Shown one piece after another: positions 1 through 64,000 of a stretch of DNA of 64,000 nt. The stretch is from Camelus ferus (Eukaryota), in contig NC_045696.1 in NCBI RefSeq assembly GCF_009834535.1, forward strand, positions 75,392,001 to 75,456,000, in the 5' to 3' direction. The notes below the pieces were generated by a model that was not told the origin of the DNA, ran no database searches, and saw only the letters and a list, made by a program, of their open reading frames with translations. The first letter of the stretch is position 1, and each line of letters starts with the position of its first letter. The position numbers were made by a program, and so were the translations under genes.

Positions 1-745
1 TGCACCTATTAACATCACAATCAACAGAACATTCCAGAGTGCCCTGCAATCATAATTAATTCAGCGAGGCGATGATTTCCAAGTGGCTGAGGAGCTCTTT
101 TATGATGTGATAAAAATCCATTATGGGCATGAGGCATAAGAACGTCAGTGACTTCAGCTCCTCTCTGTGATGCCCATTTAAGGCAAAGAGCTTGAGACTG
201 TGACTAACCCTGTTCCTTTGTAAGTGCCCCCAGGATAGCGGGCACCTGTGTGGGGAGTAGCTGCAGGCCTACCTGTGAAGACTGAGCTTCGGGATGGAAA
301 CCTCACTGACCCTCTTCTCTCCTGTTCAGCCATATGCCACATGGAGACCTTGGTTTGCAGTGAACAATGCGATGGATGTGTTAACTGAAAGAGCTTCTAG
401 TATAAATCATTTCTTTTGATTTTGGAACAGATTTATGGGAACTGTTTGAGAAACAGATTTGGAACCTGACACAAAGCTGGATCTTCTGTCTTTTAGGCAT
501 ATGGAGGTTCCTTTCAATCTGGTTGATTGCTGGACTCCACTAATTCTAACAAGATTTTGACAACCCCCAGGGTGGTGGTGGGGATATGGAGATAGAGAAG
601 GGAGAAGACCATGGGAAATTTTGTTGGATCTTTTTAAGGAAGAAACAAGGAGCAGTTAACCTCATCCAGAGGGAGAAAATGGACTGTAATTTAGCTTGTG
701 TTGATGTTGTCTTATGGAGAGTAAAACAGGGTCATGATGAAGGAA

Positions 746-995
746 GGCAGTAGTGCAGAGTTAAGGAAGGAGCTTGGATTCTGGGGTAATGAAGATTTGG
801 ATTCACATCTTAATTCTTTCAGTTAACAGCAGATGTGTGGCTGCAGGAGTTTGATCATGTGATTCTAAGTTTGTTTCCTCATTTGTAAAATTATGTCTTT
901 CTGGTTACGATTGTTGTGCAACTTAGATAACATGGCTAAAGGCTAAGTGTGTAGCAAGCGTGAAATCAGTGATACTCATTCTTATTCTGCTGTTG
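746..995 (+). mobile_element. MIR SINE, degraded
   Basis: Head 'ggcagtagtgcagagttaagg', core 'gtttcctcatttgtaaaat', tail 'ttgttgtgcaacttagataac'; matches MIR consensus order. Confidence 0.75.
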
Positions 996-1549
996 TTGAG
1001 GAAAGGTTATTAAAATTGAAATAGATCATCTGCATCTGGATGCATAGGAGTGTGTGGATTTTAGAAACTTAGTTCATAAAGGGAACGTGTCCAAGATGGG
1101 AGGCTAATGCTGGAGAGATGTCAGATCTGAGTGGAGTGCAAAAGTATGTCTTGACATCTGAGGGTTCAAATCCAAGCACAAAGGAGGCAAGGACTGACAG
1201 GGGACAGGTAGTTGAGTGGAAGGTGAGTCCAGACACATTTCGGGGGCATCATTCTCCTCTGCAGTGCTGCTTTGGAAAGCCCAGGACTCTGTGCCTGAGG
1301 GTGTTTATTCTAGTGATTAAACCTAGTTCTGTGACATACACAGAGCTGCTGATCTGCTAAGTGGTAACCAGTAAAGACCAGTTATTTTCTCAGTCTTCCC
1401 AATGAAATGGAAAAGGACTGCTTGCCATCCTGTGAAAGTTTTATTGGGCTGCCACTAAGGATATGGGACAGACCTCGGGATTCTCAGAAAGGTGACATGC
1501 AGAAGTGGGGCACTCGTTGGATGACCAGGATCCATTAATCAGCTCCCAT

Positions 1550-1700
1550 AAATGACTTTGCCTCCTCAGCCTTAGTTTCTTCACATTTAAGTAGGGGATG
1601 ATAATGCCCACATGCCCAGTGTATGGATGTCATGAGGCTCACAGTCAGAGAGCTAGAATGGATGATACAGCACATCGTAAACTGTCAACTATCATGTGAG
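1550..1700 (+). mobile_element. MIR fragment
   Basis: 'ctcagccttagtttcttcacatttaagtaggggatgataatgcccac' resembles the MIR core. Confidence 0.65.
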
Positions 1701-1959
1701 GATGTGAGGAATTTTTAATGTGCCCAAACACCTCTTTTAGCTGTGATATCCATCGAAAACTTGACAGCCTCATCATACTGATGTATTGATTTGTTTCTTT
1801 TTGCAAATATATGATCACTAAGTTACAGAATAAGAAGACATCAGTAATTCAATGTATTCAAACAGCTATTTGTATTCACTGTGTCTATATTAGCTTAATA
1901 AATAACTTCATTTGTGGTGTGTTCTTGGAAATGAGAGTTGCCAACAAGTTTTCCATTAG

Positions 1960-2029
1960 AGAAGAAGGTGAAGAAGGAAATCCTTTGAGTGATACTGATG
2001 CGAGACTTTCGTATTATTCACTTCACTCT
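1960..2029 (+). other. Candidate 70-nt internal exon of an unidentified transcript
   Basis: 'ttttccattag' acceptor, purine-rich GAAGAAGGTGAAGAAGGA body, strong 'TCT|gtaagt' donor; one open frame (EEGEEGNPLSDTDARLSYYSLHS) not recognised. Confidence 0.3.
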
Positions 2030-2159
2030 GTAAGTTGGTATCTCAATCAGTATAATTCATTCATCATTCATGTATTCATTCATCTCACTTTTTAAGTGTT
2101 TTTGTATGCTTACATTCCTCTTTTATATCTGTATTTACTTATAAATAATGCCTGTATGT

Positions 2160-2822
2160 TGACAACTTCCAAATTAATTTCTTTAGATGCCACCTTTCCC
2201 TTAAATTCCAGACTCGTACATCCAGCTGCTTATAAATCCTCCCCAATTGAATGTCCAATAGCTACCTCAAATTCAACACCCCCAAGACTGAACTTAAAAT
2301 TTGCTACCATCCCCTGTGAATGTGTTCTTCCTGTTATGTTTCAATAGGTGGCTACTCTGCTTTTCCAGCTGCTCTGACCAAAAATTGGGGGTCATCCTTG
2401 ATTTCCTCCCTTCATCACACTCTACATAAATTCATCAGCAAATCCTATTGCCTCTAGTTTCACAACACATCTGGAATATGGCTACTTCCCACTATCTCCA
2501 GTGTTTCCCCACTAACTTCTTGCTCAGGCAGGTTAGGGTAATTCTCCTAATGTCTCTGCTTCTGCTGTTTTCATGCTTCCCCACTCCCACAGACCGTTCT
2601 CACCACAGCAGCCATAGTGAACTCTATGTTAAAATACAAAACAGATCATGCCCCTTTTTTGCTCTCACCCTTCCAATGACATTCCGTCTCACTCAGAGTC
2701 TAATGAAGTCCTACATGATCTACCTTATTTTCTGCCTCCCACTGTATCTCCTAATAGTCTTTCCCTTGCTTACTTTGTTCTTGCCTCAGTGGCCTTTCTG
2801 CTATTGATCAAACATGCCAGGC
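2160..2822 (+). mobile_element. L2 LINE 3' region (L2a-like)
   Basis: Hallmarks 'tccagactcgtacatccagctgc', 'catcagcaaatcctattgcctcta', 'cacagcagccatagtga', 'cagatcatgcccc', 'ctcactcagagt'. Confidence 0.88.
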
Positions 2823-2829
2823 ATATTGG

Positions 2830-3110
2830 GTGCATAAGGAGGGAGGGAGGAGGGCATCCCAGAGGGAAAAGACAGCATCTTCGAAGTCATGGTTCTCAGA
2901 GAATTGGGCATGACTGGAATTTCAGTGCCTCTGGGGGTGAGCCTCTACAAAAGATACAGGCTTAGCCGAGTAATGAATGGCCAGGTATACCATGTCCAAG
3001 AGGTTGGTCTGTATCCCAATAGGTAATGAATAGACAATAAAGAGTTTTAGGCGTAGGAGTGACATAATCAGATTTGCATTTTAGGAATTTACAGTGGAAG
3101 ATGTAAAACA
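2830..3110 (-). mobile_element. L2 LINE fragment
   Basis: 'ggagtgacataatcagatttgcattttag' is the antisense L2 hallmark. Confidence 0.7.
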
Positions 3111-3759
3111 GGAAACAGAGTGACCCTTTGGGAGGACATGGCAGTAGCTCAGGCAGGGAACTTTAGAGGCCAATATATGGCTGGGACATTGGAAACAGAT
3201 GATCAAGAGTATTATGGGCTGCAGAACATTAGACACTGTGGACATTAAGTAACCATTGGTCAAAATCAATAAAAGTTTGTTACCAGCTATTTTCTAGAGT
3301 AGGTATCAGTGGGAAAAATTCAGATCACTGACTCAAAAAAAAAAAAAACTGCTTAGAAACTAGTTTGGAAATCTTAACTTATCCAATAAAAATGCAGACT
3401 TATAAAGGACCAAATAATGTATTTTGATGCAGTATTTTCTGGCTAGACTCTATAATACACTTAACTGTGGATTTTCAAGTCATCTAGTTCGATTGCCCCT
3501 TTAGGAGGAACTGAGTCAGGTGATATATGACTTCCTATTGGTTTGCTTATTTTATTAGACACTTTTTTCATTTCTGGTACTTGTTCCCAGATGTATCACT
3601 TTCCATTTCGCACATCATAAATGTGTACATAAATATTTTAAAAGTTTCTGTTTATCCAAGTTGAATATATGCCATTTAATGGATATTAGCTCTAACTGAA
3701 AAGCACCTAAAGCACTAAACTGCTCTGGCCGTAAGCTTGGGTTACTCCAGACAGCAGCA

Positions 3760-3880
3760 GGAATAGCGTGTTCGAGCTGGCAGGGACCTTACAGCTCATC
3801 TACAACATCCCCATCCCAACCCCACCCCACTGTCCCTAATTAATTTTTCAAAAGAAATCAAATGGTGACGGGACTTGCCA
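3760..3880 (-). mobile_element. MIR3/MIRc fragment
   Basis: 'gtgttcgagctggcagggaccttacagctcatctac' resembles 'gttagagctggaagggaccttagagatcatctag'. Confidence 0.65.
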
Positions 3881-5198
3881 ACCTTATACCTTTGGTGGTC
3901 AAAACATTTGGAATATGCAAATGATGTTTTCTGAGGCCGTATTACACCAAAGGAGTCACACACAAAAGGAAAGGACTTTGCCATACATTAGAAGCCCCAG
4001 AGAGCAGGCTAACAATATAGGCCCATCTTACAGAGATTCTGACTCAGCAGAAACCCTCACTTTTCAAAAATACCTCTGGGCCATGACGCTGATATAGATG
4101 ATCTATGTACCACAGTTTGGGAGTGACTTAAACAAAACAAAATAGGCAGGCACAAACAATGAGTTTACCAAAACCTACAGACCTGCCACGATTGCAGTAT
4201 TTCCCACATCTGAGGCTGAAATATACTACACTTTAAAAAAAATTCTTTTCTACTAACATCTGGTTTTATGGAAAATACACACAAATCATACGGAAACCTG
4301 AATGGCTAATGCCAACATAACATGATAATTGCAAATCCAGCCATCCCTTTCCAGCAATTTGAGTATCAAGCTCTCCTAATTTCGATGCATCTCACATACG
4401 TATAATTCCTTAAGAGAGTCTGAGATAAACGTAAACATTAAGTGATGTCTGTGTCCTCAGTGAACATCTGCCTTAGGAAACCAGATGTGATCAGTCCTTT
4501 GGGGGAGGCAGAGGCTGATCAGCATTACCTTTGTATTCCACCTAGAACTCTTGGCTTCCCAGAGTCTGAAATAATGTGGTCAAACTATACCTTTGGAAAT
4601 GCTTTGCTTGAGGGCTGAGAGTGGGAGATCATGCATTATGTTGCCTGAACTAAATCTACAGTTACTTGTGTGATTAAGATAATTTAGACCCTCCATAAAC
4701 ATTGCCAGTAAAGGCAAAAAGCAAAAAGGAAAGTCTTCTAGGAAACAAGGTATGTTATGATGTGAGGGGGATGCACTTTCTTGGCTTTGCATAGAAATAT
4801 ACAAACTTGAATTGGGTTATTATTTAAAAAATCACATAGGACTGAGACTTAAGGAATCACATAATCCAGTAATTCTTACCAAAAAATTAGCATCAAAATC
4901 CTTTTTTAAACTATATAGAAAGCTCTGAATGAAGCTAGGACATCAGGAAAGGCTAGGCCTGATCTCAGCCTGCCGACTAGCAGACCTGATACCCTACATC
5001 AGGGCCCGAGGGCTTCACAGGAAGGCACTGTATGAGTCCATGCCTTCATGGTTGAGAGCAGTAACTATGACCAAAGAAGTCAAGGCATTTACCTATAGTG
5101 GGGAAGGGGTGGTGCCATGAAGTCCAACTCAGCACCCAGATACCAGCACTCCCCCAAGGCCAAGCTGCCACTCAGTCCTTGATAAAGACACTGCATCA

Positions 5199-5379
5199 CA
5201 GTAGATTCTCGAACAACACAGGTTTGAGCTGCAGCAGGTCCATTTATAGGTGGATTTTTTTCAATAATAAATACTTCATATCACTACAAGGTCCATGGTT
5301 GGTTGAACCTGGGAATGTGGAGGAACTGTGGATAAGGACGACTGACTATAAGTCATGTGCGAATTCTGAGGGTCAACTG
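5199..5379 (+). mobile_element. Tigger2-type (TcMar-Tigger) MITE, internally deleted
   Basis: Left end 'cagtagattctcgaacaacacaggtttgagctg...ggtccatttataggtggatttttttc', right TIR 'gagggtcaactg'; flanks CA/TG fit a decayed TA TSD. Confidence 0.85.
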
Positions 5380-6152
5380 TGTAAACTCGTGCTGGGTAGC
5401 CTCTTTGTACTCATGTCAAGGACTGGCTAAGAGCTGCTTTCTTCAATATGGATTTCTTTAGGGAAACTGGTTGAAAGCAAGGAGAGATAGGGAGTGCCAC
5501 CTCCCCCAAGGAAGGTCCAGGGACTGAGCACAGGAAACGTTTTTGGAGGAAATGGAAGTCTTAACTCCACTGTGCATACCTTGAAGCTCCCTGGGTAGTT
5601 GATGATTCTAGGAAAGGAATGAGCTCTGAATTCAATTCAAAGACAAGGGGTGTGAAACTTCACAATCAGCTCTTCATTTTGGCAGGCACATATGTATGCT
5701 GTTTCCTCCAACAAACTTTTTATTTATGTTAACCATTGCATATTGATTATATTGGGGAAGTTTGAGATTTTTCTCTTGGCAGTTTTCAGCTCGGTGGGAC
5801 TGACTGTGAGAAGATGAGAATTACTTTAAATAAAGACTTATCAGATGGTGATTCATAAGATATTGACCTCTTTTCCATTCTAGACTGCACCATTTAAAAA
5901 ATAAGTTTCCTAGACAAAATTTTGAAGTAGTTTACCTTTAGTCACAAATCTTATGTTCTTTGTCTTTTAGTGGCTCATGCAACATCATAAAACACTTTGA
6001 AGTAAAGTTAATAGACTTGCTTTTTCTTTCAATCAAATAGGGACTAGGAAATCTCCCTGTTTTAGGGAAAAAGAATGTACTAGTCCTGCTCCAAAACTGT
6101 AAGTGCAGTATGACTTTAACTTTTAAAAAGTAATTCAAATATTAGACAAAAG

Positions 6153-6398
6153 TAGGGTGGTTGAGGGCATGGGCATTGGAATTGGACTCTCTGGGTTTGT
6201 GTACTGTTTTTTACCAATTAAAAGCTGTGTGACTCTGGGCACGTTACTCAACTACTCTATGTCTTACGTTCAGCCATAGATGGGAGATAATAGTGCTTAA
6301 CTTCACAGTGTTGTTGTGAGGATTAAATAAGCTAATGAATAAATCTCTTGGTGAAGTGCCTAGTACATAGAGAGTTCTCAATAAATGTCAGCTGTTTG
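6153..6398 (+). mobile_element. MIR SINE, near full length
   Basis: 'agctgtgtgactctgggcacgttactc', 'ttgttgtgaggattaaataagctaat', 'ctcaataaatgtcagctg'. Confidence 0.88.
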
Positions 6399-7714
6399 TA
6401 GGACAATAGGGTGACCCTTTTCTTTTAATTTTCCAAAACACATTTCAATGAGATTATGCTATATGTTATGTTATGACAGAAACTACAGTTATAAATATAA
6501 AACAGAAAAAGTACCCCTTTTTGAAAATTGAAAATTTGCAATATTTGAAAATCTCCTCCTTTTCTTAAATCCATCGTCAACCAAAATGATGTTCAATTTG
6601 AGTTGAATAGTGTGTTTAAGAAGGGGAGATTGGGGGAGGGACAGATGGACAGATAAAATTGTTCCACCTGCTCTTCTTGAAAAATCCATTCTCCCTTCTT
6701 CCCTGTCAACTGACTGTCACATGACCTAGCACCGAACAAGAGAGAGGGAAGAGGAATGAGAGGAAGGATGAGAACATGCAATTTCTTGTGACCCTCTCCA
6801 GATCTCAATTGGATAACATTTCAATCTCATGCCAACACTTCCCTCTCACTGCCACTCTTTGGGGCCTGTCATTTTCAGTGTGTTGATATGCAAGCAGATT
6901 TGACTTGATCACACCTCTATGTAGGTTTAGATAAGAAGATCATTAGGAAGGTTTCTAGCTCGAAACGAACAGTTTAAACTGTTAGGACTTTCTTCAAACC
7001 TCTTTCTTTAGAGAATGGAAGAATGGAGTTCTGAATTTAGGTTGCACCTTGCCCTGCCACTTCAACCAGTTAACCAGCAGGTCCACTTATTGAACACCTT
7101 CTCTGGGCCCAGGTTATAATACTTGGACCTGACTGGGTCATGGCCCCTCCAGATGGCTTCACACAGCCCCTTTTCAGATGTGGATGGATTCTGGCAGGGC
7201 TCAGCTGAAAGAAAGCAGCGACTGAGTCCCTGGGGCGTGCGGGCTGTCTCTGAGCCATCCGGACTGTCCTTGGGGATTAGAGGCAGGGATGGTCTGTGGG
7301 GTGTGGAGGCAGTTGGTTATCCATCTGGACCCTCACAGGCTTCCGTGTTTGTGAATTTGGGTAAAAACAAGTGCACTGACAAAATTGAGTGATTTTTGAT
7401 GCTTCTAGTCAGAAATCTGGGGTCTAGAAACCTGCTCACCCGACTCAAGGGCTTGGAAGGTGAAAGCTGAACAGTTGGAATGTTGCCGTAAAAACCTGTT
7501 ACATTTGTTTCACAATGAGCTTATATCTTAAATAATTTTCTTTTCAGATAAACTTACCTTTCTTTTATTAAAGCACTTTTTTTTTTCTTTTGGCTATAGG
7601 AGATGGGTAAAAAAAAACCCAACCTAATAAGAATTTAGTGTTCAATTTGAGCCCAAAGGGGAATCACTTTATTCACATAGACTGTTTGGTCATTTAATAC
7701 TGGTGTGACCTGAG

Positions 7715-7905
7715 CAGTTACTAGCTGTTGAGCACAGTCTGTGCGCCAGGCCCTGTGCTACATGTTTTATATCCATTATCTAATAAATCACTCATGTCAG
7801 TCCTTTTGTTTTCTCTACGAGGAGCCTGAGGCTTAGAGGAGTGTAGTAATTACCTAATGTCCTCCAAGTAGTGTGATGATGCTGTGAACTGAGCCTCAGT
7901 GCCTT
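7715..7905 (-). mobile_element. MIR SINE
   Basis: 'gttgagcacagtctgtgcgccaggccctgtgctacatg', 'gagcctgaggcttagaggag'. Confidence 0.75.
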
Positions 7906-8027
7906 TAGATATGAAATGAAAGTCCTAATAGCTACCTCCCAGCGTGTTTGTCATGAATAAGTGAAGATATATACACACACACACGATATATAGATATGTA
8001 AAACAAAATGATAAATTCTAAAATTAT

Positions 8028-8053
8028 ACACACACACACACACACACACACAC
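8028..8053. repeat. (AC)13 microsatellite
   Basis: Read directly. Confidence 0.97.
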
Positions 8054-8739
8054 GCTTATGTGTGTATGCGTTTCTGGAACATAATAAACATTTAATAAAT
8101 AGCATTATTTTAACAAGGGTCCCTTTCCACAAAGACCAGTTTGCTTCTGTAGAGGAATATGTGGTGAGAAGTAAGTGAAGAAGCTTTCATTTGAGGTTTG
8201 CTAACAAACTCTGTGGGCAGAGTTCTAGTTACTTTCTGCCATTTCTCTGCTCAGAGTTTCCTGAAAATTTTTTATCTATCTCAAAAGACTCTCCTGCTTT
8301 TACCTCAGATGACGGTGGCAGGGCTTTTAACCTCTCATTCAACTTCTAGGTGGAATGAGAACCTTTTCTATCTGGGTGCTTTTCCCTGCTATGCTATGTG
8401 CTCCTTAAAGGCAGGGACTGAATCTGGTCAAGATGACTTTTTTGGCCTGGGAAGGTGCTCTGTTACCTGCCGTCTCCTAGTGGGTCAAGCAGAGTCCGTG
8501 GACACCTCGGTCAGAAAGATGACTGGAAAATGTGGTTAGCTCACTAAATTCTGTCTACTGAGGGAGAGAGCTTCTTGGAGCCCAGGGGTCCTTCTTATAC
8601 CCTCTGTTTCCTAATACTTCCTGGGGCCTTAGCCTAACCTGGGATAACTAACCTGTGCTGGAAAATTTATTAGGAGGTTATCTGTCAAAATGGTTAATGA
8701 TTTTCCCCAGTAGATAGAAAAATTTAGTACAAAACCCAA

Positions 8740-9120
8740 AGAAGTTAACACCCATACAGTATCAGTAGAGAAACAGATAAATAAACCAATGGAGCAGAAT
8801 AGGGTGCAGATCATACCCTTCATCCCAACTATTATGTTTATATGCTAAGTGTGGCATTTCAAATCAGTAAAGGAAAAGGACTGTTTTACTATACCCACTT
8901 GACAGAAAAAAGAATATTTCTCTCATAGCATCCAAAACAAATTCTGGGTAGATTAAAATTCTAAAACAAAAAATCTATATTGTCTTAGAAAAAGTATAGC
9001 AGAATAACTTTATAATCTTGACATCAAACCCTGAAACCATAAAGGAAAAGACTGGCATATTTGACTATAAAAATTAAGAACTGACACAAAATATATGTAA
9101 ATATAGAAAAAATATTCAAT
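8740..9120 (+). mobile_element. Ancient L1M ORF2 3' fragment
   Basis: 'accaatggagcagaatag', 'gtggcatttcaaatcagt', 'caaattctgggtagattaaa', 'aaaccataaaggaaaagactggcatatttgacta' follow L1 ORF2 consensus order. Confidence 0.8.
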
Positions 9121-9265
9121 AACATCTTAGGAATGGTTAACTTCTTGTGAAGGTAATGTAAAGGATATGTAATCATACATAACTTAGGCTACTAGAAAAA
9201 CATTGAAAAGAAAAATATTTAGAAAAAATGTATTTTATCTATCTTTTACCTATTTTTCTATTTTT

Positions 9266-9298
9266 TATCTATCTATCTGTCTGTCTATCTATCTATCT
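9266..9298. repeat. (TCTA/TCTG)n tetranucleotide repeat
   Basis: 'tatctatctatctgtctgtctatctatctatct'. Confidence 0.9.
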
Positions 9299-11282
9299 AA
9301 ATAGGCAAGATCTTTATCCACTTTTACCGTGTTTCACTTTTACCTTGTATCAGCCCTGCTTATTTATTCATTAGTAGAGACTGTTGATTCCATCTTTGGT
9401 TACATGGCTCTAGAATCTTCTATCCCTCCACCTTCCCCTGCCTCCCTGTCCTCTTCTGAGATAGATTATAACATAACAGACTGCCTTCAAAAACTGACTT
9501 TTAAAGACCCAAGATTTATTTTAAGCTGAAATAAAATGTTGACTAAAATAGTTCATCCTCAGACTCCCTGTTTGACCTATAACCACAATTACTATCTTTT
9601 TTTTTCCTGTCCAATGACATACCACAAAATTCTTTTTTGATTTGGATCTCTGCAGGTCTTTGCAGCTGGAAAATATTTCTAACTCCTGTTCAAGGCAGGA
9701 GAAAGTCAGGGTTGGAAGAAATGTTATAATTCATCTAGTCAAGTCCCCATTCCAAACTTGAATTTCCCCACAAAATCCCCTCTTGCTCCATTAATGTGCC
9801 CATGCCAACTACACATCCGTGTGAATGAAGCAAAGAGCAGAGAAACAGCAGGAAGGGGAGCTGTGGCTTATACCCTAAAGTCTCACTAAGTTTTATATGC
9901 TACTCTACCATACAGAAAAAAAGGTCAAAGATTGTTTTATAAAAGGCCTTACTTTCTGAATGGGACTTCTGTAAGTAATAAACTTACATGCAGTTTTGGA
10001 ACATTTATGAGAATGAATCATTCCTAAATTATCAGCTCACATTATCATATAAATGATCACTTTTGCTTTCTTTCCCAGTAGGGCTATAATCTCTAATAAA
10101 GCAGTTTATACATGTTTTAAGTGAGACAACAGTGCCCCAGAAAACTAACATTATATTGCTTTAATAATTGAAAATGCAAAATTACTCAGGCAGCTTCCAT
10201 CGGATGCCCAAATTTCTGGATCAAGTCCCTTTCAGTCCTCCCTACATCTGTAAGGAAAACAAGTCAGACTGAACTCTGAATACAGTATTATAAGAAGTGT
10301 CTGAGGCTTGGTATAGTCAAAGACCCAGATCAAACTGCTACTGATGAAATCTGCACCCAGACTCTGACTCTCTCCTCTTCCCAATCATAAAAACTCTTCC
10401 TACAAGAATTTGGGTGTCTAGAAGAGAAAATAAGTGGAAAATAATGATCCTACCTTTGATGCATGGTGGCCATGACATGGACAATTAAAAAGAAGTTCTC
10501 TAGTCTAGTGAAAAGGATGGTTAATATAATAGTTTGGACTTAAGTGATGCAGATTGGCTCTGTGGAAAAAGAAAAAAAAAAAAAAAAGGAGTGAGCCTGA
10601 GGGAGGAAAACAGACCTTCATAAATTTCATCATGCCTCACGTGGGACAAAAGAGCCACTGGAATTAGAGTTTGTTCAAGTGTATTATGATGATGCTGTCT
10701 TCAACAAGTTCTGCCAAAGTTCAAACCACAAGCACTTTTAGAGCTGATAATTGCCTGGAGAGATAATCTGCTTTCTGTTCCCTGAAAACTAAGTGAAGGA
10801 AAGAGGATCCTGTCCAGAGAGTTTTAATTTGCCCAAAAGCCTTAATCGGATGATGGATTTTCCTCTGTGGACCCCTCTCTTAGACTGTCAAGAGCCCTGC
10901 TGCTAAATCTGAAAATGTTGGCAGACAAACACTCCTTGTTAGAGGTAAGGACAGTGATGGGTGCACACAAATACAGTATATAAACACTGCCTCTGCCTCA
11001 GATGGTTTCTGTTTGTTTTTTGAGGAGGAGGGAGGGAGGTATTGAAATCTTTTGCCAGTGCAAAACAGCAGGTGTAATAATTAACTTGTCCTTTGCTCAG
11101 GAGAGTGCATTTGAGTAGCTCCGGCTTACTTGATATTAATATAATAGAAATCCGACTATTTGGTCCCAAATCAAGAAATAGGGGTTCTTTTTCAATACAA
11201 ACTTTGGTTCTTGGAGAGGGAAGGAGAGGGAGAGAACATGTGTGAGGTTGAACAGGCTCTCTCTGGTAAGATGAGTACAACT

Positions 11283-11297
11283 GTTGCCTGGGGCAAC
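11283..11297. promoter_or_regulatory. RFX X-box-like palindrome GTTGCC-N3-GGCAAC
   Basis: 'gttgcctggggcaac' fits the RFX consensus GTNRCC(N0-3)RGYAAC with perfect half sites; function untested. Confidence 0.4.
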
Positions 11298-11839
11298 CTC
11301 GCCCACTAAGCCTCACCAACTGATCTTAGCCTATAAATGTAATCATCCTTTACTACTCAAACCTTGGGCCAATTTATCACTCTTGTTCAGGGATTTTCGT
11401 AGTGAACAGTGGACTACTCTGGAGCCACTAAACTTATCTGCTGGCTGGGATGTAACAACCATGAGCTTACTCCTTTCATCACCTTCTTGAAGCAGAGGTG
11501 TTAACCCCATCAGCCAGGACAGCCTCTTGGCTAGCTGCCTTTTTCCTTCTGTATATCTCCTTTGTTAGTTCCCTTGTAGAAGCTGGACATGACAGAAGAT
11601 CACAAAAATAACACTGTTTCTGTTTAAATAAATGATTTTGACCCAGGTTTTCCTGGCTGCTGAGAGCAGGTGGTTTAGTCTAGAGCCTCACAGCCTACTC
11701 TTCTCCTGCTATTGTATCACTTTTAGGCCATGAGACCAGATAATTATAATACTGTGGAGTGCAGTGACTAGCCTGCTTGGGAACTCAAAGAAAGGAACCA
11801 CTGTCTCTGCCTAGTTTCTTCCTATTTTGGTTTCAGGGT

Positions 11840-12040
11840 TTTCTGAGTGCTTTTATGTGCATTATCTCATTTGTTACTCAAAATAGCCCTGTGAAGAGAG
11901 TAGAGTAGGTGTTATTCCCACTCTTATTAATGATAGTTCTGAGGTTCGGAAAGGTTAAGGAACTTTCCAGGATCACACAGCAAGTAAATTTTAGGTTTGG
12001 GAAGGAAATTTATCTTCTGCTGCCAAATTCTATTCTCTTG
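11840..12040 (-). mobile_element. MIR SINE
   Basis: 'gtgcttttatgtgcattatctcattt', 'ctgaggttcggaaaggttaaggaactttccaggatcacacagcaagtaa'. Confidence 0.82.
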
Positions 12041-12707
12041 AGGTCATCATGGTGAAAGATCTAATCAAAGGCAAATCATTATTGTTCTAACGTTTTGTGA
12101 CTCAGTCATATTTGAAAATAATAGTTCAAATTTCTGAACTGAGTCTTTATAATCACAGAATACTATCTTAACTACTGAATTAAATAATATTTTTGATAAA
12201 TTCTCAGTCAAAAAGAGACTGAAACCTACCATTATTGAGTTTCCTTTTTATATTTGTATAACTTAATTCTGGTTTAGATGAGAAAATAAGATTTAGCCAA
12301 TGATTAGTATAGGATTAGCCAAATATTATAATGTAATTGCTTTCATTACTTTGTGAAAAGCATATAGCAGATGGATCATATATTAAACAGTCAGTTATCC
12401 TGTAAGTACAACAGCAATTTTTATAATAACTTTTTAAATTTCTGAAACTTTCATTTTAATATGTATTAATAACCCTAAGGCAGACATTTCATCCATCAAG
12501 TAAAGATGTGTACTTTAAGATTGTTCACTTAAAAGTTCTAAATCATACATTATATTGAACTCAAAGTACATTATTTCTCTTTCCTTCTATAATCAGTTGT
12601 ACTTATGGAAAATTGTTCCATCTTAAAAGAAGACTAAGATCATTAAGTTCTTATTTTGTGTCCCAAATTTTCTATACACCAATCTCTCTTTTAATCATAA
12701 ATTCTAC

Positions 12708-12808
12708 CACTGAGAAGCTGAGTTTCAGAAAAGTTAAATAACTTGCTTATGGCCAGTGAGCCATTTAGTGATGAAAATAATACTTAATCCAGGTCTTTCT
12801 CTGCACCA
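12708..12808 (-). mobile_element. MIR core fragment
   Basis: 'gaagctgagtttcagaaaagttaaataacttgctt'. Confidence 0.65.
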
Positions 12809-13869
12809 AGAGAAATTGTTATTTACTTCTTATAAATGTATATATAAACAAAATCATATACAAAGTCCTCTATTTCTGGAATATCTAAAGGAGACATACA
12901 AAAATGATGTAGAAAAAAAAAAGAATCATTCTGCAGGGGAAAGTTCAATGTAAATTAACTTGAAGGGGAATTAGTGATGCATGTGGGAGAAGGTCATCTG
13001 AAATAAGAGACCTGTTGAATGATTTCCAACTGTATTTGTAAAACTAGATGATCCATGATCTGGTAATTACATGATCATGCCTATAATAAGAAAGTAATTA
13101 AAATATTTTAGTCAATCTACTTATCTGATTTGTATGAGCTTAGGGTGATATATAAAAGCTGGCAGAACTTGAGAATGTAACCTCTAAATTTGGGCAAAAA
13201 CTTCCGATAAAAATTATATTTTGATGAGATAGAGCTGTGGAAATTACAATGCACTAAGGCTAAATAAATGGTGAAGTGTAGGGACTTTGATTTAAAATGA
13301 TGTTCCTAAAGGGGATGACATAAATATATGCAAATAAAGTTTTTCCCAGTGAAACTAGTCTTGATAATGCACTCTCCATTGAACACCATGAGTACGTATT
13401 ATAAGCGTTTTTGGATTACTCACAGTTTCAAAAAATGTAGGATTGGTTGTTATCTACCTGGCTTGGGATCCAATGTTCTTCCCTTCACTCTACTTTATAC
13501 TAGTAATGATCATAATCCCTTATTGTCTAAAATTGCTTTTACATTCCTTATATCGTATTGGCTTTTACCATATCAATAATCCTGTGGAGTAGGAATCCTA
13601 GCCAATTGCTGTCATTTCTTACTGTCACTAGAACTTATTTTCATCATCTTGGATTTATGCTTCTACATGTTTGTAAATTGATTATTCATAGCTCATAATA
13701 GCTAGTATACATATTTTAAGCTTGATATATTCATTTTAAACTTGGTTGGGAGGAGAACTAATGTAATATCTTAGTAGTCTTGCTAAATTTTTCTTATGGT
13801 TATTACATAACCCACTACTGAACCACACTGCTCATTCTATTCCTCTTAATTATTGGGTACAACTTCCTT

Positions 13870-14150
13870 CTGTAACCTTACCCTGCTAAAATTAGCATCT
13901 CTTCCCCCTCCCCACTCCCAGGTATTCTTATTATATATTTAATATTTCCATAGCATTTACCACCAGCTGAATTTATCTCATTTGTTTATTTTCTTACTCT
14001 TATTATTGTTTCTCCCAACTAGAATGAAAGCATCATGAAGGCAGGGACTTTAATAAAAAATCTTGTTCATCTTTAATAAAAAATTGTGTCATCTAGTACA
14101 TAGAACAAAAGGTGATGAGTGAATTAATGAATGTGTGGATGAAAGAGAAA
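13870..14150 (+). mobile_element. L2 3' end
   Basis: 'ctcccaactagaatgaaagcatcatgaaggcagggacttt', ends 'tgaattaatgaatg'. Confidence 0.8.
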
Positions 14151-14169
14151 AACCAAACAGTCATACTTT

Positions 14170-14560
14170 GAGCCACATGACCCGTTCCTCCTGATGATCA
14201 AAGCCAGCTGGACAATGGTTGGGCACATGATTTAAGGGCAGCCAATCCTTAAGTTCCACAGGAATGTATGACATGGCCTGGTATAAAAGACAACGTATAG
14301 AGAGCAGCCCTAAGGTAGAGTCTGAGGCCAAGTTGGGTAAGCACAGGTAGAGTATGAAGAAGTGCTCATAAAGCAGAGAGAGAGAAAAGATATGCAAGGG
14401 AGAAAGAAAGCTCACGAGGTTCTGTAGTGAGAGGAAGAGGAGCCCTGTGAAGAGCCAAGTTAAAGTGGTGGAGACAAAGAGTAAGGAGGCACAAGCCCTG
14501 CTGTCTGGGGCCTCACTGCCACCTGGGTCTGTAAACAAGCTTCTGCTTCTGGCTCTTCCT
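14170..14560 (+). mobile_element. Possible MLT1 (ERVL-MaLR) LTR remnant
   Basis: 'gggcacatgatttaagggcagccaatcctt' resembles MLT1 'gggcatgtgacccaagctgggccaatcag'; the rest is poorly alignable by eye. Confidence 0.35.
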
Positions 14561-14879
14561 CCAGGAGGACCTGCTCTGCCTGGCATCTTCTTGTCTGTGA
14601 TAAAATGTGTTTCCTTGGTTTGTGTACCCTTAGTGGACCTGTTTTTACACCTGAAAGTACCTCAGTCAGCTATCCTACCTGATGTGTACTTTAGAATGTA
14701 ACATGTTCCATTCTGTTCTTGAAAAAAATCATCTAACCTTGGAACAAGATTTTATGGTTTTAGAGTGCTTTAATGCATATTATGCCATTTGTTCCTGAGA
14801 GTAACTCCTCTCTATAAAGTGGTTCTTGATTTCCTCTGGATGGGGAGTTTCTGTACTTGATCTATGTTGATCTCTCTTT

Positions 14880-15010
14880 TAGCATGACTCAGGGTTTATT
14901 TGTACAAATGCTTTACCTTTGCTATTAGACACTCAGTATCTAGAAGGCAGAGACTAAGTCTTGTTTATTGCATTGCTTATAGCATTTAGTATGGTGCATC
15001 ATAACATTTT
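14880..15010 (+). mobile_element. L2 3' end fragment
   Basis: 'ctagaaggcagagactaagtcttgtttattgcattgcttatagcatttagtatggtgc'. Confidence 0.6.
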
Positions 15011-15924
15011 TGCAAAATAAAATCTTTGTTCCAATATTGAACTGATTTTAAGATTTAATGTAAAGAATTTCCATGAACTCTGATTACAGTTATTTATACT
15101 AATGAATTAGACCTTAAGTTATGAATTTTGGAGTTGTTATTTGAAATATTTCTTTCCTCAAATATGTATGTATGTAAATATTTTCTCAAATATTTCTATT
15201 TGTGGTTATATTTGCATTATAACCCTCACAATGTCCACAATAGTTTCTGGAGAACCTCCTATTTTGTTGTATGAATTTGTAAATAAGTGATCCAAAAGAA
15301 CACTAAAAGCAGGCATTCAATTATAAAATTAGTGAACTAGGTGCTAGATCCATTTCTTTTATTTATTCCAAGCCTTTGTTTAGATTTTATTCTTCAAAAT
15401 CATAACTTTTCATACTATATCTCAATGAGGTTCTTCAGATTTGGTGACTGCATTTCTTACTATGTAAGTGGTGTTCAGAGGACTGACTCTGGGGTCCATA
15501 ATGTCATTCATTATCCAAAGGATTCATATTTGCCTCAAAAACACTGGAATTTCCCTTTGTTTCATCTTGCTATTTTACTTTTAAAGATACAAAACTGAAG
15601 AGGGGTGATAAAAGTATTCCAACAACCAAAATGCAAAAGATTACAAGTCTTGCTCAAGGGCAGAAGAGACAGCACTAGAATTTTGCATAAGATGAATAAA
15701 TCTCCTTTTTCATTCTCATGAGATGATTGTGATCTCATATGTTGGAGATACTTGGTAATCTTACATTAATATTAGATAGAATAGAGTGTAAGAATAACAT
15801 TTGGTCTTCAGGTGGTAGTGCCTTGAAAAAATCACGAATTTCTGTTTCTTAGCTACTCATATGTTTCTTTAGAATACCCATTTCTTAATGGGTATTTCTT
15901 AAATGGCTGTTCATGCTTTCACTA

Positions 15925-16520
15925 ATTATTTGGTAAACATTTATCAAGCACCTGCTATATATTGCAATGTATTGTGCTAGGAACAGGGGCAATAAGATAA
16001 AACATAGAAAGATACACTCAAACAACTGATTACAAAATCCTGTGATAGGTGCCAACGTAGAATCTAATAGTTAACTCTAATCTAGATGTGGACAAAGGAG
16101 AGAATCATCAACCCGGCTTTGTGGAGGAGCAGAAAGATGCTCGAGGAATCTTACAGACAGACGCTTGAACTGGCTTTGAAGAAAGAGTAGAGTTTTTGAT
16201 AGAAAAGAGTAGAGTTTTTGAAGAAAGAGTAGAGTTTAGAAAAGAAGGGAGATTATAGTCAGAAATGTGGTGAAGTAAAATGATATGGACTATCCTGGAT
16301 AACTGCAAAGTTATTCATTTTAACTGGAAAAAGAAAGGCAAGTGTTGGAGAAGGAGTTTGGAGAGGAAAGGATGATTAGTTCATGGATGGCTTGGAAGGT
16401 CAGCCTAAGAAATGTATTCTTTATCCTGAGGAAACTAGGGAACCATTGGGAGGTTTTGAAAAAGGAATGGCAAGTTCAGAGTTTCACAATATCAAAGGTA
16501 ATGCGGTGGGGGCAAGGCTG
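15925..16520 (-). mobile_element. L2 LINE, with an internal 20-22 bp tandem triplication
   Basis: 'aaacatttatcaagcacctgctatat...tgtgctagg', 'aggaaactagggaaccattgggaggttttgaaaaagg'. Confidence 0.75.
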
Positions 16521-16877
16521 GGATGGGGAGATTATTCCTCAAATTGATATGTGTTGACAGCATTTTAGAGCAAAGATTGCAAGTGAAATAATATATTACT
16601 ATCAATTGCTATTATTATTGTTCACACACATAGCAATTTTAAAGTTCAGAAATTAAGGGTTATTGGCTAGAACAAGTTTAAGCAAATGATTAAATACCAT
16701 TCCAGAAAGCACATTATGTCTACCTGTCCACCTGCCTATCCCTGTCTTCACTTCAGCACAGGAAAATAAAGTGGAGATACACTGCAGAATATGTGAACAC
16801 ATGTGAAGAGAGGCAAGTGGATTATTTCCTACTTTCATGGAGAAGGTGTGTCTGATAATGTGTGTTCATAGGAACAT

Positions 16878-17090
16878 GAGGAATAGTGGTGTAGAATAGG
16901 GCTTGAATCTGTGGAACTGGGCTTAAGATCCAGTTCTAGCACACACTAGTTACGTGACTTTGAAAAGTTAACTGATTTCTCTGAGCCTCAGTTTGTTCAT
17001 CCTTAAAATGGGGTAAGTGATTCCCACCTTATCTATTTTAAATGGTCATTGTGAGAATCCACTGAGATAATGTCTTAAGTACAGAAGTGG
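16878..17090 (+). mobile_element. MIR SINE
   Basis: 'ctagttacgtgactttgaaaagtt', 'tctctgagcctcagtttgttcatccttaaaatgggg'. Confidence 0.85.
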
Positions 17091-17806
17091 TTAATTTATG
17101 TATGCTTTCAAAACAAGGTATTCCTGAAGAATACCAATAGCAAGAGATCATTATTAGATGATCATTAGAACATTATTAGACAATCTTTCTTCAAAATGCT
17201 TAAGTACAACTATCTACTCTAGAAACTAACTTACTATCTTAGGTTTATCCCTCTCTGATTTGTTTTCCACTGTATAAATTGATGTACAAATGTAAGAATT
17301 AACTTTTATGAGTGATGGTGAAAATTTTACCATTTTGAATGCTACAATGATTGTTTCTTCAAGCAACAAGACATTTTCTAGGATTAGCTGCATGGAATAC
17401 ATGCTAAAGAACAGTAGTTGGATCAGAGCACATGATTTATTTTTAATTACACCTTTAAAAAAGGGAAATAATTTTGTACAGAGGAAAGAGAATTTCAGGT
17501 GGAATCATATCACTTGCTCATTTAACTGACTCAATTAGGCTATGAAATTATATCTACAGGAAATGTAGATTCACACATCCATACAATTCACCTCACTTAC
17601 AAATATTCCTTCAATATTCCATCACTGAATATTTACTTAACACATTATTAGAGGTTGCTTGGAAAGATACATCAGCATTAGAATTGGAACTTCAAAGCAT
17701 TTCCAGCGAAACTTGAAAGCATTTGAAACTCTGGTAATCTTAAAAGCTTAGCCATATTTTATGTTCTCTTTATCTGCAAAGTAATTACTGTGGCAGGATC
17801 ATATAG

Positions 17807-17853
17807 AACTGACTAGAGCCCAAGAGAAGAGAACTGTTGAGCTCTAGTCAGTT
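17807..17853. repeat. Inverted repeat / hairpin with a 13-bp perfect stem
   Basis: aactgactagagc (17807-17819) is the exact reverse complement of gctctagtcagtt (17841-17853); 5 further inner pairs around a 7-nt loop. Confidence 0.95.
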
Positions 17854-18737
17854 ACCTTTGTCCAAAGCTGCATGAACTGGCTTGTCCTGCTTAAGGGAAC
17901 TAAAATGAATATCCATAGATCTCACTATGATGATAAAAAAATGTCCACAAAAAAAAGAGCATCACAAAGAATTTTGTTTTTCTTCTTAATTTTAGAATCT
18001 GAAGATTTGAAACTCCAAGCAGTACTGTACCAAGACTGCTCAGGTTCACGGCCAGTAGATGGCTCTCTTTTTTAAAGCCAAGATGCTGTCCAATGTACTG
18101 AATTGAGGGGTTCAGATTAACCTGTATCATAAAGATGACTGAAGTAATGGAACTTTGAGGCCATTTCCTCCCTAGTTAGGTGAACTTGCATGGAGAGACA
18201 TAATCAATGTTTTAAGTGGATCTTCCTTGTCTCTATAATTAGGATGCAAGCTCATTGAGGTCTCATTTCATGCTTGCACATTTACATTGACTTTTCCTTC
18301 TGCCCTTATTTCTCATCTATGCTGCAAATTGATGATAAAGCTTGTGTTAGATCTAAATTATTTGATTGTAGGCAATGCTGACACATTTTACTGCATAACA
18401 CGCTTTTCCAGTTCTTCTTATATAATACTCTAAAGCATCTATCATAAGAAAAAACTGGGGTTATTTTATTTTATAACCATAATTTATGTCTTATTCCAAT
18501 CACATTATCTAAATTATTAGATGCCATCTATATTTTAGATGATGCTAGTCAAAAGGAGAGTTATAGAAAAAAATACTTGAGGAATAAAACTATACCCTAT
18601 ATATATACATGTATATACATGGGGCAACTAAAAAAATAGAAAGAATGGAAGTGTAATAAATTTGAGATTGTATTCAAGAGGCACATAAGGCCTCAGTGTT
18701 TTAAAAGTATGTGGTTCATTTGTGGAGGGCAACAGGG

Positions 18738-18940
18738 GAGACATGGTGTAATGGAAAAAGCACAAAATGTTTAAGTCAGAAGATGACTAGCTTTCTCTCT
18801 TGGGAAAAACACTTGAAGTCTGAATTTCAGCTTCCCAATCTGATAAAAATATAATATCCACTTCATAAATTTGTTGAATGATTACACTCTATAAGGTGAT
18901 ACAGGTAAAAACTTTTATGTAACTTGTAATGTAAGGTAGT
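18738..18940 (+). mobile_element. MIR (MIRb/c-like), degraded
   Basis: 'catggtgtaatggaaaaagcac...agtcagaagat', 'aatttcagcttcccaatctgataaaaat'. Confidence 0.65.
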
Positions 18941-19120
18941 ATATCTTTTTGGTCAAAGCCCCTTTTGTTCTTGGTAAAGTCCATGGATTTGATTACTTAT
19001 TTCCTCCTCTTTTTATAAAAAAGAAAACTGCCACATTTCATATTTCTCTTGACAGCGTTTCTTTGTGAGGAGGTTTTTGCTAATGCTTTTTGCTCTCTTT
19101 CCATTTACTCTTTGCTTCAG

Positions 19121-19189
19121 GATCAAGTGTTCAGCCTTTTTTCCCCCTCCACAATGGCTGTTGATAATGAAGTGGACAGGAACTAAGGG
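19121..19189 (+). other. Candidate 69-nt exon of an unidentified transcript
   Basis: Branch-like 'gctaat' near 19079-19084, long pyrimidine tract ending 'tttgcttcag', donor 'GG|gtaaag'. Confidence 0.25.
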
Positions 19190-20379
19190 GTAAAGCCTTT
19201 ATTACGCTGATTTATGAACAAAGGAAACTTTTAGCAAAGGCAAAAGGCATCATTATTGATCTCAGTCCAGAAAGAACTTTGAAATATTTTAATTACAATG
19301 AGCTTCTGTTGCTACAGTGTTCATTTTAATAAGACTTGATTTTCTAGTTTTATCGTTAATGAAGCATTTCCACATTTTCTCCACTCACTTTTCCTTTCTC
19401 AAGCTAAATAAAAATCCACTCTTAGGAGCTGCTTCTTTTTTTTTTTTTGTAGCAGGGCATGGTGAATGATTTAAAAATAATGTGTAATGCATGGTCCTCC
19501 TTTAGAGAGTTATAATTTGTTTCTCTAACATAATTTTAAATACATGAAAACCAGAAAACCTTAAGAGAGAAGCTTAGAAGTTCTGATAGGCAGAACTTTC
19601 AAGTTAGTGATGACTTGCAAGGTGCTGAAAATATACTGGGAGTATTAGCCACAAACTAACTCATTCTGTGTATTAAGAGAAACCATCATTTATAGAAGAA
19701 AGAGCCTGTGCAGACCAGATTAAATGTGATAACTAACAAAAAGGAAAGCACATGTGGCTGCATTCTAGGTATCTTGCTCAATGTCAGGAACGGGAACAGT
19801 GTACTGTGAGAGTTATACTTCTGGGTAGTAACATGATTATTTCATTTTTCAGCCCCTTTATGATATAGATCAGGAAAAAAGGCAAGCAATAAAAAGATAT
19901 GAGTTGAAGGAAGCATAGATACAAAAACCATTGGCAGAATCAGTCCTGCATGATTGCTCAGGATGACTGAATTTTGAGGTAGAAGTTCTGATGTCTTCAA
20001 CTCTCTCAGAAGGTCAAAGACAATTAAATGTATCCCATCCCCCTAAATATTTACATTGGTAGAATTCTTTACCACTTACGAAGTGTTTTTATATATGTTA
20101 TCCCCTTAAATTAAAGAGTGCTTACAATGTTCAGTGTTCCACGTGGTGAGGAAAACACATTCCCTACCCTGAGAAAACATAGGTCCTGAGGCGGTCTGGG
20201 GCATGTAACAACTGACTACAGTATTTTGGAGGCTCAAGGAGAGAACATACAGAAGATATAAAAATAATTACAGTAGGGAACGATAGTTGACGTCTATTAT
20301 TTTGTTTCCTTGACATCCTATTCTTTGGGAAATTGCTCCTTTCTCTCATCACAGGATTCTAGAGAGAAGAGCACTCCTC

Positions 20380-20810
20380 TCCTTCCCCACACAGATGCAG
20401 TCACATGAGCCAAGGTGGCAAAAAAATGCCCTATCTTTCTAACCACTATAATTGGTCATTGTGATCAATGCAGGGCCAATTTAATCCAAGCAGGGGCCCT
20501 TGAATTCCTTTTGGGATAATTATTTGGATGTTTGAAGAGAGATCCTCTCTGTCTTTCTGAGGGCAAAGTCTATGTAAGTCTGAAACTGATGGTGGCTGCC
20601 TACTCTTAATACATGGAGAAAGACTTCTGGAAGATGTAGTCAGTCCAAAAGAAAAGGAGCCAAGAAATAGAGGATATTTTGGAGCAGCTGGATCTACCGA
20701 TGCCAAGGCTGGGCAACTCTTGACATTTTTACTTAAGAAGCCAGTATATTTCATATTTGCTTAGATATGTTTGTTTCTGCCATTTAAATCCTGAGTTCTG
20801 TATAATATAG
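20380..20810 (+). mobile_element. MLT1 (MLT1J/K-like) MaLR LTR
   Basis: 'gggccaatttaatcc', 'gagagatcctctct', 'tgtaagtctgaaactgatggtggctgcc', 'ggagcagctggatctaccgatgcc', end 'tttctgccatttaaatcctgagttctgtataata'. Confidence 0.75.
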
Positions 20811-21611
20811 AGACTCAATTCTTTTGAACCAAGTCCTAATTTCATCTACCTATCTATCACTCAACCTATCATCTTAAAGATTTCACTGAATACTCCAGTT
20901 AGGATAAATATTTATTAGTTCAATGGGTACTCCTTGAGTGTCTTTCAAGCACTGGGGAGGCACTGCTTATACTGTACTTCTCCCTCTGCCTTTTTTTTTT
21001 TTAATCACTTCTTTTAAGAGCTGTGAAATACTGACTGTTAAACTGAGTGAATATTCCTGTGATCATAGCATGAATGTCATCAGAAGGTTTTGTACTCTTT
21101 CAAGAAGGAATTCCATCCTCTCATACTGGATGCTTGAGATATCACTGGCATTTATAAGTGTATACTTGGAGGGATTTGCATTTTGTCTGTGATTTTAAAT
21201 GGATAAACAGAGAAGTGTCACGAAAAAAATAGCAGAAATACACTTCCAAGCCAGTATAGTTACACTTACAGAAGTGTAGTGACTATTCTAGTTTCAACAA
21301 TTATTCAAGTCTTTTAACTCTGAAACATTTGCAAACTTGCTTTGACCCAGATAAAGGGGAGAAAAAGACACTATTCTTTTTTCTGCCTTTTGATTACATA
21401 TCTTCATATCTATCTGTGTCTGATTATATATTACATTATAAACCAAGTCTTTATATTCATGGCAGGAACATGTGGGAATTAGACTTTCCATATGTTAATT
21501 TTCTAGGTAACTGAAAATTACCCCCTTAAGTGATAAAATTACTTTATAGCATTGAACTAGTTAAAGAGATCTTTTAAAATGCATTATATGTTTTCATGTT
21601 TTAAGTAAAGC

Positions 21612-21875
21612 ATAGTAATAATAATATAGCAACTATTTAATAAGTGGGTTCCATATGGTGGTCTCTGTGTTAGCCTTTTACATTTAACATTTCATTTAGA
21701 CCTACTTCTGTGATGGAAGAGATACAATACAATCCTTATTTAAGAGAGAAGTAAAATGAGGATCAGAATGGTTAAATAACTTAGCCAAGATCACAAAACC
21801 ACAAGGAGATAAAGTTGGGATTTGAACTCACATCTGTCTAACTCCACGACTGCTGTTCTTAACATGATGTTGCCA
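21612..21875 (-). mobile_element. MIR SINE, near full length
   Basis: 'aatgaggatcagaatggttaaataacttagccaagatcac', 'gggatttgaactcacatctgtctaactcc'. Confidence 0.87.
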
Positions 21876-23829
21876 TTAAGAACATGAAGTGTGTGCTTTG
21901 CAAAGATCAAATCATATTCTCCCTGGCGTTCAGGTATTCTAAACCATTTTTCCTGGTGCAAATGGCCTTACACTACTCTTTCTTTCGAATTATACCTGCC
22001 TTTTATAATTTTCTCTATATTTTCTCCCTTATTGTCAGAATGCTAACTGTAGCTCTTTGCTATTGTAAGTAGACCTGGCTGTAACAAAATGCATCCTTCA
22101 TTTCAGTAGATTGCTTCTTAGCTGCTTTAAATCTAAGTAAGTTTTCTAGGATAAGTGATTTCAGGTCCTTTGTATAGCCATGTGGAGGCAATAATGATGA
22201 TAATAATATAGTGATTATTTATTGAATATCTTCCATAAACCACTAGATGTATTATTTATGTGGTCTACTTAATCTTTACTTTTGACATTTCTATTGCTTG
22301 CTCAGGACTTTTTCCCTTTATTTCCTTGGTCTCATGTAGGTTTCAAACAGATGATATTGACTAGTAAATGATATCTTTCTTAAGTGAGGTACTTAGACAT
22401 ATTACATATATTATATATAATGTATTTATATATATACACTTACATATATGCACACTCAGGAGCTCTAATTACTTACACTGACCTTTTTGCCTCTGGTCAA
22501 ATATTGGCAAGGGTAAAGATGGGACTAAGAGAACCCAGAATGGTGATATCCCAAAGGCACCTTTGATAGAGTCAGCATGTGTTGGTTAGGAAATGATTTA
22601 ACTACTTTGTTAAGTGCTGAAAGGTTTGAAAGCATCTTGTTAATTCATATGATTATGCATTATTATGCATCCTCATCACCTAGAGCTACAAGAAGTAGGA
22701 AGTTTATCTTTAAATGAATGCGTCTCAATTATTCTAACACCAGTGTGTTTTGTTGTAATTGTTCCTTTGGAGCCATTAGGTGGTGGTTAATCTGTAGAAT
22801 ATGAATACACATTTTAAAGCACAAAGCTGCTTCATGACTTTTTGCAAAGTTTGAATTGTAAGTGTATCTTCAGTAAAATAATTTTTGCTGAAATATCCTC
22901 ACCCAAGCATCCTCACCCAAGAAAGACTCCCTGCATTATTATATGGATGTTTTAGGGGACATGGACCTAAGGGAAGGAAAGACCCTAAAGGGCAGCTAGT
23001 TCAACCATCTTTGGATACTTCAATTTATTCTTATGGTCGTCCCTGTCAGTGAGAGTCTGCCCTGCTCTAAAGGGATAATTCATTATCATTTTGTTTAATT
23101 TATCCACTCTCAATATTCTTGGAACTTTGGGAGTATTTTTTATTTTCTTATAATCATGTTCTTCTCTGTCTTGGTTGCCTGTTTCAGGGTTCTATCCCTC
23201 ACTAACAATTATAATCTTCAGTGTTGTTAAACATTGTAGTACTTCTAAAAATCAAAATTCTGCCAACCATGGGATTTATACTGTGATGATGTGATTTTCG
23301 AGAATCCCGATTTTCAGCATGACACTATCTGAGAAAAGCCAGAGCAGATGCTAACTGCTTACATTTGGAGATATAAATACTTTGATAAAGTGTATGTGGA
23401 AGTGGTGTAATCAATAGCTGTGTGTACCTGACCAAGCCTGTCAGGGTAATTTAATAGTTGGAACTGCTGGAAAGAACTGCACTCTTGGGAAAACAAACTA
23501 TATGACACAGCACCGTTTTGTGTAAATCTTCATGTCTAGAAGTGTGTGTTTATTTTTTTGGCAGGAAGATATGTTTATGGTTGCTACCATGGCCTCTGTC
23601 CATGCTTTAATTGACTTTCCTTGGAAAATTTTTGCCTTCTCTCTCAGGTAATTCTGCTTTGTATCATTTTCTGCCTTAGATAAACACATTTCAGGAGAGG
23701 ACTGCCACACTGTAAAACTTAGAAGTAGATTCTGGAGGAAGCACTGTGCTGAATCCTGATTGCCAGTGGCTGCTTGTATGATTTTTGCCTTCATTATGAC
23801 TTTTAATCTTTCTTGAACGGAACAGCACA

Positions 23830-24335
23830 TATTTACTTAAAATAGTTAAATAATACAGAAGAGCAGGAAGTAGTACATGATCTCGTCATCCCAGCTCCTC
23901 ACTTTCATTCTCTAGATGTAACTACTATCAACCACTTGGCAGATGTTAGTCCAGGCCTTTTATTACATACATACAGATGTAGATACACTTTATCAATAAA
24001 AAGTTGATTTGCTACATACCATATTTTTTATTTTTCACTTCATCTATTTCAATATTTTTATTGGAGTCAAGGTATTCTAGAATATAGATACATTGTTATT
24101 TTACTGAAGGACCTTTAGGTTGTCTGCAAATTTTCAATATTACAAATAATACTGCAGTGGAGACAATTGTACATAATATCCCCCCACACTTGTGGAGGTC
24201 TTCCTGAGGAATAAATGGCTATAAATGGAATTGCTGAAGCAATAATTTTGCTCCTTAAAATTTTTGATAGATTCTGCTGAATTACTCTCCAAAGTAATTT
24301 TTTATCGATTTGTAATCCATCAAAAGTATATGAGA
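23830..24335 (-). mobile_element. L1ME-type 3' end
   Basis: 'gtaactactatcaacc', 'tttaggttgtctgcaaattttcaatattacaaataatactgcag', 'atggaattgctgaagc'. Confidence 0.78.
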
Positions 24336-24337
24336 GT

Positions 24338-24495
24338 TGGGCAAGTTTACTAAATTGAGCTCTAATTTTCTTGTGTTATAATATGGGCACAAATATCTTT
24401 TTCTCAAGGTTTATGTGAGGATTAGATGAAATAGCTTGTGTAAAGCATCTGGCACTGTACCTGATGCAAAGTGGGTGCTTCATAAATCTTCTTTC
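24338..24495 (+). mobile_element. MIR 3' half
   Basis: 'tgtgaggattagatgaaatagcttgtgtaaagcatctggcactgtacctgatgc'. Confidence 0.8.
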
Positions 24496-25374
24496 CCAGG
24501 TTTTTACTTCTCTAGCTGCTTCACTTTACACAAAGCAACAGTGCAGCAATTATTAGTTGGATCCAGTTTTTCCATCTTGATTATAGTCAGTGTTCTCAGC
24601 ACTTCAATATTCATAGCTACATTAGTACTAAGTTTCATAAGTCAGAGTTGGTTCGGGTTACTATTGTCCTTATATTGTCATTATCCTTCTATGACACATG
24701 GTGCCCATTGTCATCAGAATTTCAATGTTTTACCAGTACTTTGCAGTCATCTTCTTGGTCTTCTTGTTGTGACTCTTAGTTTCCATAATTTTGGAGTTTT
24801 GAGACATGGATTTCTGTTTTGAACGATCCAACATCAAAATGTCCACATCTACTTGTTCAGACAAAATGTTATCAAGGCGGCTCTGAGAGATTTGCAGATA
24901 CTAAGTTCTGATGGTCTTCATCACTATGCCCACGCCAGTTACTCCTTAGTTGGAGGACTCTGGGGGTACTCTGGCAGTTACTTTCCTAAGTCCCCACGCT
25001 TCCACTGAGACCACCCGTACTTTCTAGGATTGACTATAACTCCCCCATACTTCATTTTTCATGGGGACTTAATTTACAACTTCTGTTGGTTACCATCTTA
25101 GAGCCGGGATGAGTCTTATCTGAGAAGTAAGATGTGATGCAAGACCAATCAGTAGAGGAGAAATGTCTTTCACCTTACATATTTTATGCACGTTTAATGG
25201 GACCCAAGTTTACAAGTTACCCTAGAAAATCATCCAGGTAGGGACACTTTTCTCTAAGAATGTGTGGGCTTTGTATCCCTCAGAATATGGTCCCCCAAGC
25301 ACCCCTGTGAGGTGCCCTCCCATCACCCATAACAGAACTCTTTTAAACCTTGAACAACTCTGAATACCAAACCT

Positions 25375-25455
25375 TAATATAATAGATATTTCTGCAGTGC
25401 TAACTCTGTGCACTGTTCTGAGTGCTTTACAAGTATTAACTCATTTAATCCTTAA
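25375..25455 (-). mobile_element. MIR tail fragment
   Basis: 'gcactgttctgagtgctttacaagtattaactcatttaatcct'. Confidence 0.75.
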
Positions 25456-25489
25456 TGGCTGCCCCTTATTTTCTGGTTCTGCAATTTAA

Positions 25490-26030
25490 GGGAAGATAAA
25501 ACATCTCTAACTCTTTCTTTATATAACAGCATTTGAATACTTTGAAGACAATCATTAGGTTCCCCAAGGGCTACTCTTTTTCAAGTTAAAGAATCTGGTT
25601 TACTCAATTGTTTCACATACTGCCTGACCGTGAGTTATTTCATTTCCTGACCACTCTCCTCTGAATGTCCTTTGATTTGATAATGACTGTTTCAGAGACT
25701 GCAAGCTGTCTGGTTCTGGCCCACAGATGTGTTTTGTTTGGCATGATGCCTTTTTTATTTGTTTTGTTTTTAAATAAAAAAGAAAAAGGAAAAGAAATGT
25801 GAAAGCCTTTCCACAATGCAGGCATTCTCCAGCTCCAAGCCTTCATCAATGCCTATTAATCCGGGCCTCGCTGCCCTTGGCCACTAAAAGTGTTTGAATT
25901 TGAGACCCCTGCTGAAGTGTCACATCTGGAACTGAACCTAGCTGTGGTCTGGCTACATCTCAGTTGAAGGGGGTCTTTCATTCTATGGCACTATCAATAT
26001 TGCAAATTGAGATTTATCTGTTATAGTACA
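25490..26030 (-). mobile_element. L3/CR1 LINE fragment interrupted by MER102
   Basis: 'tactttgaagacaatcatt', 'ctctttttcaagttaaa', 'ctctcctctgaatgtcctttgatttg' before the insert; 'ggaactgaacctagctgtggtctgg' resumes the L3 consensus after it. Confidence 0.7.
25693..25911. mobile_element. MER102-like hAT-Charlie element
   Basis: 'cagagactgcaagctg...ggcccacagatgtgttttgtttggc' at one end, 'ggccactaaaagtgtttgaatttgagacccctg' at the other; TSD not retained. Confidence 0.75.
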
Positions 26031-27004
26031 TTTCCTTGGAATGCATTTTAACCCATGTGTGAACCATTCCTCTACACAGCCTCTGAAGATGGATTTGGTC
26101 ATTTTTACCTTCAGAATATAGAATTCATTTGCACCAAAGCATTATTGAAGAGTGTACACTTTGTTGAGAGCTTAGAACTGGAGGCAAAAGAGAGGGTTTA
26201 TAAAGCCCAACATTTTCCTCCAGATCTCTTTCCTTAGCCTTACATTTCTTGGCATTCTCCATCCCCATTCCCCCTCTTTCAGTGCAAGCACTTAGCTTTA
26301 CTGATTCCTGATTCCTTTCCCAGAATCCTCTTTCTGGGGCTTCTCAATCTCTTTCCCTTAATTATTCAGAGTAGTTTAGTCCTCATCTAGCTGTGCCAAA
26401 CCTGGTGGTCACGGCTGTCATCTCCTCAGCTGACAACAGAGCCTCCACTTATCAGGAACCACTTCCCATAGAAGGCTGCAAGAGATTACCATAACCAAAA
26501 CATATTTTTACTGTCACAATAATATTCCTTGTTTTGGAGCTAGGCAGCATATCTAATCCAGCTCTCTCTTCTTCCACATGGAGAAACCCAGATCCAGAAT
26601 GATAACATTTGTTAGCTGAGACAACAGATAGCTTTCAGAGAGGTAGGCATAAAAGCCAGCACTGGTACTTCCCAGGTCTCTCTCTATAACATTGGCTATG
26701 TATAATGTTACTAGAAACTCTGTTTACATATGAGCTGTCACTAACTCTAAGTACAGTAAGTCTTGGTGATATTATTTTAGATTTGACCTTGACCATACCA
26801 AAGCATATAACTGAATTTCCTCTCCCTTACATACACACTATATGCATCCCAGCTCAGTGGCTGAAAGGCTGCTGTATTTGTTTCCCTACTGAGTTTTGCC
26901 ATAAAGTGCCTTTTGGAGCTTATGACAGAGCATTTTAAAAAATGTGAAGAACTACACAGTGGGAATTTCCAGCTATGCTAACACTAGAATCTAATGCAGC
27001 AATA

Positions 27005-27190
27005 TTACAGAATGATGGCATTTTAGAGTGGAAAGAACCTTATAAATCGTCTAATCTGATCCTCCTCTACTTTTACCCATGAAGAGATTTAGACCTGAAT
27101 GGGTTGGTCTTTTGCTGAGAGTCTTAGAGCCATTTAGTTTTGGGACCAAGACCAGAAGCTGGCTGTCCCGCCTCTAGTGCAGTTGTACAA
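27005..27190 (-). mobile_element. MIR3-like SINE
   Basis: 'ttttagagtggaaagaaccttataaatcgtctaatctgatcc'. Confidence 0.65.
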
Positions 27191-27499
27191 CTCTGCAGAG
27201 CTTTCACATATAAACAAATAAACAGGAAAGCCTAGTTCTCAGCACTGTTCTGTGTTTATTGATAGCAAAGGGGATCATGTGCCACTTATAGTAATCGCCT
27301 AAGATTTTATAATAATCCTTGCATTATCCTGTTAAACTGTGGCTGTAGCTCTGTGCGTAATAGATTGAAATCTATTATTCATAATGCCATCTTGTTCCTG
27401 TTCAAATAACATTATCATTATGACTAAAATTTTCTAAATTCATACTCAATTTCATAGCAGTGAGAAGAAAAGGCATTAGAATAAAGAGTTTTCATTTGT

Positions 27500-27575
27500 G
27501 AATTCAATTCAATAGATATTTTTCAAGTACCTACTGTGTGCCTAGTGCTATCCTTGACACTGTTTGGGAATTCAG
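27500..27575 (-). mobile_element. L2 3' terminal fragment
   Basis: 'aattcaattcaatagatatttttcaagtacctactgtgtgcctagtgct'. Confidence 0.7.
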
Positions 27576-27689
27576 ACCCCAATATTGAGGGCTGTTATCT
27601 TCAGAGAGCTACTATTCTGTTGTGGGCTTCTGAGTGTCCTGGGACATCTGGAGAATGAGGCAATGTTGTTTGTAAGGAGGTGGAATAGT

Positions 27690-27912
27690 GTAGTGGGTGG
27701 TGGCATGGTTGCAGTGTTGGTTTGCATCCTGGTTCTTTTATTTACCAGATGTGTTATCTTGGGCAAAGAACTTCAGTCAAGTCGCAGTGTCCTCATCTGG
27801 GGATAAAAATAGCACTTACTTCAGAGAGTAATTTCAAAGATTCTATTAAAAGACAAGATAGAAATCACTTAGCACATGCCTCACTTGTAGTTCTCAAATA
27901 TGTTAGCTAATG
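27690..27912 (+). mobile_element. MIR SINE
   Basis: 'gtgttatcttgggcaaag', 'cagtgtcctcatctggggataaaaatagcac', 'ctcaaatatgttagcta'. Confidence 0.8.
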
Positions 27913-28477
27913 CTTAAAGTCTTTATTATGTCACTGAAGCTTAATGTGCTTTGAAGAGCAGTAAAACCAATTATCTCAGTACATTTAGGGGAAGAAAACT
28001 CGGGTTTTGGGTCTGAAATATCTTGATTTTATTGATTGACTGACGGCTAGTTGATTGAGTGAATTCTGTTGTGTGGCTCAATGTAGCCTGTTTGCCCACA
28101 GCAGCAATCTCTTGCTTTGACGAAGAATCCTAAGAGTAAAGTTAGGATAGCAATCACTTTGCTGGGGGTTATCTTCGGTTTAATTATGAATCATTTGTTC
28201 TTGGGAGAAATGTCCTCCAAATAGAAGTCTCTGTCCCTCTGACTGTCAGTGTTTCCTATTCACCTCAAGTTCTCAGACAAAGGTCTCCTGACTGGTTGGC
28301 AATTACTCGGGTTCCCACCCTGACTTATCTCAGCACCCTCAGTTGTTGCCAATAAATTCACCCCTCAGAGGAGAACATTTGAACCAAATGATACAAAGGT
28401 TTTGGAAAGACTTGAAGCATTCTGTTCGGTGATGTGAGATAATCAAATGAACTGACTAATTACTTGCCAAATATTTT

Positions 28478-28683
28478 CTTATCTTTTCTTCTCTTGTCTT
28501 TTTTTTCTTTCTTCCCTCCCTCCCTCTTTCCTTCCTTTCCTGTCTTTCCTCTTTCCTGTCTTTCCTCTATCCTTCCTTCCCTCTTCCTTTCTTTCAAGCT
28601 TTTTGGTTTTTGTTTTTTGTTTCAGTATATATTCATTTTTCTCTCTCCACCTCGCCGTCTCTGTCTGTCTGTCTCTCTGTGTA

Positions 28684-28710
<27 letters not shown>
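28478..28710. repeat. CT-rich low-complexity tract followed by (TG)n at 28684-28706
   Basis: Read directly. Confidence 0.9.
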
Positions 28711-28715
<5 letters not shown>

Positions 28716-30144
28716 ATTCTTTTTTTAAACAGGGAAAATAATACAGGGAAACAAAATGATCTTAACAATGCATCTGTATAATCTAAAAGAAGAAAATTAT
28801 GGCTAATTTTAAATGAAATGTTTCTTAAGCAACTTTGCAGTCAGGGTATTAATAATCATTTTACAAAGCGAGTGACATATACCAGAGCATATTGGAATAT
28901 TAGGGATCCGTGAATTGCTGTCAGTTTGAATTTGTATATATTTTCCCATCACTAAAAATACTGTGATCTAATTTGCAGAGAAAAAAAATCCTGTAAAATA
29001 ACACTGTTGTTAAATATGTTTGTGTGAGACAATTTCTACATATGCAATACCAATTAGAGATCTAAACACATACTTGGATAATTAATATGAGTAAAGATCA
29101 AAGACTTGTTGCATACAACAATCAGTTAAGATCTTTTTCCTGTAGTAATTTAGATGTTTGTATCTATTCTCCAAGTTAGTAAGTCTGTTCACATGTCTAG
29201 ACAGAGCTTCTTTCAGAAAATTGATCAAACAGAAGAAAATTCTGACAGTAACATAATTGAGAATTTGAAAGACTGAGAAAAAACACACAATTCTAATATA
29301 TTAGAATTGAAACCTGCAGCTTATGAACTGACACCACACCATTTTAAAAAATATTTCTCGTATACACTAGAATCAAGAAACAGCCCCAAATCCAACTGAG
29401 AGAAGGGAAATCACTTCCCTATGAAAGAAAGCTTTCCCATGAGTGATCATCTTCTCTTCCAGAGGCAGGTAACATTGCGTTCTCTAATTTTCCATCTTCC
29501 AGCCATTTTCCAATTCATCTAAACCAAAACCTTTCTGTTTAATTGTAGCCTCTTTCTGGATAGCAATCATCACCAATTCCTAGACCAATTCAAGAGGATG
29601 AATGCAAAACAAACACAGTTCTCTGGGATACTCTGGCTTACCTCTAGTGCATGCCACTCTGTCACGTCACTCTCTGCTTTGTTGCACACTCTCGGGTCTT
29701 TCTGGCCTGTCCACAGGGCTCCTGAGATGACCCAAGAGTGTACTGTATGCTTGAATGGGATTAAAAAAAAAAAAAGAAAAAAAAAAAGAAGAGAGAATGA
29801 TGCCCAGAGGCCTTTGTACCAAGACAGAGTAGTCATTGTTCCATGCCCTCCCTGGCTGTGTGGGGTGAGGGAACAGAGCATTCAACCATGTAAGGTAAAT
29901 AGCAACTAGCCTAGTGCCTGGTGCAACTAACCAAAGGAAGTGAAGGGGCCATTGAAGTGCAGGGCTAAAGGGGAGACTGTTGACTCAGGCACTCCTCTAC
30001 TTTCCAGGTAAGAAACGAAGTTGAGACATAAATTTATTTATAATTTTAAAAGACCTGGAAATATGATCCATGCAATATTCTATGTAGTTTGTTCTAAACT
30101 ATTTCAGGACGCCTTTGTGGAGCATGATGGCAAAAATTAAAATA

Positions 30145-30265
30145 CAGGTGGTTAGAAATGGAAAGGGCCTGAGAGATAATCTAGCTCATTCATCTGGCTT
30201 TACAGATGAAACATGCAGACCCAGGGGGTTAAAGCTATGGTCCACGAACTGTGGCCACACAGCGC
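30145..30265 (-). mobile_element. MIR3/MIRc fragment
   Basis: 'ttagaaatggaaagggcctgagagataatctag', 'tttacagatgaaacatgcagaccc'. Confidence 0.7.
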
Positions 30266-30689
30266 AGGAGACACACTGATTTTGTCAGCATGCACTGCCC
30301 CTTCTTCCTTACCTGGAACACGTCTTTTTACAGTCTTGCAGGCTCTATCTTGCTACCTCTCTGTGCTTGCAAGTTTTCCTCTTTCTCTTTGGTTGTATTT
30401 CAAACAGTGTACTGTGTGTGGCAACTGAATTATTATAGTTATCTGTATATTCCATAGGCAATTTAAAATTGGCTTGGGTTAAAATGGGAAACTTCACACT
30501 AGTCATAAGAAACTCTTAAGAGACGCAGCAATTCAATCTGGTTCACATAATAATAGCAATAAAGAAGAAATTGAACATTTTTTCTCTCTTGCAACGAGCT
30601 AAAAACAATTTATGGATTTCTTATTAATCCTCCCAGAAGAGCTACTGCCGTTTTGTTTACTGGGAACTTCAACCACAGAGGTCATGAGG

Positions 30690-30885
30690 CTGAGTATACA
30701 CAGGAGCGGCAGGCGCTGGTGTGGGTATCAGACTTTATCTCGAGGTGCCTTGGTGGTGCTAACTTGCTGTTTGATCTGGTTGAATCACAGAATCTCTCTG
30801 CACCTCAGTTTACTCATCATTTAAATGGGAGGAATTGCCCAAGGTGATCCCAAGAAGCCTTCGTGGACAAGATCTAAGTGATTTC
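30690..30885 (+). mobile_element. MIR3-like SINE
   Basis: 'tctctctgcacctcagtttactcatcatttaaatggg', 'ccaaggtgatcccaagaagccttc'. Confidence 0.72.
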
Positions 30886-31099
30886 ACAGAGATCTGAGCC
30901 TGCGGCTTAGATTTTCTCCCTCTTGCTACTCCTGCTTAAAGTCTTCCCTGAGGCTCTAGACCTTTTCTGTTCTTCTCAGTTCCCCCTGTTTATAAATTTT
31001 CTTCTTCTTCTCTTTTTCTGGGGAGGAACAAGAAAGACAGTAATGCCTTTTCTATGTCAGGGATTGGCCAACAAATAAGAGTAGAGAGAATTAAGCAGT

Positions 31100-32580
31100 A
31101 AATGGACAATTACCTTATTTATTCCTGGTGGAATCCTAGTAGTTGTTCAGGACATTTAAATTTTTTTCATGATTCAATGTCACTCCTGCCTGCTTACTTG
31201 AAGCATCTCACCTTCTACTTTCTTAAACTGAAATCATCCATTATGGGTTCTTTGAACGTTCTTCCTTCAAAATGTTTCTGCTCTTAATTCACCCTTTCCC
31301 TACTCCCCATTCCAAAGTTACCCTACTTCCATTTTAGAGGAAGAAGAGTGCCTGTGTCATCCAAAGTGACCCTCTATTATGGCCTTAATCCAATGCCCAG
31401 TTCTTCTAAGTCAGTGGCTCTCTTACTTGAATACATATTAAAATCACCTGGGAGAACTAATAAATAATAGAGGTTCCCGCCCTACCTGAAGCAATTTAAT
31501 CAGAATCTCTGCACATCAAGACTAGACATTAGTATTTTAAGGGTCCCAGTTGAGTCTAGTGCTCAGAAATGGTAGATAACCATGGCTCTGGGGTCTTGAA
31601 ATATTAATTAATCTTTATATATTCTTCAACTTTAATCCATTTTACTGCTCCTTCTCATCAGTGTGCAAATGTGCTCAGCCTTCTGTTATCTTAATCAAAC
31701 ACCTTCCCTTGTCCCTCAAGTTATGATTCCATGCATTGTCTTTCCTCCTAGTTTGCCTTCTCTATAGTTCTGATCCAGGCCAGTCCTGAATAACTTTGAG
31801 GGCACCACATGTCCAACAAAGTCCCTCTGTCTTCATCCCCCTCCAGGCTCTCTGCAGGGCGACACTCCTGATCCCCACTGCCTCTGTGACGTCTTCTCTT
31901 CCTTGGATTTCTGTGATTCTATGTTCTCTTGGTTTTTTTTCCATGCCCCCCAAATTTCCTTTAATTGTGCCTAAGTGTAAATGAAGTCATGAAAATGGCT
32001 CTGAAATCTGCATCCCTCTCCTGAGTAGCAATTTACCTCACAGGGAGGCTTCCTTATCTGGATGTTGTCCCTCCACCTCAAACTCAACATGTTCCAAACC
32101 CAGCCTCATCCTCTTCCATCAGTTCCATTCTTTCCCTGTGATCCCCCATGAAACTGACCAACACTGTCTTCCCAGTTTCCTGGGCTTAAAAATTCTGGTT
32201 ATCTGTCACTTTTTCTCTCTCTTATTTACACCCCATGTCCCATGAATCACCAAGTTGTGTCTCTTTTACCTTTGTAAATTTTAGGACATCTGTTTCCTCC
32301 TTTTCACTTTTAATTCTTACTTCACCCCCTGTTTTAAGCCACAGGTCAAATACTCACTCCCCTATGGTATTCCATACCATAGCCATTCCAAATGCATAGT
32401 CAAAATTAGCCTTCTTCTTCTTGGCAGTCCTAAAACACTTCATGGGTCTAGGGTGAGATTTAGCAATTCTACTTTTTAGTATATTACTGCTTGTGCTGTT
32501 TTCATTACTTAATTGCAAACTGCTTGATATTAGAGACCATATTTTTTTGGATGGAGTTAGTATTAAGAACAAGAGACTTA
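31100..32580 (+). mobile_element. Long degraded L2 LINE, interrupted by MER5A
   Basis: 'ctggatgttgtccctccacctcaaactcaacatgttccaaaccc', 'catgaatcaccaagttgtgtc', 3' end 'aattgcaaactgcttgatattagagacc'. Confidence 0.75.
31412..31585. mobile_element. MER5A hAT-Charlie MITE
   Basis: 'cagtggctctc...aaaatcacctgggaga...aatcagaatctctg...attagtattttaagggtccc...gataaccatgg'. Confidence 0.85.
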
Positions 32581-32659
32581 TAATATATCTGAGTAAACAA
32601 AAATACACACACATACACACCCCACAATCACAATACACTGGAGACTGTTATACATCATT

Positions 32660-32895
32660 AAATGTAATGTTGGCACAGGGCTTTGTGAACATTTATAGCC
32701 ACACTTATCATACCAGCACATATTATATATGTGTTATCTTATTCAAACCTCCCCAAGCCCTACAAGATCAGTATTATGAGAATCCACTTTATAGATGGAA
32801 GTGACTTGAAGTGACTTGCCTAAGAAGACACAGTCAGTAATGGAAGAGCAGAGGTCAAATCCAGATATAAAAGTTCATGCTCTTAACACTGTATG
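32660..32895 (-). mobile_element. MIR SINE
   Basis: 'cactttatagatggaagtgacttg(aagtgacttg)cctaag...cacagtcagtaatgg'. Confidence 0.75.
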
Positions 32896-33334
32896 ATTTC
32901 CTTAGATTAAACCTTATCCTTTGCTTGCACATTGAGAGTTGATGGACCAGGGGAGAAGACCCTTTGCTAAGGGAAGGGTTGTAGATGGTGAAGAGCAGTT
33001 TTATTTCTGAAAAATAATAAAACGTTTTGTATATTCTTTCTTTTGACTCTCATTGTTCTTGTAACCTCCCAACTTGAGCAGGAGGTAGTGGGGGTGGAGG
33101 GGTTTCAGCTGCACTGTGTGAGGACACCCTTCTAATGTGCCAGCTCCTCTGGTCTGTTAGCCCACCATTTGCATCATCTCTTTTTTTCAGCCTGAAGGCT
33201 TTGTCTTTAAGAAATCTAGGTTAAAATGATAAGACCCTTGGACTTGGTCATACATTCTTATCTGTTAATAGTTGAGGAAGAATTTATTAGACAACCTTAT
33301 GAAGTCCTCTCTTGACCACTCCTACCCATGATAA

Positions 33335-33520
33335 AGTCACTTGCACGGACCTATGTTCTTTACATGACACCCAGATGCTTGCGGTAACCCAGACAGTATT
33401 TTCTTCTGAGTAGTAATCAATACTAGTTTGCAAGGAACTTGAGGGCAAAGAAGCATGTTCTAATCTTTTTATCAATTTTAGTATCTTACTAGGCTAATGA
33501 TTCTGAATGTAAATTATACT
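33335..33520 (+). mobile_element. L2 3' end fragment
   Basis: 'tgcaaggaacttgagggcaaagaagcatgttctaatcttttt'. Confidence 0.6.
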
Positions 33521-33969
33521 TGTTTAATAGAGGTAGTGTGAATTCAAGTTTTTAAAAGGAGAAGCAAAAGCATAAGTGCTTTTTCTTGAAAAGGGCCCAA
33601 TAATTGATTGTTGAAAAGAACTGAATTAAATTGATTTACAGTTAGGTCACTTTTTCTATATCAGAAAAAAAAAAGGAAGAAATTGTATTTTCTTATAAGT
33701 TTCTAGGTGATCCTGATAAGAGAAAAAAACATTTTTCTTTAAATATAAATGCTTATGTACTCTGTAAATCTCACTATGACTTTAGGTTCCTTTCTCTAAC
33801 GAAGGATGAGGAACAGGCATAGTGCTTTGTACCAACTTCAGTTTCAAGGTTTGACTCTGATAAATATTTCAAGTTTGAATACTTATTAGAAGTTCATTCG
33901 AATTTACCTAGAACCATATCTTCTTAATGTTATCATTTTAAATACATAGTGTGTTGGAATTTCTTGGAA

Positions 33970-34208
33970 ATGGTGACTAAAAGTATAGACTTTGGAACCA
34001 GGATTGTATCACCTGAAATTGAATCAAAGTCTTAATGCTTGCTGACTAATTTTGGATTAGTCGCTGGACTTTTCCGTGCCTCAATTTCCTTATCTGAAAA
34101 AGAGAGATGATAAGAAAACCTACTCATAGATTTGTCATCAGGATGAGATGATTTAGCATGGTACCTGACACATAAATAAGTAATCAATAAATGTTAGCTA
34201 TTATTAAT
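33970..34208 (+). mobile_element. MIR SINE, near full length
   Basis: 'ccgtgcctcaatttccttatctgaaaa', 'acctactcatag', 'tcaataaatgttagctattatt'. Confidence 0.87.
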
Positions 34209-36029
34209 TTTAATAGCTTTTGCTAAAATAATTTGCTCCTGGTACATCCTTTTTCAATGATTTCTTCCAATGATCTACTCTCTCTTTTCTGCCTACCATT
34301 CTCTTACAAGGGCTTATTTTCGGGAAAACCAATTTGAACATCCCCCTGGTACCATAAGAATTTCTAAAGCTGACCAGAGAATGCCCAGTGCTAGGTGACA
34401 TTACTGTCCTCAGCCCCAAACTTTGTCCCTTTCTGTCTCTGGGGCACATTCCCCATCATTTCTTACATTCAAGTGGCTTGCCCATGTGTCTGCTTTTTAA
34501 TTTTGTTTTCAACAGGCATTCTTAAAAATTTACTTTGGCTAATATGTAGTACATCTTTCAAATTTTTTTCAATCTAATCTTGTAAACACATCCAGACCAA
34601 GACTAGCCCCAAATCAGATTTTTGTTTGTTTGTTTTCTATTTTTTCTAGCATGGTGCCAGATGGCACTTAGGTAGGATAATAAAGAAAATCTGTTTTCCT
34701 CCTCACATTTTATGTATCTGTCATAAATCATAACTGACTTTAGATGAACAGCAATTTAGAAGTTCAAGTTTCAGGTGAAGTTTCAGTTTGAATTGCATTT
34801 TAATGTTTTATTAAAATTGATTTGCTTTTGTGAATATGAATTAATTCAATATCATTTTGAGGAAGTTTGTTGACAAGCAGTGATAAAAATCCAGACAAGA
34901 TAACATTTTGGCATAGGGTAGTTTTTTTTTTCCTGCTTATCTTTATTGAAGAACTACCAGTAAGAAATACTTAGCTTTTATTATACCTTTGAAATATGGA
35001 TAACATCAAGCTGCTCTACCTAGCAAAGAAGAAAAAAAATCTTAACACCATTAAGGGTGCTGTCAGAATTGACTATGGTATTTATTCACAAATCTAGCCG
35101 AGTACTGAGGCTTAAAATGTGTAACTTATTAGGTCATTGCTTTTGAATACAAATTATAATAATTTCAGGGTAATAGAGTGTTTGAATTTCTATAATTTAA
35201 AGAAAAGCAAGGATAATTATTATATTTGCTTGAGTTAAAATAGTCACAAAAACAGCAACAATAACTACAGAAATGGAAGGACCTGTGATCCAAATTCTAC
35301 TTAGACAGAGGAAAGGTAACTTTATAGGAAAGCAGCTCATGTACAACACTGATGAGGTCAAGGTCGATTTCTAGAAAATGGGATGGGAAGGAAATAAAGC
35401 TTATAATGCCACTGATATATATTGGGTTACGGAAAGTATTAGGTAAAGAGAACTGAGACATAATTTGTATTTCATCTGAAATGGGTTGTCAGCCTGAATT
35501 ATCTGAGAGATTGGTGGCAGAAGAATAGAATGGTTTTTTGGTTTTGTTATTCAAAAGATAAGACTAAGGAAAAAATAGAAAAACAATTTGATGATATGTT
35601 AAGAAAAAAATGTGAAATCTCTTACCAGACATTTCGCTCCTCTGCTTAACTTCTGCTTTCTCCTTTCCTGCTTCTCAGTGTGGAAGCTTGTGGTGGGAGT
35701 GCTGTGGAATCATTCTTCCATAGTTACCATTTAGAATCACATCTGTAAACCTTGGTCAGCATCTGGCTGAGGGCCAGCACCATGCATTAGGGGTTTACTT
35801 AGCGGGTAAGGAGAGAGCAGAGATAGATGTTAATCCATGGGAAAGCAGATTGCCTGGGTCAGTGGCCAGCAAGACCTTTGTGCATGAGTCATGTGCTTCC
35901 CGCTGTTTCCTTGAGCTCTGGGCATGACCTTTTTGGGATCTCACAGCCCAGGCTTGCACACTGGGAGCCTGTGCACATTGGCATCTGGGCAGAAAATATG
36001 TCAAATGGCCAGCAGGTGTCAAATGCAAT

Positions 36030-36320
36030 GCTTGAAAATTTGGGAGTCAGGCTGGTTCGTCTTGAACCCCAACTTTGCTGCCTACAAGGTGTATTACCTT
36101 GGACAAGTCCACTGTTCCTTCTGAGCCTCAGTCTTTTCAAGTGTAAAATAGAAACAATACGAGCACTCAATTCCTGGAGCTGTTCTGAGCTATCAATGAG
36201 AGAATGCATATCAAATGCTTAGCACAACGCCTTGAACTTACTGCAGGCTTACAAGCTTCAGCTGATGTTGTGTAAAGTGCCTGCTGTCCACAGAGTGCTC
36301 AGTAAATGTGTATCATTGTG
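36030..36320 (+). mobile_element. MIR SINE
   Basis: 'accttggacaagtc', 'ctgagcctcagtcttttcaagtgtaaaatag', 'aaatgcttagcac', 'gtgctcagtaaatg'. Confidence 0.83.
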
Positions 36321-36454
36321 GACATTTTTAAGGTCTTGTTAGCAGTGACCATATCAAGAACAGCTTTTTCTCCACGGTTGTTGTCTCCAAATCCTCTCTG
36401 GAAATGTCCGTGTCTTGGTGAAGCAGGCTTCAGAGGCACAGGTGATGGGTTCGT

Positions 36455-36700
36455 AGTTAGGCAGTGTGGCCCTGGGTTTAGAGTCAGAGGAACCGACTAG
36501 AGTCGGCTAGAAAGGCTGGCTCTGCCATTACTTGCTGTGGGACTTGGGGCAGGACCTTCAATGCCTTTGAACGTCAGTGTCCCTGTCTTAAAATAGGGGT
36601 GATAATGCCCACCACACAGAATTATAGGACTAATGGGAGATGAATTCAGTGTGAATTCAGTGTGCAACCTGCAAAATAAGGTAAGGTGCTAGTTCACCAA
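36455..36700 (+). mobile_element. MIR SINE
   Basis: 'ggctctgccattacttgctgtgggacttggggcagg', 'aaaataggggtgataatgccc'. Confidence 0.8.
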
Positions 36701-37007
36701 CTACCAAGAGGCCCCATGGCCAGCCTGTCAAAAGAAAGAATATCTAAACTACTCCTGCTTCCTTATTGTCTCTTTGCAGCTGCCCTTACTCTTGCTTTCC
36801 TTTTTGGGGAAAATTTTTGTTAAAGAATGGTTTGCTTCCTCACCATCTTCTCAGTCCTTTAACACCATTGAAACTGATTTTGGTGCTTTACTTTGTTTTG
36901 GCAAATGATCTTGCATTTCACTATTGAATAAGTAAACTCCCAAACCACAGACTCCAAAACCCTTTCTCTTTGAACTCTGTAATATTTGACATGATTGCTT
37001 ATTGTCA

Positions 37008-37200
37008 CATTAATAACAAAAACAACAGGTGCCACTTCTTGAGAGGCTACTGCCTGCCGCACTGTGCTAGCCCTTTTGCACCACGATTTCATGTAACTTA
37101 CACAAAACCTCTAGGTGGCAGGTATTATGGCCCCATTTTATGGAGGAAGAAACTGAAGCAGATAGATGTTAATTAACTTGCTTAATGTCATAATTGACAG
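37008..37200 (-). mobile_element. MIR SINE
   Basis: 'gcactgtgctagccc', 'ccccattttatggaggaagaaactgaagcagatagatgttaattaacttgc'. Confidence 0.85.
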
Positions 37201-38297
37201 AGAGAGAGCGAGCGATTGGAACCCTATTAATACTGTTTCTTCTTGGAGCTTTGCCCTTAGCTTCTATTTGTAATCTTTCTCTGTCTATTAAAATACTCAA
37301 AGCCCTATGTACCTTTATTATGGCATTTGTCTTATTCCTAACTCCTGCAACTCAATATGATTTCTGAGTAAATTGTAATCTCCTTGAGGAACTCCTTTAA
37401 CAGAATGACTTGTTGGGACAAATTATTATTATTATTTTTACAAACGGAGCATTAAACAAAGAAGGTTTCCTTGGACTGAAAAGTCTAGAGTTAACACTAA
37501 GTAAAACATAAAAACATCAACTCCTTACTAGATCATTTACCTTTATAACCAACATAACACTGACCTTCTCAGAGTAAGAGTTTCCTTTGGGTTAATTGGT
37601 TGAAAGGCTTTTTCATAAATACTGCAGGGGTAGAGAAATATAGATGAAGGGACAAAATGTGCGTACTTATCTTAGAAGTTGCATTTGAAAACATCATTGC
37701 TGCTCTGATTAATGACAAAGAATCCCAGCCAGGGTGAGTGTAATGTGATTTAGATAAACTCTAGGTAACATAATGCTCAGGAGAGAAATTTGAGCAAGTT
37801 TCCGTGATGCCCAGATGGACCATAAACAAGAGACAATGAATGTTGTTCCTTTCCCTGCTGACCTTTGTTTAACAGAACTCTCTCATTAGAAAAGAGCTTG
37901 CTTTAGCTTATTGTTAAAATTGCTGTTTGCTCACCTGCTTTGAAAATGGAACAGGCAAGGGCAAGCACTGAGGTAGATTAATAGTTTGCCTCCTTGGTGC
38001 TGGTGCAGTGCTTTCCTCTCTATCTCTTCAGGCCAATAGTGATAACATTGTTTTTATGTGTATATATATATACTTTTCCCAATGAGCAAGGGGCTGATGT
38101 ATAAAGTGGATGCAAAGCATAAATATGGGACACAACAATATTTTAAAGAAAAGTATACTAAAATATAGAGGACAACTGGGTCTAATAAAATTGCCATTTT
38201 TTCTGTAGGTGAAAATAATTGAATACAGGAAACCTCATATGGCTCAGTGTTTTGCAAGAGACCTCGACTTACATGGAACAAAATCCTATAACATAAG

Positions 38298-38378
38298 TGA
38301 CACTATCCCACTTAACTAATAGAGGCAAAGCTCAGAGAAGTTAAATGATTTGCCCAAGGACACGCACTTGATGGAATC
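38298..38378 (-). mobile_element. MIR core fragment
   Basis: 'gctcagagaagttaaatgatttgcccaaggacac'. Confidence 0.75.
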
Positions 38379-38599
38379 CAAACTCGTCCACTTTTATTTT
38401 ATTCCATAAATCTTCCTTTTCATAAAATACAGTTCCTCTCTTCATAAAACTTGTAAATAGAAGAAAAAAAAAGAAAAAAGATGTATGTGTATAATTATGT
38501 GATAAGGAAGTGGCAAATGGTAAAACCTGCTCAAAGAGTTCAAAGACCAGAGCTGTCCCTTCTATTTTATCCTGGAGGGCACGGATTGGAAAGGGCAAA

Positions 38600-39975
38600 G
38601 GAGAAAGGGGAAAGGGATGAGAGAAGGTTATACCCAGGAGGGGCCACTGGAGGGTGGATAGGAGTTTGACTGGTGAAAGTGAAGGGGGAGAGAGGCCTTT
38701 CCTGGATGTCTGAAATGCATTAGGCCAAGGGACACAGGCATGAGGATGTGGTAGTTATGTCTGAGGGGTGGGAAGCAGTATGGTTCAGTTGTATCACAGG
38801 GTGAGAGAAGGGAGCTGTAGTAAAGATTAGGCTGCAAATTTATCTGGACACCAGATATTGGAGGATCTGCTGTTCAGGCCTGGGAGGAGACTTTATTTGC
38901 TTGGTTAAGCAAGAGTCGCTGAAGGACTGTGATTAGGGAAGTTCCAAGATCAAGGTTTTGCTTTGCAACTATCCATTAAGAAGATCTGTGTAGAAGAAAA
39001 TAGGCAGGAAGAGATCTCAGCATTTCTTCTCAGAGTTTATGTATGACAGATCTACCTGGGATGTTTGTTAAATTTTCAGGCTTTACCCCCCAAAATTCTT
39101 ATTAAATGCAGGCCATACAACTTGATATTTTAAAAAGCTCCCCAGGTAATTCTTGTGCAGGTGATTTAAGGACAGCACTTTGAAAAACATCAGACTTGGG
39201 GCAAGGAGCTTGGTTAACAAACAATCATATTAACCAAAGTGTGAGAATAAAGGTGCCTTATTTGCATAGGGAGGAATAAAAGGCACAGATGAAAAAGATA
39301 TTTTGAAGGAAGAATCAATAGGACTCAGTGCAATTAGGTTTATAGCTGGAGGAGGATTGAAAGAATTGTTGATGTTAAATCCTGGGCAATCAGTGGCACA
39401 ATGAATAGAAGCATGAGGCAGAGTGGCTTTATTAGATCTTAACACGAGTTTAGTTTTGCCAAGTGAATTTTGAAGTGTAAAATGGTAACCACAGGGAAAT
39501 GTCTACCAGGTAGCAGGCAATGTAAGATGTAGGGTGGGGAGCAAGATTGCAGCTGGAGAGATAGTAGGATGTATGGCTAGACAGGTAATATTTTCAATTA
39601 TTGAAAAAAGCATAAAAAAGTTAGAAAAGGAAAAAAGAGAACCAATCAATGAGGAAAGATGAGATAGAACTGTAAGTTGGGAGGGGACCCTGGAAGTTAA
39701 AACATAATTAAAATCAAGGGAAGAAAGGATTTCAAAGGGAAAAATATAGACAGAGAGTGAGGCCGTACTGTAGTGATCAAGGGTCCTGAAGGCTGTGAAA
39801 GGGCCAACAAATTGGATGATAAAGGAATCCTGGAAAGGATGAAGAGGGCAGTCGCAGAAAAGCAGTGTGTCTAGAAATAATGCACCGGTACCTTAAAAAT
39901 AAATGGGGAGCAAGGAAGTGGAGACCGTTACATATAGACTACAATTTCAAAATGTTTTTTTGATGAAAGGAAACT
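38600..39975 (-). mobile_element. Long degraded L2 LINE, interrupted by MER5
   Basis: 'gagtcgctgaaggactgtgattagggaag', 'attttgaaggaagaatcaataggac', 'aatggggagcaaggaagtggagacc'. Confidence 0.75.
39020..39190. mobile_element. MER5A/B hAT-Charlie MITE
   Basis: 'ttctcagagtt...tacctgggatgtttgttaaa...ttttaaaaagctccccaggtaattct...actttgaaaaaca'. Confidence 0.78.
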
Positions 39976-39999
39976 CTAGTCATGCTCCGGTGTTCCATA

Positions 40000-40822
40000 A
40001 CCTCACCATCTATCCAGTTACTCAAGGCAGAAATCTGATGTGGTCCTTCACCCATATCCTCTCAAAATTAGCCCATCACCCACTCTCTGATATACCTGCC
40101 TATGCACCTCTCCTTCTGTTTTTCTGCCACCTTGCTGCCACCTGGTCCAGGCTACCATCATCTGGATTATTACTATAGCCTTTCAACTGGCTTCTCTCTC
40201 TGCCCACTCTTGCTTGGCTCCCTTTTGATCGTCACATTGTGATAGATATACCTTTGCAAAGCACAAATATCTAGCCTGCCCCCTACTTAATACCTTGGAT
40301 GCCTTAGCATGACCAGTAAGGTCCTAATTAGCCAGTCTCTTTCTGCCTCTCTAGCCTTATCTTTAATCTTCCTGCCATCTAGCCACACAGTCCCCATCTA
40401 CTCTAACAGGCTTCCTTCTTACCTTGTTTACCAATTTTTTTGAAAGTACTAATTTTCACAAGAATGTAAGCTCCATGAGGGCAGGAAATTTTCTCTCTTC
40501 CTCCCTCCCTCCCTCTCTCTCTCTTTCTCTCTCACACAAACACAAACACAAACAAACACACACACTGAGTCCTTGGTAAATGCTGAGTGAGTGCAGGGCC
40601 ATGCTGTAGTCTTTGCCCATGTGCTTCTTCATTAAACAGCTCAGTCATCTCAGAGATGTGTGACTCTATGAATGTCTTTCTCATTCAGGGCTGTCACCCC
40701 CATGGTTACAGCAGGAGGGGATCGTTTCTGATTTGGCTCAGCATTGTAACTCCAGTACCCATCACAGTGCCTAGTCCCCAGTGGATGTTCAAAAATTACT
40801 TGTTGAATTGGATGAATGCAGA
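40000..40822 (+). mobile_element. L2 LINE 3' pieces (about 40000-40490 and 40690-40822) flanking a CT/CA simple repeat
   Basis: 'ctggtccaggctaccatcatctggattattactatagcc', 'gaatgtaagctccatgagggcagg', 'cacagtgcctagt...ttgttgaattggatgaatg'. Confidence 0.82.
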
Positions 40823-43254
40823 TATGAAATAAGGACTGATTAGTTAGAGAGCGGGAGGTTGGAGAATGGATTTAAAAAAAATAATGATTTGGATGCCCGA
40901 ACACATTCATAGGCCAAGGGGAAGAATCTTCTAGTAAACAAACTAGACACCATCTGAAATCAAAATTACACACACGGCAACTTTTCATATAGATATAACT
41001 CAGAGCTCATCTTCTGTTTTCTTTACACTATTTTTTTTTTTTCAGTTTCAGTTCAGCAGACACTAAATCCACTTGTCAATGAGGAAATAGACCTGGAATA
41101 CTGAGAAGCAGGTTGTAATAGACATTCTCTAGCCACTTTTCTCCATATCAGGGCTATTGTTGTCTTTTATATAACCAAAAAGATTTTCTCAAATTTGGCA
41201 ACATATTATCTAGGCCTTCCTTTTCCTTTTGATATGAATTTTGTTTCCCTCTCTCTTTTCTTTTGATTCATTCCAACAGAGAATTGAGTCCTGTGCTGTT
41301 CTATTTTTATGTTTTTAAAGCAAATAGTTACCTTGAGTTGTCTACACAGAGAACCCTGCCTGGCTGTTCCCAAGCACCACACAGGATCAAATAAAACCAC
41401 TAGGAAGCAAAGTTGAACCAGTCATTGATCATCCTCACAGAGAGGAAGAAACTGGACCAAACCTGTTGCAATTTTGCCTCTAAAGTTGGGTATTACTTTT
41501 TTCTGGATGTCAGCTTGTTTGTTTTTCCCCCAATTTTTTTCACTTGGAATAAACTAGGAAATTTTTAAAAATATCCAGAGACAGTCAATGGACCCAGATT
41601 TACCACAGACATATAATCCCTTTGAGGAAATTATAGTTCAATTTGATGGAGCTACAAGTTTTCCCTATGGTCAGAAATTTTTAGATGCTATACACAACCA
41701 AACTCAAGACATTCAAGAATTATGTCATGGGCAAGATTTACCAACTGCTTCTTTCTCCTTCGCATAAAGTGCCCTATGCAGCATGGCCAGAATGACCCTC
41801 TGCATCTGATGCAGAGCAAGAAAGACTCTAGATTTGCCTGTGAATTGCTGCCTATTTTTTTTTTTAACTTTCTAAGAGTTTCAGTTTGAAAGATGTTTCA
41901 CTTTTTCGGATGAGAGTTAGTGAGTCAAGCACATGACCTTTGCCAGCTTTCCAGTAAAAAATTTAAAAATAATAATAAAAAGACTTAAACAGTCTGACAA
42001 ACCAAACTCATTATTTTGAAGATACTTCAACTATGTCACAAAATACAGTGGAGTTCCCTAGACACACATAGGGTTGTAACGGCTTTATTGCAGGCACACG
42101 TAGTATGGTGCTTACATTTATTTTGACAAAGTTCCAGACTGAATCCTCCTTTGGTGGAAGCCTACATGGATTGGTTTTGTAAATCATTTCCAATCACAAA
42201 TGCCTGTGAGTAATATGACTCTGTGAATAAACAGGCAATATCAGGACTCCCAAGCCCTTCTTTCCTTCCTCCTCCCCAGGAGCGCTGTCTAAACCAAATA
42301 CACAAAGGGGATTCAGTGGAATTAAGATTTGTGTGGTTTCTGGAACCCTAAATCTCCAGTCAAGCAACCAATAAATAATAAGACGTTTACCTGACTTCTG
42401 TAATATGGCTTTACCTCTGTGAATAGGGGAATGTATACCAGTCAAAAAGTTATTTAAAAAACCATATATATTTAGTACAGTACTATTCACGTGGGAATTA
42501 TAAAGACATAGTGTCTGCTCTCAAGGAGTATGCAACCTAATTATCTAAGCTAAAATTGTATTTTACTACTTGCCTACCTATTTTTTTTAACTCATTAAAT
42601 AGACATATTGAAAACTGAAAATGAGCTCCCATGTCCAGAGTATTCCAGAGTTTTAATTTCACACTCAGGAAAACACCAAGGTGACAAGGAACCTGCATGT
42701 GAGATTCATCTGACATTTTTCCCTATTTCGTACAAATGCTGGCAAATGTAAACCAAAGGCCTCTTGTCTAGTAATATAAGCATCTTCTCTTTCTCTCCTA
42801 AGAAGTCAGCAGGCTTGACATTTTGACAGCTGATTTATTCCCTCCCCTCCCCCTGAGCTGAAATTCTCACTGGGGCTCATCTGTCACCCTGGCTTTGATG
42901 AAGCGGGAGTTTGGAATTTGCTGTCTGAGGCTGTCAGACTCGAAGTTGGCTTCAAATGGCACACTCCACCATACTCTTTAGAAAGATGGGGTAGCGACTG
43001 TGGGCAGACAGTAGAGAGGAAGGGATGGGGAAGCAGTCACTAAATCATCTGATTATATGGCCCAAGGAATATAAAGAGAAGAGGTGAGACAACAGGTGAA
43101 TGAGAGGTGAGTAAGCACATGCAGGTCAGGGCTTCATTATTACAAAAGAGTTCCATATAGCAGTCTATTTCTGAAGTGCATGACTGATTTGTCCCCTTGG
43201 TCATTTACCCTCCTTAGGTCAAAGTGGTCACTAAGACATCTGGTATATACATCA

Positions 43255-43495
43255 CTGATTCATTCATTCAAGAAATACCTATTGAGCATTAACCATCACC
43301 AAGAACTCCAGTGCTAGGCACTGGAAACACTGCTATGACTGTGACCCAGTCCTTCACCTCCAGGGGCTTTCCCTGGGGAGAAGGGGAACTGATAAATGAA
43401 CCAAAGATTATAGTACAGGGTGCCAAGGGCCATGGTAGAATTATGCACAAAGTATTCTTGGAGCAAAAAGGAGTAATATCTTCTGAAGATTTTTA
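43255..43495 (-). mobile_element. L2 3' end
   Basis: 'ttcattcattcaagaaatacctattgagc...gtgctaggcactggaaacac'. Confidence 0.82.
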
Positions 43496-44359
43496 AAAAA
43501 CAATCAAAGCTTGAAAATCTGTGACGTTTTAATGACAATGGCATATCCACATTTTTGGGGAGAGATACTACTGTTGGGACCAGTTGCACTTAAAGAGGTA
43601 GATTTGAGAAATGACAAAATATTAAAGGAAACACTCATGCAAATCCAATAGTTAGTGGCACAAACCAACCTTCAAGAATCTGAAATTTGACAAGTTGTTT
43701 GGTGCAGGATGAAGTTCAGAATTGATTAAAGAAAAGTTTGGCCTATGTTGTAAATTAGTATTTGAGACTTTCCCAATAGTTGAATTGCATGTGTTGATTT
43801 TTATTCATCAATTATATGAAATTAAATGCTTTTGCATTAAGAAATTAGTAATGTAAATCTGGAATAATTGATGATGTTAGTTGCCAGTTTCATGCATGTC
43901 CTGCACTAGAGTCATGCTGTAAGATGCACTCATCTGGTCAGTTTACCAGTAATTCAGCCCATACAGCCATAAACAGAGTGAAGACAGGAAATCTTGAAAT
44001 GGGAGCCTGATAAGGCTGAGAGAAAGCACTTGGTTAAAGTCCTTTTTAACATGAATCTGTAAAATTGGGTTTGTATCTCACACAAGCAGACATTTTCTTG
44101 ATTTTTCCAAAGTTGCATCTTTCATTTTGGGGCCTAGTAAGAAGCAAGCAAACATCACAGATTTCAGGAAATTCTGTGTCTGGTGCTGGCCAAACGCTCA
44201 AACACCTCAGACTCTTACATAATGTGATGCTTACATGACTCTTACATGATTTCTATTGAGTGAGCTTAGAGACATGCCATACCAAGAAGTTAGAACCAAA
44301 GAAGACACTTTAAACCCAAACTGTGTCATAATATGTATAATGTTTCAAGTTTCATTTTA

Positions 44360-44590
44360 GATAATAATAAAGTGCTGATAGGTAATATGTATTATGCACT
44401 TAATTTGTGCCAAGGACAGTGTTAACAGCCTTGCATAGATTATCTCGCTTAATCCTCACAGCCCCATGGTGTACTATTACTATCTACATTTTTGCTGAGG
44501 AAAGGGAGGCTCAGAAAGGTTTAAGCAACAGGAACAAGCAGAAGTGGGATCCAAATCAAGGTCTTCAAGGCTGTGAAGCTGGTGTTCCAG
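44360..44590 (-). mobile_element. MIR SINE
   Basis: 'tgtgccaaggacagtgtt', 'cttaatcctcacagcccc', 'gaggctcagaaaggtt'. Confidence 0.85.
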
Positions 44591-44854
44591 TGCTTCTTTA
44601 TACTGCACGTTTAAAGATTGAGACTTGCGTTCATTTAAGTTGTTTCACTGGAATTTGAGTCTACTCTTTGTTTAGGGAAGGAATATATAAGGCACCCACG
44701 TTGTTCACAGAAGAAAGAGAAATTTCTTCTTCAGATCCTCCCTTTTAAAAAATTTCCCTAATCATTCGCAGCCTTTAGTCACTAAATACATTAAAGATGG
44801 TTAAGCTGACATTCTATTTATCAGGAGTCTCTATGGCTGAAGGGAAAGTAAATT

Positions 44855-45220
44855 TCAATAGCTTACTAGTTCTTTGATCTTGAGCAGTTTTAAGGATTAC
44901 ATCCTCTGCACCTTGGTTTTCTTACTTGTTTAATGGAAAGTATATTTCCTACTCTGACATACTGTAAAGATGAAATGACAATGAGAACACTCTAACTTTT
45001 TAAGCATCTCCTCTGTGCCAAGTACTCTAATAGGGCACTGGCATACATGATCATGTTTAATCTGCAACCCAAAGAGATAGGTATTATTATCACCAATGAC
45101 CAGTGAGGAAACTGAGTCTTGGTAAGATTTTTAAAACTTGCCCATGGTCACATAGTGATGAAGAGGAGAAGGTGAGATTCAGACCACGTCTGTCTCTTTG
45201 TAAAACCCGTGCTTGTCTCA
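44855..45220. mobile_element. Two MIRs tail to tail (+ about 44855-44980; - about 44990-45220)
   Basis: 'ctctgcaccttggttttcttacttgtttaatgg' then 'ctgtgccaagtactct...gaggaaactgagtctt...cttgcccatggtcacatag'. Confidence 0.78.
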
Positions 45221-45929
45221 GATGCTGTGTCCTTTTCAAATCACTACTTCTGTAGGCTATAAAGCATTATAGAAATATTAGGCATTATTATTTGGACACA
45301 GTTTGGAAAATAATATTATTTTATCATAATGTAATTATTTGAAAACATGTACCTTATGAATGATAGAAAGGTCACCGTTAACCAGACCATGAAACTTATC
45401 CTATTGATTTAGAAAGAAAGAAATGAATGTAAGTGAATAGTACAATTGCTGATTATTATTGATGGATTCCTATTGCTACTGGGGCTTGTTGCTCAGAGAA
45501 GTATACTGACCCCAGCTGTACCTTTCAACCTAGCTTTGCCATCCCTTCTCCCATCACCAAGAAAGAGTAGAGAAAACACAGGTCATGTCTGTCTGTAGTT
45601 ATTTATACAGACTATATATAGTCATTCATATAGATCTGTGAAAATGCCTTTTTGAAATAGAAGTCATCTTTTGGATAAGATCAAATTGAGGTAAATTGAA
45701 TTTTTATTTGCTTTGACATAGATTGGGGTCAGTGATGTGATTTTTAGTTCTTTCCCGTATAGGGAAGAGAAAGAAAATCTTCTTGATAAATCTCCTTGAC
45801 TTTCTTCAAGGTGTTCAGTATCTTTCTTTTTGGAAAAAGCAACAGAATGTTATGTCACAAAGCTTAGACCCTGAGGTTGAAAAACTCCTGCTTGGAGCCT
45901 AATGCTACTAATGGATTTTGATGGGGGAA

Positions 45930-47110
45930 AACATTCAATTCCTACATTCAACAATTTATTTATTCATTTAATGATTGGTGCTGCAAATATATCAGGAACA
46001 AAACAAAATCCTTGCTGTCATAGAGTTTACATTCTAGTAGGAGAGAGACAGACAATAAAAACTCAACATACAATATGTTGAGGGCTAATTTGCTATGCTA
46101 TAGAGAAAAAGAAAGCAGGGACTGAGGGTAGGAAGTGTGCAAAGGGGTGTAATTTGAAAGGAAGTTTTCAGTGAAGTCTTCTCTGATAAAGTGACATTTG
46201 GCAGAGACCTGAGGAAAGTGAGAACCTGAATCATGTGGCCGTGGAGGAGAAGAATTTTCCAGGCATTGGGCACAGAAGAGTCAAAAGCTCTGGGGTTTGA
46301 GAGTGCATGGCATGTTTGAGGAAGAGCCAGGATGTCAGTGTAGCCGCAGTGAAGTGCTAAAGACAGAGTGGTGGCAGGAGGGGGCGGGGAGGAACCCAGC
46401 TGCTGATCATGCATGGCCTGTGGGCCATTGTAAGGATCTGGCTTTTGTCCGTAGTCAGGTGGGAAGATGTTAGAGGCTTTTGAGCAGAAGATACTATGAT
46501 TTAACTTCAAATTTGAAATGACCACTGGTATTGGGTACAGAGAAGAATCAGTGTACGGGAGCAGAGGAGGAAGAAGCAAAGGCTCAATGGTGAAAATATT
46601 GCAGTAGTCTTAGAGCTAATGGTAACTTGCCTAGAGAGGTAGCTGTGGGAATAATAAGTAATTGATTTCTAGGTACAGTTTGAAGGTAGAGACAACGGGA
46701 TTTTCTGTGATATGTGAAGAGAAGAGAGGATTCAAAGAGGACTCCAAGACTTGTCTTCTGAGCAAGCAGAAGAATGGAGTTTCCATTTATATACATGAGG
46801 GGGAAATACGGGAGGAGGACATTTTGTGTAGAAATTGAGAAAATTGATTTCGAATATGTTATGTGTGAGATGCTTATAAGGCATATAAGTGGATATGTTA
46901 TATAGGTAATTGAATATATAAGTAAGGAAGTTAGGAGAAAAGTCCAGGGTAGGGATTAGAATTTGTGGGCTGTGTATAGGTAGTTTCTAAGGTCTTGAGA
47001 CTCATTTATAGAGTAAGTATATAGACAAAGAAGATATTTATAAGTGAGCCATGGAGCATCATTTAAAGATTTAGGAGATAAAAAGGAGCCAGCAAAGGAT
47101 ATTAAAAAAT
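45930..47110 (-). mobile_element. L2a LINE 3' region, about 1.2 kb
   Basis: 'cattcaacaattt', 'gagtttacattctagtagg', 'gtgacatttggcagagacctgagg', 'gggccattgtaaggatctggctttt', 'gattcaaagaggactccaag'. Confidence 0.9.
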
Positions 47111-47131
47111 ACTGTATCTATATAGAATTAT

Positions 47132-47156
47132 ACACACACACACACACACACACACA
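47132..47156. repeat. (AC)n microsatellite, about 12 units
   Basis: Read directly. Confidence 0.97.
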
Positions 47157-47419
47157 ATCTCTTTTTCTAGGAAATCTGATTTAAGATGTAGGAGTCAGTC
47201 TCTGAGAAAGGATGATGCTGAGTTTTTCATGATGTACCAAGAAACCCAAGAAGGAAGGGTCTCTTATAGGAAAGGGGACCTCTGCTCTGTCTTGCTTGGA
47301 CCACAGGTTACTTTGGAATTTGGGGTGAAGACACAGTGTGTGATATGACATATGATAATAGGAAAAGGTGGCAATGTGTTTGGAAAAGGAGACATAGATA
47401 AACTTTGATGATGTTAATC

Positions 47420-47650
47420 TCCTTGTGACTATTAATATATTATATGCTTTTTGAAAAAATTTAGCAACTCTACTAATGAATGAAGAGAATGAAATACACC
47501 AATAATTCCACACTGAGATAACTACTGCTAACATTTTGGTGCAGTTTTTTCTCCATAGGACGTATCTATTAAAATTAGGATTACTTTGTATATATATTTT
47601 TGTAGTCTGCTTTTTTATTTGATATAATAGCAGAGATATTTTTGGAAGAT
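47420..47650 (-). mobile_element. L1ME 3' end fragment
   Basis: 'ataattccacactgagataactactgctaacattttggtg' resembles L1ME 'ataatcccaccacccagagataaccactgttaacattttgg'. Confidence 0.78.
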
Positions 47651-48500
47651 TCATTTTTCATATTTTGATGAAAGGAGAGAGATGATCAAAGGGAAGCTCA
47701 TGTTAGTTTGAGAAATGTCTTGTCCGAAATCTACCAATAAAGTAGAATGATGCCTGGGTGTATTTATGAGAGGCAGAGAACAAGGACGATTCCTGGACTT
47801 GGTGACTTGTGTCATGGTGACTGATACGGCTGTGCTACTCAAGGGGACTGAGAAAACAAGACTGACCAAAGCTTTGCTTATTCTTTATGTGAGGGTAGAT
47901 TCCAGACTTGCCTTCTGAATAATTGGAGAATTGTTGGTTTTTTATTAGTAGATGTAGCAGAAACTAAAAGGAAATAACATTTGGAAATGCTTTGGTTGAT
48001 ATCTACTTATGTAAACAGGTAATGAAATTTATTTGTGACACAAAGCAGGTTGTTTTGACTTAACTACTTTGGCTTTTTCCACAGCTTACAAAGAAAAAAA
48101 ATGAGCACTTTCCTCCTTTATTTTTCATGCTGTGGTGGGTCCAGTATTGACATATAGACCAACAAGATATAATTTAGAAATTTTTCCAATAAATCTGTGA
48201 AAATCGTGAAAAGCATTTTAGTTTATCAGTAAAGTGTTACAAGCATGACCACAACAAAATAATTTGTCCTATTGACAACTTTGATGTCATGAATTGCCCC
48301 TACAATAAATGCTTGATATGACTAGATTCAGAAGACATTGGTAAAATCAGAGTCAGTGAAAGTCCCTTTCAAATGAATGAAATTAATTAAAAAAATAGAA
48401 ACAATATTCAGTTGTAAACTTCTGACAACAGTAAATGAAATGCGTGTGTGTGTTTCTGCTTATGTATTATGAGCTTTCTCTTTCTACATATGAGCTCTTG

Positions 48501-48760
48501 ACTGGTGAGCACAACTGGCTAGAGAATGGGACTTCACAAGGTCAAGGTCACACATTCCACTGGCCACACAGAAGCTGAAAACGATGTCATAGCCATCAAT
48601 TGCATCAGAAATTCCGTACAGTCGTTTCATGGACATGTGCTCTTGGTCATAAAGACTAGCCAAGAGAGTTTGGCTGGTTCAGTAACAATCATCACACTAC
48701 TGGGAAAAATAGACACACAACTTTAAGCATCGATGCCACACGCTATAGGGCAATGATTTC
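48501..48760 (+). mobile_element. MamSINE1 (ancient tRNA-derived mammalian SINE)
   Basis: Decayed tRNA head 'agcacaactggctagagaatgg...gtcaaggtcac'; body 'gtgctcttggtcataaagactagccaagagagtttggctggttcag...catcacactactgggaaaaa' is collinear with the remembered MamSINE1 consensus. Confidence 0.72.
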
Positions 48761-49919
48761 AACTTTGTATGTTTGTGAATGGCAGCATATACACAGAAGC
48801 TCACAAATGTACAAACTCAACTGCATCATAGAATAGAAAAAGCCCCACTGAGCTTTGATTCCCGTATTTAGCTGAAAACATACTATAATTGTCTTTCATT
48901 TGTATTTCTAATTAATACTGCATTAATATAGAAGTTTTAGATACATTTGAAGAATATTACATTTGTTTATAAACATACAATTATTCTATGTATCTTTGCC
49001 ATTCATTATAACCAAATCAGTGCATCAGAACTAGTTTTTCAAAGTCTAAAGCAACATCTTTACGTCTTGGAGTTTACGAATCCCATCATGAAAATAACAC
49101 AACAGCACTGAGAAATTCACTCACTACATTTCTGCCACTTCACATTAAGGGTCACATGCAATGACAAACACTGAAACTTGCACCATAGATCAAGTTGGGG
49201 AAGGACTGGTTTCTGATCGTTGCATTTTTGCTTTAAGAATCTCAGTGTATGGTTTCCTGACATTTCCTTTTCTGAGTGAGCTATACCGATCCTATAATAA
49301 AGTACAAAGCAGTATAAGTTCCCTTGCAAATCCACTCATTATCCACTGGACTTTGGAACCCAACTGCCCCTCTGATCTTTCAAGGAGAATTGTGTTTTTA
49401 TGCTGTTCACTAAAAAAAGAAAAAAGAAGGGGGGGGAAAAAGGTAAAAGTCACGTCCATAACCTCTAACGAATCATCATTTCCATCTGCAGCCTCCTCAG
49501 TTGTTTAAAAGCAAGAGCAGGAACAGAAAGCCCCTTTTTCAGTCTAAAACTCTTGCTCTGCTTTAGCAAAACCATACAAACAGTGTGTATCAGCCTTTCA
49601 ATATGCAAAATGGATGAAGGTCCCTAATTTTCTTTTATAATAGATTAAATCCAGAGTACTTTTTTTTAATCAGGGAAATCCCTTGTAACCTTTCAATTTC
49701 CCCCTTTAAAAATTAGACTCTATGAAAGCACATTGACCATGGGAATAAAATATTTGCTTAACAGGTTTCAAGTCTTAAGGACAGCTTCCTCTTCTTTATT
49801 TTTCTTGGACCTTTATGCCTCCCACCCAACAAAGTCTTTGCTTAACCCTACCAACAGCCCAGCTGGCACTATAGATAAGAAGCAAACTGTTTTTTCTCCT
49901 TGACCTCTAATCATTCTAC

Positions 49920-50760
49920 TCCACGGGAAAAGCAGCGTGGAATGCACACTCAGCAGGCTACGAGCCTGGAGACAGTTTGTCCTCGAGGCACTGCTGCCAT
50001 AAAACATAATAGTATCCACTGTGTTTTGCTCTAAGCGGATCTGTCTCCCACTCCCCTCTCTCCCCTTTCTGCTTCTCACTCTGCACCTGGCTGCAATCCA
50101 CGACCCACACCGCACAGAGCAAACAAAACCACGAAACAGCAACAGACTCCTTTGTTTTACATGCAAATCCTACCTCCGGTAGTTGTCACATCTTCCTCAA
50201 AAGCCACGTTTAATTTTTAATGACAGCGATCCAGTGCAGTCCTCCAAATAGCCACCGGTAATCATCATTGCCTCTTGTGCCTANNNNNNNNNNNNNNNNN
50301 NNNNNNNNNNNNNNNNNNNNNNNNNNNNNNNNNNNNNNNNNNNNNNNNNNNNNNNNNNNNNNNNNNNNNNNNNNNNNNNNNNNNNNNNNNNNNNNNNNNN
50401 NNNNNNNNNNNNNNNNNNNNNNNNNNNNNNNTTGAAGCTGCTTCTTACTGTTTTTAAAGCNNNNNNNNNNNNNNNNNNNNNNNNNNNNNNNNNNNNNNNN
50501 NNNNNNNNNNNNNNNNNNNNNNNNNNNNNNNNNNNNNNNNNNNNNNNNNNNNNNNNNNNNNNNNNNNNNNNNNNNNNNNNNNNNNNNNNNNNNNNNNNNN
50601 NNNNNNNNNNNNNNNNNNNNNNNNACAAGACTGAGACAAACACTACCCTGCCAACGGATCAGATTTCCCAATTCTCTTTAACTACAGGAAAGAAAATTGC
50701 TTTTTGAAAATAGCTATTGTTACATGGAAAGTGAAGTTGGGAATAAACATTCTAGAATTC
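49920..50760. promoter_or_regulatory. Putative highly conserved non-coding element, core masked (N 50284-50431 and 50461-50624)
   Basis: Repeat-free context, 12 CpGs counted in 49920-50283, SOX/POU/HOX/MEIS-type motifs, masked core outside any repeat; conservation is inferred, not seen. Confidence 0.5.
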
Positions 50761-51334
50761 CCCAAACAATTCTCACTCCCAGCAAGGGACTCCTTCTCTT
50801 CCCAGTTACAAAAATAAGCATTCTCTTGAGTTAGGTAAGAGAATCAATCCCTAGGAAACATTCTCATCATTACTGAGGTAGGATTCAGAGCACACATTTA
50901 CATAAAATCTCAAATTAAGTATCAAATGGACTGAATGGATCAATGAGCACATTTATTTTTTCATACTGATTTACAAAGCTTTGTGTTCAGTTTGAAGCAA
51001 ACATACGTCCTGCACTTCTGTCCAAATGGAGAGAATGAATGACAGGTGGAAGGCATGGGGATGTGTGTACTACCTCGATCCACTTTGGACAGTCATGATC
51101 CTGGAAGGTGAAAGAGGAATTTCTTACCATTGGGCAGAGACGAGGGTATAACTTGGCTGGAAACACTACTCTGAAAAGTTCTAAGCACTCTTCCAAATAG
51201 GGAAGCAGAAGAAAGTTCTTGGTAGCTCTCAGTAACACAGAGGATGCGTTATGCTCGAACCACCCAATTTTAGTCCTTTTCTTCTGCTGTTCCGTCTCCC
51301 CTCCTGTTATCCCAGGAGCAATAGTTATATACTA

Positions 51335-51373
51335 GTTACTATGGAAACCAAGTGGTCTGCTCCAGGGGAGGGG
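51335..51373. promoter_or_regulatory. RFX X-box (GTTACTATGGAAAC, 51335-51348) plus G-rich SP/KLF-like box (GGGGAGGGG, 51365-51373)
   Basis: Near-consensus 14-bp X-box read directly; function untested. Confidence 0.4.
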
Positions 51374-52799
51374 CTTAGGAAAAGCTGCAGATAGAATATG
51401 CAGGGAAATGTACTGGTCTATAGAATTGAAAGTGAGGTATGATTAACAAGCAAGCAAACAAACGGAAACTACTACAAAACAAAATCTGAAAGGGAATGAT
51501 TATAAATCACCATTGTTTAATTACTGGTAATATTTATTATCTAGAAATATTATTATGATCATAGCATTCATCTTTTGTTATATGCAAGAATTCAATATCT
51601 GAATTGCTCAGATGTTTGATTTTAAAAAAGACACTTTTTTCCCTCTTTGTCTCTCTGGTTTTTTTTTTTTTTTTAAGTTCTGGTTGTCAGTTTGATTATG
51701 CCCTGATTGTATGTGAATTTTAATTGTTACTTGACTAGTCACAATTTCTTTTGAAGAATAAAATGTGATTTAGTGGAAAAATCTCCTTGTATCACAAACT
51801 GTAACTATTTCATTCTGGTTGAGTATCCTTATAGTGGTTTCCCTGGGGCAAAATCAAAATCAGAAAATATTGTAATTTAAATTCCAAAAAGTAATTCTGT
51901 TCCCACTATGTTGGTAGGACAAAAAAAAATCTTTTTCAAATTTTCAGTTCTTAAAATAGAAAAACAAATTTTTGTGTGTGTGTTTTGTCCAAAACCTTTC
52001 ACTAGCCTCAAGATCATGCAAGAGGAATTATTTCTTAGCAGAGTAATTAAATTTCACAGTTGTAAAGAGTCTGGGGAATATAAAATTATTGTCTTTAGTA
52101 CCTCATTTTCACAGTTTGTAATTGGAGTGACTGACAACACTGAAGTAAGAGCACAAAAATTTCAAAATGAAATTGTTGGGAGGTAATTCTTCAGGATTTG
52201 TAAAAAAATTCTATTTTTATTTTTTATAGGAAAGCATATCATTTAAAAATTTGTACTGGAAGAAGGATTATTTCAGGGGAAATGAATTTATGATAGTCTC
52301 TTTAAAAAATGATGGGTGAGTAAAATTATAAATTTTACATCCCAAATACTTTTTTCAAATGTACGGAAGTGTTTAAATGACAATCTGAAAACAATTAACA
52401 GCACTAAATATGATTTAGAAAGAGAGGGAGAGAGAGAATCAGAAAACCTCCCTAGGTGGATACTTCCCTCTGATCCTACAAGTGATTAATTCAGGGAACA
52501 GCTGTTAGTAATACAGGAGATAGGGTAAGATTTTTGATGAAGTAAGGGTGGGGCTGGGGAAGAGATGATTAATGATGCTTTAAGAAGGCTCTGTCCCTGG
52601 AGGGGTAGAGGCCAACTGACCTCTCTGATGATGAAGGAGGCTTCTGGAAAAGACAGTTCAGATGGGAGTGGGGGTGGGGTGGAAGATGGTTTGTTGAGGT
52701 AGTGGAGAAGGAGCAGGAAACCAGGAAAGGAAGCTGAAGGGAGGGCAAGAAGAGGAGAAGAGATCCATGTAGGAGGAAGGAAAGAATTTCATGGTGTTG

Positions 52800-52995
52800 G
52801 AAGAGGGCACAGGCTTTGGAATAAGGACACCTGATTTTGAAACTTGGCTGAGAGCCTATTTGAGCCTTTCCTGTGAAATGGGGTGTTCAGAATAGCTGTT
52901 GTAAGACTGCAGCAATAATAAGGCAAGGGATGTTGATAAGGGAGAGTAGAGGCTCTTGTGAACAGAAATACTAGAATAAATGCTAGCTTTTACTG
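52800..52995 (+). mobile_element. MIR SINE, internally deleted
   Basis: 'agagggcacaggctttgga', 'tgagcctttcctgtgaaatgggg', 'aataaatgctagc'. Confidence 0.65.
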
Positions 52996-54134
52996 AACAA
53001 GAAGAAAGATGGAGATGAGTGATTAGAGAGGAGGTAAGAGGAATGGGAAAGAGGGGAAAAGAAGGTAGGAAGAAAGGACGCATGGCTAGGAAAAAGAGGG
53101 GGCTTGGAGGAGATAAAAATTTCTCTTGTTGGATCACATATATCTTGTGTTTCTTGTTTTTGTTTTTGCTTTCTGGATCACGTTCCAATAACTGTCACCT
53201 TAGTTCTCTCCCTGTGATGAGGTTTCAGATAATAAAGTATCTTTGGTGCTCACACTTTTTTCAACAAGAGAGAACCTATGCTGAATTTGTTTAAAAGTGT
53301 ATTCTCCTGTATCAAAAAGAGCTGATCTGAGGATTGAATTTAGTAATTCGTAGCATTGCTTTTTTGGATGGTTCCCTGGAGAATGAAGTTTGGGGCAGCA
53401 GAAGGCAGGAACTGAAGTGATATTTCAGAACTATATTACCAAACATATTCAGCAAGTGTACTCTGTGCATCTGTAACTTGATAACATTTTTGACGGCATC
53501 TGCTCTCTGAATGCACGTAAAAAACTTGTTCTGAAAAGAATATGTGTATGTTAACAAATATTAGGTTGAGAATTGGAGCCTGGGCGAGAATGATGTGATC
53601 ACATATGCAGAGAATTTGCAGTTTACATGCACAGCCTGCAAGTTAAACAGTTTAATGAATGGAATGATGAATGCATAATTTTATTATGAGTCATCACTAT
53701 TAAAATGAAAATTTGATAGATACATAACCAGAAAGTGTAGTTATCTGTTACAGATACAAGTGCTAATTGTATTTTGGAGTATATAATTTGTGCTCTGAAT
53801 AAAACAGAGAGTAACTGCTTTTGCCGTGTTGTATTTTTCTAGGAACAACGGGAAAGTTAGTTTAGAAACTGCTTCCTTCCTGTTACATTCCTGTGAAAGC
53901 TGAAACTGATTCACTCTGAAGACTCAGTTTAGATCCATAAAAGAGGCATTCTCTAATATAAATGTCAAGTCTTAGCCCTAGAAAATAGTTAAAACAGTTG
54001 ATGAAAATCTGACATTTAAAGCACAGTGTCTGATTTCCAAGATGACTGAAGTGCCTTTCATTTGTCTACATCACTTTTCATAAAGATTTTCCTTCTCATT
54101 AGAAATTTTTTAAAGTTCACTAATGGAATAATAG

Positions 54135-54312
54135 TTTCTAAAACATTACGTTTATGGAGTATATTCACACAAACGTATTTGATCCTCAGAACAAAGTTAC
54201 TGAGAGGTAAGGCAAATATGAATAGTTCCATTTCCATCTGGGGAAATTGAGGATGAGAGAAGTTAAATGATTACCCTAAGGTCACATAGCCTGTAAATAT
54301 GTCTTCTGACTC
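54135..54312 (-). mobile_element. MIR SINE
   Basis: 'ggaaattgaggatgagagaagttaaatgattaccctaaggtcacatagc'. Confidence 0.82.
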
Positions 54313-55855
54313 ATAATACAGCATTGTTTTTATCTCATGAAACTTTTATTCCTAATTGTTCTCCTATAAATATCTAGAAATATAAGTACTAGAAGAATTT
54401 TTTAAAACCATAGAAAAGAAAAAGTGTAAACTGGAGCTTACCAGCATATTTTTTTTCTCTTCCCATCTGGCAAATATTCATGCCTGTTTTTACCTTTGAT
54501 TTTCTAGTTCTATGTTTTTAAGTTGGGGTTGGTAAACCTTTTTAAAAGATAAGCTATAGATTTTCACAGTTCTTCTAAGGACAGAATTGACATTAGATAT
54601 AATTCTATACTAATGACAGCAGCTGAACAGGATCTCTGATCTGTGGGCTACAAGCACAAGCCCATCTAGTGAGGCCATGATTTGGATCACTGTCTGGGAT
54701 TCTTTGATTGTATTTCTGTCTGTATTCATGAAAATTAGGAGAGAAAGTCCTGCAGGAAATCTCCCTTTCCATCAGCAGTTACTCCTATCAGCAGGTTTCA
54801 AAGAATTACCATTCTGTATGCCTGTGGTTGAAATGGGAAAAGGAGGCAGATGATAATAGAACATTCATGTTAATTGATTTACCTGAACTTTCGGAAGGGG
54901 AGAAACTTTCTCCCTAACATTCCCCCTCCCACCACCAAACACAGATAAAGATGCCCTCTCCCTCCCCTGGATGCCCATGAGAAAGCACTGGCACAGGCTA
55001 GTTTAACCAACTTTCTGAAGCCATCATTCTTTGGCTGAGCCATTGCATCTGGCAGACAGCTTACTGGGGCTGCATTTCCATCCTCCTGAAGCCTATCAGG
55101 GGATCAGACATAAATCAGTTTTAAAATAAAACATAAAATAGAGCAGTGAAAGTTGTTGGAGTTTTATTTCATTTGGGTTCTCTTACTTCCCGGGGCCTAG
55201 ATGCAATATTCCTGCTTTGGGGAAACATGCAGTATACCAATGTGACACTCCAGACATGGTGTATCTATAAGCAATCAAGGCGAAGATGATCAGTAGTTGC
55301 TATTGTTATTCTTATGACTTACGGCGCTGCAGTATTATGTACCCTACACAGCGTAGCATTAGATATGATACCTGCTGCTTTCGATATCAGTTAATTAAAA
55401 GACATCTGTCTTAAAAACAAAATGAAATAAAACAAAAAATCCCTTCTATGCAGTAGGCTCCAAAATTGGGTCCAAAGGACAAGGATTTATATGTATGTTG
55501 GTGTTTGCATTCATGTGTGTATTTTAATAACACACTAAATGTTGCTAGATCTTTAGGGTGGAAGAAGAATTATTTAACAAAATGCTTTTTAGCAAGTGTG
55601 TGAGCATTCATTGTAAAAGGTTCCACTGTGCAAAACTATAGGAAAATCTATTATGTTTGTTAATTGAAGAATTTCTAAGTGTTATTCAATGCTAGACATC
55701 TAAGAAAGTCTTAATAAATATTTCTACATTTCATAATTTACTTAGGGAAAGAATCAGCAAAATGGATATAAACAAATACATTCTGTATACAGAAATGTAT
55801 TTGTAAAGTTACTTTTATCAAGAGTATAGGTTAAAAAAAAAAGAGTATAGGTTAG

Positions 55856-57590
55856 CTTTAAAAAAATCGAAAGATATCCCATGCTCCTGGATTGGAAGAA
55901 TCAATATTGTTAAAATGGTCACACTGCCCACGGCAGTCTGACAGATTTAAAGCAATCCTTATCAAATTACCCAGGACATATTTCACAGAACTAGAACAAA
56001 TCATAATAAAATTTATATGGAACCACAGAAGACCTAGAATTGCCAAAGCATTACTGAAGAAAAAGAAAGAGGCTGGAGGAATAACTCTTCCAGACTTCAG
56101 ACAATACTATAGAGCTACAGTAATCAAGACAGCAAGGTATTGGTACAAAAACAGACATAGATCAATGGAACAGAATAGAAGCCCAGAAATGAACCCACAA
56201 ACTTTTGGTCAACTAATCTTCGAATCAGGAGGCAAGAATATACAATGGAATAAAGACAGTCTCTTCAGCAAATGGTGTTGGGAAAACTGGACAGCAGCAT
56301 GTAAAGCAATGAAGCTAGAACACTCCCTTACACCATCCACAAAAATAAACTCAAAATGGATCAAAGACTTTAAACATAAGACAAGATACAATAAACCTCC
56401 TAGAAGAAAACAGGCAAAACATTATCTCACATACATCTCAAAAATGTTTTCCTAGGGCAGTCTACCCAAGCAATAGAANNNNNNNNNNNNNNNNNNNNNN
56501 NNNNNNNNNNNNNNNNNNNNNNNNNNNNNNNNNNNNNNNNNNNNNNNNNNNNNNNNNNNNNNNNNNNNNNNNNNNNNNNNNNNNNNNNNNNNNNNNNNNN
56601 NNNNNNNNNAGGTTTGATCTCCAGAATATATAAGCAGCTCATACGACGTAATAAGAAAAAAACAAACAACCCAATCCAAAAATGGGCAGAAGNNNNNNNN
56701 NNNNNNNNNNNNNNNNNNNNNNNNNNNNNNNNNNNNNNNNNNNNNNNNNNNNNNNNNNNNNNNNNNNNNNNNNNNNNNNNNNNNNNNNNNNNNNNNNNNN
56801 NNNNNNNNNNNNNNNNNNNNNNNNNNNNNNNNNNNNNNNNNNNNNNNNATGACAAATGCTGGAAAGGCTGTGGAGAAAGGGGAACCCTCCTACACTGCTG
56901 GTGGGAATGCAATTTGGTGCAGCCACTGTGGAAAACAGTATGGAGATTCCTCAAAAGACTAGGAATAGACTTACCATATGACCCAGGAATCCCACTCCTG
57001 GGTATATATCCAGAAGGGAGCCTACTTCAAAAAGACACCTGCACCCCAATGTTCATAGAAGCACTACTTANNNNNNNNNNNNNNNNNNNNNNNNNNNNNN
57101 NNNNNNNNNNNNNNNNNNNNNNNNNNNNNNNNNNNNNNNNNNNNNNNNNNNNNNNNNNNNNNNNNNNNNNNNNNNNNNNNNNNNNNNNNNNNNNNNNNNN
57201 NNNNNNNNNNNNNNNNNNNNNCACTCTAAGTGAAGTAAGCCAGAAGAGAAAGAAAAATACCATATGAGATCGCTCATATGTGGAATCTAAAAATAAAAAA
57301 GAACATAAATACAAAACAGAAACAGACACTCATAGACATAGAATACAAACTTGTGGTTGCCAAGGGGGTGGGGGGTGGGAAGGGACAGACTGGGATTTCA
57401 AAAAGTAGAATAGATAAACAAGATTGTACTGTGTAGCACAGGGAAATATATACAGGATGTTGTGGTGGCTCATAGCAAAAAAAAATGTGACAATGAATAT
57501 ATGTATGTTCATGTATAACTGAAAAATTGTGCTCTACTCTAGAATTTGACACAACATTGTAAAATGACTATAACTCAATAAAAAAATGTT
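55856..57590 (+). mobile_element. Relatively young 5'-truncated L1 (ORF2 C-terminal part, frameshifted, plus 3'UTR and polyA), camelid-type 3' end
   Basis: Peptides such as [63 protein letters not shown] (ORF2 CCHC region), [12 protein letters not shown]; AATAAA then A tail; TSD a10-gag(t/c)ataggttag at 55833-55855 and 57591-57613. Confidence 0.97.
57364..57384 (+). other. G-quadruplex-competent polypurine tract of the L1 3'UTR
   Basis: 'gggggtggggggtgggaaggg': four G runs of 3 or more with 1-2 nt loops; known feature of L1 3'UTRs. Confidence 0.75.
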
Positions 57591-57691
57591 AAAAAAAAAA
57601 GAGCATAGGTTAGATATGACGGTGGCTTCACTGCATGCCCTGTTTTCCCACCTAAAAACAAAACACTGTATAATTCTTATAATAAAAGTGA

Positions 57692-59234
57692 ATGGAGCTG
57701 AAGGAATCACGCTCCCTGACTTCATACTGTACTACAAGGCTACAGTAGTCAAGGCAGTGTGATTCTGGCACAGGGACAGACACGTGGATTGATGGAGCAG
57801 GATGAAGGGTCCTGAAATGAGCCTGTGCACTTATGGTCAATTAATATAATATGACAAAGGAGGCAAGAATATATGGTGGAGAGGGGACAGTCTCTTCAAT
57901 AGGTGGTGCTGGGAAAACTGGACAGCTATATGTAAAAGAATGAAATTAGAACATTCTCTACCACCATATACAAAAGTAAACTCAAAATGGATTAAAGACC
58001 TATATGTAAGACTGGATACTCTGAAACTCCTAGAAGAAAACATAGGCAGAACGATCTTTGACATAAATTTCAGCAATTTTTTTTCGAACCACTNNNNNNN
58101 NNNNNNNNNNNNNNNNNNNNNNNNNNNNNNNNNNNNNNNNNNNNNNNNNNNNNNNNNNNNNNNNNNNNNNNNNNNNNNNNNNNNNNNNNNNNNNNNNNNN
58201 NNNNNNNNNNNNNNNNNNNNNNNNNNNNNNNNNNNNNNNGGGACTAATTTCCAAACAGCTCATATAGCTTAATATCAAAAAATAAACAATCTAATAANNN
58301 NNNNNNNNNNNNNNNNNNNNNNNNNNNNNNNNNNNNNNNNNNNNNNNNNNNNNNNNNNNNNNNNNNNNNNNNNNNNNNNNNNNNNNNNNNNNNNNNNNNN
58401 NNNNNNNNNNNNNNNNNNNNNNNNNNNNNNNNNNNNNNNNNNNNNNNNNNNNNNNNNNNNNNNNNNNNNNNNNNNNNNNNNNNNNNNNNNNNNNNNNNNN
58501 NNNNNNNNNNNNNNNNNNNNNNNNNNNNNNNNNNNNNNNNNNNNNNNNNNNNNNNNNNNNNNNNNGTTCCTTGAAAAACTAAAAATAGACTTACCATATG
58601 ATCCAGCAATCCCACGCCCAGGCATATATCTAGAGAAAAGTATAACTGGAAAAGACANNNNNNNNNNNNNNNNNNNNNNNNNNNNNNNNNNNNNNNNNNN
58701 NNNNNNNNNNNNNNNNNNNNNNNNNNNNNNNNNNNNNNNNNNNNNNNNNNNNNNNNNNNNNNNNNNNNNNNNNNNNNNNNNNNNNNNNNNNNNNNNNNNN
58801 NNNNNNNNNNNNNNNNNNNNNNNNNNNNNNNNNNNNNNNNNNNNNNNNNNNNNNNNNNNNNNNNNNNNNNNNNNNNNNNNNNNNNNNNNNNNNNNNNNNN
58901 NNNNNNNNNNNNCAGAAAAAGTACTACAAATTCTGTTTACAAAAACAGTTTCAAGTACATAGAAAACAAACTATGGTTACCAAAGAGGAAAGAGCAGGGA
59001 GGGATAAATTAGGGGTTGGGGATTAACACATACACATTACTATATATAAAATAGATAAATAAAAGGACCTACTGTACAGCACTGGGAACTATATGCAATT
59101 TTTTATAATAACATATAATGGAAAAGAATCTGAAAAGAAAATATATATGTATATGTATAACTGAATCACTTTGCTGTACACTTGAAACTAACATTGTAAA
59201 TCAGCTACACTTCAATAAAAAATTAAAAAAAGAG
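57692..59234 (+). mobile_element. Second, older 5'-truncated L1 (cetartiodactyl L1_Art-like 3'UTR)
   Basis: ORF2 remnant [38 protein letters not shown]; 3'UTR 'gggattaacacatacacattactatatataaaatagataa...gtataactgaatcactttgctgtacac'; 8-bp TSD aaaagtga at 57684-57691 and 59235-59242. Confidence 0.95.
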
Positions 59235-59449
59235 AAAAGTGATACATACTCATGATTGGAAAGTTAGAGTAAGTAGACAATATAAACAAAAGTTTCCTGC
59301 AGTGCTATAATCCACAGATAACGTATTAATATGTATTATTAATATTTAAAAAACTAGAATTACATTGCATATGTAGTTTTTTATGTTAATTTTCTCCTTA
59401 ACATTATAACATGTTTTCCATGTTATTTTAAAATCTTCAAATCTTTTTT

Positions 59450-59638
59450 ATTTTTTTATTACTTTTTTTCTTCCTTTTTTGTTTCTTCTTTTTTTTTTTT
59501 TAATGTTCTTTTTTAATGGGGGGAGATAATTTTTTAGGTTTATTTATTTATTTATTTTTCAAACACAGGTGCTGGGAATTGAACCCAGGACCTTGTGCAT
59601 GCTAGGCAGGCACTCTACCACTGAGCTATACCCTCCCC
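59450..59638 (-). mobile_element. Vic-1-type camelid tRNA-derived SINE
   Basis: Minus strand 'ggggagggtatagctcagtggtagagtgcctgcctagcatgcacaaggtcctgggttcaattcccagcacc' with intact Pol III A box (TAGCTCAGTGG) and B box (GGTTCAATTCC); perfect 16-bp TSD tcttcaaatctttttt at 59434-59449 and 59639-59654. Confidence 0.92.
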
Positions 59639-60837
59639 TCTTCAAATCTTTTTTAAAAGATGCATAATATTTTATCATATGAATCTTCCCTAGACTATTT
59701 AAGAAATCCACTGTTAAACACACAGGTGGTTTTTAAATTTTTCATTAGCATAGTGCTCTGCTGAAGGTCTTTTTACATAAATCTTTGTCTACATCTCTAA
59801 TTATATTTATTTAGGATAAAGTTTCAGGTCTGGATCATTGGCCTGAAATGTGTGAACATTCCAGAGGCTTTTGGCATGCATTACAAAGCTGCTCTCTTGA
59901 AGGACTGTACTGTTTTCAGAGTTCCACCAGTGGGATCTGCCCCTGCCCAGGACAGGGTATTCATTGGTATGGGAAGAGGATGCTTTATTCCTTTATTTCA
60001 CACAGAGAGATTTATTTCCACTTTTATTTTTGCTTCTGGGACTTAAGTGGAAGTCAAGTGTCATGTAATGAGAGGAGAGAGAAAAGAGGCAATTCCACTA
60101 ATGTTGGAACTTTGGTTTCAGTTTCCTGAAGTGGAAATGTTTTTATTCCCATTGTGGGGAAGGGAAAGTGAAGACCTGCTGCAAAGCCTGGGGCTTACAT
60201 TTGTGGTTCCTGTTGCTTAGAGCAGAGTCTCTCCTCAACAGTGTTCTTTGAAACCTGAGTCATGTCTGCTCTTGGGGGATTCTGTTGTATGCCAGAGATA
60301 CAAAAAAAAAAAATCCAAAAGTTAAATCTGGTGTGTCTTTCTGAAAAATCAATTTGCTTACAGATTTTGGAGGCAGGAGTTTTGAATTTCTGTGTTTTGC
60401 AAAGTTTTTAGCACATACATAAATCAGTAGAATTGCTTTTCCAACATCATTAAACCTGAAACTTTTCCAGATAAGCTCACCAAACACAACATTTTTATGA
60501 ACTGGAAAGTTATTGGGAATCTGGAACTTTTTTTGTCTTCAAGGAATTCTTATGCCATTTATCAAAATGAATAGAGAATGCCTTTGATGGGAACCAGTGA
60601 TGATAATATGGAAGGGTGGAAGCATTTCTCAGCAAATTAGAAGAGACCTATGTTGCCTGTTTCATGAAAAAGGAATTTGTCAGCTTTCTAAGATTCAGAA
60701 ATTTTAGATGTTACACACACAAAAACTGCCCCCACAAAAATCAGATCAATATCCTGCTGAGATTGCATTCAATCAAATATTAATTTACACAGGAATCCAT
60801 GTTTTATTTTAATTCCTGCTAAGGAAGTAACTCAAAT

Positions 60838-60839
<2 letters not shown>

Positions 60840-60874
<35 letters not shown>

Positions 60875-60881
60875 GTGTGTG
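60840..60881. repeat. (TG)n microsatellite, one interruption
   Basis: Read directly. Confidence 0.97.
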
Positions 60882-62279
60882 CATGTGTTGTATTAATTCC
60901 ATTCCTAATATGTCTTTTTAAATTATACTAATTTTAAAATTATGTTTTTAATTGGGATCACTGACTGGTAGTTAAAAACAGTATAATCTTTTGAAGTGAG
61001 ATTGAAATATCAGAAAATATGCAAGATAATGAAGGAAATTCAAAATAACCTGAAATAATTGAGACGTGTCAGAACCAACATTCTTAAAGCTTGCTGCAAA
61101 GCTCTTGATAGCGACAGAGTTGATAGCGTGGCCCAACTATGTCTAGTAAGTATGTAATGAGAAGCAGCAGTCAATCAAAAAAAGTGTAGAATGTCCCCAA
61201 ATGTTTATTTAAATTAATAGTTTATTATTATTAAGATGGAATATTAACATTATAAAATGGAAAATATTGGATAAGTATTTCATAAAACCATCACTTCTAC
61301 AGGGAAATTTAAAAACTAATCATAGCTTTTGAAGAAAAAATTCCCCAGAATTTTAGCAACTGAGAAGAAAATGTCTTGGGTAGATTTACTATAATGCATT
61401 GCATTATAAAAATCAAGCAAGCCATTCAAAACAGCTTGACATTATCTTTAAGTTCAAAATGTTATCTTTTTCATTTCCTTTGGAGGATGAAGTTCATGGA
61501 ATAGAGGATAATTTGGTGAAATCTTAACTATGAACGTGGCCAGATGGTGACTTTGTGAAAATTAGAAAAAAAAAACTACCTCTTCATCAAAACATTTATG
61601 AACCACCTGCTAGAAAATTGTCCCTATAAGTAGGAAAAAACCCCTATTATATCTAGGAAATAAATTACAGCCCCAGAATTACAGAGTAGAAAACTTGCAT
61701 GAGGCCCCATGGTGGCCTTGTGTGTCCGAACAAAGAAGAGGTAGCACAGGCAAAAATGATGCTTCCAAGTCTGTGTTTTAAAAAGGCTGAAATTAATCCT
61801 GTTATTTTCCTTATATTTTCATGATACTTGGATGTTAATAATTTTGATATTTGACTTATTTGATAATTCATGATCACATATCCATATATATATATATATG
61901 TATATGGAGAGAGAGGAAGAGCCAACTAAATACATGATTTTCCAACTAAACTATTTTATTGGATATTAAAGAGGCTGGTCTGGTCCCTGTTAAGATGGAA
62001 AGTCAAATGCAAGATATATTTTGAGGCACAGAACAAAAATATGAGGCTTAAAAGGACAAGAGACATGGGGATTTAATGCAGAAAATCAAACAGGTAAAAA
62101 CAGGTGTTATAGGGGCAGAAGAAGGAAACGGTGAAAAAGAGACAATAATTTTTAAAAAGTACGAAGAAATTGTTTTCCCTGCACAGAAGAAAGATCTGAA
62201 ATCCACTGGTGTCAGGGAGGATTTACATTATTTTCTCATCATCGTCTTCAAATAGAAGTGCTCCAGTAGATCTTTGTTT

Positions 62280-62600
62280 ACTGTGTGGATATTTATTGAA
62301 GGAACCAAAGAACCAACGGAGGCAGAAGAAGAGAAGACGTAGGAAACAGTGACAAACATGCACATTTATATCTGCACAGACACACACAATTGGACAGAGA
62401 CAGGCTGACTGGCAACATGCTGCAAAGATGCTCTGTGAAGACACTTGAGGCAGAATGGTCACCCTGAAAAAGGAATTCTGATAAAAGCCTGGAACGGAGA
62501 GGGAGAAGATGAGTAAAAGCATTCCAGAGGACTTCTTGGGGAAAGGAAGAGAGGACCAAGTTATTTAAAGTCTCATGTTACAGAGAGGACGGAGGAGGGG
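62280..62600 (-). mobile_element. L2 fragment
   Basis: 'gatatttattgaagga', 'ggagagggagaagatgagtaaaagcattccagagg'. Confidence 0.5.
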
Positions 62601-62799
62601 ACAAGTTGATGAGAAATACAGCATCCTGGTTGTGGAAACAGTATTCTAGTGGGAAAATACTTAGTATTTAAGAGTAGTTTAAGATGTAGGGAGAGGAAAG
62701 ATATTCACTGATGGAATGGAATAGTACAGTAAAACTTCCAAATTAACAAAAGAAAAAAAGATCCACCACACTGAATAACAACATGATTGAACTAGGAAA

Positions 62800-63452
62800 A
62801 AGAAAAAAAATAACAACAATAATATAAAATAAACAATTATGATAAAGTGGAAAGGAAGACATAAATTGAGTATATTGGCTATTTTATGATTTGTAAATAG
62901 ATTTTTCCCTTTAAAAGACTGAGACTATCAAATTGGGTTAAAAACAATTTCAACTCATGTATGTACTATTCATAGAGAAGTAGAATCAAAGTGATAAATA
63001 AAGGTTGAAAATGAAGAAGTAGAAAAGGAGAAACCAAGCAAATACAAGCTAAAAGAAAGCAAGGGTTGCAGTATCAATGGAAGTCAATATATTTAAACTT
63101 AAAAGCACTATAGAGGATAAAAGTAGCATTATAAAATGGTAAAATTGATCATTTCTGAAAAAGCTATAATAGTCATAAGCCTATATTCACTCTCCCATCA
63201 GTTAAAAAATATAAATCAGTAAATACATAAAGCAAAAACTATTAGAAATCAGATAACTTTTAAATATTATAATAGGCAATTTTATTTTAAATCAGTGACG
63301 GTGCTCTCCAAGAAATGGACAAAATGAACATACAAAAAATAGGTAAAATCATAGAAGAATTGAACAGTATCATACATCAATAAGTATTTTTAAAAGGCTT
63401 CCATCTTTCAAATAGAGAATTATAAACTATATTTATGAAATGATAATATCAA

Positions 63453-63493
<41 letters not shown>

Positions 63494-64000
63494 TATGAAG
63501 TACTTGGCTACACAGAAAATCCTTACAGATTTTTAAAGGTTAGAATTTTTTGAGCCACTTCTTCTATTACATACTAACAGAGTTAGTGAGTTACCATTGG
63601 ATCAAGGGAGAGTCAAATGGAAATGCTTACTACTATGTAGAAAATACAGAGGAGGACTCTGGATGCTATAACCTGCTACTCAAAAATGTACAGCCTTAAA
63701 TGACTTTACTATTAAAGAGGAAAAATGAAAAACATAAAAGCAAATAGTATGCATCTGAAGAGATTAGAAAAGCAATTTTGAAAAGCAAGAAACAGAATAT
63801 TATCAAGATAAAAGCAGAAATTAGTAATATGGGAAGTAAGAAATGGAAGAAAAGACAAATTTGAAACCTTAAATAGTCTAATGGAATAGATTTACCTGTT
63901 ATGAGCTGATTAAGGAAAACACAGTGAATAAAAATATACAAGACATAAATGAGAAAAAAGATATAACTGCACATATAGAAGATTAAAATAATTGTATGGA
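62800..64000 (+). mobile_element. Ancient L1M ORF2 endonuclease region, heavily degraded, runs off the window
   Basis: 'aaaagactgagactatcaaattgggttaaaaaca', 'aaagcaagggttgcagtatcaat', 'aaatacataaagcaaaaact', 'atagaagaattgaacag', 'aagataaaagcagaaattag'. Confidence 0.82.
63453..63488. repeat. (AAT)12 microsatellite
   Basis: Read directly; perfect repeat inside the L1M. Confidence 0.97.

What the first reader, a model, noticed from the sequence alone, without database searches (positions are those of the whole stretch)
50284..50624. Length-preserving N masks point to a hidden highly conserved element outside any repeat
Seen: eight N runs of about 130-270 nt, six inside L1 copies. In the first L1 the reading frame passes through three masks with 44, 53 and 51 codons between flanking motifs (QAIE..GLISRIY, KWAE..DKCW, EALL..TLSEVSQ). 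These equal the spacings I count in human L1 ORF2p from memory, so the Ns replace real sequence one for one. Inference: the mask removed segments closely matching some reference, plausibly human. The two masks at 50284-50431 and 50461-50624 are not in a repeat, so they probably cover an ultraconserved-type element, a conserved exon or a small RNA hairpin pair.
Basis: partly seen in the sequence, partly recalled or inferred. Interest (0 to 1): 0.7.

Follow-up and report, generated by a model that had tools for sequence, protein, structure and literature searches.

The report
Masked human-like element beside CpG-rich block

Summary
The window has eight N runs of 131-268 nt. Six lie in two head-to-tail L1 3' fragments. 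In L1 copy 1 a 287-codon frame runs through three masks of 44, 53 and 51 codons. Using coordinates only, each mask matches the spacing of solved L1 ORF2p exactly. The one 2-residue difference lies in unmasked sequence. So the Ns replace real letters one for one and are not assembly gaps.

The pair at 50284-50431 and 50461-50624 has flanks that are unique in the window. The flanks carry no transposon or L1 protein signal, no Rfam match and no coding signal.

New here: the 384 nt to the left (49900-50283) hold 12 CpGs, observed/expected 0.58. That is the highest value in the 64 kb (median 0.13). The special region is therefore about 750 nt long.

"Ultraconserved" is overstated, for two reasons. 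Diverged L1 ORF2 pieces also trip the mask. Neither mask reaches 200 nt, and the 29-nt island between them is unmasked.

My estimates: conserved regulatory element 45%, exon with conserved neighbouring sequence 30%, copy of a conserved RNA or gene 10%, repeat 10%. Other first readers in this scan noted the same masking pattern elsewhere in this camel genome. Interest is low.

The parts
49900..50283 (.). Left shoulder: unmasked single-copy block that retains CpGs. GC is 0.49, it holds 12 CpGs, observed/expected is 0.58, and it is C-rich on the + strand.
   Evidence: It has the highest CpG count and observed/expected ratio of any 400-nt window (median 0.126, 99th percentile 0.405). Poisson P(>=12) is 1.2e-6, or 2e-4 after correcting for 163 windows. 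It falls short of classic CpG-island criteria. No RNA structure signal and no Pfam match.
   Evidence: The one-for-one behaviour is inferred from the six L1 masks.
50432..50460 (.). 29-nt unmasked island between the two masks. It is AT-rich and on the - strand contains ACA|GTAAGA, a donor-like site.
   Evidence: It is too short to be an assembly contig. Three of six frames are open. GTAAGA occurs 39 times in the window counting both strands.
50625..50643 (-). Right edge. On the - strand it reads gtgtttgtctcag|TCTTGT, an acceptor-like site 6 nt outside mask 2. With the donor-like site in the island it would define a hypothetical 182-nt - strand exon at 50449-50630. This is unproven.
   Evidence: Sequence. 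Acceptor-like motifs occur about 1.7 times per kb per strand. This was noticed after the fact.
55819..57603 (+). L1 copy 1: a 5'-truncated ORF2 C-terminal part plus 3' UTR and A tail. It carries masks at 56479-56609, 56693-56848 and 57071-57221.
57604..59240 (+). L1 copy 2: an older, frameshifted ORF2 C-terminal part plus 3' UTR and A tail. It carries masks at 58094-58239, 58298-58565 and 58658-58912.
   Evidence: The diagonal against copy 1 shifts only from 1632 to 1620 across the masks.

Best explanation
The eight N runs are deliberate, length-preserving masks that the scan's pipeline laid over stretches resembling human sequence. They are not assembly gaps. This part is shown. Six of them cover conserved coding parts of two L1 ORF2 fragments. 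The remaining pair hides about 312 nt of a 341-nt single-copy stretch that resembles some human sequence at least as closely as the best-kept L1 ORF2 pieces do. Together with the adjoining 384-nt CpG-retaining shoulder it forms a region of about 750 nt in an otherwise AT-rich, CpG-poor window with no detectable exons. The following is inferred. The region is most likely a conserved cis-regulatory module: a block of transcription-factor sites kept by selection (the masked part), next to a weak CpG-island-like stretch that stays unmethylated in the germ line and so keeps its CpGs. Poised developmental enhancers with nearby orphan CpG islands have this layout. The region would act by binding factors and contacting a distant promoter.
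For: One-for-one masks. Single copy in the window. No transposon or L1 protein signal in the flanks. No coding signal in the flanks. No Rfam family in 49000-52000 or at gathering score in the window. The CpG shoulder is unique in the window. The rest of the window has no other non-L1 mask, so conserved exons are otherwise absent. No significant transcription-type strand asymmetry. Layout of conserved poised enhancers beside weak or orphan CpG islands: bioRxiv 10.1101/2021.01.18.427085, read.
Against: The masked letters were not read, so their conservation, coding capacity and repeat status are all inferred. The shoulder does not meet CpG-island criteria. The octamer ATGCAAAT at 50161 is at chance level, with 9 in the window against 5.7 expected. 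Candidate - strand splice signals bracket mask 2. First readers elsewhere in this genome report N runs falling on exons (unchecked). No mammalian repeat library was available.
Confidence: 0.45

Rival explanations
1. The masks hide a conserved exon (coding, UTR or lncRNA) together with conserved adjoining intron or promoter sequence. One concrete version is a 182-nt - strand exon at 50449-50630 whose downstream intron, mask 1, is also conserved, as happens at tightly regulated alternative exons. Another version is a + strand first exon behind the CpG-rich shoulder.
For: An acceptor-like tgtttgtctcag|TCTTGT and a donor-like ACA|GTAAGA sit 6 and 12 nt outside mask 2 on the same strand and in the right order. 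The joint chance is roughly 5e-4 before allowing for the post hoc search. The CpG shoulder could be a promoter. Both L1s are on the + strand, which fits the known antisense bias of L1 in - strand genes. That last point is from my own knowledge and is weak.
Against: No coding or Pfam signal continues into the flanks. A conserved span of 341 nt is long for an internal exon, and the 29-nt island would be an odd hole in one. Strand asymmetry outside L1 does not show - strand transcription: TA skew 0.006 and GC skew 0.035, with confidence intervals that exclude about -0.04. No other exon-like mask occurs in the 64 kb.
Confidence: 0.3
2. The masks hide a copy of a conserved RNA or gene that is not orthologous to noncoding DNA. 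Examples are a small nuclear or cytoplasmic RNA gene or pseudogene, a miRNA or snoRNA pair, a processed retrocopy of a conserved mRNA, or a fragment of ribosomal or mitochondrial origin.
For: Such sequences are nearly identical to human and would be masked. The mask sizes of 148 and 164 nt are in the small-RNA range. An octamer lies 116 nt upstream of mask 1 on the + strand.
Against: No Rfam match reaches into the flanks or the island. No T-run terminator, A tail, target-site duplication or polyadenylation signal lies at the edges. The octamer is at chance level. Matches between mask lengths and known RNA lengths are cheap, since one L1 mask also happens to match a known RNA length. That point is from my own knowledge and was not used as evidence.
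Confidence: 0.1
3. The masks hide part of an interspersed repeat shared with human, either another L1 piece or another old transposon, that happens to match some human copy well.
For: Six of the eight masks are in L1, so repeats can trip the mask. No mammalian repeat library was available to exclude old families.
Against: The flanks have no second copy in the window, no transposon domain and no L1 ORF2 similarity. The L1 masks, by contrast, are flanked by plainly L1-coding sequence. Old repeats lose their CpGs, yet the adjoining block has the highest CpG retention in the window. Nothing else in about 60 kb of non-L1 sequence is masked.
Confidence: 0.1
4. The two runs are true assembly gaps of estimated length, and nothing conserved is hidden.
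For: The scan's program labels them as possible gaps.
Against: The six other runs of the same size class are exact to the codon. A 29-nt contig between two gaps is implausible. The lengths are not round numbers.
Confidence: 0.03

Closest known systems
Conserved noncoding elements and poised developmental enhancers with nearby orphan or weak CpG islands (bioRxiv 10.1101/2021.01.18.427085)
   Same: A single-copy, noncoding-looking stretch similar to human. It sits directly beside the most CpG-retaining block of an AT-rich window with no detectable exons.
   Different: Conservation is only inferred from the mask. The CpG block misses the island criteria. No chromatin, methylation or activity data exist here.
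Ultraconserved elements: 200 nt or more at 100% identity between human, mouse and rat (UCbase, PMC4064129). UCNEs: 200 nt or more at over 95% identity between human and chicken (PMC5836973).
   Same: Unique sequence that is unusually similar to human and lies in a gene-poor setting.
   Different: The masks are 148 and 164 nt long and are split by 29 unmasked nt, so no human-like run reaches 200 nt. The mask threshold is low enough to catch diverged L1 ORF2.
LINE-1 ORF2 3' fragments
   Same: Six of the eight masks sit in two such fragments. The match to solved L1 ORF2p has E = 1e-48 over residues 982-1263, and both copies have A tails.
   Different: The target pair shows no L1 similarity in its flanks.
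Highly conserved alternative exons with conserved flanking intron
   Same: Acceptor-like and donor-like sites bracket mask 2 on the - strand, and a second conserved block follows directly.
   Different: There is no transcript evidence and no strand-asymmetry support. The signals were found after the fact.

Membership tests
Deliberate length-preserving mask (as opposed to an assembly gap) | Reading frame and residue spacing are kept exactly across the N run | tested here: met
   L1 copy 1 has a 287-codon open frame through three runs. The spacing equals that of solved L1 ORF2p for each run.
Deliberate length-preserving mask (as opposed to an assembly gap) | The same holds for the target pair 50284-50431 and 50461-50624 | tested here: inconclusive
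   There is no frame or homologue to measure against. It is inferred from the other six runs, the 29-nt island and the non-round lengths.
Ultraconserved element (strict) | An uninterrupted run of 200 nt or more that is identical to human | tested here: not met
   The longest mask here is 164 nt and the 29-nt island is unmasked. This assumes the mask would have covered any stretch identical to human.
Ultraconserved element (strict) | Identity to human, mouse and rat (or chicken) | not testable with these tools
Conserved noncoding regulatory element | Single copy, with no coding or transposon signal | tested here: met
   for the flanks and island only.
Conserved noncoding regulatory element | Conservation above the neutral level, at the orthologous position | not testable with these tools
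   Only implied by the mask.
Classic CpG island (200 nt or more, GC at least 0.5, observed/expected at least 0.6) | All three criteria met in one window | tested here: not met
   No window of 200, 250 or 300 nt in the 64 kb qualifies. The shoulder comes closest, with observed/expected 0.58-0.63 at GC 0.49-0.50.
Coding exon | Open frame with protein similarity, bounded by splice sites | tested here: inconclusive
   No Pfam or ORF signal in the flanks. Candidate - strand acceptor and donor sites lie around mask 2. The interior is unreadable.
Small RNA gene (an Rfam family) | A covariance-model match | tested here: inconclusive
   Nothing in the flanks at E up to 10 beyond chance-level hits. The interior is masked.
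Interspersed repeat | Other copies, or similarity to transposon proteins | tested here: not met
   within the window only. Old noncoding repeat families could not be screened.
LINE-1 (the six other masks) | ORF2p similarity and a 3' A tail | tested here: met

The most novel reading that the evidence does not exclude
The hidden block and its CpG shoulder form a functional unit of an uncommon type. One possibility is a very highly conserved regulated exon on the - strand (50449-50630) with a conserved downstream intronic control element. The other is a poised-enhancer module with its own weak orphan CpG island. In either case the unit would be shared between camel and human.
Probability: 0.15. 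Interest if true: 0.3.

Novelty: already known. Interest (0 to 1): 0.12.

Why it matters
The main value is for the scan itself. Frames and distances across them can therefore be trusted, and a mask outside a repeat marks conserved sequence. The hidden element resembles human sequence by construction, so its human counterpart is already in annotated, much-studied DNA. Little new biology is at stake. The one added observation is that the conserved block adjoins the only CpG-retaining stretch in 64 kb. That points to a regulatory or promoter-proximal role and widens the region worth looking at to 49900-50660.

Tried and rejected
- Rfam at gathering score on the whole window found only a tRNA-like SINE head. 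At E up to 10 on 49000-52000 it gave only chance-level hits.
- RNA folding of the shoulder on both strands gave z-scores of 0.28 and 0.22, so there is no structure signal.
- The octamer ATGCAAAT near the mask is at chance level: 9 found, 5.7 expected. I did not count the homeodomain-type TAAT and TGACAG motifs as evidence.
- The bacterial promoter and terminator scan is irrelevant here and matched the shuffles.
- Pfam scans of 20 flank and window ORFs found nothing. Pfam also misses the C-terminal part of L1 ORF2.
- I searched protein representatives hoping to fetch a full-length non-human L1 ORF2 for annotating the flanks. The search returned only fragments of 103-411 aa. Run against the window with tblastn, these hit only the two L1 copies.
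- Retrocopy idea: no A or T tail, polyadenylation signal or duplication lies at the edges.
- Transcription-type strand asymmetry is not significant.
- I considered the matches between mask lengths and known small-RNA lengths and dropped them as chance.
- Notes from the scan near this place: none.

Full report
**What is there.** The window contains exactly eight N runs: 50284-50431 (148 nt), 50461-50624 (164), 56479-56609 (131), 56693-56848 (156), 57071-57221 (151), 58094-58239 (146), 58298-58565 (268) and 58658-58912 (255). The two runs of the finding are separated by 29 readable bases.

**Are the runs gaps or masks?** The scan's program asked for this test first. The six runs at 56.4-58.9 kb lie in two 5'-truncated L1 fragments placed head to tail on the + strand. 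Copy 1 spans about 55819-57603 and copy 2 about 57604-59240. Each ends in an AATAAA-type signal and an A tail.

- In copy 1 the frame 56404-57264 is open for 287 codons. The other two frames have 8 and 6 stops.
- I compared this frame with solved L1 ORF2p chains, using only the reported coordinates and never displaying an alignment. The whole frame matches as one stretch, residues 4-283 against chain 982-1263.
- Three sub-queries, each holding one mask, show where the 2-residue difference lies. Mask 1: 92 against 92 residues. The residue after mask 2 sits at chain 1129, which equals 982+147, so masks 1 and 2 add no length. ORF residues 221-283 match chain 1201-1263, so mask 3 is exact. The 2-residue difference falls in the unmasked residues 151-221.
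- Copy 2 against copy 1 keeps its alignment diagonal within 12 nt across about 490 nt that include masks in both copies.

The Ns therefore replace real letters one for one. For the target pair there is no frame to test. Continuity is inferred from the other six runs, from the odd lengths, and from the 29-nt island, which no assembler would place as a contig between two gaps.

**What the mask means.** The operators state that N stretches are gaps or are masked on purpose. They also forbid filling them from other copies of this genome or from human sequence. It also sets the scale. L1 pieces diverged since the camel-human split trip the mask. Neighbouring L1 coding sequence that still scores about 1.5 bits per residue against human ORF2p does not. 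So the threshold is 'clearly more similar than neutral DNA', not 'ultraconserved'. A strict ultraconserved element of 200 nt or more cannot fit.

**Is the target in a repeat?**
- The flanks 49000-50283 and 50625-52000 and the island have no second copy in the window.
- A self-comparison of all 64 kb finds only the two L1 fragments.
- Twenty ORF pieces from the flanks and elsewhere give no Pfam family.
- 150 L1 ORF2 fragments from a library-wide search hit only the two L1 copies.
- Old noncoding repeat families could not be screened, because no such library is among the tools.

**What the flanks say.**
- They have no long or recognisable reading frame.
- There is no Rfam match beyond chance-level hits.
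- RNA structure is no stronger than in shuffled sequence.
- The octamer at 50161 is at chance level.

One feature stands out and was not in the finding. The 384 nt directly left of mask 1 (49900-50283) hold 12 CpGs at GC 0.49, observed/expected 0.58. That is the top value of all 400-nt windows, against a median of 0.126 and a 99th percentile of 0.405. The block follows 454 nt with no CpG at all. Poisson P is 1.2e-6, or 2e-4 after correcting for the number of windows. It just misses the classic CpG-island criteria, which nothing in the window meets. CpGs survive where DNA stays unmethylated in the germ line or is under selection. The special region is therefore about 750 nt (49900-50660), and only part of it is similar enough to human to be masked.

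**Best reading.** The most likely explanation is a conserved cis-regulatory module: a selected block of factor-binding sites beside a weak CpG-island-like stretch. Conserved poised enhancers with nearby orphan or weak CpG islands have this layout (bioRxiv 10.1101/2021.01.18.427085). The window offers no other non-L1 mask, so it has no other conserved exon. Its strand asymmetry outside L1 is not distinguishable from zero: TA skew 0.006 (CI -0.021 to 0.031) and GC skew 0.035 (CI -0.005 to 0.075). That fits intergenic DNA or DNA silent in the germ line. I put this reading at 45%.

**Rivals.**
- *An exon (30%).* On the - strand an acceptor-like tgtttgtctcag|TCTTGT lies 6 nt before mask 2 and a donor-like ACA|GTAAGA lies 12 nt after it. 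Together they would define a 182-nt exon at 50449-50630, with mask 1 as conserved downstream intron. The joint chance is small (GTAAGA occurs 39 times in the window; acceptor-like sites occur 1.7 per kb per strand). However, I found the pair after looking, and the strand asymmetry does not favour - strand transcription. Other first readers report N runs on exons elsewhere in this camel genome (unchecked), which raises the prior.
- *A copy of a conserved RNA or mRNA (10%).* There is no terminator, tail or Rfam support at the edges.
- *A repeat (10%).* This is disfavoured by the unique, CpG-rich flank.
- *True gaps (3%).*

**Limits.** I did not do it, and I did not scan public collections with the flanks, because that could have returned such copies. 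The nature of the hidden sequence therefore remains an inference.

**Verdict.** The underlying element is an ordinary kind of conserved sequence whose human counterpart lies in well-annotated DNA.

Noticed in passing
window 55819-59240 (+): Two 5'-truncated L1 3' fragments sit head to tail in the same orientation. Copy 1 keeps a 287-codon open frame. Copy 2 is frameshifted, looks older, and is masked over a larger share of its length. Their 3' UTR ends match each other (57406-57597 and 59047-59231).
   Followed up: partly
window 59440-59635 (-): A tRNA-Ala(AGC)-like head at 59564-59635 (Rfam 41.7 bits; also called by ARAGORN) is followed on the - strand by a long A-rich tract. It looks like a tRNA-derived SINE. 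It is not masked despite its tRNA likeness.
   Followed up: partly
window 49470-49923: A stretch of 454 nt without a single CpG lies directly before the CpG-dense shoulder, which makes the boundary at about 49900 sharp.
   Followed up: no
window 46001-47000 and 52001-53000: Kilobase blocks with strong G-over-C skew on the + strand (0.44 and 0.38). ORFs of 164 and 157 aa at 46085-46579 and 47181-47654 (-) have no Pfam match. They are probably old repeats in antisense orientation.
   Followed up: partly
window 60840-60888 and 63453-63495: A (TG)n microsatellite and an (AAT)n microsatellite.
   Followed up: no
window 1-64000: Apart from the two L1 fragments, nothing in the 64 kb is repeated within the window at E below 1e-5. 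No young SINE family shows up by self-comparison.
   Followed up: yes
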